A DNA stretch of 64,000 bases from Alphaproteobacteria bacterium (GTDB taxonomy: Bacteria > Pseudomonadota > Alphaproteobacteria > UBA828): assembly GCA_965214705.1 (NCBI GenBank), contig CBDCCI010000002.1:64001-128000 (forward strand), given 5' to 3'. Shown piece by piece: positions 1 to 64,000 of the stretch. Position numbers and translations under genes: made by a program. Under the pieces are notes generated by a model. It was not told the DNA's origin. It saw nothing but the letters and a program-made list of their open reading frames with translations, and ran no database searches. Position 1 is the first letter of the stretch. Each line of letters opens with the position of its first letter.

Positions 1-342
1 CGCTACGAGATGGTCCGGGTGGTCCGGCTGGGCGAGGCCACGCTTGCGCAGGCGGCGGCGCGGTTCGGAGTCTCGCGGCCGACCTGCTTCCGCATGGTCA
101 AGGCGTTCGACGGGGGCGGGCTGCAGGAGCTCGTCCCGGCGCGGCGCGGGCCGCGGGGGCCGCACAAGATCAGCCCGGAGATACTGCGCTTCGTCGAGAA
201 CTACAGGGCCCGGCACGGCCGGGTAGGCGCGCGCCGGCTGGCGCCGCTGATCGAGGCCGAGTTCGGCGTGAGGGTCCATCCGCGCGGCCTCGAGAAGGCG
301 CTCGAGAGGGTTCAAAAAAAACTGCTGGAAGCTGGGCCGTGA
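1..342 (+). CDS. Helix-turn-helix protein (winged HTH, transposase-N-like), probably 5'-truncated by the window edge
   Basis: Frame is open from base 1; AAARFGVSRPTCFR HTH and RGPRGPHK motif; first gene of an HTH / small ORF / recombinase trio. Confidence 0.7.
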   Translation, partial: RYEMVRVVRLGEATLAQAAARFGVSRPTCFRMVKAFDGGGLQELVPARRGPRGPHKISPEILRFVENYRARHGRVGARRLAPLIEAEFGVRVHPRGLEKALERVQKKLLEAGP

Positions 343-644
343 TGCGCGACGACGCCTGGAAGACCTACGAGAGTTGGCGGCGGCACTGGCTGTCGGGCGG
401 GGACAGCAACGCGATCGCCGCGCTGCGCTTCCACGGTCTGCGCGGCGCCCTGGCCGTGACCGGGGCGGCGTGCGGGCGCAGCCGCCCGCACCTGCCGTCG
501 CCTTCGGCCGTCAACGTGGAGTTGCCCATCGCCAATGCGGCGATCGCCGAGGTCGCCAGCCAGGTCCGGCGCCTGCTGCGCGTGCCGTCGCCTCCGGGGC
601 TCGCCAGGACCGCGTGGGAACAGGAGGAGAATCGTCATGTCTGA
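339..644 (+). CDS. Hypothetical protein between the HTH and recombinase genes
   Basis: Overlaps the HTH stop (GTGA) and the recombinase start, an operon-like coupling. Confidence 0.55.
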   Translation: MMRDDAWKTYESWRRHWLSGGDSNAIAALRFHGLRGALAVTGAACGRSRPHLPSPSAVNVELPIANAAIAEVASQVRRLLRVPSPPGLARTAWEQEENRHV

Positions 645-2247
645 GGCGCAAACCCGCAAGATCGCGCCGCATCATCTGGAGCGCGAGGCCTGCCTCTACG
701 TGCGGCAGTCCTCGCTTCGCCAGGTCATGCGAAACACCGAGAGCACGCGGCGCCAGTACGGGCTGAGGCAGAGGGCGACGGCGCTCGGCTGGCCGATGGA
801 ACGGATCCGGGTGATCGACGAGGACCAGGGCAAGTCGGGAGCCTACAGCGAAAACCGCAGCGGCTTCCGCGACCTGATGGGAAGCATCGCCGCCGGCGAG
901 GTGGGCATCGTTCTCGGCCTGGAGGTCTCGCGCCTGGCGCGGGACAACGCCGACTGGCACCAGCTGCTGCGGATCGCCGGCATCACCAACACCCTGATCC
1001 TCGACGAGACCGGCATCTACGATCCCAACGACAGCAACGATAGGCTCCTTCTCGGCATGAAAGGAACGATGTCCGAGTTCGAGCTTCAGGGGATCAAGGC
1101 GCGGCTGCTCGGCGGCCAGCGCAACGCCGCCGCGCGCGGCGCGCTGAAGATCCGGCTGCCGACCGGCCTGGCCTACAACGGCAAGGACGAGGTTGTGTTC
1201 GACCCCGACCAGTCCGTCGTCGATGCGATCAGCCTCGTGTTCGACAGCTTCCGCCGGATGGGGTCGGCGAAGGCGGTGGCGACATGGATGCAGCGCGAGA
1301 ATATCGCGCTGCCGTCACGGCCGCGAAGCGGGCCGGTCTACGGCGAGCTGCGCTGGGCGCCACCGCGTGTGCCCCAAATCGCCCGCATCCTGAGAAATCC
1401 GCGCTACGCCGGCGCCTACGTGTATGGTCAGACGCATGTCGAGCGGCAGGCGGACGGGACCGGAAGATTGCGTGTCGTGCCGATGGAGAACTGGCTCGTC
1501 TGCATCCAGGACGCCCATGTGGGCTTCATCGATTGGGACGAGTATCTTCGCAATCGAGCCACGCTGAGAGGCAATGCAGCCTCCTTCCTGGAATCGCCCG
1601 CGCGCACGGCGGGACCCCGCGAGGGGGCGGCGCTGTTGCAGTCGCGGGTGATCTGCGGCCACTGCGGCCGGCGCATGACCATGCAGTACAACAACGCTCT
1701 TCCGCACCGCAACCGGCCGGCGCGCTACATCTACATCTGCAACACAGAGGCTAACCATTACGGACGGAAGACCTGCCAGAGCATGCGCGGCGATCTCGTC
1801 GACGCCGAGATATCGCGCTTCGTGATCGACGCGTTGAACCGCGAAAACATCGATGTTGCCCTGGCGGTACAACAGCAGGTCGATGTGGAGTTCGCCGAGG
1901 CCGATGCGCAGCGCGCCAGGCGCATCGAGGGTATCCGCTACGAGGCCGACCTGGCGCGGCGCAGGTTCTTCGAGGTCGACCCCGCCAACCGGCTGGTGGC
2001 GGCGTCGCTCGAAGCCGATTGGAACGAGCGCCTGCGCGAGCTGGACGAGGCCTGCGCGGAACGCGAGGCCCGCGCCGCGGCGCGGGATACCGAGCTCTCC
2101 GAGCGGCAGGTCGAGCGCATCCGGGAACTGGCGCGCGACTTCGAGCAGGTATGGAACGTAAGCGGTATCGGGCCCCCATACTTCCAGCGGATCTGATTTC
2201 GGGGCTGACTCTCCGCCTTGACCACGAGCCACACAGGAGAGATCGCG

Positions 2248-2673
2248 ATGACAGATTCGATTTTGGCATCTGGCGACGGTGTCGCTGTTGCTTCGGTTGA
2301 GATCCCAGCTTCTGAGGGAGCCGCCCCGGCTCCGTCTGAGCCGGCCCCCATGCGACGCTGGCCGGACGATGAGAAGGCGCGGATTGTCTCGGAGAGCTTT
2401 GAGCCGGGCTCTTCGGTTGCGGCGGTCGCGCGCCGCCATGGCGTCAGCGATACGACCCTGACCAAGTGGCGGCGGCGCGCGCGGGAGGGAACTCTTCCGG
2501 GCGCTCGGATTGGTGGCTCTGCACCGCCATTTGTTCCCGTGGTGGTTGATAGCGTGACGTCCGAGCGGACGGTGGCGATCGAGGCGCTAGGCGTGGTCGT
2601 TCGCCTTCCGGTGGAGAGCGCGGTCGATCGGATTGTTGCGGTGGCCTCGGGCCTGGGCCGGGCGTCGTCATGA
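2248..2673 (+). CDS. tnpA: IS66 accessory protein TnpA (HTH)
   Basis: RRWPDDEKARIVSES...SVAAVARRHGV motif. Confidence 0.9.
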   Translation: MTDSILASGDGVAVASVEIPASEGAAPAPSEPAPMRRWPDDEKARIVSESFEPGSSVAAVARRHGVSDTTLTKWRRRAREGTLPGARIGGSAPPFVPVVVDSVTSERTVAIEALGVVVRLPVESAVDRIVAVASGLGRASS

Positions 2674-3020
2674 TCGCGGCCCCCTCGCTTCGCATCGTGT
2701 TGGCGACGCGGCCGGTTGATTTTCGTCGCGGCCACGACGCGCTTGCGGCGACGGCGGCGGGGGAGCTGGACCTCGATATCTATTCCGGGGTGATCGTGAT
2801 CTTCCGCTCGCGCCGCGGCGACAGGCTCAAGCTCCTTGCGTGGGACGGCAGCGGTCTGGTGATGACCTACAAGCGTCTGGAGCAGGGCCGCTTCGCCTGG
2901 CCTCGGATCGAGGATGGTGTGATGCGCCTTACGAAGGGCCAGTTCGAGGCCCTCTTCGAGGGTCTGGACTGGCGCCGGGTGAAGGCCCGCCCGGTTCGCC
3001 GCCCGCTGGCGGCGGAGTGA
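2670..3020 (+). CDS. tnpB: IS66 accessory protein TnpB
   Basis: PVDFRRGHDAL, KLLAWDGSG, KRLEQGRFAWP. Confidence 0.95.
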   Translation: MIAAPSLRIVLATRPVDFRRGHDALAATAAGELDLDIYSGVIVIFRSRRGDRLKLLAWDGSGLVMTYKRLEQGRFAWPRIEDGVMRLTKGQFEALFEGLDWRRVKARPVRRPLAAE

Positions 3021-3113
3021 GGCGGCACGCAGGCGGGGCCGCAGATTTCGGTCGCGGTCCCGCCTGCACTTTTCCCTGGTCATGCATTGGCGAATCGGAT
3101 TAAGGGGTGGCCC

Positions 3114-4829
3114 ATGCCGAAGGTCACGCCCTCACCCCTCAGCAGCGCCGGTTCGCCGTCGCCTGCGGTGGTTTCGGCGGCGCTGGCGGCCCTGCATGCG
3201 GAGCTTGACGACGAGCGCGCGGCGCGCCGGGCGACGGAAGCAGCCCTATGCGAAGCGGAGCAGGCACGCGGCGCGGCGGAGGCGGCGAGGCAGACGGCGG
3301 AAGCGCGGGCGGCACGGCTGGAGGCCGAGAACGCGCAGAGCGCGGAGCAGATCAGCCGGCTTGAGCATCTCAACAAGGAGCTCAGGAAGGCGCTGTTCGG
3401 TCCGCGCTCCGAGAAGCTCGGCGAGGACGAGCGCCAGCTTACGTTCGAGGAGTTTTGGGCGGCGATCGCTGAAGCCGGCGGTCGGCCCGAGGCAGATGAC
3501 CAGGAGCAGGACGAGGGGGCTGGCGGCAAGCGCCGGCGGCGCTCTTCCCGGGGGTCGCGCAGCGGGGTGCGCTTCGGGCCCCAGGTCGACCGGCGCGAGG
3601 AGGTGATCGAGCCGGACACGATCATGTGCCCCTGCGGCTGCGGCGAGATGACGAAGATCGGCGAGGACCGCAGCGAGCGGCTGGACTATGAGCCGGCGAA
3701 GTTCACCGTCATCGAGACCGTGCGCCCCCGCTACGCCTGCAACAAGTGCAAGGGGGGCGGGGTGGTGCAGTCGCCGGCGCCGGCCGCTCTGGTCGAGGGC
3801 GGCCTTCCCACCGAGGCTCTTCTGGCGCAGGTGCTGATCGCGAAGTACGGCGATCATTGCCCGCTCTATCGCCAGTCGCAGATCTACGAGCGCTCGGGGA
3901 TCGAGGTTCACCGTGCGACGCTGGCGACGTGGGTGGGCCAGGCGTCGTTTCACCTGCGCCCCGTGGTCGCTTGCCTGGAGGATGAGCTGAAGAAGTCGGA
4001 TCACCTGGGTCTGGACGAGACCACGATCCGCGTTCTCGACCCGGGCCGGGGCAAGACGAAGACGGGCTACATGTGGACCCTTGTGCGTGACGAGCGCCAC
4101 TGGAGCGGCACGGACCCGCCGGGCGTCGTCTATCGCTATGCGCCCGGCCGCGGCGGCAAGTATGGCGCCGAGCTTATGGAGGGCTTTTCGGGGACGGTGC
4201 AGCTCGACGGCTACTCGGGCCACAACATCCTGGCGCGGCCGGACCGGGCGGAAGGCCCTGTGACGCGGGCCCTCTGTTGGGCGCATGTAAGACGGAAGCT
4301 GAAAGAGGTATACGACTCGAGCGCATCGCCGATCGCGCTGGCCGGTCTGAATCGGATCGCGAAGCTCTATGCGATCGAGAAGAAGATCCGGGGCAAGCCG
4401 CCGGCGGAGCGCCGCGCGATCCGTTGGGAGGAGTCGGCGCCGATCGTGAACACCTTCGGTGTCTGGCTCGACGAGCAGCGCTCGCGCGTCTCACCGCGCT
4501 CGCGTCTCGGCGAGAAGCTGACCTATATCGCCAACCAGTGGGACGGGCTGCTGGAGTTCCTGCACGACGGTCGTGTCGAGATCGACTCGAACCTGGTGGA
4601 AAACCGAATCCGGCCGCTGAAGCTCACCGCCAAGAACGCGCTCTTCGCCGGCAACGACGAGGGTGCGCAAGCCTGGGCCCGCATCGCCTCGCTGATCGAG
4701 ACCTGCAAGATGAACGGCGTCGAGCCCTACGCCTGGATGCGGAGCACGCTCGAGAAGATCGCCAAGGGCCACCCGCAGTCGGGCATCCAGGAGCTTCTGC
4801 CGTGGAACTTCCAGCCCGAGGCAAAATGA
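3114..4829 (+). CDS. tnpC: IS66 transposase TnpC
   Basis: LFGPRSEK, zinc ribbon, DETT, CWAHVRRK, IDSNLVEN, SLIETCKMNGVEP. Confidence 0.95.
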   Translation: MPKVTPSPLSSAGSPSPAVVSAALAALHAELDDERAARRATEAALCEAEQARGAAEAARQTAEARAARLEAENAQSAEQISRLEHLNKELRKALFGPRSEKLGEDERQLTFEEFWAAIAEAGGRPEADDQEQDEGAGGKRRRRSSRGSRSGVRFGPQVDRREEVIEPDTIMCPCGCGEMTKIGEDRSERLDYEPAKFTVIETVRPRYACNKCKGGGVVQSPAPAALVEGGLPTEALLAQVLIAKYGDHCPLYRQSQIYERSGIEVHRATLATWVGQASFHLRPVVACLEDELKKSDHLGLDETTIRVLDPGRGKTKTGYMWTLVRDERHWSGTDPPGVVYRYAPGRGGKYGAELMEGFSGTVQLDGYSGHNILARPDRAEGPVTRALCWAHVRRKLKEVYDSSASPIALAGLNRIAKLYAIEKKIRGKPPAERRAIRWEESAPIVNTFGVWLDEQRSRVSPRSRLGEKLTYIANQWDGLLEFLHDGRVEIDSNLVENRIRPLKLTAKNALFAGNDEGAQAWARIASLIETCKMNGVEPYAWMRSTLEKIAKGHPQSGIQELLPWNFQPEAK

Positions 4830-5558
4830 CTCGCGCGCTCACGGCGCTCCTCAAGAAATCCCCGTCGTAGTCAAGCCAGATTCCGGTATGGGGTCTGCGT
4901 ACCGCTTACTATGGAACGCCGCCGAGACCGGAAACGCGGACCGCAAGCGGCTGCTCGGGCTTCTGATCGAGGATGCGACGCTGACCCGGGACGGCTCCGA
5001 GGTGACGATCGGCCTGCGCATGCGCGGAGGACGCTCCCTGACGCTGGAGCCGCTTCAACTGCCAAGACCGATGGCGGAGATCCGCAAGACACCTCCGGAG
5101 ACCGTCGCCGCGGTCGACCGGCTCCTGGAAGATCATGGCGACCACGGCACCGCACGGGAGCTGAACACGATGGGGCGCCGAAACTGGAAGGGCGAGCTCT
5201 ACTCGGCCTCGCACGTGGGCAGGATACGGCGGGCTTACGGCTTGCCCAATTACCTCGAGCGCAAGAAGAAACGGCTTCGCGACCAGGGCTTCTCGACCGC
5301 AGCGGAAGTAGCCGCTCAAATCGGCTTCAACGAGAGGGTCGTCCGGTTGATGGGAAGAACGGCAGCGGACACGAGGGTGGAGCGGGTCATCGTTCCGACC
5401 GAAGGCCGGCGGCGGTTCTGCATGTACAGAGCCAACTGCGCCGGCGAAACGGCGCCGTTGCCGGAACCCGCGTCGTGAGAGTGACAATGCCCCCAGGGAA
5501 CGAAACCGTCGCGGCGGCCAGTCGGCCCGGGCGGCGGTGGAGACTCGAAGCCCTCACC

Positions 5559-5590
5559 AAAAAAGGGGCCAGCGCCGAAGCGCCGGCCCC
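5559..5590 (-). terminator. Intrinsic terminator downstream of ssb
   Basis: GC-rich hairpin with TTCG loop followed by T6 on the minus strand. Confidence 0.7.
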
Positions 5591-5624
5591 CGAGTTGGGA
5601 GGGAGGAACGAAGGGAAGCGGTCG

Positions 5625-6071
5625 CTAGAAGGGGATCGGATCCGCCGTATCCGCGGACGTGGCCGAACCGTTGGGGGCCTCGGCGGTGGCGGTCGCGCCG
5701 TTGCCGTTGGCCCCGTTCGGCTTGTCGAGGAACTGGACGCGGCCACCGGGCACGAGCAGGATCTCGGTGGAGAACCGGTCCGAGTCCTCGCCGTCCTTGC
5801 GGAAGCGGCGGGTCTGCATCTTGCCCGCGACGTAGACCAGCCGGCCCTTCTTCGCGTGCTTCTCCAGCATGTCGATCAGGCCGTCCTGGAACGTCACGCA
5901 GCGGTGCCACTCGGTCTTGTCGACCCGGTCGCCGCTGCCGTTCCGGTCGATGTAGCTCTCGTCGGTCGCCACGCTCATGTTGGCCACGCGGCCCCCGGAG
6001 GCGAGATGGTTGACGGTGACGTCGGCGCCGAGGCGGCCAATGACTTCCGCGCGGTTGAGTCCGAAGCTCAT
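5625..6071 (-). CDS. ssb: Single-stranded DNA-binding protein
   Basis: LNRAEVIGRLGAD, TEWHR, KGRLVYVAGKMQTR, C-terminal DPIPF. Confidence 0.95.
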   Translation of the reverse strand: MSFGLNRAEVIGRLGADVTVNHLASGGRVANMSVATDESYIDRNGSGDRVDKTEWHRCVTFQDGLIDMLEKHAKKGRLVYVAGKMQTRRFRKDGEDSDRFSTEILLVPGGRVQFLDKPNGANGNGATATAEAPNGSATSADTADPIPF

Positions 6072-6308
6072 GGTCTTCTCCTTGAGTTCTGGTTGATGAC
6101 GATGGAATGCGAACGGCCGGGACGACTCTCTTCGCCCCCTTCTCCGTTCACCCTTCCCGCGCTTCACTCCAACTCCGGTCTGACGCCAGACCCGGTATCG
6201 GAGGAAATGGAACAATGTGGTGTGAGTTCGGCTGCACCATATGAAGTGCAACGGGACGGAAGGATCACCAGATCTGGCGGATCAACCTCACAGTCCCAAC
6301 AAGGTGCA

Positions 6309-6452
6309 TCATGAAACACGAGACCGGTCGATATAGGATTCGTCGGTCGCCACCGACATATTGGCGACGCGCCCGCCGGAGGCGAGGTTGCTGATGGTCG
6401 CATCGGCGCCCAGCCGGCCGATGATCTGAGCGGAGTTGAGTCCGAACGCCAT
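6309..6452 (-). pseudogene. ssb: Truncated second ssb (first 43 codons only)
   Basis: MAFGLNSAQIIGRLGAD...ATDESYIDR is paralogous to 5625-6071, then homology breaks at about 6324. Confidence 0.85.
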
Positions 6453-6694
6453 GATCGTGTCTCCTTGGGATTCGAGTTGATGACGAAGGTTGACGAGCGG
6501 GCTGGAGCCTCTCCTCGGCCCCGCCCTGCTCACCTTCTCCAAGCTCCCCTTCACTCTCGTCTGCCGCCGCTCCGAGGCCCGCCGGGTTCACGAGGCCTCG
6601 CGGACCGCACGGCCGGTGACTGCCGTGGCGCTGGTTCGGGATAGGGGACGTCAAGAGCGGTGTCACCTTCGGAAGGCCAGCGGCGGGTCCGCAC

Positions 6695-7507
6695 TCATGA
6701 GGGAGAAAGCGCCAGCAAGGGAACGTTGGAGAGGATCTCCACTTGCTCAGGGCGCAGGCGGGCGAAGGCGATGCAGGCGGCCGCTTCGGATTCGGTCTCG
6801 AAGACGCCCAGTTCCTCGCCCGTCTCCGAGTCGACCACGGTGATCTGCGGCGGCCAGAGCGCCGCCAGATGCCGCTCGGGCGCGCGGGAGTTGGAGCGAT
6901 ATGCGCAGCGCGGACAGCGCGCGGCGCCACCGGCACGGGCCGTGCAATCCACGCATTCGCCTCTTGCACGCCTCGCAACGTAGCGTTTCTTGGCGGTGGC
7001 ACTCTCGCGCTCGGGACAGACGCGCTCCTTCTCCAGCGCGAGGCACCGGCCGCAGCGCGACAGGCCCCCGACCGTGGGCTGCGTGCAGCGCACGCAGCGG
7101 CCGGCGGCGCGGCGCGCGTCATAGCGGCGGCGGTCGAGTGCGCGGCGTGCCTCGCGGCATGGCTCGCAGACAGAGCGGCTCTCCTCCGGCCGGCGGCGGC
7201 CGCAGGATGTACACAGCCCTGCCTCCTTCCACGCCCTCCGCCGCCGCCTGTCGCCGGCGCGGTCGGCGCGGCGGCACTGCTCCGGATTGCGGCCGCCGTA
7301 CGGCATCCCCTGCTGCCGGGCTCTGGCACGGCGGGCGCGGTCGGCGGCGCGGCGCTTCTCGGCACAGCCGGTGCACACTTTGCGACCGGGCTCGGGAGGA
7401 CGCTTGCCACATCTTGGGCAGAGCCCCTGCTCGGTGCGCTCGGCACGGAGCTGCTGCTGGCGGCTGAGATTGCAGGCCCCCTCGTGGACTGGCTTCTCCA
7501 GCGGCAT
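6695..7507 (-). CDS. Hypothetical protein with four tandem CxxC...CxxC modules and Arg-rich linkers
   Basis: CPRC..CTGC, CTSC..CEPC, CVRC..CGRC, CVDC..CPRC. Confidence 0.7.
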   Translation of the reverse strand: MPLEKPVHEGACNLSRQQQLRAERTEQGLCPRCGKRPPEPGRKVCTGCAEKRRAADRARRARARQQGMPYGGRNPEQCRRADRAGDRRRRRAWKEAGLCTSCGRRRPEESRSVCEPCREARRALDRRRYDARRAAGRCVRCTQPTVGGLSRCGRCLALEKERVCPERESATAKKRYVARRARGECVDCTARAGGAARCPRCAYRSNSRAPERHLAALWPPQITVVDSETGEELGVFETESEAAACIAFARLRPEQVEILSNVPLLALSPS

Positions 7508-7517
7508 GACAGGCCAG

Positions 7518-7916
7518 TCAGCGCGTAGTGCGCACGAGACCCAGGCCCGCCGCAGCACAGCCCCAGATCTGCACTCCGGAGCGGGCCAGCTTGACCCCGG
7601 TGCAGATGATGATCTCGTCGCGTTCGGGTCGCATCTTCCTGACGGCAGCCAAGCTCGCGATCGTGCGCCGTTGCTTGCGTCGGCCCTTCGTTCCGGGCTG
7701 CTCCGGCTGGACGGGTTCGATCTGGCCGTCGGGACGGGAGCGGTATTTCTCGACCACATAACGATTGTCCTCGAGTCCTTGCCCGAACAGGTGGATCAGA
7801 AAGGTCTGCGCGTCGCGATGGAACATCCGGCCGGTCCGCATGGCGCTGTCTCCCCCGGTGGTGGCTGCCGACGGCGGGGACACGCTCCGCAGCGCCGCCC
7901 CCGCCGCCCGCGTCAC
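7518..7916 (-). CDS. Hypothetical protein (start uncertain)
   Basis: ORF ends 10 bp before the Cys-rich gene; protein-like composition. Confidence 0.4.
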   Translation of the reverse strand: MTRAAGAALRSVSPPSAATTGGDSAMRTGRMFHRDAQTFLIHLFGQGLEDNRYVVEKYRSRPDGQIEPVQPEQPGTKGRRKQRRTIASLAAVRKMRPERDEIIICTGVKLARSGVQIWGCAAAGLGLVRTTR

Positions 7917-8045
7917 GGCCGACCTCTCGCTCCTGGCGGCGCTCGGCGCGGGCGCGATGAGGGACGGCTGTCGTTGATTGTCCAGACCCGCTCACCCGCG
8001 CGCACTTGCTCTGATTCAGGCGCTTGATCCCGGTTGCGGTGCAGC

Positions 8046-8137
8046 TGTTGATCGGCGCGTAAATTGGACGCTGATCGGCGCGCTAACTCATTGATTTTGC
8101 GTGACCCGGTGGGGTCAAAATTCGGCGCCGAACAACA
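8046..8137. mobile_element. Miniature IS21-like remnant (two IRs, no genes)
   Basis: TGTTGATCGGCGCGTAAATTGGAC versus reverse complement TGTTGTTCGGCGCCGAATTTTGAC; TG...CA ends; no TSD. Confidence 0.6.
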
Positions 8138-8359
8138 ACCGAGGGACATACCGATTTTGCCCGTCTCCAAGAGGGAATGCCCCTCCTCAGGGAGGGTTTC
8201 ACGGTGCGATGGGGCGCGTAGTATTGGTGACGCCGCCGATGGCGGGGCTTCGTTTTCTTGTGCCAGCGCTGGAGGATCAGTTGTCGTGCAGGGCGGACGG
8301 ACGAAGGCATCGCGGTGGCAACGCCGGCGCCTGAAACCGGCGACGGAACCGCGACCAAC

Positions 8360-9511
8360 ATGAGGCGGCAAGATCTGTTCGAACGTCTCCTCGAATCGTT
8401 GCACGCGGCGGCGCTCGACGATGCGCGGTGGGGTGCGACGTCGGCGCTTCTCGACGAGATGTGCGAGGCAAAGGGCAACACTCTGGTGGTCGGAGATGGC
8501 GTCTCGCGCGAGGACGTCGACATTTTCTTCGTCCGAGTCCTCTATCGCGGGGAGCCGCGTCCCGAGCTCGAACGGGAGTATTTCGAGGTCTACCACCCCG
8601 TGGACGAGCGGCTGCCGCGCCTGAGGCGGTTGCCCGACAGCCGGATCGTCCACGTAGGGGAGCTATTCACCGAAGAGGAGAAGAAGGCATCGGCGACGTA
8701 TCGCTGGCTCCCGCGCTCCGACAACGGCAACTGCCTGCACACGCGTCTCGACGGGCCGGACGGCTCGCGCATCGTGTGGACGGTCGCCGATCCGGTGGAT
8801 ACGGAGGGGTGGACCTCGGAGCGGGTCGAGACGGTCGGGCGGCTCCTTCCCCATCTTCGCCAGTTCGTGCGGTTGCGGCACGCGCTGGTGGATGCGCGGG
8901 CCTTGAAGGCGACCTTCGCCGGGCTGCTTGAGAACACGGGCTTGGGCGTGGTCCACCTCGACCGGCGCGGACGGATGGCGGGGGCGAACGACCGCGCCCT
9001 GGCGGTTCTGCGCAAGCGCGACGGACTGTGCGACGAGGACGGGCACTTGCGCGCGGTGCTCCCCGACGAGGACAAGACGCTCCAGGAGCTGGTGGCCCAC
9101 GCGGTGCCGTATCCGGGCGGAGGGGGCGTGGGCGGCTCGATGATGGTGAGCCGCGAGTATGCGGTGTCGCGGCTTCAGGTGCATGTGAGCCCGGTCGTCT
9201 CGGATGGATCGAACGAGTCGAGGTCGGGCCGGATCGGCGCGCTTGTGCTGGTCATCGACCCGGCGGAGCGCCTCAAGCTGGACCCTGAGGCTCTGGGAGC
9301 GCTGCTCGGGCTCACGCGCGCGGAGAGCCACGTGGCGGCATCGCTGGTCGAGGGCAAGCCGGCCCACGACATCGCGGCGGAGACAGGGCGGAGCGTGACG
9401 ACGGTGAAATGGCACATGCGGCATATCTTCGCCAAGCACGAGCTCTCCGGTCAGACGGATTTGGTGCGGCTCGCGCTGTCGCTGGCCGACAGTCCCGGCG
9501 TGCGGCGCTGA
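8360..9511 (+). CDS. LuxR-type HTH transcriptional regulator with PAS-like region
   Basis: C-terminal GLTRAESHVAASLVEG...IAAETGRSVTTVKWHMRHIFAK. Confidence 0.85.
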   Translation: MRRQDLFERLLESLHAAALDDARWGATSALLDEMCEAKGNTLVVGDGVSREDVDIFFVRVLYRGEPRPELEREYFEVYHPVDERLPRLRRLPDSRIVHVGELFTEEEKKASATYRWLPRSDNGNCLHTRLDGPDGSRIVWTVADPVDTEGWTSERVETVGRLLPHLRQFVRLRHALVDARALKATFAGLLENTGLGVVHLDRRGRMAGANDRALAVLRKRDGLCDEDGHLRAVLPDEDKTLQELVAHAVPYPGGGGVGGSMMVSREYAVSRLQVHVSPVVSDGSNESRSGRIGALVLVIDPAERLKLDPEALGALLGLTRAESHVAASLVEGKPAHDIAAETGRSVTTVKWHMRHIFAKHELSGQTDLVRLALSLADSPGVRR

Positions 9512-9595
9512 CGCGGACGGCAGCGATCGGCCGCCTGGCACGGATTGAACCGAAGCCGGTGGCGAGGGCGCTTTGCCGCCGCCGGCCTGGAATTA

Positions 9596-9858
9596 CCGTA
9601 AAGCCTGTCGGCATCGTCGCCGCGATGGATCGTGTCGTTGCCCCCGCCGGCACTGACGTCGTCTTCACCCTTCCCGCAATGGATCGTGACGGTGCCTCCG
9701 TAGCCCGTGATCACGTCGCGGCCGTCGCTGCCGGTCTTGGAACGAGGAGAATCAGGGATGGCAATGAGGCGTTACGAGACCGAGGAGGCTGTGAGCCTGC
9801 TGCGATGGGCAGACGTTCTGCACGGCCACGGAATGTCGACGGCCGATGCGATCCGTCG
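9596..9858. repeat. Direct repeat copy 1: RTX-repeat fragment (minus) joined to an IS3-family orfA N-terminal fragment (plus)
   Basis: Closely similar to 12223-12442; minus strand GKGEDD/GGGNDT; plus strand MAMRRYETEE..SLLRWADVLHGHGMSTADAIR. Confidence 0.8.
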
Positions 9859-9879
9859 ATGTTGTTTCCCGGATTATCT

Positions 9880-10290
9880 GGCAAGGGTGCTGCCCTTCAT
9901 GGGCAGGCCCGGTGCAAAGGATTCGATGCGGCCGATCCGCGCCGATTCCGTGCCGGGACTCTTTCTGCATGTGAACTCCCTGCACGGCGAAAAGCCGGCG
10001 CTCGGTCCGGGCCGCGTGGCTGGCCTCATTCCGGTGGTGGACCCGACGTAGCGAACGGACGTCGGCTCGGACCGCGTGGACGAAGTCCCGGGCCTCACGC
10101 CGGCAGAGAGATCGCCGGTCATCGACATCTGCTCGCGAAGGGCAGGACCAACGACGAAACCGCCGCCACTGGAGCACCGGACCGCGGTCAAGTAGCACGC
10201 TCGGCACATCTCCTGCGAGCACGGGCTTTCCCATCGGTTGGGACTGGTCATGTTGAAGATGTCGGTAGTCCAGATTCCAGGCGGCGGCGC
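9880..10290 (+). pseudogene. Degenerate C-terminal fragment of a LuxR regulator paralog
   Basis: VVDPT*...PGLTPAE...LLAKG resembles the C-terminus of 8360-9511, with a stop and frameshifts. Confidence 0.45.
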
Positions 10291-10520
10291 TTGAGACAGC
10301 GACCCTCGGGCGCCGCCGGCTATTCGCACCTTCTTCTCTGTTGGTTGAATTAATTCTTGGACCCCCTCCCGCAGGAGGGCGCCAAGACGCGGACCAACGA
10401 GTAACCTTCACTACGGTTTTTTCGATTGGGACCAGTCCAATGGACGCAAACTCGAAAGACTTGAGTCCACATCGGCTCAACGCAGGCAGAACTTGGTCGA
10501 GCGACCGGAATGGGGTGCCA

Positions 10521-11960
10521 GTGCGCAAGAAGCGCACGCTGAGCGCGTGGGGCGCCGTCGCCTGCACAGCGACACTCCTGGCGCTTGCCGCCTGCGGCGG
10601 CGGAGGCGGTGGCCCGGAGACGGGCGGTTCCATGCCGCCGGACACCGGTTCCATGCCGCCGGACGGCGGCCAGGACCCCATCGTCTCCGAGCCCGTCCCC
10701 GAACTGGTTCTGCCGCCGGCTCAAGCCGCAGGGGCCCAGCAGGCCCCCGTCATCCAGTTCGATGACGAACTTCGCGTCGGCGCCATGCCGCCGCCCGAGC
10801 AAAGTGGCCTGACGCCCGCTACAACCCATGATGGCGCGTCCGTGCGCCACGGACGCCTCGGCGACGGTCTCGGCGCAACCGCTCTAACCAGCTATCTCAA
10901 CGAGGACGCCAGACTTACCCGCAACATCCTGCTCCGCTTCGCCGATGCGCCGGTCGTGCGCTTTGTCGAAGGCACCAGTGCCGCGCAGATCGACGAGATC
11001 GTCCGCGCCGTGCGGCTCCTCAACGCGAACCTGCCGCGCGACTTCCAGCTCACGGTCGATTCCACGCCCGTCTCTGCGGCGGACGATGCCGCCGGCGACA
11101 ACCACGACACCCTCGCGCCGGACCAGATCCTTGTCGAGTTCGACCGCCGCGAGGACTGGGAGCTGCCTTACGGAGGCGCTCCCGTCGGCAACACGAGGAC
11201 CTGGTCCATTGATGGAGCGATCCTCACGGCCAGAGTCTGGGTCGACCACACTCGTCACGCCAACGCCTCCGACCGCATGGTCACGCTCGTGCACGAGCTC
11301 ATCCATGCCCTCGGCCGCCAGCACGCGGACTCCGCGCGCTTCCCCTCCACCATCATGCACGTGATCGGGGTGGGGACGGAAGGTTACGTGATGCACCAAC
11401 TCGACCGCGAGGCCCTGCTCGCCGTCTACGGCGTGCTCGAGCCGGGTGCCGCGCTGGCCGACATCGCCGCCGACCTCGGCCCCTGGGAGAGCCAATCGCT
11501 CCACGTGCGCGGCGACCTCGGCGATCTCGCCTTCGGCGCCTCGCTGCGCAACGGCCTGGCGCGGCCCTGGGCGCTGGGCCCCCGTCCCGGCATCGACCTT
11601 GCCGACAATACAGATCTCATGGGAAGCGCCAGTTGGTCCGGCCGCCTCCTCGGTCTTACGCCTTCGGGCGAGACCGTCGCCGGTGCCGCCGGCCTCGCCA
11701 TCGATCTCGCGTCCCTCGACGGCGACCTCAACTTTACGTCTCTCGAGTCCTGGACCGGCGCTCCCGGCGAACTTGGCACCGGCACCATGTGGGGCGACGG
11801 CGACCTGAGCTACGACATCACCGTCGAAGGCAACGTCTTCGCGCGCACCGGCGGCGACGAGGGGCACGTCACCGGCACGTTCTTCGGCGCTTCCCACGAG
11901 GGCATGGGCGGCACCCTCGTCCGCGACGACCTCGGCGCCGGCTTCGCCGGAGTCCGCTGA
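10521..11960 (+). CDS. Lipoprotein with HEXXH zinc-metallopeptidase motif and C-terminal beta-rich domain
   Basis: Lipobox LALAAC-GGGGG; HELIHALGRQH; paralog at 57889-59523. Confidence 0.8.
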   Translation: MRKKRTLSAWGAVACTATLLALAACGGGGGGPETGGSMPPDTGSMPPDGGQDPIVSEPVPELVLPPAQAAGAQQAPVIQFDDELRVGAMPPPEQSGLTPATTHDGASVRHGRLGDGLGATALTSYLNEDARLTRNILLRFADAPVVRFVEGTSAAQIDEIVRAVRLLNANLPRDFQLTVDSTPVSAADDAAGDNHDTLAPDQILVEFDRREDWELPYGGAPVGNTRTWSIDGAILTARVWVDHTRHANASDRMVTLVHELIHALGRQHADSARFPSTIMHVIGVGTEGYVMHQLDREALLAVYGVLEPGAALADIAADLGPWESQSLHVRGDLGDLAFGASLRNGLARPWALGPRPGIDLADNTDLMGSASWSGRLLGLTPSGETVAGAAGLAIDLASLDGDLNFTSLESWTGAPGELGTGTMWGDGDLSYDITVEGNVFARTGGDEGHVTGTFFGASHEGMGGTLVRDDLGAGFAGVR

Positions 11961-12222
11961 ACCGAGCTTGTGGATGCCCACCTCTTAGCCGTCGTGCGAG
12001 CCGCTGAGCCCCTTCTCTTGGAATCTCCAGCCCCCGCACTTGATTGCCGACCGGGCGTTCGGCGGCTGCGATTGGTGCCGGAGCATGCTCGCCGCCTCGG
12101 CGTTTTCGTCGACGGCGCCAGCCACGTACTTCGACACAATCGGCATGTAGAATGCCATTGTAAGAGTTATCCGTCTGTCCCACTAACTTTAGTGTCCGTT
12201 ATCAGTAGTTCTTACATTGTTG

Positions 12223-12442
12223 CCGTAAAGCCTGTCGGCATCGTCGCCTCCACCCTTCCCGCATGAATAGTGTCGGCGCCTGCGTAGCCCATGATCGCGT
12301 CGTGGCCGTCGCTGCCGGTCTTGGAACGAGGAGAATCAGGGATGGCAATGAGGCGTTACGAGACCGAGGAAGTTGTGAGCCTGCTGCGATGGGCAGACGT
12401 TCTGCACGGCCACGGAATGTCGACGGTCGATGCGATCCGTCG
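12223..12442. repeat. Direct repeat copy 2 (RTX fragment plus IS3 orfA fragment)
   Basis: Matches 9596-9858 with an internal deletion of about 40 bp. Confidence 0.8.
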
Positions 12443-13105
12443 GCCGGAGGCTCAGCGAGGTGACATTCAATCTCTGTTGACGGCCCTACCGGCGCAGCCG
12501 ATGTCGGGGAGAGCCTCCGGATAAGTTGCAAACATCCAACCGGCATCGATCGTGTCTGTGTGCCCGAATGGAAATGCCGCGCGCACGCACCTTTACTGGG
12601 AAGCCGCGCGGACTTGCAACTCCTGCGGCGGCGCTCCGGGTGGCGACGACCGCGGCAACGGCGAGCGAGGGCTCAGGATCGCCAGGGTGGAAGCCCGGCG
12701 GACGGCCTACATGAACCCGTCGAACAGGGAGAGACATCTGTGCGCTACAGCCCGGTACCGTCCCCTCTCCGTGAGGGCGGCATAGAGGCAACGGCCCGTT
12801 TCGAAGAAGTCGTCAGCAAGCGCAACCCGTGCTTCCCTCCCGACTTGGCCCTCGACGATTTCAAGCCGCCACAATGCAATGCCGCGCCCTGCAACAGCCG
12901 CCTCCAGCAAAGACACTGATGGGCCGCCGCCCCGAATCCCGCCTCGCCTTCATCCAGACCCACGCCGACCGGGTGGGCGCGCTCGACCTGCGATACGGCC
13001 GGCGAACCACGGCCTCGTAGTGCGTTACGCCGCGCGGCGCAGCTGAGATTTGACCGTCCTCCCGCCTATCGTATCGTGATCCGGTAGGCGGAGGAGTTAT
13101 CGACG

Positions 13106-13417
13106 ATGGGGACCTTGACGCGTGCGGATCTAGCGGCAGCGGTGAGCCAGGAGACGGGATGGACGCATCGGGACGCGAGGAAGTTTGTCGACGCGGCATT
13201 CGAGGCGATCATGTCCCGCCTTGAGGCGGGGTAGACGGTGAAGCTCACCGGCTTCGGCAGCTTCAACCTGCGCGACAAGAGCGAGCGGCTGGGCCGCAAT
13301 CCCCATACCCTGGAGGCGGCGCCGATAGCGCCACGCCGTGTGGTGGTCTTCCGGGCTTGCCAGGTGCTGAAGAAACGAATCGCCAAGGGACTGCCGGGCG
13401 GCCGGGACGGCAGTTAG
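13106..13417 (+). pseudogene. ihfA: Integration host factor alpha-like gene with in-frame TAG at codon 43
   Basis: Read manually: MGTLTRADLAAAV...[26 protein letters not shown]...RRVVVFRA; RBS GGAGGAG; TAG at 13232-13234. Confidence 0.85.
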
Positions 13418-13483
13418 GAATTTGCAGGCCGCGCTGCTACAAGTGCGCGGCACGTTCACCAATTGCCAGGAAAACACCGGATC

Positions 13484-13771
13484 ATGGACCAGGAAACATC
13501 GAGTGGAATTGACGAGAGTTCTCTCTCCAAGGGTGAGATTCGCAAGTTGAACGCGTTGCGCAAGTCCGTGGGCGATGAGATCGGCGACAAGGCGTTCGCC
13601 GAATGGCTGTCGTCACGCTCGGCCGGGTCGAACGAGAAAGACCCGAACGCAGAGACGATCGTCGATACGCTATGGCCGCTCGTCGAAGAGGGCCGGCTGA
13701 TGATCCCGCGTGGTGGCTATTTGCTCAAGCGTGGCCGCGGCAGGATCATCGTGAAACCGGCGCGGCCGTAG
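13484..13771 (+). CDS. Small hypothetical protein
   Basis: 95-aa ORF with protein-like composition (LSKGEIRKLNALRKS...RGGYLLKRGRGRIIV). Confidence 0.6.
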   Translation: MDQETSSGIDESSLSKGEIRKLNALRKSVGDEIGDKAFAEWLSSRSAGSNEKDPNAETIVDTLWPLVEEGRLMIPRGGYLLKRGRGRIIVKPARP

Positions 13772-13899
13772 ACCGTTCTGCCCCCGCTTCGGCCAGTTCC
13801 CGGTGGTCATGGAGGTACGGAGTATTCTCCGCTGTTCGGGCCGCGCCCGCGACGGACGGTACCTCTGGACCATCTACATTAGGGCTTGCTCTCTCGCCG

Positions 13900-14290
13900 G
13901 CAACCCGCTCCGTCTGACGCGGCAGCCATGGAAAAGGCGCGGTCTCGCCGCTGCAGCCATCGCGGTTGCAACGACGACGACATCCGGCGCCGGGACGGCG
14001 GAAGACTTCCATTTGCGCGCCGGGATAGGCATCGACCGGTTCGAGGACGCGGCGTTCACGGACGACGACTGCTCAAGCGAGTCTCCGGTCGCGGTCTACG
14101 GCTGCGGCCGGGGCGGCGACGGCGCCAACCGGCTTGCGGGCTGCCGGCGGACGAGCTGAGACCGCTGGCATCGCGGCTTCTGGAAGTGTCCGACGACCTG
14201 ATCCGCTCCGCGCTCGAATTGGAGTTGGCCGAAGGCATCGTGGTCGCGGACACGGTGGAGGACACCCCCTGCATCTTCCTCGGCGGTCGC
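13900..14290 (+). pseudogene. Mosaic of an outer-membrane protein N-terminal fragment and a RecD2-like helicase fragment
   Basis: DFHLRAGIGID...VYGCG, then in another frame CGLPADEL..LLEV..LELELAEG..PCIFL. Confidence 0.4.
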
Positions 14291-14438
14291 CCCGTGCCGC
14301 TGCGCGCACGCGGAGCTTACCGCCAGGAACATGCGTGCGGGGCCGGCGGCGCCGGTCCCTGGCCTCGCCCCGAGCCCTCGGCTACGATCCCGCCCGACGG
14401 TTGCATCATGAGCGCGGCCGACCTGAGAGGATGCGGCC

Positions 14439-15506
14439 ATGCGCTACGACCAAGTCTACAAGTCGATTTTCTCGCACAGCATCGCGGTGGAGCACCTGCT
14501 CCGCTTCGTCGCCGGCATGATCGATGACGGCCCGGCGTGGCTCGCCGCTATCGACCCCGAGATCCTGGAGCAGGTGCCCACCGAGCGCATCGACGAGACC
14601 CTGCACCGGCACCTGAGCGACCTGGTCTGGCGCGTGCGCCTGCGCGAGGGCGGCGACGAGGACTGGGCCTACCTCTTCGTGCTGATCGAGTTCCAGTCTG
14701 CGGTGGACCATCTGATGGCGCTGCGGGTGCGCACCTACGTGGACCTGCTATATCGAGGTCTGTGGCGGGAGCGGCGCTTCGGCGCCTCGGACCGTCTGCC
14801 GCCGGTGCTGCCCGTGGTGCTCTACAACGGGGCGTCTCCGTGGACTGCGGCGGCGAGCGTGGAGGACCTTGTCGCACCTGAGGGCCGACCTGCCAGTCCG
14901 GCAGGTCCGGTGGCGTTTTTCGCGGGCTCGCGTTATCTGGCGCTTGACGTGGGGCGTGCCGAGGTTGGAGAGTCGGATCCGGAGGATGTTGTTTCTCTCG
15001 TGATCGGCATTGAGCGGATGTCGTCGCACGAAGAGGGCTACACGACTCTGGCGTCGGCGTTTTCCGTACTTCGCGGTGCCGGGCACCGGGAGTTGCGCCG
15101 AGTGTTCCATACGTGGTTCAGTCTGCTGGTCGGGTCTGGCGCCGGTGGCGCCGCAATCGAGGGGTTCGAGGAGATGGAGCGACTGGAAGAGGCGGGCGAG
15201 CTGCGGACAGCGGTCCAGGACCGTGTCCGCGCATGGCGCGAGGCGGACCGCGAACAGGGCCGCGCGGAAGGCGTCGAGCAAGGCCGAGCGGAAGGCGTCG
15301 AGCAAGGCCGAGCGGAAGGCGTCGAGCAGGAGCGGTCGCTGCTGCTGCGCCAGGCCGAGCGGAAGTTCGGCGCCGAAGCGACCGGGCGCCTAGCGGACCT
15401 GCTGACCGGGATCGAGGATCCGGAGCGCTTGGCGGACGTCGGCGAGTTGATCATCGACTGCGCTTCGGGCGACGAGCTGATCGCGCGGCTGGAGAGTTCG
15501 GCTTAG
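14439..15506 (+). CDS. Rpn/YhgA-like recombination-promoting nuclease (PD-(D/E)XK)
   Basis: DQVYKSIFSH, SDLVWRV, LIEFQSAVD, LPPVLPVVLYNG, EQGRAEGV repeats. Confidence 0.9.
   Translation: MRYDQVYKSIFSHSIAVEHLLRFVAGMIDDGPAWLAAIDPEILEQVPTERIDETLHRHLSDLVWRVRLREGGDEDWAYLFVLIEFQSAVDHLMALRVRTYVDLLYRGLWRERRFGASDRLPPVLPVVLYNGASPWTAAASVEDLVAPEGRPASPAGPVAFFAGSRYLALDVGRAEVGESDPEDVVSLVIGIERMSSHEEGYTTLASAFSVLRGAGHRELRRVFHTWFSLLVGSGAGGAAIEGFEEMERLEEAGELRTAVQDRVRAWREADREQGRAEGVEQGRAEGVEQGRAEGVEQERSLLLRQAERKFGAEATGRLADLLTGIEDPERLADVGELIIDCASGDELIARLESSA
15252..15329 (+). repeat. 24-bp coding tandem repeat, about 3 copies (EQGRAEGV)
   Basis: Repeated gagcaaggccgagcggaaggcgtc unit. Confidence 0.85.
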
Positions 15507-15877
15507 GTCCGATCGTCCGCCCCTGCGGGACGGTGCCGGGGGTAGCGCTGCTTCGATGAGAAGCGGCATGCGCGGCCCCGCAGTCCGGCCCGCACCAGGT
15601 CGCCGTTTGTCGCCCCACGCCCATTCCCTGTGGGTGATCACAAACGACCATGGCGAGTGTCGGACGGCCGCCGGCTGGCGGTCGCAGGCACAAAGGTCGG
15701 CCCCGGCAGAGACCGCCACCGCCGACCAGATTCGGCCCGACGGCCGTGTCGAAAATCGCCTTTCGGCGGGCCGTTTTGATTCCGGTTTCGGGGGCACCGT
15801 CGACGGGCTCGCGCAGAGTTTCGGCCGAGTCGCTACGGGTCGCGTAATGGTTCGGTAATGCCGTGGAGGGGCCGGGT

Positions 15878-16759
15878 TCAGCGATTGAGGGCCCGTTTCC
15901 AGTCTTTTCGCAGCGGCCTGAGCCAGATGTCCTTCCTGGGCTTGTCGTAGAGCTTGTGCCGGTCGTAGCGCCCACGCCCCTGGGTGTTTCCGACGCGGAT
16001 CCAGCCGGATGCCTTGTAGACGGCGCCGGTGTAGCGCGGGGTCTGGACGAAGGTCTCGATGAGTACGGGCGCGGTGTTGTAGCGCTCGGCCCAGTCGATG
16101 GGCAGACGGCGGCGGACGATGGCGAGGATGTGCGAGCCCAGGTTGGGGATCTTGATCCAGGGCAGGATCAGGAACCTGGGATTGTCGACCACCAGCGGCA
16201 GGTTCTTCTCGCGCATCTCAGGGGTCCAGCCGACGAAGGCATCGCGCGGCGCCAGCTTCCAGGCGGCGGTTGAGAAGCCGAGCATGGCGAGCGGCCAGCC
16301 GTTCCGGTCGTGGACGGCGTAGCGCATCTGGGCGCCGACCAGGGTCTTGTAACCGAGGTAGTGGTAGCGGGCGACGAACTCGTTCCAGAGCTTGCCCTCT
16401 CGGGTTCCGCGCACGACGGTGCGCATGTTGAGCGGGCGGACCTCGTCCAGCGCCGTCGGGGCGGGGAAGAGCGGCGGCTCGGTGTCGGGCCCGAAGACGA
16501 TCGGCTTTGGCGGACCCGGTTGCCACCTCGGCGGCGGCAGGGTGATCAGACCATCCTTGTGCATGGCCAGCATGGTGACGCGGGCCATCATGTCCTTCAG
16601 GCCTCCGTCGGGCTTGAGCCAGCCGATGCGCCGGCAGAACTCCCTGGACAACGCATGGCGGCTGAGCGGCGGGGGTCCGGCGATCAGCGCGCGCAGCAGC
16701 GCCATCTCTTCAGCGCTGAAGTCTCGCCCGTAATAGCGGCACTCCACGGTGCCGCTCAC
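15878..16759 (-). CDS. DUF4338-family protein (DruA-related; Mom/GNAT-like motifs)
   Basis: RYYGRDFS, HYLGY, GAQMRY, WKLAPRD, RFLILPW, NLGSH, ETFV, GAVYKASGW; GTG start overlaps the transposase TGA. Confidence 0.85.
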   Translation of the reverse strand: MSGTVECRYYGRDFSAEEMALLRALIAGPPPLSRHALSREFCRRIGWLKPDGGLKDMMARVTMLAMHKDGLITLPPPRWQPGPPKPIVFGPDTEPPLFPAPTALDEVRPLNMRTVVRGTREGKLWNEFVARYHYLGYKTLVGAQMRYAVHDRNGWPLAMLGFSTAAWKLAPRDAFVGWTPEMREKNLPLVVDNPRFLILPWIKIPNLGSHILAIVRRRLPIDWAERYNTAPVLIETFVQTPRYTGAVYKASGWIRVGNTQGRGRYDRHKLYDKPRKDIWLRPLRKDWKRALNR

Positions 16760-18993
16760 CCCGGCACCAGGAACTCGCGCCTGCGCTTCTCGCTCATCGA
16801 CCACGGCAGCCACGGCTTGAGGTCTTCCGGCGGTTGGCCGCCATTCTCCGCGCACGCCTCCAGCCATGCCCGAAGCCAGCGCAGGATGTCGATGTCGTTC
16901 ATCTTGAGGGTGCACACGACCGTGTACATCATCGCCGTGAACTCGGCACCGCGCTCGCTGTCGGAGCCGAAGCTGAGGCGTCTTCCGATCACCGGCGCCC
17001 TCAGCACGCGCTCGGCAAAATTGTTGTCCATCGGGACCGGTGGGTGGTCGACGAAGACGCGCAATCCCTTGCGGTGGTTCAGCAGCGAGCGCAGCGCCTT
17101 GCCCTCGCGTGCCCCGGCCGGCAGGTCGGACAGCTGCCGTTCAGCCTCGGAGAACAAGGCGTCGAGCCCCTCCTTCAGCGCGCCCTGTGCGGCGTCGAAC
17201 TCCGGCGTCCGGCGCGCGCAGCCGGGGTCGTAGTGCTTCAGCCGCTCATCGTTCAAGCGGTAGATCTCCGCGATCCGCTCGATCCATCCCTGGCACCACT
17301 CCGTCAGCCGCACCTGGCCGGCCGCGCAGTCGATGAATGTCCGGCGTTGATGCGCCCAACACCACTGCAGGATCATCTTGCCGGCGAGATCGCGTGCCAG
17401 CTTCTTGTAGGCGGACAGGCGGTCGCACACCAGGATCGTGCTGCCGGCGGTGTCGCCGAACAACTTCATCGCGACCTCTGCGGAACGCGAGGGATCGCTA
17501 TGGAAGAAGGCCGCGTCTTCGGTCACCGAGGTCCACAGCCAGGAGCGGGCGGAGCCGCCCGTCTCGCGTAGCGAACGGATGCGCCAGCCGGTCTCGTCGC
17601 CGTGGCGCACCGCCGCCTTGTTCTGGTGATCGAGGATCGCTTCCGCCACCGGCTTGAACAGCGGCACGAAGGGCTTGACGCTGCTGCCCAGCGTCCCCGG
17701 CGAGATCGAAAGGCCCATATCGGACATCCATGCCGCGACCCGCTTGAGCGGGCGGAAGCAGGCGTAGCGCTCGTATAGATACTGCGACCAGACGCTGATC
17801 CCGTAGGGCGTCCTGTCGAACAGGCGCGGCACCGGAGGCGCGATCACCTCCTGGGGCGAGGACGCGCACTCGCAGGCCCGGCGCCAGCGGGGACGGACGA
17901 TCCTGCGCTTGTGGGCCTTGACCTCGATCTCGAAGATGGCGCTCTCTTCCGTGCCGTTCGGCGCGTAGGGCTTGCCGCAACAGGAACAGATGAGCGCGTC
18001 CTCCGGCGGGGTCTTCTCTTCTTTCCGCTCCTCGAGCCCGGGCCGCTGGGTGCGGCCATGGCCGGGTGCGCCGCGCTGCTGGCCGCGCGTGCGCCCAGTG
18101 GACGGCTTCTTCTGCTTCTCGCTCTTCCTGCCAAACAGCGTCCTGGATAGCGCCGCTCCGGTCGCGCGAAGCTTGGAAACCCGCGCCTCCAGCGCCGCGA
18201 TCCGGGCCTGCGACGTCTTCGCGGCCTTGCGCAGCCGGACGTTCTTCCGGGTCAACGACTTGATCGTGGCCTTCTGGCGCCTCGATCTCCGCAGGGCCTT
18301 GCGCAGATCGGCGTCGGCGCCGGACAAAGCTTCCCTGTGGGCTTTCGATATCCGCAAGACCCTGGCCACCCGGGCCTTCAACGTCTCTTCCCTCGCGTCG
18401 GCACCCTTCACCGAATGGCGCAACCAGAAGACCTCGTCGGTCAGCGAGATAACTCTGTCCGCCTGATCGCGCCGGTGCCTCAGCTCCGCGTGAAGCTCAA
18501 TGACCTCGCCGGACAGCTTTCTACCGGTCGCCTTGAGGTCCTCCGTGCGCTGCCTCTCCTGGTCCAGCTTCCGGGTCAGACGGCTGACCTCTCTGCGCAG
18601 CCCAGTAACCTCTTTGCGCAGCTCACCACGCTCCGCGCGCAGAGACTCGATCGCCTGCTGGCTCTTCGCTGAGGCCGGAGCGTGGTGACGCCTGCCGCGA
18701 GCCGGTGACGCGGACTTTGGCCCGCCAGCGCCAGCCTGGCCAGCCGGCGGAGGCGACTTGGGCCTGCCAGTGCCAGCCTCCGGTCTCCCCAGCGCACGAC
18801 GCAGCCGACGAACATCGTCGAGCAGCTCCTGCACTCGTGCCTCGGCCGCCTTCGCGCGCTTCAGCTCCCGCTCGTACAGAGATTTCCAGTTGCGCGGCGC
18901 GCTCGACGGGGTTGCGGCGGGCGGCGACCAGTTTCCATCGTCGCCCTCGACCAGCGCCAGGTCCGCGCTGAAATCCTCGTCGCGAATCGCCAT
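16756..18993 (-). CDS. IS66-family transposase with long N-terminal coiled coil
   Basis: LFGRKSEK, CSCCG, HGDETGW, CWAHQRR, MDNNFAERVLR. Confidence 0.9.
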   Translation of the reverse strand: MAIRDEDFSADLALVEGDDGNWSPPAATPSSAPRNWKSLYERELKRAKAAEARVQELLDDVRRLRRALGRPEAGTGRPKSPPPAGQAGAGGPKSASPARGRRHHAPASAKSQQAIESLRAERGELRKEVTGLRREVSRLTRKLDQERQRTEDLKATGRKLSGEVIELHAELRHRRDQADRVISLTDEVFWLRHSVKGADAREETLKARVARVLRISKAHREALSGADADLRKALRRSRRQKATIKSLTRKNVRLRKAAKTSQARIAALEARVSKLRATGAALSRTLFGRKSEKQKKPSTGRTRGQQRGAPGHGRTQRPGLEERKEEKTPPEDALICSCCGKPYAPNGTEESAIFEIEVKAHKRRIVRPRWRRACECASSPQEVIAPPVPRLFDRTPYGISVWSQYLYERYACFRPLKRVAAWMSDMGLSISPGTLGSSVKPFVPLFKPVAEAILDHQNKAAVRHGDETGWRIRSLRETGGSARSWLWTSVTEDAAFFHSDPSRSAEVAMKLFGDTAGSTILVCDRLSAYKKLARDLAGKMILQWCWAHQRRTFIDCAAGQVRLTEWCQGWIERIAEIYRLNDERLKHYDPGCARRTPEFDAAQGALKEGLDALFSEAERQLSDLPAGAREGKALRSLLNHRKGLRVFVDHPPVPMDNNFAERVLRAPVIGRRLSFGSDSERGAEFTAMMYTVVCTLKMNDIDILRWLRAWLEACAENGGQPPEDLKPWLPWSMSEKRRREFLVPG

Positions 18994-19074
18994 GCGCTCG
19001 ACGATATCGCATCCGAAAAACCGTTACCAGCCCCCGCGCGGGGGCGCTCAGCGCGGCGTCGGCGAGCCCGACGC

Positions 19075-19297
19075 CGCCTCATCGAGACCTTCGTCCAGAC
19101 CCCGCGCTACACCGGCGCCGTCTACAAGGCATCCGGCTGGATCCGCGTCGGAAACACCCAGGGGCGTGGGCGCTACGACCGGCACAAGCTCTACGACAAG
19201 CCCAGGAAGGACATCTGGCTCAGGCCGCTGCGAAAAGACTGGAAACGGGCCCTCAATCGCTGAACCCGCCCCCTCCACGGCATTACCGAACCGTTAC
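19075..19297 (+). repeat. Inverted copy of the 3' end of the DUF4338 gene plus element end
   Basis: Near-identical reverse complement of 15844-16065, ending in CCGAACCGTTAC. Confidence 0.9.
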
Positions 19298-19454
19298 GAC
19301 AGGAGTACGCAGGCCTACGCTTACGTTGTAATCAATCCGCTTCCAGTGCGCTTACGGAGATCCTCAGACGAACGGCCTCAGCGCGTCAGGACCTCATATT
19401 AGAACATTGTAACAACGCTGTACAGAATCACCCCCAAAATCGCGCTCGCGAAGC

Positions 19455-20453
19455 ATGAAGCGAGTTCTCTTGGGAACTACGGCACTCGTAGCTGCCGGTG
19501 CCTTCGCGGTCGGCGCAGCGGAAGCGGACGAGATGATGGCCGAGCCGATCAGCGTCGGCGTGGGCGGCTACTACACCACCGCTCTCGTCGCCCGGGACAT
19601 GGACGGTGCCATGGATGATCGCGGCCACGTCATCCAGCAGAACATGGAGATGCAGATCGCCGGCTCGTCTACCCTCGACAACGGCATCACTGTCGGCGTC
19701 AGGGTCCGCTTCACCGCCAACGACTACGAGCACAGCGACGAGCAGGAAGTCACCTTTAGCGGCGGCTTCGGCTCCCTGCACGTCGGCGCAATCGAGGGCG
19801 CCGCGCAGCAGACGGTCGTCTGGGCGCCAGGCGGGACCGTGCCGATCGGCGGCATCAAGTCGCCCTGGTTCGGCGGCATCGGCGGCATGTGGACGACGAA
19901 CGTCATCATGAACGAGGATGCGATCAAGGTTGTCTACTTCTCGCCGAGCTTTAACGGCATCTCTCTTGCCGCGAGCTACGCGCCTGAGAATACGACAGAT
20001 TCCTATGGCGGAACGGGCACTGCCGACCCGGGGCAGAACTCGGAGGGGGTCTCCGCCGCCCTTAGCTATTCGGTCGACGTCATGGGCGGCAGCTTCAGCG
20101 CCAATGTCGGCTACGAGGGCTACACGAACGAGGACGGCGGTGAGGATCCCTCGGGCTTGCGCTACGGGGCCTCGATCAGCATCGACCAGATCGCGCTCGG
20201 CGGCGCCGTGTACGATCAGGAAATCGGTGGTGTCACGACCTCGAAGTCCGATATCGGCGTGTCCTGGACCGACGGCCCCATGATGCTGGGTGTTCAGTAC
20301 GGCGACAACGAGTCCAACAACAGCAACATCGTGGCCTTCAATGCCAACTACAATCTCGGACCGGGAATCGATCTCGGGCTGCAGATCGGCGCGGGCGAGA
20401 GTGGCGCGAACGACTTCACTCAGCTCCTTCTGGGGACGATGCTCAACTTCTAA
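19455..20453 (+). CDS. Alphaproteobacterial-type porin
   Basis: MKRVLLGTTALVAAG signal, TLDNGITVG, YFSPSFNG, YNLGPGI, terminal Phe. Confidence 0.9.
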   Translation: MKRVLLGTTALVAAGAFAVGAAEADEMMAEPISVGVGGYYTTALVARDMDGAMDDRGHVIQQNMEMQIAGSSTLDNGITVGVRVRFTANDYEHSDEQEVTFSGGFGSLHVGAIEGAAQQTVVWAPGGTVPIGGIKSPWFGGIGGMWTTNVIMNEDAIKVVYFSPSFNGISLAASYAPENTTDSYGGTGTADPGQNSEGVSAALSYSVDVMGGSFSANVGYEGYTNEDGGEDPSGLRYGASISIDQIALGGAVYDQEIGGVTTSKSDIGVSWTDGPMMLGVQYGDNESNNSNIVAFNANYNLGPGIDLGLQIGAGESGANDFTQLLLGTMLNF

Positions 20454-20479
20454 TCTCGAGCATTGTCGTCAAGAGTGTG

Positions 20480-20509
20480 GGGAGCGGCTTCGGCCGCTCC
20501 CTTTTCTTT
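20480..20509 (+). terminator. Intrinsic terminator after the porin
   Basis: GGGAGCGGC-TTCG-GCCGCTCCC followed by TTTTCTTT. Confidence 0.9.
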
Positions 20510-20664
20510 GGGCGGATTCCAGCCGACCGCACGCGCGGCTGAGGCGATAGGACGGGAAAGCGGAGACGACTTGGATGCGTTCAATTCACACTGTATCTGT
20601 GCCGCTCCGGTCGCCTAGTAGGGCCTTGCCGGCGTAATAGGCGTCGGTCACCCTGCGCTGACCC

Positions 20665-21531
20665 ATGAGCGGTATCCTGTGGCTGGCCTCCTACCCCAAG
20701 TCGGGCAATACTTGGCTGCGTGCCTTCTTGCACAACCTGCTGCGGAATTCGCGCACGTCCTTCGACATCAACCGAATGTCCGAGTTGACGGCGGGCGACA
20801 GCCAAGCCCACTGGTACGGGCGTCTCGATCCCCGACCGCCGGCGGCGCTGGATGCGGAGGACCTCGCACGCCTCAGGCCCAGGGTGCACTCACTCATCGC
20901 GGAGAGAGCGCGCGATACCGTCATGGTCAAGACCCACAACGCCCTCGTCGAGGCCGATGGCGTGCCCATGATTACCCAGTCGCTCACGGCAGGGGCGATC
21001 TACGTCGTACGCAACCCGCTCGACGTGGTCGTCTCCTACGCCCACCACCTGGGCCAGCCGACGGACGACGTCATCACGCTCATGGAGACAAGGGGATTCC
21101 ATTCTCCCGCGACCGCGGACCAAGTGCCTGAGCACCACAGCGACTGGTCCACCCATGTCGAGAGTTGGACCGCCAGCTCGCATCCGCAGCTCCACGTCGT
21201 GCGCTACGAAGACATGAGCCGCCGGCCCGGCCCGACTTTTCGCGCCATTTCGGCCTTCCTCGGCCTCAAGCCGCCGCGCGAGCGCCTGGAGCGGGCGATG
21301 CGGCACTCGTCCTTCCGCTCACTGCGCGCGCAGGAAGACCGCACCGGCTTTATCGAGCGCACCCCGTCGCAGGACCGCTTCTTCCGGACCGGCAAGATGG
21401 GCGGCTGGCGGGAGGTGCTGGACGACGCGCAGGTCCGCCGCGTGGTAGAGCGTCACCGCACCCAAATGGAACGCTTCGGCTACTTGCCCTCCGGCTACGA
21501 GGGTACGCGCGAGCGCGATGCCGGCGGATGA
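20665..21531 (+). CDS. Sulfotransferase domain protein
   Basis: WLASYPKSGNTW (PAPS-binding loop), VKTH, VRNPLDVVVS, FFRTGKMGGW. Confidence 0.93.
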   Translation: MSGILWLASYPKSGNTWLRAFLHNLLRNSRTSFDINRMSELTAGDSQAHWYGRLDPRPPAALDAEDLARLRPRVHSLIAERARDTVMVKTHNALVEADGVPMITQSLTAGAIYVVRNPLDVVVSYAHHLGQPTDDVITLMETRGFHSPATADQVPEHHSDWSTHVESWTASSHPQLHVVRYEDMSRRPGPTFRAISAFLGLKPPRERLERAMRHSSFRSLRAQEDRTGFIERTPSQDRFFRTGKMGGWREVLDDAQVRRVVERHRTQMERFGYLPSGYEGTRERDAGG

Positions 21532-22514
21532 GAAAAGAGGCGGGCTGAGCGCTGCAAATGATTGTCCAAGGAGCATAGAATTTTGTCCACCGACACCAGA
21601 TGACGTGCTGTTCGCGTTGATACGATATCACGCATGTCGGTCATGCAAACTGAACGAGATCATTATCTTTTCGGGCATCGCCGCCACGGGCACACCGAAC
21701 CCCTATATTGAGCTTTCCGAATACAGCGCTCTTGCCATCGAAATTACTACGACACGTGGTTCGCATTCGTCGTCCCGGCAATCCTAGTCGATACGTGGTT
21801 TAGGAAACGGCCGCGGTCTCGGCAGAGTCCTGTTCCTCGGTGTTTCCGGAAAGCATATGCACGGCGTTAAGCGCGACGCCATCAGGTTCGATCTCGGGCT
21901 CCACGCTGGCGAGAAAGGCTATCGCTTCCTCTATGATCTCGGGCTCCATCCCCCGATGTCATGGCCGCCGGGGAGCCAGCAGTAAGGCGGATGGCGTGGA
22001 CAACCGGCGCGCACGCTTCCTCGGCGAAGCCTCCGTCTGCGAGAAGCTGTGCGGCCCTGAGCTTGTGATCGGCCACGGCCCGCGAGCGCCTGAGCCTGGA
22101 GCTGGCCTTCCTGCTCGTCCTTACCCTCTTGTTCTCCGGGCAGGGGGAAAATCGCTCTCTTTTTCCGTTGTCTCTGTCAGTAAAGGGATCAGCACGGACT
22201 GAGCCAGCTGCAGCATCGCCTCTTGAGTCGTGAGATCGATCGCCATGACCGCGCGCTCCGCAAGTCCTGGCAGACGTTTCTTTCTTCGCTAATCCCGATG
22301 GCCGGGAGGTCAATTGCAGCCAGATTCGCTCATTCCCTTGGTCTACAAGCACTTTTTCCCCGCACCCCTTCACCCAACTGCAAGATTTAGAGCGAACTCT
22401 TGCTCCGACGGTTCGTATCAACCGGCAATTGCTGTCTTGAGTGCCCCCCGGTTCCGCTATAGCGTGTGCCTCGAGAATGTAGTCATATACCTACATTCAT
22501 CGTGAAAGGTGGGC

Positions 22515-22769
22515 ATGAGCATCACAACCATCACCAGTCGAAAACTCAATCACAACATTGCACGCGCGAAGAAAGCCGCGAAGTCGGGGCCCGTTTTCAT
22601 AACCGACCGGGGCAAGCTGGCGCATGTGCTGCTCAGCATTGAGGACTACCGACGCCTTACAGGAAAGCGTCGCAGCATAGTGGAATCATTGTCCATGCCG
22701 GGATTGTCTGACATCGACCTGAAACCGCCGCGTCTGAACATCAATACTCCCGCCGCTAATCTTCCTTGA
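22515..22769 (+). CDS. Phd/YefM-family antitoxin
   Basis: AKKAAKSGPVFITDRGK..HVLLSIEDY; TGATG overlap with the toxin gene. Confidence 0.9.
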   Translation: MSITTITSRKLNHNIARAKKAAKSGPVFITDRGKLAHVLLSIEDYRRLTGKRRSIVESLSMPGLSDIDLKPPRLNINTPAANLP

Positions 22770-23191
22770 TGTTCCTACTGGACACGAACGTGTTGTCTGA
22801 ACTTCGCAAGGTTGGAGATGGCAGGGCTGACACGCGTGTGACCGCATGGGTCTCCAGACAGGACGCCGCGAACTTCTACATCTTTGCACTAACTCTTATG
22901 GAAATTGAGATCGGCATCCTGCGTGTTGAACGGCGTGACGCTGAACAGGAAGAACGGCTGCGGTCATGGATGGAGCGGCATGTCCTACCGGAGTTCCTGG
23001 AGCGCACGTTGCCGGTTGATTCTAATGTCGCCCTTACGTGTGCCCGGTTGCATGTGCCCGACCCACGGGGCGAACGAGACGCACTTATCGCCGCGACGGC
23101 CATCGTGCATGGGATGACAGTGGTTACCGGCAACTTGGTTGACTTCGAAGCAACCAGTGTGCCGCTGATTGATCCGTGGACCGAGCCATGA
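22769..23191 (+). CDS. vapC: VapC PIN-domain toxin
   Basis: FLLDTNVLSELRK, DALIAATAIVHGMTVVT, DF. Confidence 0.9.
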   Translation: MFLLDTNVLSELRKVGDGRADTRVTAWVSRQDAANFYIFALTLMEIEIGILRVERRDAEQEERLRSWMERHVLPEFLERTLPVDSNVALTCARLHVPDPRGERDALIAATAIVHGMTVVTGNLVDFEATSVPLIDPWTEP

Positions 23192-23468
23192 CTAGGCGCA
23201 TAGTGAGGCACGAAAGAAACAACGACTCTCCGCATAGGGCGGCGTGCCAGCGAAAGAACCGTTCCGGGCCGCGCTTGATCTCAACGGATTAATTCCTCGC
23301 TCAGCGCGCCAGAAGCAGGCGCTGGCCCGAGACGCGAGTCGTCATGGCTAGAGGCTCCCTCCACCCGATCGCGATTATCCCATCGTGGCTCAAGGCGCAT
23401 AGAAATTCTGACAGAGTTTGGACGTCCTCTACCTTTGGAAGCAAGAGAAAACGGCGGGTTTTCGCTTG

Positions 23469-24205
23469 GACCGCATCCGTTTTAGACGGAACCATATCCG
23501 ACGTTTCGGATGTAGTTTTGGCATTCGCTGGGCTCGATGGTGGCGATGAGGTGTCCGAGATGGCGCCAAGTGTCCTCAAAGTCGCGCTTCTGCGCGCTTC
23601 GCATCCAGTGCTTGATCTTGGCGAAGGCCTGCTCGATGGGATTGAGGTCGGGTGAGTAGGGCGGCAGGAACCAGAGGCGGGCACCGGTACTGCGGATGGC
23701 CTGGCGGACCGCCTTGCCTTTGTGGCTTGTGAGATTGTCGAGGATGACGATGTCGCCGGGCTTGAGGGTGGGGACGAGCTCTTGGTTGCCCCAGGCCTGG
23801 AAGCAGCGTGTGTTGATGGGGCCGTCGAAGACGCGAGGGGCACTGATCCCGTCTGCGCGCAGGGCGGCGAGGAAGGTCATGGTGCGCCAGTGGCCGTGAG
23901 GCGCATATCCCTTCAGGCGCTGCCCTCGCTGCGCCCAGCCCCTGAGCGGTGCCATGTTGGTCTTGATCCAGGTCTTGTCCACGAAGACCAGGCGGTCCGG
24001 GTCGAGGTGGCGCTTGAGCCCCTGCCAGCGCGCCGCCACTTGGCGGATCGGCTCGCCCGCCAGATGAGCCCGCACCACGCGCTCGCGAAGATCACTCGAA
24101 TAGGGTTGTGTCATCCATGCTGGCCTCCTTCACCAGTAGCCAGCTTGAATCACATTCCCTAACCAATGGGAATTCCTAACGATGCTCTCAATAACCGATA
24201 GGCTC
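23469..24205 (-). mobile_element. IS630-family element, internally deleted
   Basis: Same ends as 27722-37146; ORF 23482-24114 fuses QVAAR directly to WQGLKRH; DNL and PYSPDLNPIE motifs. Confidence 0.9.
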
Positions 24206-24370
24206 TAGAGTACCCTGATCCAGGTACGCGCGGGTCTCGCGGTCCCTGCAGGCGCGGCGGAATTCCCGGGCGTCGATGGCAACGGCGGTTAGCACTCCCA
24301 TCTGAATCGTGTGATCGGATCGCCGCGCGCTGCTCGCAACTGAGGGGGACGCAGAGTTGTCGAGCGAGCC

Positions 24371-27337
24371 TCACAAACGTTGGCGGAACGTGAAGTAGAT
24401 CGCGCGAAATCGATCGCGAGGATGATCGTGCAATTCAACCTTTATCCTGGAGTTCGGGGTGTCGCGAAGGTCAGCACCCAAGGTTCGCCGAACCGAGCTC
24501 TCGCCCTGATAGCGAACTAAGCCAACGTAGGGCCGCATCGCTCCGAAAAGAGGCCCACCCCACAGGCTGTAACCAGCCTCGCCCCGCAAACCGGCGTCGG
24601 ACGGCACTCCATCGCCGACAGACACGAGATGTGTGTCAAGCTCCAGCTCCAGACCGCGACGCGTCCCTTCGGGAGCAAAACGCACGCCGATGCCAAGGCC
24701 CCAGGCAGTCTGTTCGTAGCCACCGAGGCTAAACGAGCCCTCGGCACTTCCGATCAGGGTAAGGCGGGGATCGAATATGCCTTCCACGGACACGGAACCT
24801 TCTGCCTCCAGCTGACTGCCTTGGGGTCCATCTCCGGTCAAGCGCTTGTAGGCCACGGCTAGTGAAGGTGTGCCGGGGACCGGCGCACTCCACGCAAGGC
24901 CGGCGCGATAGTCGAGGCCGCGCATGGTGGGCAGTGACGACGAAATGCTGCCGCCACCCTCGATCTTCAAAGCAAATGACTCGATGCCGGCTTCGGCTTG
25001 AAGCTCTCCGGACAAGACATCGGCGACCGGAACGGAGGCGCCCACGTCATACGCGAGAAGGCTCACGTCGGAGCGCGACCAGGAGGGGAAGCCTAGGTCG
25101 TCGCGGTGGCGCAGGTGACCCAATCCGGCGCCTACCGACGCCCAGAGGTGCCCGCCCCAAGGAATGTGCCACGCAGCGAAGGGATGCACGGAGAGGATTT
25201 CGGTATTGTGCTCTCCGGCGAGATAGCCGCGTTCAAAGAGGTTCGCCCCTGCGCGGTAATCAAGATCGGAGTGGGTGAACGAGGCAACCAGTCCCGCCTG
25301 CCAAGAGCCGGCCCCCAGTTCCGCTCCAGTGCTCAGCGACCCGCTGGATCCGGTGTAGTTGAAGCTTTCGCTCTGCCCGGACAGCGAACCCATGGCAACA
25401 GCGGGTGAAATCGCGGAGAGTACGCGCGGGACGCCGGGCGACCAGCTGCGAACGCGATTCCGAACGGCAGTGTGGGCGACATCGACGGCGCGTCGCGCAT
25501 GAATGGGCGCGAGCGCGGTGTGGACGGGGTTGGAGACGATTTCGCTTTGAGCGGCGGAGCGCGGTGCCGGTGCGGTGGTGTCAGGACACCGATACTCTCG
25601 CACGCTTTCGTCCCAGTACGCGTCGTCGCGCACTTGAAGCTGGATGTGAACAAGGTGATCGGGCTCGAGGTCGCCAGAGGGGTCGGGACAGAAGCCACCG
25701 CCGGGATTGAACTGGACGTCCAGGCAGAGAGCGTCATCGGCATTCTCCGCGCTCACTCCCGCGGTGCCGACCAGATAGCGATATGTGTTGGGAGTGCCGA
25801 GGATTGGAACCGTAGACGGATGAATATACGTAAGTCGACGCGTGATCCGGTTGAATTCCAGGAAGGGAATGTGGGGGCGATCAAGCAGTTCGTAAACGTC
25901 TTGGCCGACTTCTCCACCATGCGCATGGGGCAATATAGCGACGTCTGTGGGAGTTCCGGGGTTGGGAAGTACGCAAGGCCCACCGGGCTCGACCGTACGC
26001 GTCCTGAAGCGCCACGCCTCCCCCAGATCGAGAGGGTCGACGATCAACGCGAAATCGCGCGAGACGCTGGCAGGAGTAAGAGCGCTGTCGGTCACCCGGT
26101 AGGTGCAATCCGGACCTCTATAGGCCTCCAGCGGTGAGCCGGACAGAGTGCGGGCGTCCTGGCTGAAGCGTAATCCGGAAGGGAGCTCGCATCCGAGAAT
26201 TTCGTAGGTGTAAGGCGCCACACCCCCCGTTGCGGGTGCGAAGGTCACCCTGGCGCGCCGCTCCATGGGGAGAGAGACGACGGCGCCTGGGGGGGAGGTG
26301 AGCACGAAATCCTGGGGAAGCGAGAGGGGGGTGACAGCGCGGCCTGACACCTCGACCTCGACGGCCCTTGAGGCCGTCACTGCGGGCTGCGAACTGTCCG
26401 TTGCGGTATAGGTGCACGAATCGCGGAAGCGAGCGTCCGGAGTTCCGGCGAACACACGGGTCTCCGGCGCGAAGCCCAACCCCGACGGCAGCTGCCCCCC
26501 GGCGCAGGTGAAGGAATAAGTATATGGCTCGACGCCGCCGGCAGCAGCCGGCAGCGCCGCGCCGTGATAGTTCCCGACGGTCAGGCTCAGCTTTTCCGGG
26601 GAGGGAAGCGAGAGGGTGGCGGCGCGGCTTGACACCTCGACCTCTACCGCCCTCGAGACCATCACTGCGGGCTGCGAACTGTCCGTAGCGGTATAGGTGC
26701 ACGAATCGCGGAAGCGGGCGTCCGGAGTGCCAGCGAACACGCGAGTCTCGGGCCCGAAGCCCATCCCGGATGGCAGCACACCTCCGATGCACGTGAAAGA
26801 ATACGTATACGGTGGACCGCCGCCAGCAGCAGCTGGGAGCTCTTCGCTGTGGAAAGTTCCGACAGCAAGATTTACCTTGCTGAGTTGCGGAAGTGAGAGG
26901 CTGTCAGCAGCTTTCGAGGAACCAACTACAAGGCGAAGCCCATGCGATAAAGCGCGCCTCCCAAAAATAGCAGAATCGGTAATGAGGTAAGTGCAGAAGA
27001 AAGTCCTACCATGATCTTCGACGGGAGCGGAGCCTGCAAGGATCCCCTGGTCGGAGAAGAGGGTCACCCAGTCAGGGCAGTCGTTGATACTTGACTTGAA
27101 CGGGGGGACACCGCCGGGAATACGAAATGGCAACTGATGCTCCACAGCGCCCCCTGGGGGAAACTCGAGCTGAAGCGTTCTGCTTTTCTCCTCCAGAGCC
27201 GAGACGGAAGGTTTGCCTGAGCCGCCGCAGGCAGCAAGCGCGAACGAGAGAGCGATGCAGGCAAAGGCGGCAATTCCGTGGTGTATCATCCGATCAAACC
27301 GACCGTTGGGGCACGCGGAATGCGGTTCCACGCTCAT
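24371..27337 (-). CDS. Putative Ig-repeat adhesin / autotransporter-like protein with lipobox
   Basis: ALAACGG; tandem GGxxPYTYS..LPSGxxF...GTP..YTATDS repeats of about 95 aa; beta-barrel-like C-terminus. Confidence 0.75.
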   Translation of the reverse strand: MSVEPHSACPNGRFDRMIHHGIAAFACIALSFALAACGGSGKPSVSALEEKSRTLQLEFPPGGAVEHQLPFRIPGGVPPFKSSINDCPDWVTLFSDQGILAGSAPVEDHGRTFFCTYLITDSAIFGRRALSHGLRLVVGSSKAADSLSLPQLSKVNLAVGTFHSEELPAAAGGGPPYTYSFTCIGGVLPSGMGFGPETRVFAGTPDARFRDSCTYTATDSSQPAVMVSRAVEVEVSSRAATLSLPSPEKLSLTVGNYHGAALPAAAGGVEPYTYSFTCAGGQLPSGLGFAPETRVFAGTPDARFRDSCTYTATDSSQPAVTASRAVEVEVSGRAVTPLSLPQDFVLTSPPGAVVSLPMERRARVTFAPATGGVAPYTYEILGCELPSGLRFSQDARTLSGSPLEAYRGPDCTYRVTDSALTPASVSRDFALIVDPLDLGEAWRFRTRTVEPGGPCVLPNPGTPTDVAILPHAHGGEVGQDVYELLDRPHIPFLEFNRITRRLTYIHPSTVPILGTPNTYRYLVGTAGVSAENADDALCLDVQFNPGGGFCPDPSGDLEPDHLVHIQLQVRDDAYWDESVREYRCPDTTAPAPRSAAQSEIVSNPVHTALAPIHARRAVDVAHTAVRNRVRSWSPGVPRVLSAISPAVAMGSLSGQSESFNYTGSSGSLSTGAELGAGSWQAGLVASFTHSDLDYRAGANLFERGYLAGEHNTEILSVHPFAAWHIPWGGHLWASVGAGLGHLRHRDDLGFPSWSRSDVSLLAYDVGASVPVADVLSGELQAEAGIESFALKIEGGGSISSSLPTMRGLDYRAGLAWSAPVPGTPSLAVAYKRLTGDGPQGSQLEAEGSVSVEGIFDPRLTLIGSAEGSFSLGGYEQTAWGLGIGVRFAPEGTRRGLELELDTHLVSVGDGVPSDAGLRGEAGYSLWGGPLFGAMRPYVGLVRYQGESSVRRTLGADLRDTPNSRIKVELHDHPRDRFRAIYFTFRQRL

Positions 27338-28748
27338 TCAGTGCCTCGGTGGTATCCTCGCTTGTCATCTTCAGCCCGCCAATCCTGCCGGTTTGACCGG
27401 TCAGAAAAGCTCTCCTCTCAACAAGACGCCCGTCAACTCTCGAGGATTGGCGAGATAATTCGAGACCGCTAATTGTCAAACTATTAGCGAATGCAGAACA
27501 TCATGATGGTGAAGGTGGAACAAGCTAAATTTTGTAATAGTGACTTTTAGAAAACTCCACAATTGAGAATTCAGAAACACAAATTTCTGAAAGGGTACGT
27601 CTCGGCGTCGTTTCTTGCAAACACCGGGGCCAACATTCTTTCTGTCGTACTTTCGGCGCTCGCTCTTCCCAGCACAACCCGACTGGCAAGCCCGCTGCGA
27701 TGTACCTCCTGCTGCGTCCTAGACCGCATCCGTTTTAGACGGAACCATATCCGGCGTTTCGGATGTAGTTCTGACATTCGCTTGGCTCGATGGTGGCGAT
27801 GAGGTGGCCGAGATGGCGCCAAGTGTCCTCGAAGTTGCGCTTCTGCGCGTTGCGCATCCAGTGCTTGATCTTGGCGAAGGTCTGCTCGGTGGGGTTTGAG
27901 GTCGGGTGAGTAGGGCGGCAGGAACCAGAGGCGGGCGCCGGTGCTGCGGATGGCCTGGCGGACCGCCTTGCCTTTGTGGCTTGTGAGATTGTCGAGGATG
28001 ACGATGTCGCCGGGCTTGAGGGTGGGGACGAGCTCTTGGTTGCCCCAGGCCTGGAAGCAGCGTGTGTTGATAGGGCCGTCGAAGACGCAAGGGGCGCTGA
28101 TCCCGTCTGTGCGCAGGGCGGCAAGGAAGGTCATAGTGCGCCAGTGGCCGTGAGGCGCATATCCCTTCAGGCGCTGGCCTCGCTGTGCCCAGCCCCTGAG
28201 CGGTGCCATGTTGGTCTTGATCCAGGTCTCGTCCACGAAGACCGGGTGGTCCGGGTCGAGGTGGCGCTTGAGCGCCTGCCAGCGTGCTCTCTTGCGGGCA
28301 ACGGCGGCGCGCGCCTGCTCAGTCACGAACTGCGGCGCGACAAACAAGATGAGGAGCGCCGAGCTAACTGGCGCAGGGGAGTCGGTGAGAGTCCGACGGG
28401 AAGGAAAGGCTAACCACTACTTCCACCGCGAGCCGTGCGGCGGCATCCGTGAGGGTGCGGTCGAAGCGTCGGTAGCGGCGCGTGTGGCCGGGATGATTGA
28501 GCATCGAAAATGTTATGGTCCGGAGTGCCGAGGTTTTCTCATCGGCCGAAGGCGACACCCGCAGGACCGCTCTGGTGAGGCACTGCGGGGCTCCGCGTTG
28601 TCTGAGGAATCCATGGACGCACGTACACCCCTGTGCCGGGACTCGGGAGGGCTTCGACTTGCCCCGGTGGTCGTACCGGGGCCGCGGAAGAAAGGAGGAT
28701 ATCCGAATCGAAGATGTACGAGTCGAAGCAATCTGATTCGGCCATAGT

Positions 28749-30772
28749 GTGTGCTGGGCAGCGCCCAGATCAGGTGGGTTCAAGTCCCACTGGCGCTCGG
28801 GTAAGGGGCGCCATATCCAAAAGTGGGGGTAATTCCTCACTGGCCGGAGTGAGCCGATAAGCGAAACTCTAAACGGGCACGAAGCCGGAAACGGCGGAGA
28901 CAGCCAAGGGAGGAGCTAAGTTGGTCCACTGTCGAAAGACAACCGGAAGGCAGGGTGTCCACCGCGAGGTGGAATCTGAAGGGCTTGCGGAGAAGTACCG
29001 GGCCGTAATCGAGGGGGCCACCCCATGATGAATCGGTCGGCCAAAGACGGGGCAAGGTCGAGCCGGCACTATGGCGGCGAAGGCGTTCTTACCCACCCGT
29101 CGCACCAAGGTGTTTGCGAGCGGCACGGTACGGAAGATCTGGACGTGACCCCAGGAGGGCTCGCCGCGTTCCCGGGTGGCACCGGGATAACGGACCCTAT
29201 AAGCCGAAAGGCGAAATGGGAAAGGATGCGCGGCGAGCAATCGGACAACCGAATAGTACCTGAAGCCCGGCGAAAGCCGGGTGACCGCGCGAGCGGCGGC
29301 CGTGTGGGCCGGGGAAGTCGGTTGGCAGAGGTGGTCGGCGAGAGACAGCGATGAGTGAGTAAGGACCATGACGCGGACAAGTTCCTTGAGCGAAAGACCC
29401 GGACATCATGGCCCGAGGAGACTCATCGACTGGATCAACCCGGCGGGTGACAGGAAGGTCCACTCACTGGTGGACAAGGTGTACAAGCGGAAGAACCTTG
29501 AGGTGGCCTGGGAAAAGGTGAAGCGCAACCGGGGTGCCGGTGGCGTGGACGGAGAGGATTTAGCGGCGTTCGAGGCATCGCTGGATGCAAATCTCGATCG
29601 CCTGCACCGGGAGTTGCGGGACGGTGAGTATCACCCGCAGCCGGTTCTCCAATGCCTGATCCCCAAGGCGGGCCAGCCGGGGAAGTTCCGCCCGCTCGGC
29701 ATCCCGACAATCTACGACCGGGTGTGCCAGCAGGCGCTGCTGAACCGGCTGGAACCGATCTTCGAGCCGGTGTTCGACGATGCCAACTACGGGTACCGGC
29801 AAGGAAGGTCTGCCCATGGAGCGTTACGCAAGATATGGAGGGAACTGGACGAGGGCAACGAGTGGGTTCTCGATGCGGATTTGAAAGACTTTTTCGGGTC
29901 CGTGGACCACGAAAAGCTCCTCGAACTCGTCAACCAGCGAGTCTCGGATGGCCGGGTATTAGGTCTGCTCAGGCAGATGCTCACGGCCGGGGTGGTGGCC
30001 GACGGTAAGAGGCTGCCGACCGAACAGGGCACTCCGCAGGGCGGCATCGTTTCACCGCTGCTCAGCAATATCTTGCTGACCCCGTTCGATTGGGAAATGC
30101 GTCGTCGCGGCTATCGACTAACGCGATACGCCGATGATTGGCTGATCACGTGCCGCACACGCGGGGAAGCCCGCGCAGCACTGGAGACGGCCAGGCGGAT
30201 TCTGGCAAAGCTGGGTGTGTCCCTCAACGCCGGGAAGACCCGCATTGTCCATGTCAGGCACGGGTTTGAGTTCCTCGGCTACAAGATCAAGCAGGGCGAG
30301 CGGCCTCTCCGGCTGTCGTCCTCCAAGATCAAGAGCGGGGTTCGCGGGGGAGCGCGCTACGCGGTTCCGCGTGAGAAATCCATCCGGCACTTCAAGGACC
30401 AGATTCGCCAGCGTACCCGGCGCAAGGCTCCTGTCAGCACGCAGGAGCTGATTGACGAGATCAACCCGATCATTCGGGGATGGGGCCAATACTATTGCAA
30501 GGCCCACGTCCGCGGGCTCTTCCACCAGCTTGACGGCTGGATCGTGCGGCGGCTCTGGTCGCATCGTCGCAAGCGCTGGCGCAACGCTGGCTGGAAACAG
30601 TTGCCGGAGCGCAAGCTGATCGACGAATACGGGCTTGTTCGCCTGATCTCACTGGTTCCGTCCTTGAACCTTCGTTGAGACACCTTTGTGAAAGCGGCTT
30701 ACGGGAAAACCGTACGGGCCGTTTGAGCGGCGGACGGAGGCTAGCCTCGCGGGGCGCCTCCTCCGACCCGAC
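28749..30772 (+). mobile_element. Inner group II intron
   Basis: 5' GTGTG, 3' CCCGAC; DV AAAGCGGCTTACGGGAAAACCGTACGGGCCGTTT; removal restores CATAGT|AGCGATGAAG in the outer intron. Confidence 0.9.
29368..30678 (+). CDS. ltrA: Group II intron reverse transcriptase/maturase (inner), no endonuclease domain
   Basis: GAGGVDG, RPLGIPTIYDR, GTPQGG, RYADD, FLGY, INPIIRGW. Confidence 0.95.
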   Translation: MTRTSSLSERPGHHGPRRLIDWINPAGDRKVHSLVDKVYKRKNLEVAWEKVKRNRGAGGVDGEDLAAFEASLDANLDRLHRELRDGEYHPQPVLQCLIPKAGQPGKFRPLGIPTIYDRVCQQALLNRLEPIFEPVFDDANYGYRQGRSAHGALRKIWRELDEGNEWVLDADLKDFFGSVDHEKLLELVNQRVSDGRVLGLLRQMLTAGVVADGKRLPTEQGTPQGGIVSPLLSNILLTPFDWEMRRRGYRLTRYADDWLITCRTRGEARAALETARRILAKLGVSLNAGKTRIVHVRHGFEFLGYKIKQGERPLRLSSSKIKSGVRGGARYAVPREKSIRHFKDQIRQRTRRKAPVSTQELIDEINPIIRGWGQYYCKAHVRGLFHQLDGWIVRRLWSHRRKRWRNAGWKQLPERKLIDEYGLVRLISLVPSLNLR

Positions 30773-30890
30773 AGCGATGAAGTCGGCGAACAAGGGGCCG
30801 CGAGGTCCGGCGGAGCCGATGAAGCGAAGGGCCGGAACCGAGAGGAATCCGCGACGCGAAAGCACGCGCCGGACGCAGAGCCGGGAAAGC

Positions 30891-32216
30891 GTGTCCCAGG
30901 CCGCCGAGCGGATACGGCAAACTGCAACGAGGAAGCCGCGGGAGAAGCTGACGGCGCTCTTGCATCATGTCACGCCGGACGCGCTGCGCTGGGCCTTCCA
31001 CGCGCTGAAGCGGGACGCCGCAGCGGGGGTAGACGGCATGACATGGGCTCAGTACGCGGAGGGGCTGGAAGAGCGGCTGCTCGACCTTCACCGTCGCGTA
31101 CAGACCGGAGCGTATCGGGCGCCGCCGGTCCGGCGGGTAGAGATACCCAAGCCAGACGGCGGGACACGACCGCTCGGCGTCGCCGCGCTAGAGGACAAGA
31201 TCGTCCAGAAGGCGGTGACGGAGATTATCCTGACGCCAATTTACGAGCCGGCCTTCCTCGGGTTCAGCTATGGGTTCCGTCCGGGGCGTGGGGCGCACGA
31301 CGCGCTCGATGCTCTGGCGTACGGGATCGACCGACGCCGGGTCAACTGGATCGTTGACGCCGACATCCGTGGGTTCTTCGATAACCTGGACAGGAACTGG
31401 ACGCTCCGGTTCTTGGGCCATCGCATCGGGGATCGGCGGGCACTCCGGCTGATCGCCAAGTGGCTCAACGCGGGCGTCATCGAAGAGGGCGCATGGTCAG
31501 ACACGCTGGTGGGCACCCCGCAAGGGGCGGTGGCTTCGCCGATTCTCGCGAACGTCTACCTCCACTATGTGCTCGACCTGTGGTTCCAGAAATGGCGTTC
31601 GCGGACGGCCTGCGGCGACACGATCATCGTGCGTTACGCCGATGATTTTGTGGTCGGTTTCGAGCACAAGAGCGACGCGGAACGGTTCCTGCGCGACTTG
31701 AAGGCGAGGCTGGCTTTGTTCTCGCTCGACCTCCACCCGGACAAGACGCGGCTCATCGAGTTTGGCCAGCGGGCGATCGCACGCCGGCGGGCGCGAGGCG
31801 AGCGGCGTCCCGAAACGTTCGACTTCCTCGGGTTCACGCATTACTGCCGGACCACGAGGACCGGACGTCCCGGTCTGGGCCGGAAACCGATGCGAAGCCG
31901 GGTCAACCGAACCCTCAAGCGCATCAAGGCCGAACTGCGCCGAAGGATGCACCATGACCGGTACGAGGTTGCAAAATGGCTTGGGAGGGTCGTGGACGGA
32001 TGGCTTCGATACTATGCCGTCCCAACCAGCTTCCCGTACCTCAAGCAGTTCACGTTCCGGCTCGTGCGGCTATGGCGTCGCGTGCTGCGGCGCCGATCCC
32101 AAAAGGACCGCTTCACGCTGGCCAAGGTCGGCGCCCTGGCGCGGGCCTTTTGGCCGCCACTGAGCATCCGCCACCCTTGGCCAAACCAGCGATTTGCCGT
32201 CAACCACTCAAGGTAG
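30891..32216 (+). CDS. ltrA: Group II intron reverse transcriptase/maturase (outer, class E-like)
   Basis: LTALLHHV, AAAGVDG, EDKIVQ, GTPQG, RYADD, ETFDFLGFTH, IRHPWP. Confidence 0.95.
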   Translation: MSQAAERIRQTATRKPREKLTALLHHVTPDALRWAFHALKRDAAAGVDGMTWAQYAEGLEERLLDLHRRVQTGAYRAPPVRRVEIPKPDGGTRPLGVAALEDKIVQKAVTEIILTPIYEPAFLGFSYGFRPGRGAHDALDALAYGIDRRRVNWIVDADIRGFFDNLDRNWTLRFLGHRIGDRRALRLIAKWLNAGVIEEGAWSDTLVGTPQGAVASPILANVYLHYVLDLWFQKWRSRTACGDTIIVRYADDFVVGFEHKSDAERFLRDLKARLALFSLDLHPDKTRLIEFGQRAIARRRARGERRPETFDFLGFTHYCRTTRTGRPGLGRKPMRSRVNRTLKRIKAELRRRMHHDRYEVAKWLGRVVDGWLRYYAVPTSFPYLKQFTFRLVRLWRRVLRRRSQKDRFTLAKVGALARAFWPPLSIRHPWPNQRFAVNHSR

Positions 32217-32351
32217 GAGCCTCGTGCCCTAACGGGCCTGCGGGGATCTGTGCGGGGGGCGCTGGGTAACCGGCGTTCCTACCGCAAAACAGCAGCGTCA
32301 ATCAGGATGAGACGGGGGAGATCGGCGGCCAGGAATGTAGGGAGGGCGTAG

Positions 32352-34801
<2,450 letters not shown>

Positions 34802-35046
34802 GCCGGCCACCACTGCCCCACTCGCGGCCCGCGAGAGATCGACCCCCGCGGGCCGCCTCCTCTCCGCGTCAATCTGGCTGCTCGAAGAAACTGTCGCGCC
34901 GCGACAATCAAAATCCAAAAAGAGCTTGCAATCCCCGCCTCACAGCGGAATCCTCAACGCGCCGTCGCCGCCAGGAATCTCATCCTGATAGCCGCGCGGA
35001 TCTCATGCAGATTGTCGCGCCATACACGAACAGAGTTCTTTTTTTG

Positions 35047-36712
35047 GTAACTGCCCAGGTTGTCTGATTTGTCATTTTGGACCAGTGAGTTGAGGTGCGG
35101 TTCGCTCGGAATTGACGCGAAGGGCTTGACGGGAGTTTCGGAAAATGAATCAACAACGACATGACCAATCCCGAGTCGCCGCGCGGCCCTTCGACGGGGG
35201 CACAGCCCGAAAGTTCCGAGCAGAAGATCGCTCGCCTGGAGGAGGAGAACGCCTGGCTTCGGCAGCAGATTGCGCGGCTGGAGGAACAAGACACGCGTCT
35301 TGTCGAGCGTATCGAGGAGTTGGAACGCCGTCTCGGACTGAGCAGTCGCAACAGCGCCAGGCCGCCGTCGAGCGATGGGTTGAAGAAGCCGAGGGCCAAG
35401 CGGCGAACCCAAAGCCAGCGGGGCAAATCGGGGCGCAAGCCGGGCGGTCAGCCCGGCCACAAGGGCGAGACGTTGCGCCGCACGGATCACCCGGACCGGG
35501 TGGAGAACCACGTTCCGGCTGCCTGCGAGGGATGCGGTTCGTCCCTGTCGGCGGCGGCCACGGCAGGGGTGTCGCACGCCCGCCAGGTCTTCGACCTGCC
35601 CGAGGCGCATGCGCTGGAGGTGACCGAGCACCGGGCGCATGCCAAGTGCTGCGGGCATTGCGGCACGCTGACCCGTGCAGCGTTCCCCGAGGGGGTGTCG
35701 GCGCCGGTGCAGTACGGGTCGCGCATTGCCGGCGTGGCGGTCTACCTTCAGCACGCCCACTTCCTGCCGGAGGACCGGCTGTCGCAGGTGATGGCCGAGC
35801 TGTTCGGCGCGCCGGTGACGGCTGCGACACTGGCGGCGATGAGCGACAGGGCGGCCGATCGGCTGCGGGGAGTTGCCACCCACATACAGGAGCTTGCGGC
35901 GGGCACGGCGCGGGTGAAGCACCTCGACGAGACCGGGTTCCGGATTGGCGGGCAGACGCAGTGGCTCCATGTGATCTGCACGCCGCATCTGGCGGCATTC
36001 CGGGTCAGCGCCAGGCGCGGCGACCTGCTCTCGGGTGTTTCCGGCATCGTCGTTCACGATCACTGGAAGCCGTACTTCACGTTGGAGGGGGTGGAGCACG
36101 GCTTGTGCAACGCCCACCACCTGCGGGAGTTGCAGGCGCTGGTGGACATCGAAGGGGAAGGCTGGGCCGGACGCATGCAGCAGCTCCTGCGCCGGGCCAA
36201 TCGCGCCGCCCGGATCGCGCAGGACAAGGATATCGCCGTTCCGGCGAGGCTTGTGGCGCTGATCGAGCGCCGCTACGACGAGATCATTGCCGAGGCGCTG
36301 GCCTTCCACGAGAGCCAGCCGCCGCTCTCGCCTCCCAAGCCCGGAAAGCGAGGACGCAGGAAGCGGCGGATCGGCCACAACCTCGCCCTGCGCCTGCGCG
36401 ATCGAAAATGCGCGGTTCTCCGCTTCCTGACCGACCCCGAAGTGGCGTTCACCAACAACGAGGCCGAGCGCGACCTGCGGATGATGAAGCTGCGCCAGAA
36501 GATCTCCGGCGGCTTCCGATCCGCAAAGGGGGCCGAGAACTTCGCCATCCTGCGCAGCGTGATCACCACCGCCAGAAAGCAGGGCTGGAACATCATCGAA
36601 GCCCTGATGAGCCCATCGGATCGGCTCATCGCCACCGTCAAGTGCGCGTGAGCCTACCGGGCAAGAACTCCCCAACACCGGAATCACCTCAGTAAGCGAC
36701 CTGGGCAGTTAC
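35047..36712 (+). mobile_element. IS66-family element, single-ORF (ISBst12-like)
   Basis: Perfect IR GTAACTGCCCAGGT; 8-bp TSD TTTTTTTG at 35039-35046 and 36713-36720. Confidence 0.95.
35161..36651 (+). CDS. IS66-family transposase
   Basis: PPSSDG, GGQPGHKG, DETGFR, CNAHHLREL, FTNNEAERDLR, QKISGGFRS. Confidence 0.95.
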   Translation: MTNPESPRGPSTGAQPESSEQKIARLEEENAWLRQQIARLEEQDTRLVERIEELERRLGLSSRNSARPPSSDGLKKPRAKRRTQSQRGKSGRKPGGQPGHKGETLRRTDHPDRVENHVPAACEGCGSSLSAAATAGVSHARQVFDLPEAHALEVTEHRAHAKCCGHCGTLTRAAFPEGVSAPVQYGSRIAGVAVYLQHAHFLPEDRLSQVMAELFGAPVTAATLAAMSDRAADRLRGVATHIQELAAGTARVKHLDETGFRIGGQTQWLHVICTPHLAAFRVSARRGDLLSGVSGIVVHDHWKPYFTLEGVEHGLCNAHHLRELQALVDIEGEGWAGRMQQLLRRANRAARIAQDKDIAVPARLVALIERRYDEIIAEALAFHESQPPLSPPKPGKRGRRKRRIGHNLALRLRDRKCAVLRFLTDPEVAFTNNEAERDLRMMKLRQKISGGFRSAKGAENFAILRSVITTARKQGWNIIEALMSPSDRLIATVKCA

Positions 36713-37387
36713 TTTTTTTGAAGCTCAGACCCTCGCGCCTCAGGAAGCGCCAGATCGTGTCCCGGCTCACCGCGATCCCGGCAGCGGCCAGCAGCTCCCG
36801 AAGCCGGTCGATGGTCAGATGCGGCGTCTCAGCGACCAGCCTGTGAGCTAGTTCCCGATGCGGCTCCAGGAGCCAGGGGCGGTGACCGCCGATCCTGCCC
36901 GGCGCCACACTCCCCGTCGCCCGGTAGCGCGCGACCCACTTCGGCACCGATGGGACGCTGACGCCGAAGCGCGCCGCCACCTGGCGGATCGGCTCGCCCG
37001 CCAGATGGGCCCGCACCACGCGCTCGCGAAGATCACTCGAATAGGGTTGTGTCATCCATGCTGGCCTCCTTCACCAGTAGCCAGCTTGAATCACATTCCC
37101 TAACTAATCGGAATTCCTAACGATTCTCTCGATGACGGATAGGCTCTAAGTCTTACTATCGCCGCGGTTGCCATGAGATAACGCATGCTGGATCGATTCC
37201 TTCTCGTGTGGAAGTTTTCCGAACATCGCGCTCACCAGTGTTCTCAGATTGGAATCATGCCGCTTACTAACTGCTTACGAAATTCTTCAGGAAATTTATA
37301 CCTGATTATCCGTGACACGCTGCCCGAAAAGCCGCGTTTTTTTCCATATATTTATATATTGATATATTCAATATATAAATATATGGA

Positions 37388-37791
37388 CGTAGCGGTCAAA
37401 ATGCGAATTCCGGCCGCATTTGACGGCGATTCTGGCGTGATTTGACGGTCCGGGTTCGGTTTGCCGCCAGTCCGTAGGACCGTCGACCTGGCGGGCATTC
37501 TCGGCCACGCCAGCGCGCCGATTCTCTCTCGGCACTGCCTCATCGGTCGATCGACCGAGGCGAGGAGGCGGGGGCTCGATGAAGAGGATCGGCATGAACG
37601 ACATCAGACATTCTTCGGCAGCATCACGGGCTCGGCCTGACGCGCGACGGGATCGCGGCGGCGACCGGGGTGAGCGCGGGGACGGTGTCGCATGTTCTGG
37701 AGCGCGCGTCCGCGGTGGGTCTGTCTTGGCCGTTGCCGGCCAATCTCGACGACGATGCGCTTCGGGCGCGGCTCTACCCGCCTAGCGAGCG
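37388..37791 (+). pseudogene. IS21 left end plus frameshifted istA 5' fragment
   Basis: Repeated ATTTGACGG units; MKRIGMNDIR / GVSAGTVSHVLERASAVGLSWPLP. Confidence 0.65.
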
Positions 37792-39027
37792 CGACAGCCC
37801 AAGCCCGCGCCGCCTGTGTCTCGACTCCGCGTCTCGTCGAGCCGGACGAAGGGCTCGAACACCCGCTCCATATCGGCGTCGGGAATACCCGGTCCGTCGT
37901 CCTCGATGACGACGTGCAAACGTCCGTCATCGGCAGCGATCTGCGCCGTTGCACGGACGCCATGGGTGCCCGCGTTCTCCAGAGGGTTGCGGAATGCACG
38001 GCGCAATGCCACAGGCCGGCAGGAGACCAGCACCCGGCCGAAGTCCAGCACTGTGAGTTCATGGCCCAGATCCGAGAGGTCGGCGGTCAAGCTGTCGATC
38101 AACGCATGGAGGTCGACTGTCCGAGTCTCTTCCCGCTGCGCGTCCTCCCTGATGAACGCGAGGGTGTCCTCCGTCATCCGCTGCATCTCGGCCAGCGCGG
38201 CCAGGAGCTTCGTCCTGGAATTCTCGTCCTCGACCAACTCGGCCTGAAGGCGAAGGCTCGTGATCGGGGTCCGCGGATCGTGCGATACCGCCGCCAGCAT
38301 GGCCGTACGGTCGCGCACGTAGCGTTCGAGCCGCCCGTGCATGAGGTTGAAGGCACGTGCAGAACTCTGGAGTTCCAGGGGGCCGGTCTCCGGCAGGTCG
38401 TCCACCTCCTCGCCCCGGCCGAGCCGATCCTCGGCCGCTGCAAGGCTCTTCAGGGGTTTGGGAGATCCACAGTCCCATCAGAACGGCCACACCGGCCACA
38501 GCGAGCGCGGACAGCAGGAACAAGAGCACGAACGTCAAGCCCCAGGGCGGCACGACCGGCGGCCTCTCCGTGACGTTCAGCCAGTGACCGCCTCCTATGG
38601 ACATGGATGCCGCGAACCAGTGGACCCCACCGTCATCGTGGTCGTCTTCGTGCAGTTGGGTGTGCTGCAGCGGGGCCACATTGACCCGACCCGGCCCGAC
38701 TCCGAGCGCAACGGACAGATCACGTGCGAAGGCATCGGCCCCGTCTCCGCCTTCCGTCCGGCCAACGAGAGGCTCCCGGCTCAGCGTGAACCGCGCCTCA
38801 TCGGTGCTCGCCGTCGCGACGATAGCGCTGTGAAGCGCGGGCGGTGTGTCCCGGAGCAGCCGCACGACGGTGCCGGCCCGCAAAGCGACATTGTCCAGAT
38901 GAGCGTCATGCACCGCCTCACTGCGCTCGGCCGCGAAGAGAGCGATGGCGATGCCCTGAGCGATGACGAGGGCCAGCAGCAACAGCAGCGCGAACTGGCC
39001 CGCGAGGCTCCTGGGCACGAGCCTCAT
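37792..39027 (-). pseudogene. Sensor histidine kinase, frameshifted and 3'-truncated
   Basis: Transmembrane segments in one frame; SHDPRTPITSL, DDGPGI, EPFVRL, GGAGLG in another. Confidence 0.85.
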
Positions 39028-39742
39028 TGGCGCTCAACGTTGCCCGCGAACCGGTAGCCGCCGCCCCAAACGGTGGCAATGAGTTTCGGATTCGCCGGAT
39101 CCCGCTCCAGCTTTCGGCGCAGACGGCAAACCTGGTTGTCGATGGCGCGGTCGAACCGCCCCGCGTGCCGACCCCGCGTCAGATCGAGAAGCTGATCCCG
39201 CGAGAGCACTATCCCGGGTCGCTCAAGCAAAGCTTCGAGAAGCAGAAACTCGCCCGTCGACAACGGCGTCACCACGCCGGCCTCGTCCACCAGCTCGCGC
39301 CCGCCCGTGTCCAGCTACCAGCGATCGAACCGGTATGACCCCACCGCACGTGACTCCCCGCCGGGCAGCAGGCTTTGGGAGCGCCGGATCACCGCCTTGA
39401 TGCGCGCCAGCAGTTCGCGGGGATTGAACGGCTTGCTCACATAGTCGTCGGCCCCAACTTCCAGGCCCACAATCTTGTCCGTGACCTCCGTCATTTCGGT
39501 CAGCAGGATGACCGAGAGCCGGGTCGTTGCCCGCAAGTGCCGGCAAACTCAAGGCCGTCCTCGCCCGGCATCATGATAGCGAGCACGACCAAGTCGACCG
39601 CGGCCACCTCGAGTGCCCGTCGCGCGGCGGCACTGCTGTCGGCGACGGTGACACGTACCTCGTGCGTTTCGAGATACCGCGCCAGCGGTTTGCGGATATC
39701 CCGTTCATCGTTAGCCGCAAGGACGTGCGGCGACTCCTGCAT
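39024..39742 (-). pseudogene. OmpR-family response regulator, frameshifted
   Basis: Three frames: receiver domain, GADDYVSKPFNPREL, RLRRKLE..TVWGGGY. Confidence 0.85.
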
Positions 39743-40795
39743 GCGCTACAGCTTACGATGCAGTTCACCGGAGGCAGAAGTTGTACAAGGTGTGTCACAT
39801 CGCCTCCTTGCGACGGACCGCGACACACCGGGATTGTCGGCGGCAAGGTTTTGCGACATTCCTGTTCTATCGACTGCTCCTCCGACCACATCCAACGAAG
39901 GAGTGGGCCGATGAGAGCGACAATGGCGACATTGATCGGCATCGCCATCGCTATGACGATCGGCGTCAACGCACTCGTAATGACGAGCTACTCCGGCCAG
40001 CGCAATGGCGACAACGACGATCATGCTGCGCTGGCCATGGGTGCGGCAGACGCCGTGGCCGAGCCCGCCCAAGCGGGGAGTAGCCAAGACAATACCGCGC
40101 GTATCGGGCTCCCCTCTACCGGCTTCGGGCGCTGACTGGTCGTGTAGACCTCGCCGTTTCGGTACGCGAACGCCAATCCGTACCGGAACGGCGAGAATCA
40201 CCCATAGTTCCAGGCATCGCACTCGAGCGCCGCTTTGTCTCTGCATCCGCTAGTGGCATCGCCAGGCCGTTCGATCGCCACGTCCGAGCAAGGCAGGTCT
40301 CTCGGTCGGGAAAGCCAGTGGCAAGTATTCGAGGAAGGGGGGGAGTACACCGACTACACTGACGGCGGCACGCTCACGGTCGCGGATGCGATCGAGGCCG
40401 CCGACCTCGAGACCGGACGCGAGAGTGATTGATGCTGTCCGACGAGCTGCGCAACGCCTTCCAACAGGTCCGCTACGAGATCGCCGGCGGGACTTGCACG
40501 CCGGACATAATGGTTGATCTTCTGCGACTGAATTGAGGATATCGCCAAGCGCATCGAAGACTACGAGCGCTCGGCCGGCCCCGGCTCTCGCCTCGACCCG
40601 GACCGGCTGCCCGAAGGCGTGGTCGCCCTCCATCCGGAGCCGCCGGCATAACGCTCCCGCCCGGCAAGCACCCACCCACGTTGACGCCGGACCTCCTCTA
40701 CAAGCACGACGTCCGACGTCGATGAGTGCCGGCGGACGGACTATGAGGGCGACACCTTGACGATCCGCGCGGCACACTCGCATTCATTGTCCGCG

Positions 40796-40933
40796 ATGGC
40801 CCTGTTGGTAATCTCCGCTGCACTCGGCCTGAGCGCCTGCGGCGACGGCGGTCAGTCCGGACCGGCGCCACAGACAGGGGGATCGGCAGCGTTCAACTGG
40901 ACGCACGAGGCGGTGCCGGGTGCACATCACTAA
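40796..40933 (+). pseudogene. Truncated lipoprotein N-terminus
   Basis: MALLVISAALGLSACGDGG lipobox, stop after 45 codons. Confidence 0.4.
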
Positions 40934-41149
40934 CGTATTTTATACATCCGATTCTTGCGATTCCATCAGGATATGGATTGCGAAAACTATGCGGTATAAA
41001 TTTTCCCGTTCCCGTCATTTATCTTTCCCGCTGTGCTTTGCCAGACACTACGCTTAGCATACAACTTCCCACATACAGAAAGCCAGCCTTTCAACCCCGT
41101 GACAGTCAGCATCAATTTCAAGAACTTTCGCAAAGCCTGTGATGTGTTT

Positions 41150-41430
41150 ACGGATTGCTCGCAATCGCCCTCAACCCATGTACGGCCGCTGACTGGCGCA
41201 TCCGTATAGTTGTCATTCCAGCAGTCTTCCACCAACTCCCCTACATTACCCAGTATATCAAATAGACCGAATCTGTTCGGCAAATGGGTTCCTACAGGGG
41301 ATGTGAATATATAGCCGTCGTCACATTTGTGGGATGGGTCCGTCCATTCTGGGTATTCCTTCCCAAAGGAAACGCTTGCAACATTCGCGTAACGACAGGC
41401 CTCTGACGCGTTGTCGCCCCAGTAGCGCGA
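41150..41430 (-). pseudogene. Formylglycine-generating-enzyme (SUMF1)-like domain fragment
   Basis: YWGD, TSPVG..PNRFGLFDILGNVGELVEDCW. Confidence 0.75.
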
Positions 41431-42067
41431 AGTGTTCGCACCCGGGGCTCGGTGAGCCGCATCGAGAAGACGTACTTCACGCGCTTGCGAAAGGTGTCGT
41501 ACGAGATGCGGCCGAAGCCGCGCTCGCCCCACCGTCGGCCCCACGAATTCATGACGGCGAAGTACTGGCCGCGCTCCGAGTAGCCGACGACGGTGACCGC
41601 ATGACCTCCTTCGTCGTCCGCTTTCGGCCAACCCGCCCGCCAGACCTTGCTTCCTCTCAATCGATGGAAGTCCCGGTTGGGCAACGTGCTTATCACCGCC
41701 GGATGGCCGTCCGCCAACTCACCCTTAACTTGATCCAGACGATCGGTGTCGACGAACAGCCACTCTGCGATTCTGAACTTCGAGGCGCGCGCAGCCATTC
41801 CGGCGCTCGGCCGCCGGGGGAAATCGGCCGCTGAGATCGACGGAGGGTGGCAGATAGGCGCGAAACAGCGGCGTGCGCGGTATGTCTGTTGGCGATCACG
41901 CAAAAGCGCGCGTATTCGCTCATTTTGACAGCCTGATGTGGTGGAGCGTTGATCGGCGTGGCGCCGATCTGCAGTGCTGAGCGCGGTCCGGCTTGTGGTG
42001 TTGGTCGTCGTGATCGCGGTGGTGCGAGAGCGGCCCTGCAGGTTTGGCTGAGGGACCCTGTTGTTTT

Positions 42068-42988
42068 TCAGTCGATGAGCCGATCGTCGGTCTCGAGCAT
42101 ATTGCCTTCGAGGTCACGCCTGCGCATGTCGTTCCAGTCGTCACCGTCGAGGGCGGGCCGCACGCGGACGACCCTGCTGTCGCTTCGGAACAGCCGCTCG
42201 GCGGCGTCATCGCCGCCAGGGGTAGCGTCGTAGGCACAGAAGATGCGGCGGGGGTTCCAGTCCTCGATCCACGCGGGGAGGCTTGGAGTGACGGCGGCGA
42301 TGGAGACCACGGCACATTCCCTGAGTTCGGCGGGCATGAGCTGGAGGGAGAGGGCGGACAGGGCGTCGATGGCGCTCTTTGCGATGAGCACGGAGTGCGG
42401 CCAGTCGAGCTCCCACGATATCCAGAAGCCCCCGCGGGCGAGCGGGGATGGGGCAGCTTCGCCGGCGCCGGCAGCCGCTCCGCACCGGCCGCCGGTGGGG
42501 ACGATCTCGGCGCCGGTCGCGACCCCTGCGGCGTCTCGACAGACGAACACGGCATTGGCGTTGCGGTCGGCGTGGACCAGGCGGAGGTCGCGGCACAGGG
42601 TGAGGAGCACGGGCGAGAGACCGCGCTCGTCGACGAGGTGGCGTTCCACTGCGGGCCAGTGCCGCTCCTGCGGATGCGGCAGCCGTGGGCAGGGGCACTG
42701 CGGGGGGCGCCGGGAAAGGCCCGGCAGTTTCGCGAGGAAGGCCAGGGCGTCGGGCACGGTGCAGCGTTGGGCATGGACCACCAGGTCGACGGCCCCGGCG
42801 CCGCCCTCGCCGCGCAGATGGTCGTAGAACATGAAGCGGTTGATGGTGACGACCGATCCAAGACGCCTCCAGCGATCGGCGTCGTCGGGATCGCGGCGGT
42901 AGCCGAGGGCGCGGGCGACGTCTTCGAGGGGACAGCCGCGCAGCCCCTCTGCCCGCAGCCGCCGCTCCCATGGGCGTAGCTGGCGCAC
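42068..42988 (-). CDS. DUF3991/TOPRIM primase-like protein
   Basis: [53 protein letters not shown]; starts 12 bp after the istB stop. Confidence 0.75.
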
Positions 42989-43000
42989 GGCTGCGCCGCC

Positions 43001-43795
43001 TCAGTCGTCCCCGGTGTCCTGCGGGTCGCCGGATCGCCGGCGCCCTTTCTCCTGGCGCCGGCGGCGGCGCTCTGTGCTGCGCTGCTTCTGGCGCTCCTCG
43101 GCCTCCTTGCGGCGGTATGAATCGCCGTCGATGGCGATGATCTCGGCGTTGTGGACGAGGCGGTCGACCAGGGCCACGACGCAGGCGGCGTTGGGGAAGG
43201 CCTCGCCCCACTCGGCGAACGGCCGGTTGGTCGTGATAATCGTGGAGTTCTGCTGGGTGCGGCTTGAGACGATGCTGAACAGCAGGTCGGCGTGGCGGTT
43301 GCTGTAGGAGAGGTATCCCACCTCGTCGATCACCAGCAGTTGCTGGCGGGCGTAGAAGCGCAGCTTTCGCTGGAGCAGGGTGTCGGAGTCGATGGCGGCG
43401 AGCTCGCCGAGCATGCTGGCAGCGGTGGCGAAGCGCACGGTATGGCCCTCGAGGACGGCGCGGTGGGCGATATTGGCGGCGATCGTCGATTTGCCGACGC
43501 CGTTGGGGCCGACCAGGACGACGTTGGCGGCCTCCTTGAGGAAGTCGAGGCCCATGAGGTCCTCGACGGCCATGCGGTCGCAGCGGCGGGGCCAGTCCCA
43601 GTTGAAGTCGGCGAGCGGCTTGAAGTCACCGAGCCGGGCATCGGCGAGGCGGCGCTTGAGGCTTCGGGCGCGTCTCTCGTCTTCTTCCCAGGCGATGAGC
43701 GTGGTCAGCCAGTCGCACTCGCCGACCTCGTCCCAGTGTGCGATGAGGCCGTGCAGGCCGAGGGCACGGGCCCGGTCCTTGAGGGTGTCGGTCAT
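43001..43795 (-). CDS. istB: IstB ATPase
   Basis: [22 protein letters not shown]; ATGA overlap with istA. Confidence 0.95.
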
Positions 43796-45297
43796 TCTTC
43801 GCTGTCCTCCTCCTCGCCCTCGCCCGCCAGCCCGTCGTAATCCGTCAGGTCGTGGTCGCGGACGGCGATGTCGCGGACCTTCGGATCGTCGGGCAGATCG
43901 ACCGGGATGGGCGGCGGCTTGTCCTGCTGTTCGCGGCGCCTCGTCAGGCTCAGGCGCACGGCGTTGGGATGGGGGACGCCGCGCTTGAGCGCCTCGTCGA
44001 TGCCGGCCTCGAGCTCGGCGGCGCCATACTCGTCGAGGAGGCGCAAGAGGGCGGCGACGATGGAGCCGAGATGGCCGCCGCGTTTGGCGGCCTCGTCGAG
44101 CAGGCGCTCGCTGTTCGGCGCAGCCTTGATCAGACGATCCTGCCCGCGAAGGCGCCGGGCGTGACGCTTTTTCTTGGCCAACTCGGCGATGTGCTCGGGG
44201 ATCTCGATGCAGGCGCCCTTGTCGAAGCTGCGCGGATGGGTGGCAATGACGTCCGTGCCGTCGAGGATGCGGACCTCGTCCAGCGTCGCGATCACGACAA
44301 GGGTGTGCCGCGCATGGGTGTGGGGGACGCTGTAGTCGTTGAGATCGAACCGGGCGTAAGGCGTCTTGCCGATGACGACCTCGACCCGTTCGTCGACGGG
44401 GAAGCGGTCGCCGGGCAAGGCCATGAGAGAGCTGCGTTCCTTCTCGAAGGCCTCGCGCACGGTGATGGAGCGATCCTCGGGCCAGGGGCGGTCGGCGGCG
44501 ATGCCCTCGCACCAGGCCTCGGCCTGGGCGTTGAGGTCGTCGATGTCGCGCCACTCCCGGGCGGCGAAGAAGCTGGCGCGTACATAGCGTATGGCCCGCT
44601 CGACGCGCCCTTTTTCGTTGCCGCGCGCGATCGCGACAGGCCGTGCCAGCACGCGGTAGTGGGCGGCGAAGTCGAGGTACCGGGGATTGAAGTGGACAGC
44701 GCTCCCGCGGCGCTCGAGCACGACGCTCTTCAGGTTGTCGCACCAGATCTCGCGCGGCACCCCCTGCCAGGCCTCGAAGGCGTCGATATGGCCGCGCAGG
44801 AAGTTGTTCATCCCTGCGCCCAGGTAGAAGCGCAGGAAGATGCGGCGCGAGTAGCTGAGCACCATCACGAAGCCCATCAACGGGCGCTCCGCGCGCCCGA
44901 TCCTGACCTTGCCGAAGTGGGCCCAATCGACCTGGGCCTGCTCGCCGGGAAGGGTCTTCAGCCGCAGATAGGCCTCGGCTTCAGGCTTCGGCCGCAGGGA
45001 GGCGATCACACGACGGAAGTGGCTCTGGCTCCCCCGGTAGCCGCGCCCGCACACCATCTCGTAGAGCCGGCTGGCCGGCAGCGTCGGGTATTTCTTCAGT
45101 GTCTGGCGGATGAAGGGGATGAAGGGATCGAGCTTCGAGGGCCGCGGCTTGTGCTGCCGAGGCTCCTCGGCGTCCCTGATCGCGCGCCGCACGGTGCCGT
45201 GATGGACGCCGAGCTGACGCGCGATCGTGCCGATCTTCCACTTCTCGGCGTGATACAGCCGCAGGATCTCCGCTCTCGTCTCCTTGTCTGTGGTCAT
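43792..45297 (-). CDS. istA: IstA transposase
   Basis: N-terminal HTH, PGEQAQVDW, DNLKS, EKGRVERAIRYVR. Confidence 0.95.
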   Translation of the reverse strand: MTTDKETRAEILRLYHAEKWKIGTIARQLGVHHGTVRRAIRDAEEPRQHKPRPSKLDPFIPFIRQTLKKYPTLPASRLYEMVCGRGYRGSQSHFRRVIASLRPKPEAEAYLRLKTLPGEQAQVDWAHFGKVRIGRAERPLMGFVMVLSYSRRIFLRFYLGAGMNNFLRGHIDAFEAWQGVPREIWCDNLKSVVLERRGSAVHFNPRYLDFAAHYRVLARPVAIARGNEKGRVERAIRYVRASFFAAREWRDIDDLNAQAEAWCEGIAADRPWPEDRSITVREAFEKERSSLMALPGDRFPVDERVEVVIGKTPYARFDLNDYSVPHTHARHTLVVIATLDEVRILDGTDVIATHPRSFDKGACIEIPEHIAELAKKKRHARRLRGQDRLIKAAPNSERLLDEAAKRGGHLGSIVAALLRLLDEYGAAELEAGIDEALKRGVPHPNAVRLSLTRRREQQDKPPPIPVDLPDDPKVRDIAVRDHDLTDYDGLAGEGEEEDSEE

Positions 45298-45298
45298 C

Positions 45299-45745
45299 TC
45301 ACCCCTCTCGTGCCGGGTGGCGCACCGTGCGCAGGCCCGGATGAACGAACACCGCGCAGAAGCGGCCGCAGATGCTGCAGCGGAAGCCCCCGGCGGGCTC
45401 CTCGTCCCCGAAGGGGCGTGTTCCGCGGCGCGTCCCTGGCGTCCGTGGCACGACAACACGGCGGTGCGCGCGCGTCGAAGGGTGATGCGTCACTTTCCGC
45501 CCGCAGCCCTCATCCTGAAGCGCCCTGCAGCGCTGCCGGTCCCGATAGCGTCTCTGGCGCTCCGCGTGCTTGCGGCGCCCCGGGCGCCCGTCCTGGTAGC
45601 GCCGCCCGGCGAGACGCTGCGACTCTCGGCGCGCGCTCTCGCTGCACTCCCTGGAGCAGTAGTGATTGCCGCGGTCGCAGCGGGGGCAGAGAACAACCTG
45701 CCGATGACACTGCGGGCAGTTGAAGATGCGGCCGAAGTTCCTCAT
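45299..45745 (-). CDS. Cys-rich, Arg-rich hypothetical protein upstream of istA
   Basis: CPQC..CPRCDRG..YCSREC and CSICGRFC; stop 1 bp before the istA ATG. Confidence 0.7.
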   Translation of the reverse strand: MRNFGRIFNCPQCHRQVVLCPRCDRGNHYCSRECSESARRESQRLAGRRYQDGRPGRRKHAERQRRYRDRQRCRALQDEGCGRKVTHHPSTRAHRRVVVPRTPGTRRGTRPFGDEEPAGGFRCSICGRFCAVFVHPGLRTVRHPAREG

Positions 45746-48241
45746 CGCGGCGGTCGATGAGAACGGGCTCGACCCCCGCAGAATCCAGCACAATACTGTG
45801 CATCTGGGCCGTGTCTGGCATGGCTCGGGGGTGCGGCGTCGGCTGTTGCGATCAGGCAAACGGGGCCGGCGCCGCATCGTTCTCAGCGGCCCGAGTCTAC
45901 CCCCGGCGATCTCGATGTCAGGTGCGCAACGCTGCCGACGGCAAGCCCGCCGGACCTCAAAATCGGCAGGTCGCCTGGCCCAGCTTCCACACGACCGGCC
46001 GAAGGCCTGTGGACAAGTGGACAGCCGCTCCGCGCCTGACCACTTCCCCACAGGCCCAACAGCAACAAGCGCTCAAATCAGTGCGGACAAAAAACCCGTC
46101 AACTACATCGCCACCAAAATCACGCGCCCTAAATGAGCGAATACGCGCGGGTCTAGACGGTCACCAACATATGTCTGCGAGCTCCTCTTCCGTCGCGAGG
46201 ATCGCCCGGTCGCGTAAACGGAATCTTCCGGGTCTTACGCCTCCTCCGCTGGTGCGTTCCGAGTCAGACCTGACATGGCGAGCGCCGCCGAGAGGGCCAC
46301 GACCAGTCCCGGTGCTGTCATTCTCCACATCGCCACCCTGCCTCCCGGCGTGTGGCTCCGCCCGCCGGCCGCTTGACGCTGCAACGCGAGCAGTTGCCCG
46401 ATGGCTGGCTTGCTTTCGAGGCCGTCCATCAGCCGCACGACTTGTTCGGCACTACGCCGCGAGAAGCCGTCGTCCACGGCGACCAGTCAAGTGTGGAACG
46501 AATATATATTCAATTGTAATATAAATAAATTATAGTTATGATACAGAAGTTGGGATCGCCAACGTGTCGCGGTGCGGGCGAATCGACCCCTTGACGCTCA
46601 ATTTTGGAGGCGATGCCGGGCAGGCTCGGCCATGAAGCCGCCGCAGCACAGAGGGAGGCGGCAGATGTCACTCAGAAGCCTCGTGTTGTTGGCGGGCGCG
46701 GCAGTGCTCGGGCTGCACATGCTCGCGGCGCAGGCCTCGGCTAGTCAGCGCGTGGCGCTGGTGATCGACAATGCGTCCTATGCCCACGCGCTGAGCCTGG
46801 CGAACCCACTCAACGACGCGAACGACATGGATGCAGCCCTGGAGAGCCTCGGCTTCGCCGTCACGCGCATGGATAACACTGACCAGATGGAACTGCGCCG
46901 AGGCTTGCAGCAGTTCTCGCTCGCGGCGTCGGCGTCAGAGATGGCGGTGGTGTTCTACGCCGGCCACGGCATCGAGGTGGACAAGCGAAACTTTTTGATT
47001 CCCGTGGACGCGGGTCTGCTCAGCGATGCCGACGTGGAGTTCGAGGCTGTGCCACTCGATCTGCTCTCGCGGGCGGTGGAGCTGGCCAAGGGGCTTCGCT
47101 TGATCGTCCTCGATGCGTGCCGCGACAACCCCTTCGTGGTGGCGATGCAGCGTTCGGGCGCGACGCGCTTGATCGGCCGAGGTCTTGCGAGCGTCGAGCC
47201 CTCCGGTGAGACGCTGGTGGCCTATGCGGCGAAGGAGGAGACGGTCGCGGCCGACGGCGAAGGCCGCAGCCCCTACACCTCCGCTTTGCTCGCCCACTTA
47301 GAGGAGCCGGGGCTCGAGGTGGGCCTGATGTTCCGCAAGGTGCGGGACGTCGTGCTGGCGGCGACCGGCGGGCGTCAGGAGCCCTTCGTCTACGGCTCGC
47401 TCTCGAGTGAGGGGGCGTATCTCGCCGCGCTGCCGGATCCCGAGCCTGAACCGACACCAGCGCCCGAGACGGTGACGGTGACGGTGAAGGGCGGAGAGGA
47501 TACGAAGACCCCGGACCCGGATCAGGTCGTGGAGCGGCGCATCGCGGCGGAGAAGGAACTGCTGTTCTGGGAATCGAAAAAGGACAGCCAGAACCCGCAA
47601 GAGCTTCAGGCCTATCTCGACCGCTACCCGGAGAGTACGTACGCCGTCCTGGCGCGCAGTCGACTGAACAAATTAGACGAGCCGGAGGTGACACCGGACG
47701 TTCAAGTGGTAGCGGTCACCCCCGACGAGCCGGAACGCGCGGTATCGCCCGAGCCCCCGGCGCTCTCGCCAAAGGAGGTAGAGGCGTCGTTTGGCCTGGA
47801 GCGTTCGGAGCGGCGACAGATCCAGATGGGCTTGGCCTCGCTCGGCTTCGATCCCGGCCCACCGGATGGCCTGTTCGGCCGGCGCACACGCAACGCGTTG
47901 TCTAGCTGGCAGTCCTCTCACAATTTGGCGACAACGGGCTATCTGGGGGCCGAAACGGCCAAGGTGCTGATGGAGGCGGCGCCCACGACCAGCCTGACCG
48001 TTCGGACGGTCCCGCCGAATGCCAAGGTTCGTGTGTTTACGCGGTCGGGCTCCACATACCAAGATGCGATGGCCATTCAACCCGGAAAATACGAAATCGA
48101 GGTGAACGCGCAAGGTTACGATTCTTTTCGGAGGCTGCTGCCGATTGACGGCATCACGATCTACGAGGTTTCACTATGTGAACTAGAGAAAAAGTTTGAA
48201 CGAATTTGCAAAGACAGACCCACAACCCGGACAAAATCTAT

Positions 48242-49267
48242 CCTGCTTATCCCTGATTCTCATCCTGCGACGAGGATGCGATAAGGCATCGGGTTGGTTC
48301 GTGCGGCGCTGTGGACGAAGCGCGGGATCATGGTCTTGAGGTGGTAGCGCCGGTTGTAGCGCCAGGCGAAGCTGGCGAGGTAGCGCTCGGCATGGTCGGG
48401 GCCGAGCTTGCGGTAGGTTCCGGTGACCGCGCTCTTGATGTTGCCGAGCGTCGTGTTGACCCATTTGAACGAGGCCACGCGGGCCGCCTTGGGGCCTGCG
48501 CCGGTGCGGATCGCCCGATGGCTGCAAGCACCCTCGTCGAGCGCGCTCCAGCAGCCGAGGCCGTCCGTCACGACCTCCGATCCGGGAGCCAGCCAGCGCG
48601 GGGCGCCGCGCGCGATCTCTCGCTTGCGGAAGCCTTTGACCGGGACCAGCTTCAGCTTGCGCGGGCGCCCCTCGGGGCCGGTCGAGACTGCGGCGACGAA
48701 GGGCGTCTTGCCGGCCGCACCCCGGCCCCGCTTGCCGCCGGAACGCCTGCCGCCGAGATAGGCGTCGTCCATCTCCACCCGGCCCGAGAGCCGCGTCTCC
48801 CCCTCGCGCCGCGCCATCACTGCCATGATCTTGTGCTTCATGGCCCAGGCCGTCGGCTGCTTGACCCCGAGCCGGCGGCCGAGTTCCACCGACGAGACGC
48901 CGTTCTTCGCCGTCACGATCAGGTGGATGGCCGCGAACCACAGTGTCAGCGGCAGCTTGGTCGAATGGAAGATGGTGCCCGCCGTGGGCGAGGTCTGCCT
49001 CTTGCAGCGGTTGCACTGGTAGAGCCCCCGGCCCGCCAGCAGGCAATGCCCGCGATGGCCGCAGGAGGGACAGACGAAGCCGTCGGGCCAGCGCAGCCGG
49101 ACCAGCGCCGCGAGGCACTGCTCCTCTCTGCCGAAGGCCTTGCGAAAGGCCTCGTCGCTCATCCCGCGCACCCGCGATGCCACTTTGAACGCCATATCCG
49201 TGACCTCCGCATCAGGAACATATTGAGAACATACACGCTGTCCGGCGGAGTGTCACGGATAAGCAGG
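48242..49267 (-). mobile_element. IS1595-family insertion sequence
   Basis: IR CCTGCTTATCC; 8-bp TSD AAATCTAT at 48234-48241 and 49268-49275. Confidence 0.95.
48260..49195 (-). CDS. IS1595-family transposase
   Basis: RWPDGFVCPSC zinc ribbon, VEMDDAYLGG, TDG, FAWRYNRR. Confidence 0.95.
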   Translation of the reverse strand: MAFKVASRVRGMSDEAFRKAFGREEQCLAALVRLRWPDGFVCPSCGHRGHCLLAGRGLYQCNRCKRQTSPTAGTIFHSTKLPLTLWFAAIHLIVTAKNGVSSVELGRRLGVKQPTAWAMKHKIMAVMARREGETRLSGRVEMDDAYLGGRRSGGKRGRGAAGKTPFVAAVSTGPEGRPRKLKLVPVKGFRKREIARGAPRWLAPGSEVVTDGLGCWSALDEGACSHRAIRTGAGPKAARVASFKWVNTTLGNIKSAVTGTYRKLGPDHAERYLASFAWRYNRRYHLKTMIPRFVHSAARTNPMPYRILVAG

Positions 49268-49774
49268 AAATCTATTGATAAAACAGTCTCTGGTCGGGGC
49301 GAAGATCGGTATTCTGATTTGTTAGACTACTTTAAAAAATTATAATTTTAAAGATAGTGTTACGAAACGATCTAAGGGATGGATTGTTCAGCAGTTATGA
49401 ACAGGATTTATGGGATGAACTTTGCGAAAGTTCTCACTTCGATTCCGATTTTATCGGTTCTCTTAACTGTAATAATTATTATATCCGAACTTTTGATCCG
49501 CGAAATTTAACCTCATATATATGAGAACTCAAACTTATGCAGAGAAAGTGTCAATCACTGGACTTTAATGGGCTTGGATCTCCCTATTCGAACAAACCTT
49601 TTGTTGCCGTTGTATCTGGAACATGTAGAGTGAAAGAGAATATCACTGAAATGGTGAAGGGATGCAATAGCGAGACTCGAACGGTACCTTCCTGCCCCAA
49701 AGAGACTGTGAAGAGACTCTAGTAATATACCAATCGGCCGCCGAGTTGTCGCCGAGCATTAGAGGACGTAAGAA

Positions 49775-51440
49775 ATGTCAATTCCTAGATTTACGCTCAT
49801 CATGGCAGCAGGACTTATATTGCTGACTGTGTCGGTGGTACCGGCGGTTGCTGCCGGTCATCGTGTGGCGCTGGTGATCGGCAATGCGTCCTATGCGTAT
49901 GCGTCGACACTGGCGAACCCGGTGAACGATGCGAGTGATGTCGGCGCAGCGCTGGAGCGCCTCGGCTTCGACGTCACCCGCATCGAGAATACCGACGGCG
50001 GCGCGTTACGGCGGGGGCTGCACGAGTTCAAGCGGGCGTCGTCGGTGTCCGATGTGGCGGTGGTGTTCTACGCCGGCCAGGGCATTGAGGTGGACAAGCG
50101 CAACTTCCTGATCCCCGTCGATGCGCGCCTTCTGAGCGATGCTGACGTGGAGTTCGAGGCGGTGCCGCTCGACCTGCTCTCCCGCGCCGTGGAGCGGGCC
50201 AAGGGGCTTCGCCTGATCGTCCTGGATGCCTGCCGCGACAACCCGTTCGCGGTGGCGATGCAGCGTTCGGGCGCGACGCGCTCGATCGGGCGAGGCTTGG
50301 CGAGCGTCGAGCCGTCGGGCGAGACATTGGTAGCCTACGCGGTGAAGGAGGGCACGGTTGCGGCGGACGGCGAGGGCCGCAACAGCCCTTACACCTGCGC
50401 TTTGCTCGCCCACCTGGAGGAGCTGGGTCTTGAGGTGGGCCTGATGTTCCGCAAGGTGCGGGACGCTGTATTGGCGTCCACCGGCGGGCGTCAGGAGCCC
50501 TTCGTCTACGGTTCGCTATCGAGCGAGGGGGCGTACCTCGCGACACGGCCGGAGCCTGAGCCTGAACCGATACCGGCGCCCGAGACGGTGACGGGTGGAG
50601 AGGACCCGAAGACGCCAGACCCAAACCAAGTCGTGGAACGGCGCATCGCGGCGGAGAAGGAACTGCTCTTCTGGGAGTCCGTCAAGGACAGCACCCATGC
50701 GTCCGACTTCGAGGCCTACCTGGAACAGTTCCCCGGCGGCACGTACGAGGCCCTCGCGCGGATCCGAATTGCGCGGCTCACCGACAATCCGCAAGACGAG
50801 AAACCTTCAGTCCAGGTGTCGGTCACTCCTGACGAGCCTGAGCAGGAAGTATCACCGGAGCCCTTGGCGCCTACGCCAGATTCCATCGAAGCCGAGCCGA
50901 GTCTGAGTCGAGAGAAACGTCGACGCGTTCAGCAGGGTCTCGCCATTCTAGGCTTCGATCCGGGCCCGGCCGATGGGCTGTTCGGCCAAGGCACGCGGGG
51001 CGCAATCTCTCGATGGCAGGCGTCACGGGGGGCGGCGGCAACGGGCTACCGTGACGCCGACGCTGCCAGGACGCTGCTGGCAGAGGGGGAGACGGTACTC
51101 AAGCCGTTCGGCCCCGACTGGATTATCGCGGAGCACCAGCCATGCCAGCTATGGGACTCCAGCGGCGTGTCAGTCGATGAAGTCGTGACGTGGTCCGGTG
51201 CCTGCCTCAATGGAAAGGCATCCGGTCAGGGACGCGCGGTTTGGCGGACGCCTGGTGGGGTATATGTGTCCGAAGGCAGTTTTCTCGAAGGTTAAGAGTA
51301 CGAGAACGGCGCCTACATTTGGCCCGACGGTAACCGCTACGAAGGCGCGTATCGCAACGGTAAGCTGCACGGCTGAGGGGTCTTCACGACAGCGTCTAGA
51401 AATCGCTATCAGGGAAATTGGAATAGCAAGTATTTTTCGG
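49775..51440 (+). pseudogene. Second caspase-domain paralog with PG-binding domain and MORN repeats containing stops
   Basis: Closely similar core to 46665; YAGQG replaces YAGHG; WPDGNRYEG MORN unit lies after TAA at 51293-51295. Confidence 0.8.
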
Positions 51441-51814
51441 AGCCAGACGGCAGACGAGCATGGATCGCAACGACGAAAAAGGCCTGCGGTTTCGAATGAT
51501 TCAGAACGGAAGTGACGAAGGTCGTCAGCAAGTTCAGTCGCGATCCCGCTGGGCCGCCATCCACGACACGAAGTGCTCAATTCTCGCCCGGAGTGCAGAT
51601 TACTCTAGTAATGATTCCCGGAAGACACTGGATCTCACGCCACCGGAACCACCGACTACGCGCCAGCCTTGTCGAAAACGTTTCCGATCCAATTTCGGCA
51701 CTTACCGTCCACTATCCCGTCTTAGCACAACGATCATCAATCCTCATCCATCGCCCTTAGACCGGTTGCGCCGACAAGCTACGCTTCAATTGTATTCAAG
51801 CTGCACCCCTGCTA

Positions 51815-52261
51815 TTGCGGGAAGCTGTATCCCTATGGAATACCGATCCTAACGCTAATGTACTTACCCGCCGTACGGAAGCAGAAATAAATGAGAGAGC
51901 AATGACGGAAATATGCAAAATTGAGACCGGGCATGCGGACAAGCGGTATTCCATCCTGATTTCAGTCAGAAAACAAGAAAATAACGTAGTATCAATCCAT
52001 GTGAATATTTGTGACAAAAAATTTACCGCATTTCGCGTTCCGATGACCGAAAGCAGCATTAGTGTTCCTCTGTCTATCCGATTGACCTCCTTTGAATCGT
52101 GCATATTAGGATGTGTAACTGGGGCCGTAATAGGAGATGTTTGTGAGTGTCGAAGAGGGTCAAAAAACGCAGATGATGTTATCGACTGCTTGGAACGCAA
52201 GGGGTACAAGTTAATGGATAGTGTAACGACGTGTCTTGATGGTTGTCTTGCGGCGACTTAG
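51815..52261 (+). CDS. AT-rich Cys-containing hypothetical protein
   Basis: 148-aa ORF in a low-GC patch; start uncertain. Confidence 0.4.
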   Translation: MREAVSLWNTDPNANVLTRRTEAEINERAMTEICKIETGHADKRYSILISVRKQENNVVSIHVNICDKKFTAFRVPMTESSISVPLSIRLTSFESCILGCVTGAVIGDVCECRRGSKNADDVIDCLERKGYKLMDSVTTCLDGCLAAT

Positions 52262-52347
52262 GCTGTTGATAGGCACATGCGTTTGGTGCCGATCGGCGCG
52301 GTAACCCTTTGATCTCGCCGGATTGCGAGGGGTCAGAAATGCGCGCT

Positions 52348-53150
52348 CTCTTGAGTAACAGCTGCCTAAGAGACTGTCGGCATTGGGTTTTGTTTTCCCT
52401 CTCCTTGCGTTTTCGGGATGAGTTGGAATCCTAGTTTTTGGGCTTGGCGGTCGAGATGAGCAAATCTCCTGTCGAGGCGTCGCTTCTCGTAGGCGTCGAT
52501 GCCCTGCTCGACGTATTCCTGGCCTTCGGTCGCCATGAGGTAGATCAGGCAGGCGAGTTCGCGGGCGGTCGCCTTGATCGCAACGGGGGTGTCCATTCGG
52601 GCGAGCCTTGCGCAGGGCCTGCCCGAAGGGGTTGACTGCTTTCGGGGACTTGCCGGGGAGGTTCTTGTCGCCGCTGAGCCCGGCGGGTTCGGTCCGCCCC
52701 ACGGCTGGTCATTGCGCACAAGAGCGCACATGTAGCCCGTCTGGGTCTTGCCTCGGCCAGGGTCGAGAACGCGAACCGGGGTCTCGTCCAGCCGCGAGGT
52801 CTGGGACGAGGACGGCGCTATCGACCCACCGGGCGAGGCCATCCGCATCATTGTGAAGGGCGCCAACGTTGACGGAACCCCGCTCGCCGACGAGCGGGAA
52901 GCGCTGATGTGGAGCCCCGTCAACTGCTTCCATCCGCAGATGACCCGCCTCGACCGCGCTGTCGATCGCATCACCCCGGAGATGCGCGACCTGGAGAAGG
53001 CCCAGGACGACACCGAGGTGAAGGCGTGGGAGTTGGAGACCATGACGGACACGGCGCGGAACCTCGGCGACCGCGCGACGCCTTCGAGACCATGCACGAT
53101 ACTGCTGCCGAGGCCTACCGCGTGCATACCGGCGACGTCTGGCCCGGGAC
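52348..53150. pseudogene. Mosaic debris: IS110 3' end, IS66 tnpC fragment, DUF2493-like fragment
   Basis: AIKATARELACLIY...KLGFQL (minus); LDETPVRVLDPGRGKT (minus); EREALMW..VNCFH...AWELE (plus). Confidence 0.6.
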
Positions 53151-53756
53151 CATGACGCTAGGCGCCTGGCGGGGGAGGATCAGGCCCCGTCGAGTGTTGG
53201 GGGCCCGGCTTGCAACTCCTCGCGCCGGTTCCGTGGGGTTGGAAGCCCAAAGCCCAAAGGCGCGGGCAGCGTCTGCAGTTGCCCAGCCACCAGGCCGCGC
53301 AGCGCCATCAACGCGCTGTCGCTCTTCAGCCGCTCGCGCACCGCGCTCATGGTGGCCGCGCAGCCGGCGAGCCGCTCGGGGATCAGGCCGATGACGCGGG
53401 CAAGAGCATTGTGGACGAGACCACCCGCCGGCGCAGCCAACGCAGGGCGCCGGGAAGCTCGATGGCGTCATCGTCCGAGGGACAGCGCACCTCGTTCGCC
53501 GCATCCTCCTGGCTCTTCGCGCTCTCGGCCGCGACGACAACCGCCTCCAGATCGTCGAGCGTGCCCGGCAGCCGCGCCGCCAGGCAGTCGGCCAGAAGGC
53601 TGATCGTCGTATGGCTCTCGCGGCAATACCAGCGAGGAACCCTCGCGCCGGGCAGGGTCTTCCGCGCGTAGGTGCCGTGGCTTGCCACGGAACATCCGCC
53701 GTGCGGGTGATTCGGGCAGCGCTCAAGCCTTGCGTCGCGCCACGCCTCGGCCCTAA

Positions 53757-54958
53757 GGAAGGTCTGATCAAGTCGGGTGTGCCATGATTTTCGTAGGAGT
53801 CGCAGATTGGATGATCGGGCCATGGCACAGGCAAGCTTTGCGGAACTGGAGCACGACTTGAAGAAGCGCCGGACGCGGCGCGAGTTGTTCCTTGAGAAGA
53901 TGGACAAGCTGGTTCCCTGGGAGCGGCTGGAGCGACGGATCGAGCCGTTCTATCCGAAGGCGGGGCGCGGTCGGCGCCCTTACCCGCTTGGGGTGATGCT
54001 GCGGGTTCACTGCGTGCAGTTGTTCTACAACCTGAGCGACCCTGGGATGGAGGACCTGCTCTACGAGGTGGAGTCGGTGAGGCGTTTCGTGGGGCTGCGC
54101 CTGACGGAGGCGCTGCCCGACGAGACCACCATCCTGAACTTCCGGCATCTGCTGGAGAGGCACGATCTGGGCGCGGGTCTGTTCGAGGAGGTCAATGCGC
54201 ACCTGGCGTCGCGCGGCCATTGGCTGCGCACGGGGACGATCGTTGACGCGAGCATCATCGAGGCGCCGTCGTCGACGAAGAACCGGCGCCGCGCACGGGA
54301 CCCTGAGATGCGTCAGACGAGGAAGGGCAAGCAGTGGTATTTCGGGATGAAGGCGCACATCGGGGTGGACGCCGGGTCGGGTCTAGCACACAGCGTGGTG
54401 ACGACGGCGGCCAACGCAAGCGACGTGACGCAGGCGGGAGCGCTGCTGCATGGCGCCGAGGTGACGGCGTGGGGCGACGCAGGCTACCAGGGGGTGGAGA
54501 AGCGTCCTGAGCACCGGGATGGCAGTGTCGAGTGGCGTGTGGCGATGAAGCCGGGGCGGCGCCGGCTGCTGGCCGGGGGTGGCGCCGAAGCGGCGGCGGA
54601 GACGCGCAAGGCGTCGGTGCGGGCGAAGGTGGAGCATCCGTTCCTGTACGTGAAGCGGCACTTCGGCTACGCCAAGGTGCGCTACCGGGGCGTGGCGAAG
54701 AACAGGCAGCGCATCGCGTTGCTACTGGGGTTCTCGAACCTGCTGATCGCCGGCCGCTACGCGACGCAATGACAGGGGAGCAGGTTGCCCGCCGCCGGCG
54801 GGACGACGGGGAATGCGGCGGATCGACGCGGATATCGCCCGTTCGCTCCGTATCCCGCGACAAAAGCAGCCCCCGGCCTGCCGGCAATATCGTCGAGCTT
54901 CAAATCCAAGCCCCCTCTCCCCCTCGAAGCCGCCAAGATGGGGTTGTTCAGACTTTCC
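53757..54958 (+). mobile_element. IS5-family insertion sequence
   Basis: IRs GGAAGGTCTGATCAA / GGAAAGTCTGAACAA; 4-bp TSD CTAA. Confidence 0.95.
53822..54772 (+). CDS. IS5-family transposase
   Basis: PDETTILNFRHLLE, VDASII, FGMKAHIGVD, GDAGY, RAKVEHPF. Confidence 0.96.
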   Translation: MAQASFAELEHDLKKRRTRRELFLEKMDKLVPWERLERRIEPFYPKAGRGRRPYPLGVMLRVHCVQLFYNLSDPGMEDLLYEVESVRRFVGLRLTEALPDETTILNFRHLLERHDLGAGLFEEVNAHLASRGHWLRTGTIVDASIIEAPSSTKNRRRARDPEMRQTRKGKQWYFGMKAHIGVDAGSGLAHSVVTTAANASDVTQAGALLHGAEVTAWGDAGYQGVEKRPEHRDGSVEWRVAMKPGRRRLLAGGGAEAAAETRKASVRAKVEHPFLYVKRHFGYAKVRYRGVAKNRQRIALLLGFSNLLIAGRYATQ

Positions 54959-55991
54959 CTAACGTATTTCTTGCCGGTAAGCCCCGTTTCGTAGCGAAGC
55001 TGCACCGGCCATGGCCCGCGCGGGTCCAGCGAGCCCGCGCGGGCCTCTTTCTTGTTCCTCATCAGACCGAGACTACGGTCCCGCACCGCCAACCGCCGAA
55101 GCCACGATGCTCGCCGATCTCCCGCATTCCCCCACCATCCGGGGAAATCCCTGAACCGATCAATGTGAGAAAAATCGCCGGCCCGCTATCCGCCTAAAGC
55201 GGGAAACAACAGCGAGGACGACCGGCACGTCATGGAGGCCGTAGTAGGGCGGCGCAAGCCCGCAATGCCTCCATGTCTGCATCGCCGAGTGAGCGGTTGA
55301 TCGCGTGAAACTCGTAGTACTGTTACTCGCTCACGTCTGGTCTTTCTGCTCCGGATCTACAGGGTCAGCGCGCCCACATCGAAGGGTTCGGCGGGCGCGT
55401 GTGTGGAACCGCGGGGATTCCGCAAGGCGGCGCGGTCATCAACAATCTCTTCCACATGGGAGAGACTCGGTTCGAGCGCAATAAGCCGAGGCTGCGGCGC
55501 GCGTCTAGTCCGTGGAGCCGGGGCCGCCATCCTTGTTCCAGAGCCGCATCGGCACGGACTTGTAAGCCAGATTGATGAGCAGTGCCGCCACAGTCGCCTC
55601 GAACTAGTAGTCGTCATATGCCCGTCCCAACCGATCGCGTCGTTCTTCGTCGGCCGCTCTCCTCCTCAGCCTATTAAGCAAGAGAACGACAATCATGGCG
55701 ACGACCGAGAGCAGCTCGGACGCATCGTCGTCTCGCATGACCTCTATGGCATGGGTGTCCCGAAGGCTGATTAGCCGCTTGTTCGCTTGAGCCACCAGCG
55801 TCTCGTCCAGCGCAATCATGAATTTGACGTCCCACAGGTTGCCTCTCACCTGCGCACCGTGGAAGGGGCCGCCCTTCACGTCGTAGACGCGCCGCAGGGA
55901 AAACAATGGGACTTATACGCCTAACTAGCCAATTTGTCATTGACCAGCCCGCCTATTTGTGACACTATGCTAGCCAAGATTGGAGGCTGGC

Positions 55992-56960
55992 ATGACACAG
56001 AAGGCACCCGGACGCTCCCACCGCACTGGCATGACGGTCATGGAGCTGCTGCGGAAGTTCCCCGATGATGAGGCCGCCGAGAAGTGGTTTGAAGCCCAGC
56101 GCTGGCCCGAGGGCCGCTTCTGCCCCGATTGCGGGTCCACCAACACCGTGGCCGTCGCAAGCCGGAAGCCCATGCCCTACCGCTGCCGGGACTGCCGACA
56201 TCACTTCTCAGTCCGCAAGGGCACGGTCATGCAATCCTCGAAGCTCGGGCTCCAGAAGTGGGCCATCGCGCTCTACATGATGACCACGGGCATTAAGGGC
56301 ACGTCGAGCATGAAGCTCTATCGCGAGGTTGGCATCCGCCAGGCCACCGCGTGGTTCCTGATGCAGCGCATCCGCGAGGGTTTCATCGAAGGCGAGAACA
56401 AGCCCTTCCCCGGCCCCGTCGAGGTGGATGAGACCTTCATCGGAGGCAAGGAGAAGAACAAGCACGCGCGCAAGAAGCTGCGCGCCGGCCGGGGCGGGGT
56501 CGGCAAGACAGTGGTCGCAGGCGCCAAGGATCGCGCCAGCAAGCGCGTTTCAGCCGAGATCGTTCCCGATACCACCCGCCTGACACTGAGCGGCTTTGTG
56601 AGCGCCCATGCGGCGCCTGACGCCACGGTCTACACCGACGAGTCCAAGAGCTACTCAGGCCTGCCTCACCATGAGAGTGTCGTGCATTCACGCGGTGAGT
56701 ACGTTCGCGGCGACGCGCACACGAACGGCATTGAGTCGTTCTGGAGCCTCTTCAAGCGCGGCTACCACGGCACCTTCCACAAGATCAGCCCGAAGCATCT
56801 TGATCGGTACGTCCGGGAATTCACGGGCCGCAACAATATCCGCGACCTCGACACCATCGACCAGATGGCAGCACTGGTGAGGGGCATGACGGGGAAGCGG
56901 CTGCGCTACCGTGAACTGATCGCGGACAACGGCCTGTCCAGCGGCGCGCGGTCGTGCTAG
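55992..56960 (+). CDS. IS1595-family transposase
   Basis: CPDCGS..YRCRDC, VEVDETFIGG, YTDE, HTNGIESFW. Confidence 0.95.
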   Translation: MTQKAPGRSHRTGMTVMELLRKFPDDEAAEKWFEAQRWPEGRFCPDCGSTNTVAVASRKPMPYRCRDCRHHFSVRKGTVMQSSKLGLQKWAIALYMMTTGIKGTSSMKLYREVGIRQATAWFLMQRIREGFIEGENKPFPGPVEVDETFIGGKEKNKHARKKLRAGRGGVGKTVVAGAKDRASKRVSAEIVPDTTRLTLSGFVSAHAAPDATVYTDESKSYSGLPHHESVVHSRGEYVRGDAHTNGIESFWSLFKRGYHGTFHKISPKHLDRYVREFTGRNNIRDLDTIDQMAALVRGMTGKRLRYRELIADNGLSSGARSC

Positions 56961-57000
56961 GCGCCACTTACTTGATCAATTTCAAACGCTGCAGGTCGCC

Positions 57001-57195
57001 TTAGACCCGTTCTTTGCAACCGGCCTGCGCGAGAACGCTATTCGCCGTCTTCTTGCTGAGAATCTTGCTCGGAACCGTGATGCGCTTCCCCGTCTTTCCA
57101 TGCTCCCACCGCTCGTGACTGGATTTGCGGTGTCGAATCTTGGACCATCCGGCCTTCTTGATGAGGCTCTTGACCCCTCGCGCGTAGTCGGCCAT
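57001..57195 (-). CDS. hicA: HicA-family toxin
   Basis: 64 aa, basic; KAGW...KSSHERW..ITVP...ANSVLAQAG. Confidence 0.8.
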   Translation of the reverse strand: MADYARGVKSLIKKAGWSKIRHRKSSHERWEHGKTGKRITVPSKILSKKTANSVLAQAGCKERV

Positions 57196-57204
57196 GTCGG
57201 TGAT

Positions 57205-57567
57205 CTAACCGCTGACCGCGTGAGCGTCCTCGACCATATAGCGATGTGGGCGCTGAATAGCTCGAGATAGCTGCGGCGCACCCCTCTTGGCGATGGCGGG
57301 CTGAGGCTCGGGAAACTGAACCTTCACGAGTGCCGCTTCACCCTCTGGCAGACCGATATTGTGGTCGATCAGGTGGGGTGCCTCTTGCATGAGGGCGTCA
57401 AGGAATTCCCCCTTGGTGGCAGCTTCCAAGGTCAGCCCGGGGATATCCTCACTCGTTCCGACATACACGCCCCCTTCCGGGCACCAGACCACGTCGACCA
57501 CATACATCCGAGCATCACCGATGATGCTCGGATCATCGGTGGGCGTGGATCGGCGTTTGTCTTGCAT
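57205..57567 (-). CDS. HicB-like (DUF1902-type) antitoxin
   Basis: WCPEGGVYVGTSEDIPGLTLEAAT; directly upstream of hicA. Confidence 0.75.
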   Translation of the reverse strand: MQDKRRSTPTDDPSIIGDARMYVVDVVWCPEGGVYVGTSEDIPGLTLEAATKGEFLDALMQEAPHLIDHNIGLPEGEAALVKVQFPEPQPAIAKRGAPQLSRAIQRPHRYMVEDAHAVSG

Positions 57568-57661
57568 GATGTCATGATCCTCTCATTCTAGTGCCGTCGA
57601 AGCTGGATGATCGGCTCGACGACGGCGGCTGCGGACGATGATGAATCTTCATCGTTCGCAA

Positions 57662-57686
57662 ATAGACCCCACTAGGTGGGGTCTAT
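57662..57686. promoter_or_regulatory. Perfect palindrome upstream of the TA operon (candidate operator)
   Basis: ATAGACCCCAC-TAG-GTGGGGTCTAT. Confidence 0.5.
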
Positions 57687-57888
57687 CATCATCATGTCGA
57701 CATGACGTCAGATCGTCAATCGGACGAAGCCGTGTCTTCGGTCGCGTCTTCGTCCGATGTAGCATTCTCGTCATCGGACGGATACTTCGGCGCCCGCCTG
57801 TCCGCCGCATCAGCGTGCGCCCGGCGCATCGCCAGGGTAAGCAAATCTGCCTCGCCGGTGGTCTTCGCCATGTCTTGAGTCCCGATGG

Positions 57889-59523
57889 TTAGCGTGACGC
57901 GCCGAACGCGGCGGTGAGATCGCTGCGCTCGAGCGTGCCCGCTGCGCCTTCGTGCGCAGCTCCGGTGAAGATGCCTGTGAGTGTACCATCATCGCCGCCA
58001 GTCTCGCGGAACGTGTTGCCGGTCACGGCGATGGTGTAGCCGAGATCGCCGTCAAGCCACGTCGTGCCGGTGCCTGCCGCGCCGGGGGCCATGCCGACAT
58101 CCCACGATTCGAGCGCAGTGAAGTCCGCGCGACCCGTGAGCGTTGCGAGCTGCACGTCGATTTCTGCGTCACCGGCGACGGGACTTCGCCCGGAGAATCC
58201 GAGCAAGGTACCAGTCCACGTCGCCGATCCGCTCAGTGCCTGGTTGTTGGTGAGATCGCCGGCGCCCGGCCATGGACCATAGGCGTAGGGCTCGGCGTAG
58301 CCGTTCCGCAGCGCCACCCCGAAGCCCGCATAGGGCCCGTTGCCGTGGAGGTGTGTCGACGTGGCGCCCCAGGGGCCGAAGTCGGTGGGCGAGCCGCCGT
58401 ACAGCACCCGCAGTGCCTCCCGGTCTGCCGGATAGAGGAGCGAAGAGGGCTGCTGCGCACCCTGCCTCAGACGGTACATGTCGCTGTTGTCGGCCATGAG
58501 GGTGTCGAAGTCGGGCGAGACGTGGCCCAGCCCGAGCGCGTGCATGAGCTCATGCGCTATCAGGATGACGGCTCGGCGATAGCCGCCGAAGAATGCCTCG
58601 TTATCGCTGAAGACGTTGGCCCCTCTGTCCAAGCGGATCGAGTGGGATGCTCTGGTGATTTCCCCTGCAGAGTTCCTTCTGATGTTGCCGAATGTTCTGC
58701 CGGCGGCGTTGCCCCCGAGTGTTCCCGCGCGGACGAACGAGACCGTGATGTCGGCGCGCCCGTCCGATCCTAGCAGCGGATCGAAGATGCTCATCCGAGC
58801 CTCGGGCGGGAGCGCCGCGTTGACCATCCGGATGGCGGCTTTGATCCAGCCGCGTTCCTGGTGTGTTGCCCCGTCAGCCATCATGACGGCGGGAGGTCGG
58901 TTGACGTAATTCCCTTCTGCCCGAGCTTGGTCGAGGTAGCGGCGCAAGGCGGTCTGCCCTACGCCATCGGCGACGGTGCCATGCCTCACCTCGATATCAT
59001 CGCGAGTGGCGACAATCGGGAGCCCGCCGATGGCGCTGCCCTGATCCACACCGACGCGGAAGTAATCGGCGCCGAAGTAGACCGGGATGCGCCCGACATC
59101 TGCGGAGGCATTCGCCCTGTCGAAGAGGCTGTAGTGGAGGCTGGCGATGAACTCACCGTCGGAACTCTGACAGAAGGAATCGCACTCCACCTCGGGCAGC
59201 GGGAATGGGGGCCGCGCTGCGGCTCGTTCGGCTGCCTCGCGTTCGGCTTGTTCGCGGGCTTCGCGTTCCTGACGTTCCTGTTCCGCCGCTTCACGTTCGG
59301 CCTCTTCTCTAGCGAGACGCTCCCGCTCCAGGCGCTCCGCTTCCTCCTGGGCAAGCCGTTCGGCTTCCTCCCGCTCCAGGCGTTCCTGTTCTGCGGCGTC
59401 GAGTTCGGCCTGCGTGGGTTGATCTGTCGGCGTGACGGGAATGCTCCCGCCTCCACCGCCACACGCGGCGAGCGCGACCAAGGCCGCAGCGCACGCTACG
59501 GCGGTCAACGATGTTCTGATCAT
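57889..59523 (-). CDS. Lipoprotein with HEXXH metallopeptidase motif and charged coiled-coil linker
   Basis: VALAAC-GGGGG; E/R/A repeats; HELMHALGLGH; paralog of 10521-11960. Confidence 0.8.
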   Translation of the reverse strand: MIRTSLTAVACAAALVALAACGGGGGSIPVTPTDQPTQAELDAAEQERLEREEAERLAQEEAERLERERLAREEAEREAAEQERQEREAREQAEREAAERAAARPPFPLPEVECDSFCQSSDGEFIASLHYSLFDRANASADVGRIPVYFGADYFRVGVDQGSAIGGLPIVATRDDIEVRHGTVADGVGQTALRRYLDQARAEGNYVNRPPAVMMADGATHQERGWIKAAIRMVNAALPPEARMSIFDPLLGSDGRADITVSFVRAGTLGGNAAGRTFGNIRRNSAGEITRASHSIRLDRGANVFSDNEAFFGGYRRAVILIAHELMHALGLGHVSPDFDTLMADNSDMYRLRQGAQQPSSLLYPADREALRVLYGGSPTDFGPWGATSTHLHGNGPYAGFGVALRNGYAEPYAYGPWPGAGDLTNNQALSGSATWTGTLLGFSGRSPVAGDAEIDVQLATLTGRADFTALESWDVGMAPGAAGTGTTWLDGDLGYTIAVTGNTFRETGGDDGTLTGIFTGAAHEGAAGTLERSDLTAAFGASR

Positions 59524-59814
59524 GGGTCCATCTCCCGTGGACCCGGCCAGCGCCGCGGTTGCGGCCCCTGGTGCCGGGCCGTTGCACCTATCCACGGAAC
59601 ATGGAGAGTCCCGCCTATTCGCCAAGCTCAGGGAGCTACCCCGAGCCGGGTTGAGGCTATGGTATTCAGCGGGCGGCCCGACAGAGCGGGCTCCGCAGAT
59701 AGGTGCAGAGAGAACAGTGAACCATCCGTGTGGATGGCACAAGGAATATCACCAGTTGCCTAGCCAAATCTCGCGGCGTAGACTGCCCTGCGACATGATG
59801 GCTGGAGAGGGGCG

Positions 59815-59988
59815 ATGACGAAGAAGCCCACCAACCCGCGCCCACGGGGTCGCCCGCCGAAGCCCATCCCGAAGATCGAGGCCAGCCCTGAGCGCGTGGC
59901 GCGCGCGATCTTCTCTGCGGTGAAGCCGCCGGACCCGTCAATCAGGGGGACAAAGACCAGTCCTCGCAAGCCGAAGTCCGGTGCATGA
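59815..59988 (+). CDS. 57-aa basic microprotein with AT-hook-like PRGRPP motif
   Basis: Read manually (below the ORF-track cutoff); purine-rich RBS; stop 1 bp before the XRE gene. Confidence 0.6.
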   Translation: MTKKPTNPRPRGRPPKPIPKIEASPERVARAIFSAVKPPDPSIRGTKTSPRKPKSGA

Positions 59989-59989
59989 G

Positions 59990-60286
59990 GTGAGCGCACC
60001 GAACCGCATCCGCGAAGTCCGCGAGGCGAAGGGGCTGACGCAAACGCAACTGGGGAAGCGATGCGGTAAGAACCAGCAGTGGATTCAGCGGTTGGAGTGT
60101 GGCGTCCGCACGCTGACGGTGCCGAAGCTACAGAAGATCGCGGAACAACTGAAGTGCAGCCCGCTTGAGCTTCTCCCGGAGGACATGGTGCCGGCAGAAA
60201 TGGTGGACACCGCCGCGCTGTACGCTCGCCTGTCGCCCGAAGATCGTGCGGTGGCCAAGCGGATAATCAAGAGCTTGGCTAGTTAG
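59990..60286 (+). CDS. XRE-family HTH regulator
   Basis: NRIREVREAKGLTQTQLG...IQRLECG. Confidence 0.88.
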   Translation: MSAPNRIREVREAKGLTQTQLGKRCGKNQQWIQRLECGVRTLTVPKLQKIAEQLKCSPLELLPEDMVPAEMVDTAALYARLSPEDRAVAKRIIKSLAS

Positions 60287-60838
60287 GCGTATAAGTCCCA
60301 AAACAATCTACTTCTGATCGCGAAGTCGCCGGCCTTACCTTCGACGAGCCAAGTGGGAGCCCACGAGAACAGCTTGCGCTTGATGCGCGCGACTTCAGTC
60401 TCGCCGGCATTGACGAAGAATGATCTGGAAGAAAAGAAGGGCCCTCGCGAGCAGCTATAAATCACCGTTCCGGCGTCGTCGAAAATCTCGATCCGGTCCC
60501 TGAGAGACAGCAGCTTGTTGCTGATGTGCAGCACCCTCGTCATGAGCTAGCTTGCATATCCGGCGCCTCTACAGGGGATGAGGCTGCGTGTCGCATCGAG
60601 CAAACCCGCCGGCCAATTCTGCAGACAGGTGGCCGTAGAAAGGAGTGATGTCCAGGTTGCGCGCACGGCCTCTTGAAGCAGAAGTCGGTTGGGTGAACCG
60701 CCGATGACGCGGGCCAAATCGGCGAATTCGGCACCGGAGGCGGAGGGTTGTACAGCGGCATGACTGTATCGCCCGATGCGCGCTTCGCCGAGGCGGCACC
60801 AGTATAAAATCAGCATGCATGATGCCCCCGTTACTGTT

Positions 60839-61370
60839 CTAGCCGCCGCCGGTGGCGACCAAAGGATCAATGCGCGAGACGTCAATTGTCGCGCGTGCGC
60901 GGTCGGGATCGTAAAGCCGCTGCCACGCCAACCGCGACTCTGCGGTCATGCCCAACGCCCGGCCGATCCGGAGCGCCATGTCCGCCGTGACGGCATGCCG
61001 GCAACTGACGATTTCGCTGATGCTTTGTGGCGACACGTCGATCACATTCGCCAGTCGGTGCTGGCTGATCCCCAGTTCGCCGAGAGTCTCCGCCGGATGC
61101 CCACCGGGGGGATCGCTGCAATGTCGGTCATGATCAACGTCCTGGCGGTAGTCGGTAATCTCGATCTCGGTCGAACCCTCGTGCGTCCAGCGGACGCACA
61201 CCCGCCATCGATCACAGTTACGAATGCTGTACTGGCCACGACGATTGCCACTCAGTGTCTGGAGCCGATGTGAGGGCGGAAGCCGCAGGTCGGACGGCGC
61301 CCTGGTCGTGACCATCCGCTGAAGGCGCAGACGCGCCCGGCGCTGAATGTCCGGAGGCTGGCGCGAACAT
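60839..61370 (-). pseudogene. higA: Degenerate higBA toxin-antitoxin locus
   Basis: DLRLPPSHRL..LSGNRRGQYSIR (HigB); LGISQHRLA..VTADMALRIGRALG (HigA); frameshifts. Confidence 0.8.
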
Positions 61371-61464
61371 GCCGCTCACGAAAGAGCCGCTCGGCATCCC
61401 TGTTCCTGAACCGCCTCCCCATTCGAGATCGCGAGCTGCCCGCGCGAGTGTGGCTCCACGCCAG

Positions 61465-62112
61465 TCAGGAACTTGCCTGGTGCCGGGTGATCTCAACCGG
61501 CTCACGGTGCTTGTACATGTCCGCGCCGATGCTGGCCGCGACCTTGGCCGCCGACTCCTTGACGGAATCCCGCGCGAGATGCGCGTACCGCGCGGTGGTC
61601 TCGACTTGCGTGTGACCGAGAAGCCGGCCGATCATCGGAAGGGATTCTCCCAATGCCAGCGCCCTGCTGGCCCAGCTGTGCCGCAGGTCATGAAGCCGCA
61701 CGTCATCGAGTTTCGCGCGGCGCCGGATGACCTCCCACGGCTGGTTGATATTGCGCAGGTGCTCGCCACGCTTCCTGCTCACGATCACCCACGGATTGTC
61801 CAGCACGCGCGGAAGCTCAGAAAGCACCCGCGCCGCCGCCGGCGATAGCGGAATCGCCCGAGGACCCGTCTTGGAATCGGCGAGGTGCAGCACATTCGCT
61901 TCCAGATCCACATCGGTCCAGCGCAGGCCAAGGACCTCGCTGCGCCGGCACCCCGTCAACATCAACAGGCGCAGCGCCGCCACCGCGTGCACCGATATGC
62001 CGCCCTCATGAGCCGCCTCGCTCAGCACGCGGCCCAGCCGGCGGAACTCCTCTTCCGTCAGAAAGCGCTCATGCTTGTGGGTTTTGTACTTGGGAAACGC
62101 CCGGCACGGATT
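61465..62112 (-). pseudogene. Tyrosine recombinase C-terminal half, truncated by the adjacent IS
   Basis: ERFLT, TGCRRSE, DSKTG, HDLRH, LLGH, TTARY. Confidence 0.88.
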
Positions 62113-63650
62113 GGGTGTGATTCTCGTATGGCGATATGCCAGTCGTGATGGCACTAAAGGATATGGGCTGGTTCATTTTGGTCAAGCAGCGAGTGCCAGG
62201 ACTTCGGTTGGGCTGATGTTGTCGTTAGCTGGTCCGGATCGGGCGTCCATGAGCGCATCCCATGCCCGGTCGAAGAGGCCGGATTTGATCAGGGCGCGGA
62301 AGGTCAGAACCGCCTGCCCGCCGTCGATCCGCCAGCGCATGCCCGAGCGTTTCAAGCGCTGCGCGACGAGGGTCTTGCAGGCCGCCTCGACCACACCCGA
62401 GCCGATGGCGATGCCCTCTTCCTTCAGGGCGTGGTAGCGCATCCGATGGCGGTGCTTTCGGAAGAAGGCCAGCTCGCGCTCGATCTCGGCCGGGTCCCCC
62501 TTTGCCCTGTCCAGGAGGTAGCGCAGTGCCCGGATCACCTTGTCGACGCCGCGGGGGTCGTGGCGCAGGATTTCGCGGTGCTTCTCGAACCAGTGGCGCG
62601 CCACCGCATGGTCAGAGGCCACGCGGAGATGCTCGCAAGCGTGCCAGAAGTCGATGACCTCGGTCTCGGGCGAGAGGCTTTCGAGGAAGGTCCAGTTGTC
62701 GGCGGCCCCGTCGGCGACGGCGCCGATCCTGATCTTCGGGCTCACACGGCGGATATGGGCGACCTCGCTTGCAAGTTGCGCTTTCAGCGCGGCCTTGCCG
62801 CTCTCGGGCATACGGCCGAGATAGAGGGTCTTCAGCCGTTGGCCCTCGGCGTCGTGGAAGGAGACCGTGCCGCAAGAGGCCTCGCGCCAGCACGCCTCGG
62901 CACGGCCGTCCTCGCCGGCCCGCAGCGCCACCATGACGCCGTCAAGGGAGACGGACGCGGTGACCGCATCGGGCGGTATGCCCTGGGTTTCACGGATGCT
63001 GGCCAGCGTCTCCGGGGCGACGCTCTCCCAGTGCTCATGCATGCTCAGGGCCAGGCGCTGCAGCGTGCTCACCGACGGCGTCATTCCGCCCATTTTCGCG
63101 AAGAACTCCTCCGCTTCACGCGGCGTACAGTGGCCCATCATCATCAGCCCGAGCTGCGCCGCCGGCCGCGTCAGGTAGTCGTCGATGAGGCCCAGGCTCT
63201 CGTCCACCGGCACCAGCGACGTGCTGCTCGCGCCGCTGCGATAGCGCGCACGCCGATAGGTCACGGGACCGAGCGTCGTCATGATCGTCTTCGGCGTCGC
63301 CGCCACCCGGACCCAGCTCTGTCCGTCGCGCTCGATCCGGCTCGCACCGTCGTCGCGGCTCTCGGCGAAGGCCCCAAGGAGCTTGCAACCCAAGCCGTTC
63401 ATGGCGTCCCGCAGCCCCGTCTCAACCGTTTCGAACGTCTCGGCAGACGGGTCAGACCCAGCCTGTTCGCGACAGAACTCCACCACCTGGGCGACCGCTT
63501 CGGCGACTTCGGCAGGCAGGCCCAAAAGGTCGATGGACGAGGCGATGAGAGACTGCGACACTGGCATGGGAACGCTCCTGATGTTGGGTCTGATGTTGGG
63601 TTGTCGGCGCGGCATCCTACCGCATCTCGCGGTGCGGAGCGTTCCCACCC
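62113..63650 (-). mobile_element. ISKra4/ISLre2-like (Mutator-type DDE) element
   Basis: Weak IRs GGGTGTGA / GGGTGGGA; no TSD. Confidence 0.65.
62182..63567 (-). CDS. ISKra4/ISLre2-like transposase
   Basis: SLDGVMV, ADGAADNW, IDFWHACEHL, IGSGVVEAACK, RLKRSGMRW. Confidence 0.9.
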   Translation of the reverse strand: MPVSQSLIASSIDLLGLPAEVAEAVAQVVEFCREQAGSDPSAETFETVETGLRDAMNGLGCKLLGAFAESRDDGASRIERDGQSWVRVAATPKTIMTTLGPVTYRRARYRSGASSTSLVPVDESLGLIDDYLTRPAAQLGLMMMGHCTPREAEEFFAKMGGMTPSVSTLQRLALSMHEHWESVAPETLASIRETQGIPPDAVTASVSLDGVMVALRAGEDGRAEACWREASCGTVSFHDAEGQRLKTLYLGRMPESGKAALKAQLASEVAHIRRVSPKIRIGAVADGAADNWTFLESLSPETEVIDFWHACEHLRVASDHAVARHWFEKHREILRHDPRGVDKVIRALRYLLDRAKGDPAEIERELAFFRKHRHRMRYHALKEEGIAIGSGVVEAACKTLVAQRLKRSGMRWRIDGGQAVLTFRALIKSGLFDRAWDALMDARSGPANDNISPTEVLALAA

Positions 63651-64000
63651 ACCACTGCTGGATGCCGCCGTTGTGACAAAATCTTTAGGGTTGAGCAGGT
63701 TCGCGAGAGCGATCCTGCTCAACCTGTTTGAACGAAGCCGCGGGCCCCGAGACTGGACGTTGGATATGTGGAAAGTGCGCCGGTGGCGCGCTTAGGAAGG
63801 GATGACTGGCGGGATGCCTGTTGTCGCGGCTGCTGTTTCAGTCCGGGCTGGGCCGGCCTTCGGCACGTGAATCGGGGAGATCGATCGGGTCGAGCGGCGC
63901 GCCTGCGTGCATGATCGGGATCGAGCACGAGTTGCCCGGCTTGCCGGCGAGACGGCGCCGACGCACGAAGCTGAAGCGAAGGGATTACTCACGGTTGCAA

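What the first reader, a model, noticed from the sequence alone, without database searches (positions are those of the whole stretch)
28331..28560. Group II intron whose EBS1 matches the IS21 terminal repeat motif
Seen: the outer intron sits at AAGATGAG|A in the IS21 left end, and its loop sequence TCTCATC (28537-28543) is complementary to GATGAG|A. GATGAGA also occurs in other end repeats of this IS21 (near 32305, and reverse complement near 34980). Known: IS21 end repeats are transposase-binding sites, and EBS1-IBS1 pairing determines intron targets. Inference: an intron specialised for a conserved transposon end, either hitchhiking or disabling it, since splicing cannot repair a DNA-level site.
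Basis: partly seen in the sequence, partly recalled or inferred. Interest (0 to 1): 0.7.

Follow-up and report, generated by a model that had tools for sequence, protein, structure and literature searches.

The report
Intron lodged in IS21 transposon end
A mobile group II intron, itself carrying a second intron, has inserted by RNA base-pairing exactly between the two transposase-binding repeats at the left end of an IS21-type insertion sequence; introns living inside transposons are already known, and this is a new site for that habit.

Summary
Window 28331-35024 is an IS21-family element (istA, istB, 7-bp target duplication). A group II intron occupies 28354-32288, 23 bp from the left tip. 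It contains a nested intron at 28749-30772.

An intron-less copy of the same left end elsewhere in the genome fixes both boundaries. Covariation places CTCATC (28538-28543) in a terminal hairpin loop as EBS1. The first 3'-exon base pairs with T28603 (EBS3), not with T28537.

Each IS end has two 23-bp direct repeats, all ending ATGAG. The intron lies exactly at the L1|L2 boundary.

All 3 full IS copies in this genome carry it. A fourth intron copy sits in an unrelated gene at a similar site. L2, R1 and R2 are never occupied. Three same-genus relatives have this IS without the intron, and the intron's nearest relatives target other sites. So the specialisation is local and recent, not a conserved intron-IS21 partnership.

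Introns that home into IS inverted repeats (RmInt2 in ISRm17), and the idea that such introns curb IS spread, are already published.

Whether this insertion cripples the IS is unresolved. Published IstA biochemistry predicts that it does; the copy pattern and an IS66-like analogue in the same genome suggest it may not.

The parts
28324..28330 (.). Left copy of the 7-bp target-site duplication (CACGAAC). The target is an IS630-like (DDE_3) transposase gene on the minus strand.
   Evidence: The same 7 bases follow the right end at 35025-35031. DDE_3 found by Pfam. The reading frame is continuous across the site once the IS is removed in silico.
28331..35024 (+). IS21-family insertion sequence. 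It is 6694 bp with its twintron and 2759 bp without any intron.
   Evidence: Two further copies in the genome share exactly these limits and have their own target duplications. IstA matches NF033546 at 216.7 bits (cut-off 160) and IstB matches NF038214 at 277.3 bits (cut-off 200).
28331..28353 (+). L1, the first 23-bp terminal direct-repeat unit of the left end. Its last 6 nt (28348-28353, GATGAG) are IBS1. A tentative IBS2 (AACA) lies at 28343-28346.
   Evidence: Unit identities are 15-17/23 among L1, L2, R1 and R2. IBS1 is supported by covariation. IBS2 is only a weak signal.
28354..32288 (+). Outer group II intron, 3935 nt including the nested intron and 1911 nt without it. It is IIB-like and its protein has no endonuclease domain.
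   Evidence: Empty site at C1:511930-512152. RF02005 match at 28388-28610, 152.1 bits. A copy lacking the inner intron lies at C2:590966-592876.
28511..28514 (+). Candidate EBS2 (UGUU). Tentative.
   Evidence: Exon positions -10 and -12 covary best with 28512 and 28514 (46 and 53 of 63 sequences). Linker length differs between lineages, so the register is uncertain.
28527..28553 (+). EBS1 hairpin. EBS1 is CUCAUC at 28538-28543, in an 8-nt terminal loop.
28603..28603 (+). EBS3 (U), which pairs with the first 3'-exon base A32289 (IBS3).
   Evidence: 21 of 21 unique sequences are Watson-Crick at this column, with all four bases used.
28714..32216 (+). Reverse transcriptase/maturase ORF of the outer intron. 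In this copy it is split by the inner intron into 28714-28748 and 30773-32216. It is 492 aa, carries YADD, and has no endonuclease domain.
   Evidence: The ORF is intact in the copy without the inner intron. TIGR04416 scores 341.4 bits (cut-off 300). Pfam finds RVT_1 only. YADD confirmed.
28749..30772 (+). Inner (nested) group II intron, 2024 nt, GUGUG...AC, inserted in the 5' part of the outer intron's ORF. Its own RT/maturase ORF is 29368-30678.
   Evidence: Its exact limits come from the copy that lacks it. RVT_1 and GIIM found. TIGR04416 scores 383.8 bits. Many near-identical copies exist elsewhere in the genome.
32216..32249 (+). Domain V of the outer intron: a 34-nt hairpin with a 2-nt bulge.
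   Evidence: Fold. Compared with other families of the class, the helix keeps pairing through double changes (sequences; pairing read by eye).
32251..32286 (+). Domain VI. The bulged A32281 is the candidate branch point, 7 nt from the 3' splice site.
   Evidence: Fold. The ...CCUACCGC... 3' end is conserved across families.
32289..32311 (+). L2, the second 23-bp direct-repeat unit of the left end, now displaced 3.9 kb from L1. It is unoccupied by any intron.
32424..33962 (+). istA (IS21-family transposase).
   Evidence: NF033546. Pfam found no family at E <= 0.001.
33959..34801 (+). istB (helper AAA+ ATPase).
   Evidence: PF01695. NF038214.
34979..35024 (-). Right terminal repeats: R2 (34979-35001) and R1 (35002-35024). 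Both are free of introns in all 3 copies.
35025..35031 (.). Right copy of the target-site duplication (CACGAAC).

Best explanation
Shown. An endonuclease-less, IIB-type mobile group II intron reverse-spliced into, and was copied into, the left terminal inverted repeat of an IS21-family element. The insertion point is exactly the boundary between the first and second 23-bp direct repeats (L1|L2).

Shown. The site is chosen by RNA-DNA pairing:
- EBS1 CUCAUC (28538-28543) pairs with GATGAG, the conserved end block of L1.
- EBS3 U28603 pairs with the first base of L2.
- A short EBS2 (about 28511-28514) probably pairs with AACA at -11 to -8. This last pairing is tentative.

Shown. A second intron later homed into the first intron's RT gene, making a twintron.

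Inferred. The IS end is a good home because it is multi-copy, non-coding and harmless to the host, and because its ATGAG block is held constant by the transposase that reads it. The intron spreads by retrohoming into each new IS copy.

Inferred, from IS5376 biochemistry. By putting 1.9-3.9 kb between L1 and L2, the intron most likely prevents IstA from assembling on the left end, so an occupied copy is crippled. RNA splicing cannot repair a DNA site. The intron would then be a parasite of the IS that also limits it.
For: Anatomy:
- Empty site.
- Intron-less homologous IS copies in 3 same-genus genomes.
- RF02005 at 152.1 bits.
- Domains V and VI fold as expected.
- RT/maturase above the curated cut-off.

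Target pairing:
- EBS1: 41 of 46 flank/loop combinations form at least 5 of 6 pairs, against 6.6% in controls, with column-by-column correspondence.
- The EBS1 hairpin is supported by covariation.
- EBS3: 21 of 21.

Repeat architecture and its meaning:
- Two units per end, 23 bp apart, 15-17/23 identical, all ending ATGAG.
- PMC10122671 (passages): IS21 TIRs consist of direct repeats L1-L2 and R1-R2 separated by 23 bp; IstA needs two complete direct repeats in a TIR to integrate; catalytic subunits bind R1 and structural subunits bind R2.
- The first 23 nt of the intron are 7/23 identical to L2 by my own count from the sequences, which is the random level. No substitute L2 is therefore created.

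Occupancy and activity:
- 3 of 3 full IS copies are occupied.
- The copies are identical or differ by 1 nt, so the events are recent.
- An intact RT ORF exists in one copy.
- The ectopic copy shows that the intron moves on its own.

Precedent:
- Saturation of IS homing sites by introns, and the view that such introns limit IS spread, are published (PMC3522654 passages; PMC5894124 section 5).
Against: - No experiment or read evidence here shows that occupied copies are dead.
- All three occupied copies have intact istA and istB and their own target duplications. Two of them are 100% identical over 6694 bp, nested intron included. Fewer events are needed if the IS transposed while carrying the intron.
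- The only intron-less left end in the genome is a truncated remnant, and it has not been invaded. Homing is therefore not all-conquering.
- In the same genome, an IS66-like element with introns 20 bp inside both inverted repeats did transpose with them. The right-hand 'intron' is an immobile fragment of about 290 nt, yet it is present in two copies that have different 8-bp duplications.
- The IS5376 requirement for two repeats was measured in vitro on a distant family member.
- Specialisation is weak. One of four intron copies is outside any IS. 8 other CAAGATG[AG]GA sites in the genome are empty; one of them is the IS21 remnant.
Confidence: 0.5

Rival explanations
1. The intron and homing site are the same, but the insertion is tolerated. 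The outer 23 bp (L1) suffice, or IstA bridges to L2, and the IS21 keeps transposing with the intron or twintron as cargo. On this view the three copies arose by DNA transposition of an already occupied element, and the intron is a pure hitchhiker that gains a second way of moving.
For: - The three copies have different target duplications and are identical or differ by 1 nt. Two share the nested intron as well.
- The event count is about 4 (2 transpositions, 1 outer homing, 1 inner homing) against about 7 under the homing-only model. This is my count, an inference.
- No intact intron-less copy is left in the genome.
- The IS66-like composite in the same genome demonstrably moved with an intron and an intron fragment inside its inverted repeats, with 8-bp duplications CAACTACT and CATCTCTC.
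Against: - In IS5376, IstA needs two complete, adjacent direct repeats per end (PMC10122671 passages). Here L2 lies 1.9-3.9 kb away.
- IS66 and IS21 transposases read their ends differently, so the analogy is loose.
- Retrohoming can saturate IS sites on its own (PMC3522654 passages).
Confidence: 0.4
2. There is no specialisation at all. The intron has a loose target (roughly CAAGATGRG|A) and landed in the IS end once by ectopic retrotransposition. The overlap with a transposase-binding motif is coincidence.
For: - One of four copies is in an unrelated gene at a 9-of-10 matching site.
- GATGAGA is frequent in the genome, 576 times.
- Relatives of the intron use quite different sites.
Against: - The IS site has the better match: IBS1 6/6 Watson-Crick against 5 Watson-Crick plus 1 wobble, and the candidate IBS2 4/4 against 2/4.
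- It is filled in 3 of 4 left ends.
- If the single-hit version is true, it merges with the hitchhiker rival.
Confidence: 0.07
3. The element is a decayed relic that no longer splices or moves. Its position has no present function.
For: - In the window copy the RT gene is split by the inner intron.
- The ectopic copy has a 5.6-kb insertion in the RT gene.
- Contigs from RNA libraries did not prove splicing.
Against: - Four copies differ by at most 1 nt.
- One copy has an intact 492-aa ORF with YADD.
- Domain V keeps its helix through compensatory changes.
- The EBS1 and EBS3 matches to the exons are perfect.
Confidence: 0.03

Closest known systems
RmInt2 in the inverted repeats of ISRm17 (Sinorhizobium meliloti GR4; PMC4615759, passages seen)
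   Same: - An endonuclease-less IIB-type group II intron whose natural homing site lies in the terminal inverted repeat of an insertion sequence.
- A short EBS2 pairing and a U-A EBS3/IBS3 pair.
- Head-to-tail intron copies occur. They are seen here for the ORF-less family in the same genome, at C1:1859845-1861187.
   Different: - RmInt2 uses both inverted repeats of its IS. Here only the left end is used (0 of 3 right ends occupied).
- The host IS is of the IS21 family, whose ends are double 23-bp repeats, and the site is the L1|L2 boundary.
- The protein lacks the class D C-terminal motif quoted in that paper.
- This copy is a twintron.
- Figure S1 of that paper, which shows where in the ISRm17 repeat RmInt2 sits, could not be seen because supplements are closed.
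RmInt1 in ISRm2011-2, and E.c.I4 in IS3-family elements (PMC5894124 section 5; PMC3522654 passages)
   Same: Introns that live in multi-copy IS elements, can saturate their sites, make rare ectopic insertions, and are proposed to limit IS spread.
   Different: E.c.I4 sits at specific positions in IS3-like transposase genes (PMC3522654), where splicing could in principle restore the mRNA. The RmInt1 site is described only as lying within ISRm2011-2 (PMC5894124). Here the site is a non-coding DNA recognition element that splicing cannot restore.
IS21/IS5376 terminal repeats L1-L2 and R1-R2 bound by an IstA tetramer (PMC10122671, passages)
   Same: Two direct repeats per end, 23 bp apart, with conserved blocks. 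istA and istB are organised in the same way.
   Different: - Sequence similarity to IS5376 ends was not compared.
- The right tip ends in TA, not CA.
- The left end is interrupted by an intron.
Bacterial and archaeal twintrons and introns that home into other introns (titles and abstracts only: PMC4649490, PMC2882425)
   Same: One group II intron is nested in another, and the inner one recurs at the same site in several related outer introns.
   Different: Here the stack is three deep (IS630-like gene > IS21 > intron > intron), and at another locus the order is reversed: the IS21 remnant lies inside an inner-type intron.

Membership tests
Group II intron (ribozyme plus intron-encoded protein) | Domain I-IV RNA matches a curated covariance model at or above its gathering score | tested here: met
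   RF02005 at 28388-28610, 152.1 bits against 49.
Group II intron (ribozyme plus intron-encoded protein) | Domain V hairpin of about 34 nt with a 2-nt bulge, and domain VI with a bulged A 7-8 nt from the 3' end. These features are recalled as defining. | tested here: met
   Fold of 32205-32288: domain V at 32216-32249, domain VI at 32251-32286, bulged UA at 32280-32281. RF00029 did not reach threshold on the window.
Group II intron (ribozyme plus intron-encoded protein) | Reverse transcriptase/maturase encoded in domain IV | tested here: met
   TIGR04416 at 341.4 bits against a cut-off of 300. RVT_1 found. YADD present.
Group II intron (ribozyme plus intron-encoded protein) | EBS1-IBS1 pairing with the 5' exon | tested here: met
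   6/6 Watson-Crick here. Covariation over 46 combinations and 31 distinct EBS1 hexamers.
Group II intron (ribozyme plus intron-encoded protein) | Precise insertion shown by an empty site | tested here: met
   C1:511930-512152. G005, G013 and G014 homologues.
Group II intron (ribozyme plus intron-encoded protein) | Splicing and retromobility in vivo | tested here: inconclusive
   Contigs from three RNA libraries join 28748 to 30773, but the same joined form exists as DNA in this genome. No contig from an RNA library joins 28353 to 32289.
IIB-type target recognition | EBS3 separate from EBS1 and pairing with the +1 base, instead of a delta base next to EBS1 | tested here: met
   The column of T28603 is complementary in 21 of 21. 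The base 5' of EBS1 is T in 35 of 36 sequences while +1 varies.
Bacterial class D introns (RmInt1/RmInt2 clade) | C-terminal motif LX3AX3PXLF[V/A]HW, as quoted in PMC4615759 | tested here: not met
   No match in the 492-aa protein. The nearest stretch is AFWPPLSIRHPW. The class is therefore left open; class E-like is only a guess.
Bacterial class D introns (RmInt1/RmInt2 clade) | No DNA-binding/endonuclease domain | tested here: met
   RVT_1 is the only Pfam domain. The protein ends 39 aa after the region matched by TIGR04416.
IS21 family | IstA transposase and IstB helper ATPase in tandem | tested here: met
   NF033546 at 216.7 (cut-off 160). NF038214 at 277.3 (cut-off 200). PF01695 at 216 bits.
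IS21 family | Terminal inverted repeats made of two direct repeats about 23 bp apart (PMC10122671) | tested here: met
   L1, L2, R1 and R2 are 15-17/23 identical, with invariant GCG.C.A.C...ATGAG. The pattern is conserved in three relatives.
IS21 family | Short target duplication. The range of 4-8 bp is recalled. | tested here: met
   7 bp, 6 bp, and 5 bp (or 6 bp with one mismatch) at the three copies.
IS21 family | Terminal 3' CA dinucleotide at both ends (PMC10122671) | tested here: inconclusive
   The left tip is 5'-TG. In all three copies the shared right tip ends ...CCATA.
IS-inverted-repeat-homing introns (RmInt2 type) | Homing site inside the terminal repeat of an IS | tested here: met
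   23 bp from the tip, at the L1|L2 boundary.
IS-inverted-repeat-homing introns (RmInt2 type) | Both inverted repeats of the IS used as targets | tested here: not met
   0 of 3 right ends are occupied. This holds although R2 has the same IBS1 and +1 base.

The most novel reading that the evidence does not exclude
The intron acts as an RNA-guided brake on the transposon. It targets the one block of each IstA-binding repeat that the IS cannot change without losing its own transposase, and it inserts exactly between L1 and L2. This pulls apart the two sites that the IstA tetramer must hold together, so every copy it enters is permanently disarmed at the DNA level. Taken with the ORF-less introns 20 bp inside both inverted repeats of an IS66-like element in the same genome, and with RmInt2/ISRm17, this would mean that this group of endonuclease-less IIB introns has repeatedly evolved to read transposase-binding ends. 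That would amount to a general intron-against-transposon arms race.
Probability: 0.25. Interest if true: 0.6.

Novelty: new member of a known kind. Interest (0 to 1): 0.35.

Why it matters
It gives a clean, fully mapped natural case of a self-splicing retroelement sitting on the protein-recognition DNA of a DNA transposon. Both boundaries, EBS1, EBS3, an empty site and intron-less relatives are all in hand.

Splicing cannot mend a DNA binding site. Recent IstA structures say that L1 and L2 must be adjacent. The locus therefore makes a sharp, cheap prediction that can be tested: an IS21 left end with anything inserted after bp 23 should be dead. The IS66-like analogue in the same genome shows the opposite outcome, so the pair could tell how much of an IS end each transposase family really needs.

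It does not open a new category. IS-targeting and IS-repeat-targeting introns, and the idea that they restrain IS elements, are already published.

Tried and rejected
Things tried that led nowhere or were rejected:

- Single-sequence folding of 28494-28612 did not place CTCATC in a loop and was no better than shuffles (z = 0.02). I rely on the covariance model and on covariation instead.
- I suspected that the closest relatives (L025-27, RT 76% identical) also sat in an IS21-like end, because their flank contains GGGCGCGAC...CAAGATGA. Pfam showed instead that the intron splits an IS66-family transposase gene.
- tblastn with this IstA and IstB against the 79 related loci hit 5 loci (L033, L034, L037, L055, L090).
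  - In L090 the intron splits istA.
  - In L055 it lies at the 3' end of the IstB match.
  - For L037 I found no inverted-repeat evidence for an IS end, and the flanks look like another intron.
  - None was shown to be at an L1|L2 junction.
- Class assignment failed.
  - The class D motif is absent.
  - Two S. meliloti plasmid loci fetched as possible RmInt1 stand-ins also lack it. No known class D sequence was available for comparison.
  - PMC3552965 and PMC4424553 (passages) gave no testable class markers.
- Read evidence was not decisive.
  - One run search and one laying of four runs' contigs.
  - The 28748|30773 joint appears in contigs of three RNA libraries and in one run of unknown kind. 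It also exists as DNA in this genome, so it is no proof of splicing.
  - The 28353|32289 joint appears only in the run of unknown kind, with 23 letters on one side. That fits the DNA remnant.
- GC skew gave no clear replichores, so I could not ask whether occupied sites lie on the lagging-strand template.
- EBS2 is only tentative.
- Shared-flank analysis of multi-copy relatives gave mixed results. Shared 5' flanks ranged from about 6-30 nt in some groups to more than 400 nt in others. 'Always near an IS tip' is therefore not a rule for the class.
- A speculative link between transposition gap repair and priming of reverse transcription was considered and dropped. The repair synthesis at the left end makes the wrong strand; this is reasoning only.
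- Literature on this specific case: one search ('group II intron', 'IS21', 'inverted repeat') listed 9 papers. By title and abstract start, none is about an intron in an IS21 end, and I did not read them. I claim no more than that.
- Protein-structure, complex, atlas and large protein-database tools were not used, because nothing here turned on them.
Full report
WHAT IS THERE

The window lies at G000:C3:64001-128000. Positions 28331-35024 are an IS21-family insertion sequence.
- istA (32424-33962) scores 216.7 bits on NF033546, against a cut-off of 160.
- istB (33959-34801) scores 277.3 bits on NF038214, against a cut-off of 200, and matches PF01695.
- The element is flanked by a 7-bp duplication, CACGAAC (28324-28330 and 35025-35031).
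- It interrupts an IS630-like DDE_3 transposase gene on the other strand.

Two more copies with exactly the same limits and their own duplications lie on contig C2.

THE INTRON AND ITS LIMITS

Rfam finds one family in the window at gathering level: RF02005 (group II intron domains I-IV) at 28388-28610, 152.1 bits against 49. The intron runs from 28354 (GAGCG...) to 32288 (...CCUACCGCAAA).

Three independent lines fix these ends.
- A truncated IS21 left end at C1:511930-512152 lacks the intron and reads through the junction, 23 + 200 nt at 100% identity.
- Homologous IS copies, 80-88% identical, in three same-genus genomes (G014, G013, G005) also have uninterrupted left ends.
- With the intron removed, the left end aligns without gaps to the reverse complement of the right end, 34 of the first 50 positions identical.

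Downstream features are as expected.
- Domain V (32216-32249) and domain VI (32251-32286, with bulged A32281 7 nt from the end) fold as expected.
- The G.A opposite the catalytic triad is shared by the other families of this class in the genome.
- The helix of this intron keeps pairing through double changes (sequences; read by eye).

The intron protein is a 492-aa reverse transcriptase/maturase. TIGR04416 scores 341.4 bits against a cut-off of 300, YADD is present, and there is no endonuclease domain.

In the window copy, and in one C2 copy, the protein's gene is split after codon 11 by a second intron. This inner intron is 28749-30772, 2024 nt, GUGUG...AC, with its own RT/maturase ORF at 29368-30678. 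The other C2 copy lacks the inner intron, which gives its exact limits.

IS CTCATC THE EBS1 LOOP?

Yes.
- The covariance-model alignment places UUCUCAUC in a hairpin loop.
- On 36 distinct sequences of this hairpin, 98.8% of cells pair, 3 of the 4 inner pairs change on both sides, no shuffle of 500 reaches the observed values, and sliding the partner drops pairing to 46% or less.
- The data set combined five intron families of the same class in this genome with 79 loci from other genomes found with the RT protein. That search matched 437 stretches, of which 373 encode relatives; 80 were kept, giving 79 distinct loci with RT 62-76% identical.
- In this set the six bases upstream of the intron are complementary to loop positions 3-8 in 41 of 46 unique flank/loop combinations (at least 5 of 6 pairs; 31 different hexamers), against 6.6% of mismatched combinations.
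- The five failures include head-to-tail copies.
- Exon positions -1 to -6 each find their best-covarying column at 28538 to 28543, in order. Position -7 has no partner.

Single-sequence folding of the region was uninformative.

T28537 is T in 35 of 36 sequences whatever the next exon base is. The +1 base is instead Watson-Crick complementary to the column of T28603 in 21 of 21 unique sequences, with all four bases used. This is the IIB arrangement, with EBS3 apart from EBS1. A short EBS2 (UGUU, 28511-28514, pairing with AACA at -11 to -8) is likely but weakly supported.

WHAT THE SITE IS

Each end of the IS consists of two 23-bp direct repeats.
- They are L1 (28331-28353), L2 (32289-32311), R1 (35002-35024, minus strand) and R2 (34979-35001, minus strand).
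- All six pairwise identities are 15-17 of 23, against a random mean of 6.25 and P(>=15) = 0.00025.
- The invariant pattern is GCG.C.A.C...ATGAG.
- The same two-unit pattern is kept in the three relatives.

This is the architecture described for the family (PMC10122671, passages). TIRs are made of direct repeats L1-L2 and R1-R2, 23 bp apart. Catalytic IstA subunits bind R1 and structural subunits bind R2. [quoted passage not shown]

The intron sits exactly at the L1|L2 boundary, and IBS1 is the invariant end block of L1.

HOW SPECIALISED IS IT?

Within the genome there are four copies of this intron, differing by at most 1 nt.
- Three are in the three full IS21 copies.
- The fourth is at ...CAAGATGGG|A inside a small gene with a signal-peptide-like start, not an IS. 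It carries a 5.6-kb insertion of other mobile genes in its RT gene.

The units L2, R2 (same GATGAG|A) and R1 (CATGAG|A) are never occupied. The intron-less remnant is also unoccupied. GATGAGA occurs 576 times in the genome. CAAGATGAGA occurs 3 times unoccupied and CAAGATGGGA 5 times unoccupied.

Outside the genome:
- None of 20 same-genus genomes has this intron. The best hit is 76% identical, in G004 with 16 copies, and the three whose flanks I fetched are not IS21 ends: two share a coding-looking flank and one follows another intron's 3' end.
- The closest RT relatives (76%) split an IS66-family transposase gene.
- Other relatives sit in other introns, in istA or istB coding sequence, or in ordinary flanks.

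So the intron is a recent, local colonist of this IS end, with normal ectopic leakage. It is not part of a conserved intron-IS21 partnership.

DOES IT DISABLE THE IS OR RIDE ON IT?

For disabling:
- L2 is moved 1.9-3.9 kb away from L1.
- The intron's first 23 nt do not resemble a repeat unit (7/23, my count).
- The IS5376 data say both units are needed.
- Introns are known to saturate IS sites by homing (PMC3522654, passages).

For riding:
- The three copies have separate target duplications, intact istAB and 0-1 differences. Two share the nested intron over 6694 identical bases.
- No intact intron-less copy remains.
- The empty remnant shows that homing is not irresistible.
- A striking analogue exists in the same genome. 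An IS66-like element (8-bp duplications CAACTACT and CATCTCTC at two loci) carries an ORF-less intron of about 671 nt 20 bp inside one inverted repeat, and a roughly 290-nt 5' fragment of such an intron 20 bp inside the other.
- Because the fragment cannot move by itself and is present in both copies, that composite must have transposed with the introns in place.

GC skew was too noisy to test strand bias, and contigs from RNA libraries could not prove splicing. I put the brake reading at 0.5 and the hitchhiker reading at 0.4.

COMPARISON WITH WHAT IS KNOWN

Targeting of IS elements by group II introns is described as widely used (PMC3522654, passages). [quoted passage not shown] A review states that such introns limit the spread of the IS they occupy (PMC5894124, section 5 read whole).

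The present case works like these. It differs in four ways:
- the IS family is IS21;
- the site is the boundary of two transposase-binding repeats;
- only one end is used;
- this copy is a twintron.

It is not shown to be a class D intron, because the class D C-terminal motif quoted in PMC4615759 is absent. RF02005 also matches a widespread Klebsiella plasmid intron (RT 54% identical) and an S. meliloti pSymB intron (51.5%). The class remains open. Supplementary figures that could sharpen the comparison were closed.

VERDICT

This is a new member of a known kind, of moderate interest, mainly because it offers a sharp test of how much of its left end IS21 needs.

Noticed in passing
L020 1042-4006 (= G000:C1:421541-424505); second copy at G000:C1:2635785-2638746: An IS66-like element (transposase below the NCBIfam cut-off, 83 bits against 180) has an ORF-less group II intron of about 671 nt 20 bp inside one inverted repeat. 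It has a 5' intron fragment of about 290 nt 20 bp inside the other. Both copies have 8-bp target duplications, so the composite transposed with the introns in its ends.
   Followed up: partly
window 28749-30772 and many places in G000: The inner intron has at least 7 full-length copies at 99.7% identity or better. It is nested at the same place, the start of the RT gene, in several diverged outer-type introns. It is therefore an intron that homes into introns.
   Followed up: partly
G000:C1:511100-512152 (L019): A reversed nesting. An RF02005-type intron holds an inner-type intron, which is itself cut after 297 nt by an intron-less IS21 left end. That left end is in turn truncated after 223 bp.
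   Followed up: partly
G000:C1:1859845-1861187: Two ORF-less introns of the IS66-end family lie head to tail. The second starts directly after the first's 3' end. The same behaviour was reported for RmInt2.
   Followed up: no
L018 7765-15278 (G000:C1:1863764-1871277, minus strand): The ectopic copy of the outer intron lies in a small, lower-GC ORF with a signal-peptide-like start. It carries a 5.6-kb insertion in its RT gene, encoding a tyrosine recombinase, an IS91-like Y2 transposase and an IS66-family transposase.
   Followed up: partly
L064-L074 (public MAG record OZ220465.1): Related introns are inserted between domains V and VI of their own family (flank ...GTCCGGATCTG|, EBS1 CAGATC) and also head to tail. 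They form intron arrays.
   Followed up: no
L028, L061-62, L075, L083-85: Introns from different phyla share a 5' flank of about 30 nt (GGTCGATTCCGG...GGCAGAATCGTA-like). In L084 and L085 this flank is preceded by unique sequence and followed by ordinary genes (Calx-beta, WD40). In L061 a DDE_Tnp_1_4 transposase lies downstream. What this flank is remains unexplained.
   Followed up: partly
L132, L141, L148 (genome G004; 16 copies in all): This is the closest DNA relative of the outer intron (76% identical). In two of the three loci looked at, the copies share a conserved coding-looking flank (...GEIVLWAVRW when translated by eye). From memory it resembles the N-terminus of IS6-family transposases. 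This was not tested.
   Followed up: no
window 27571-28330 and 35032-35200, minus strand: The IS21 is inserted in an IS630-like (DDE_3) transposase gene. The IS66-like composite at C1:421541 is inserted in another copy of the same kind of element. Empty sites exist at C1:606927-606934 and C1:874145-874152.
   Followed up: partly
window 31134: This is the only difference between the C2 copy without the inner intron and the window copy. It is C to T and changes Arg to Trp in the RT (PPVRRVEIP becomes PPVRWVEIP).
   Followed up: no
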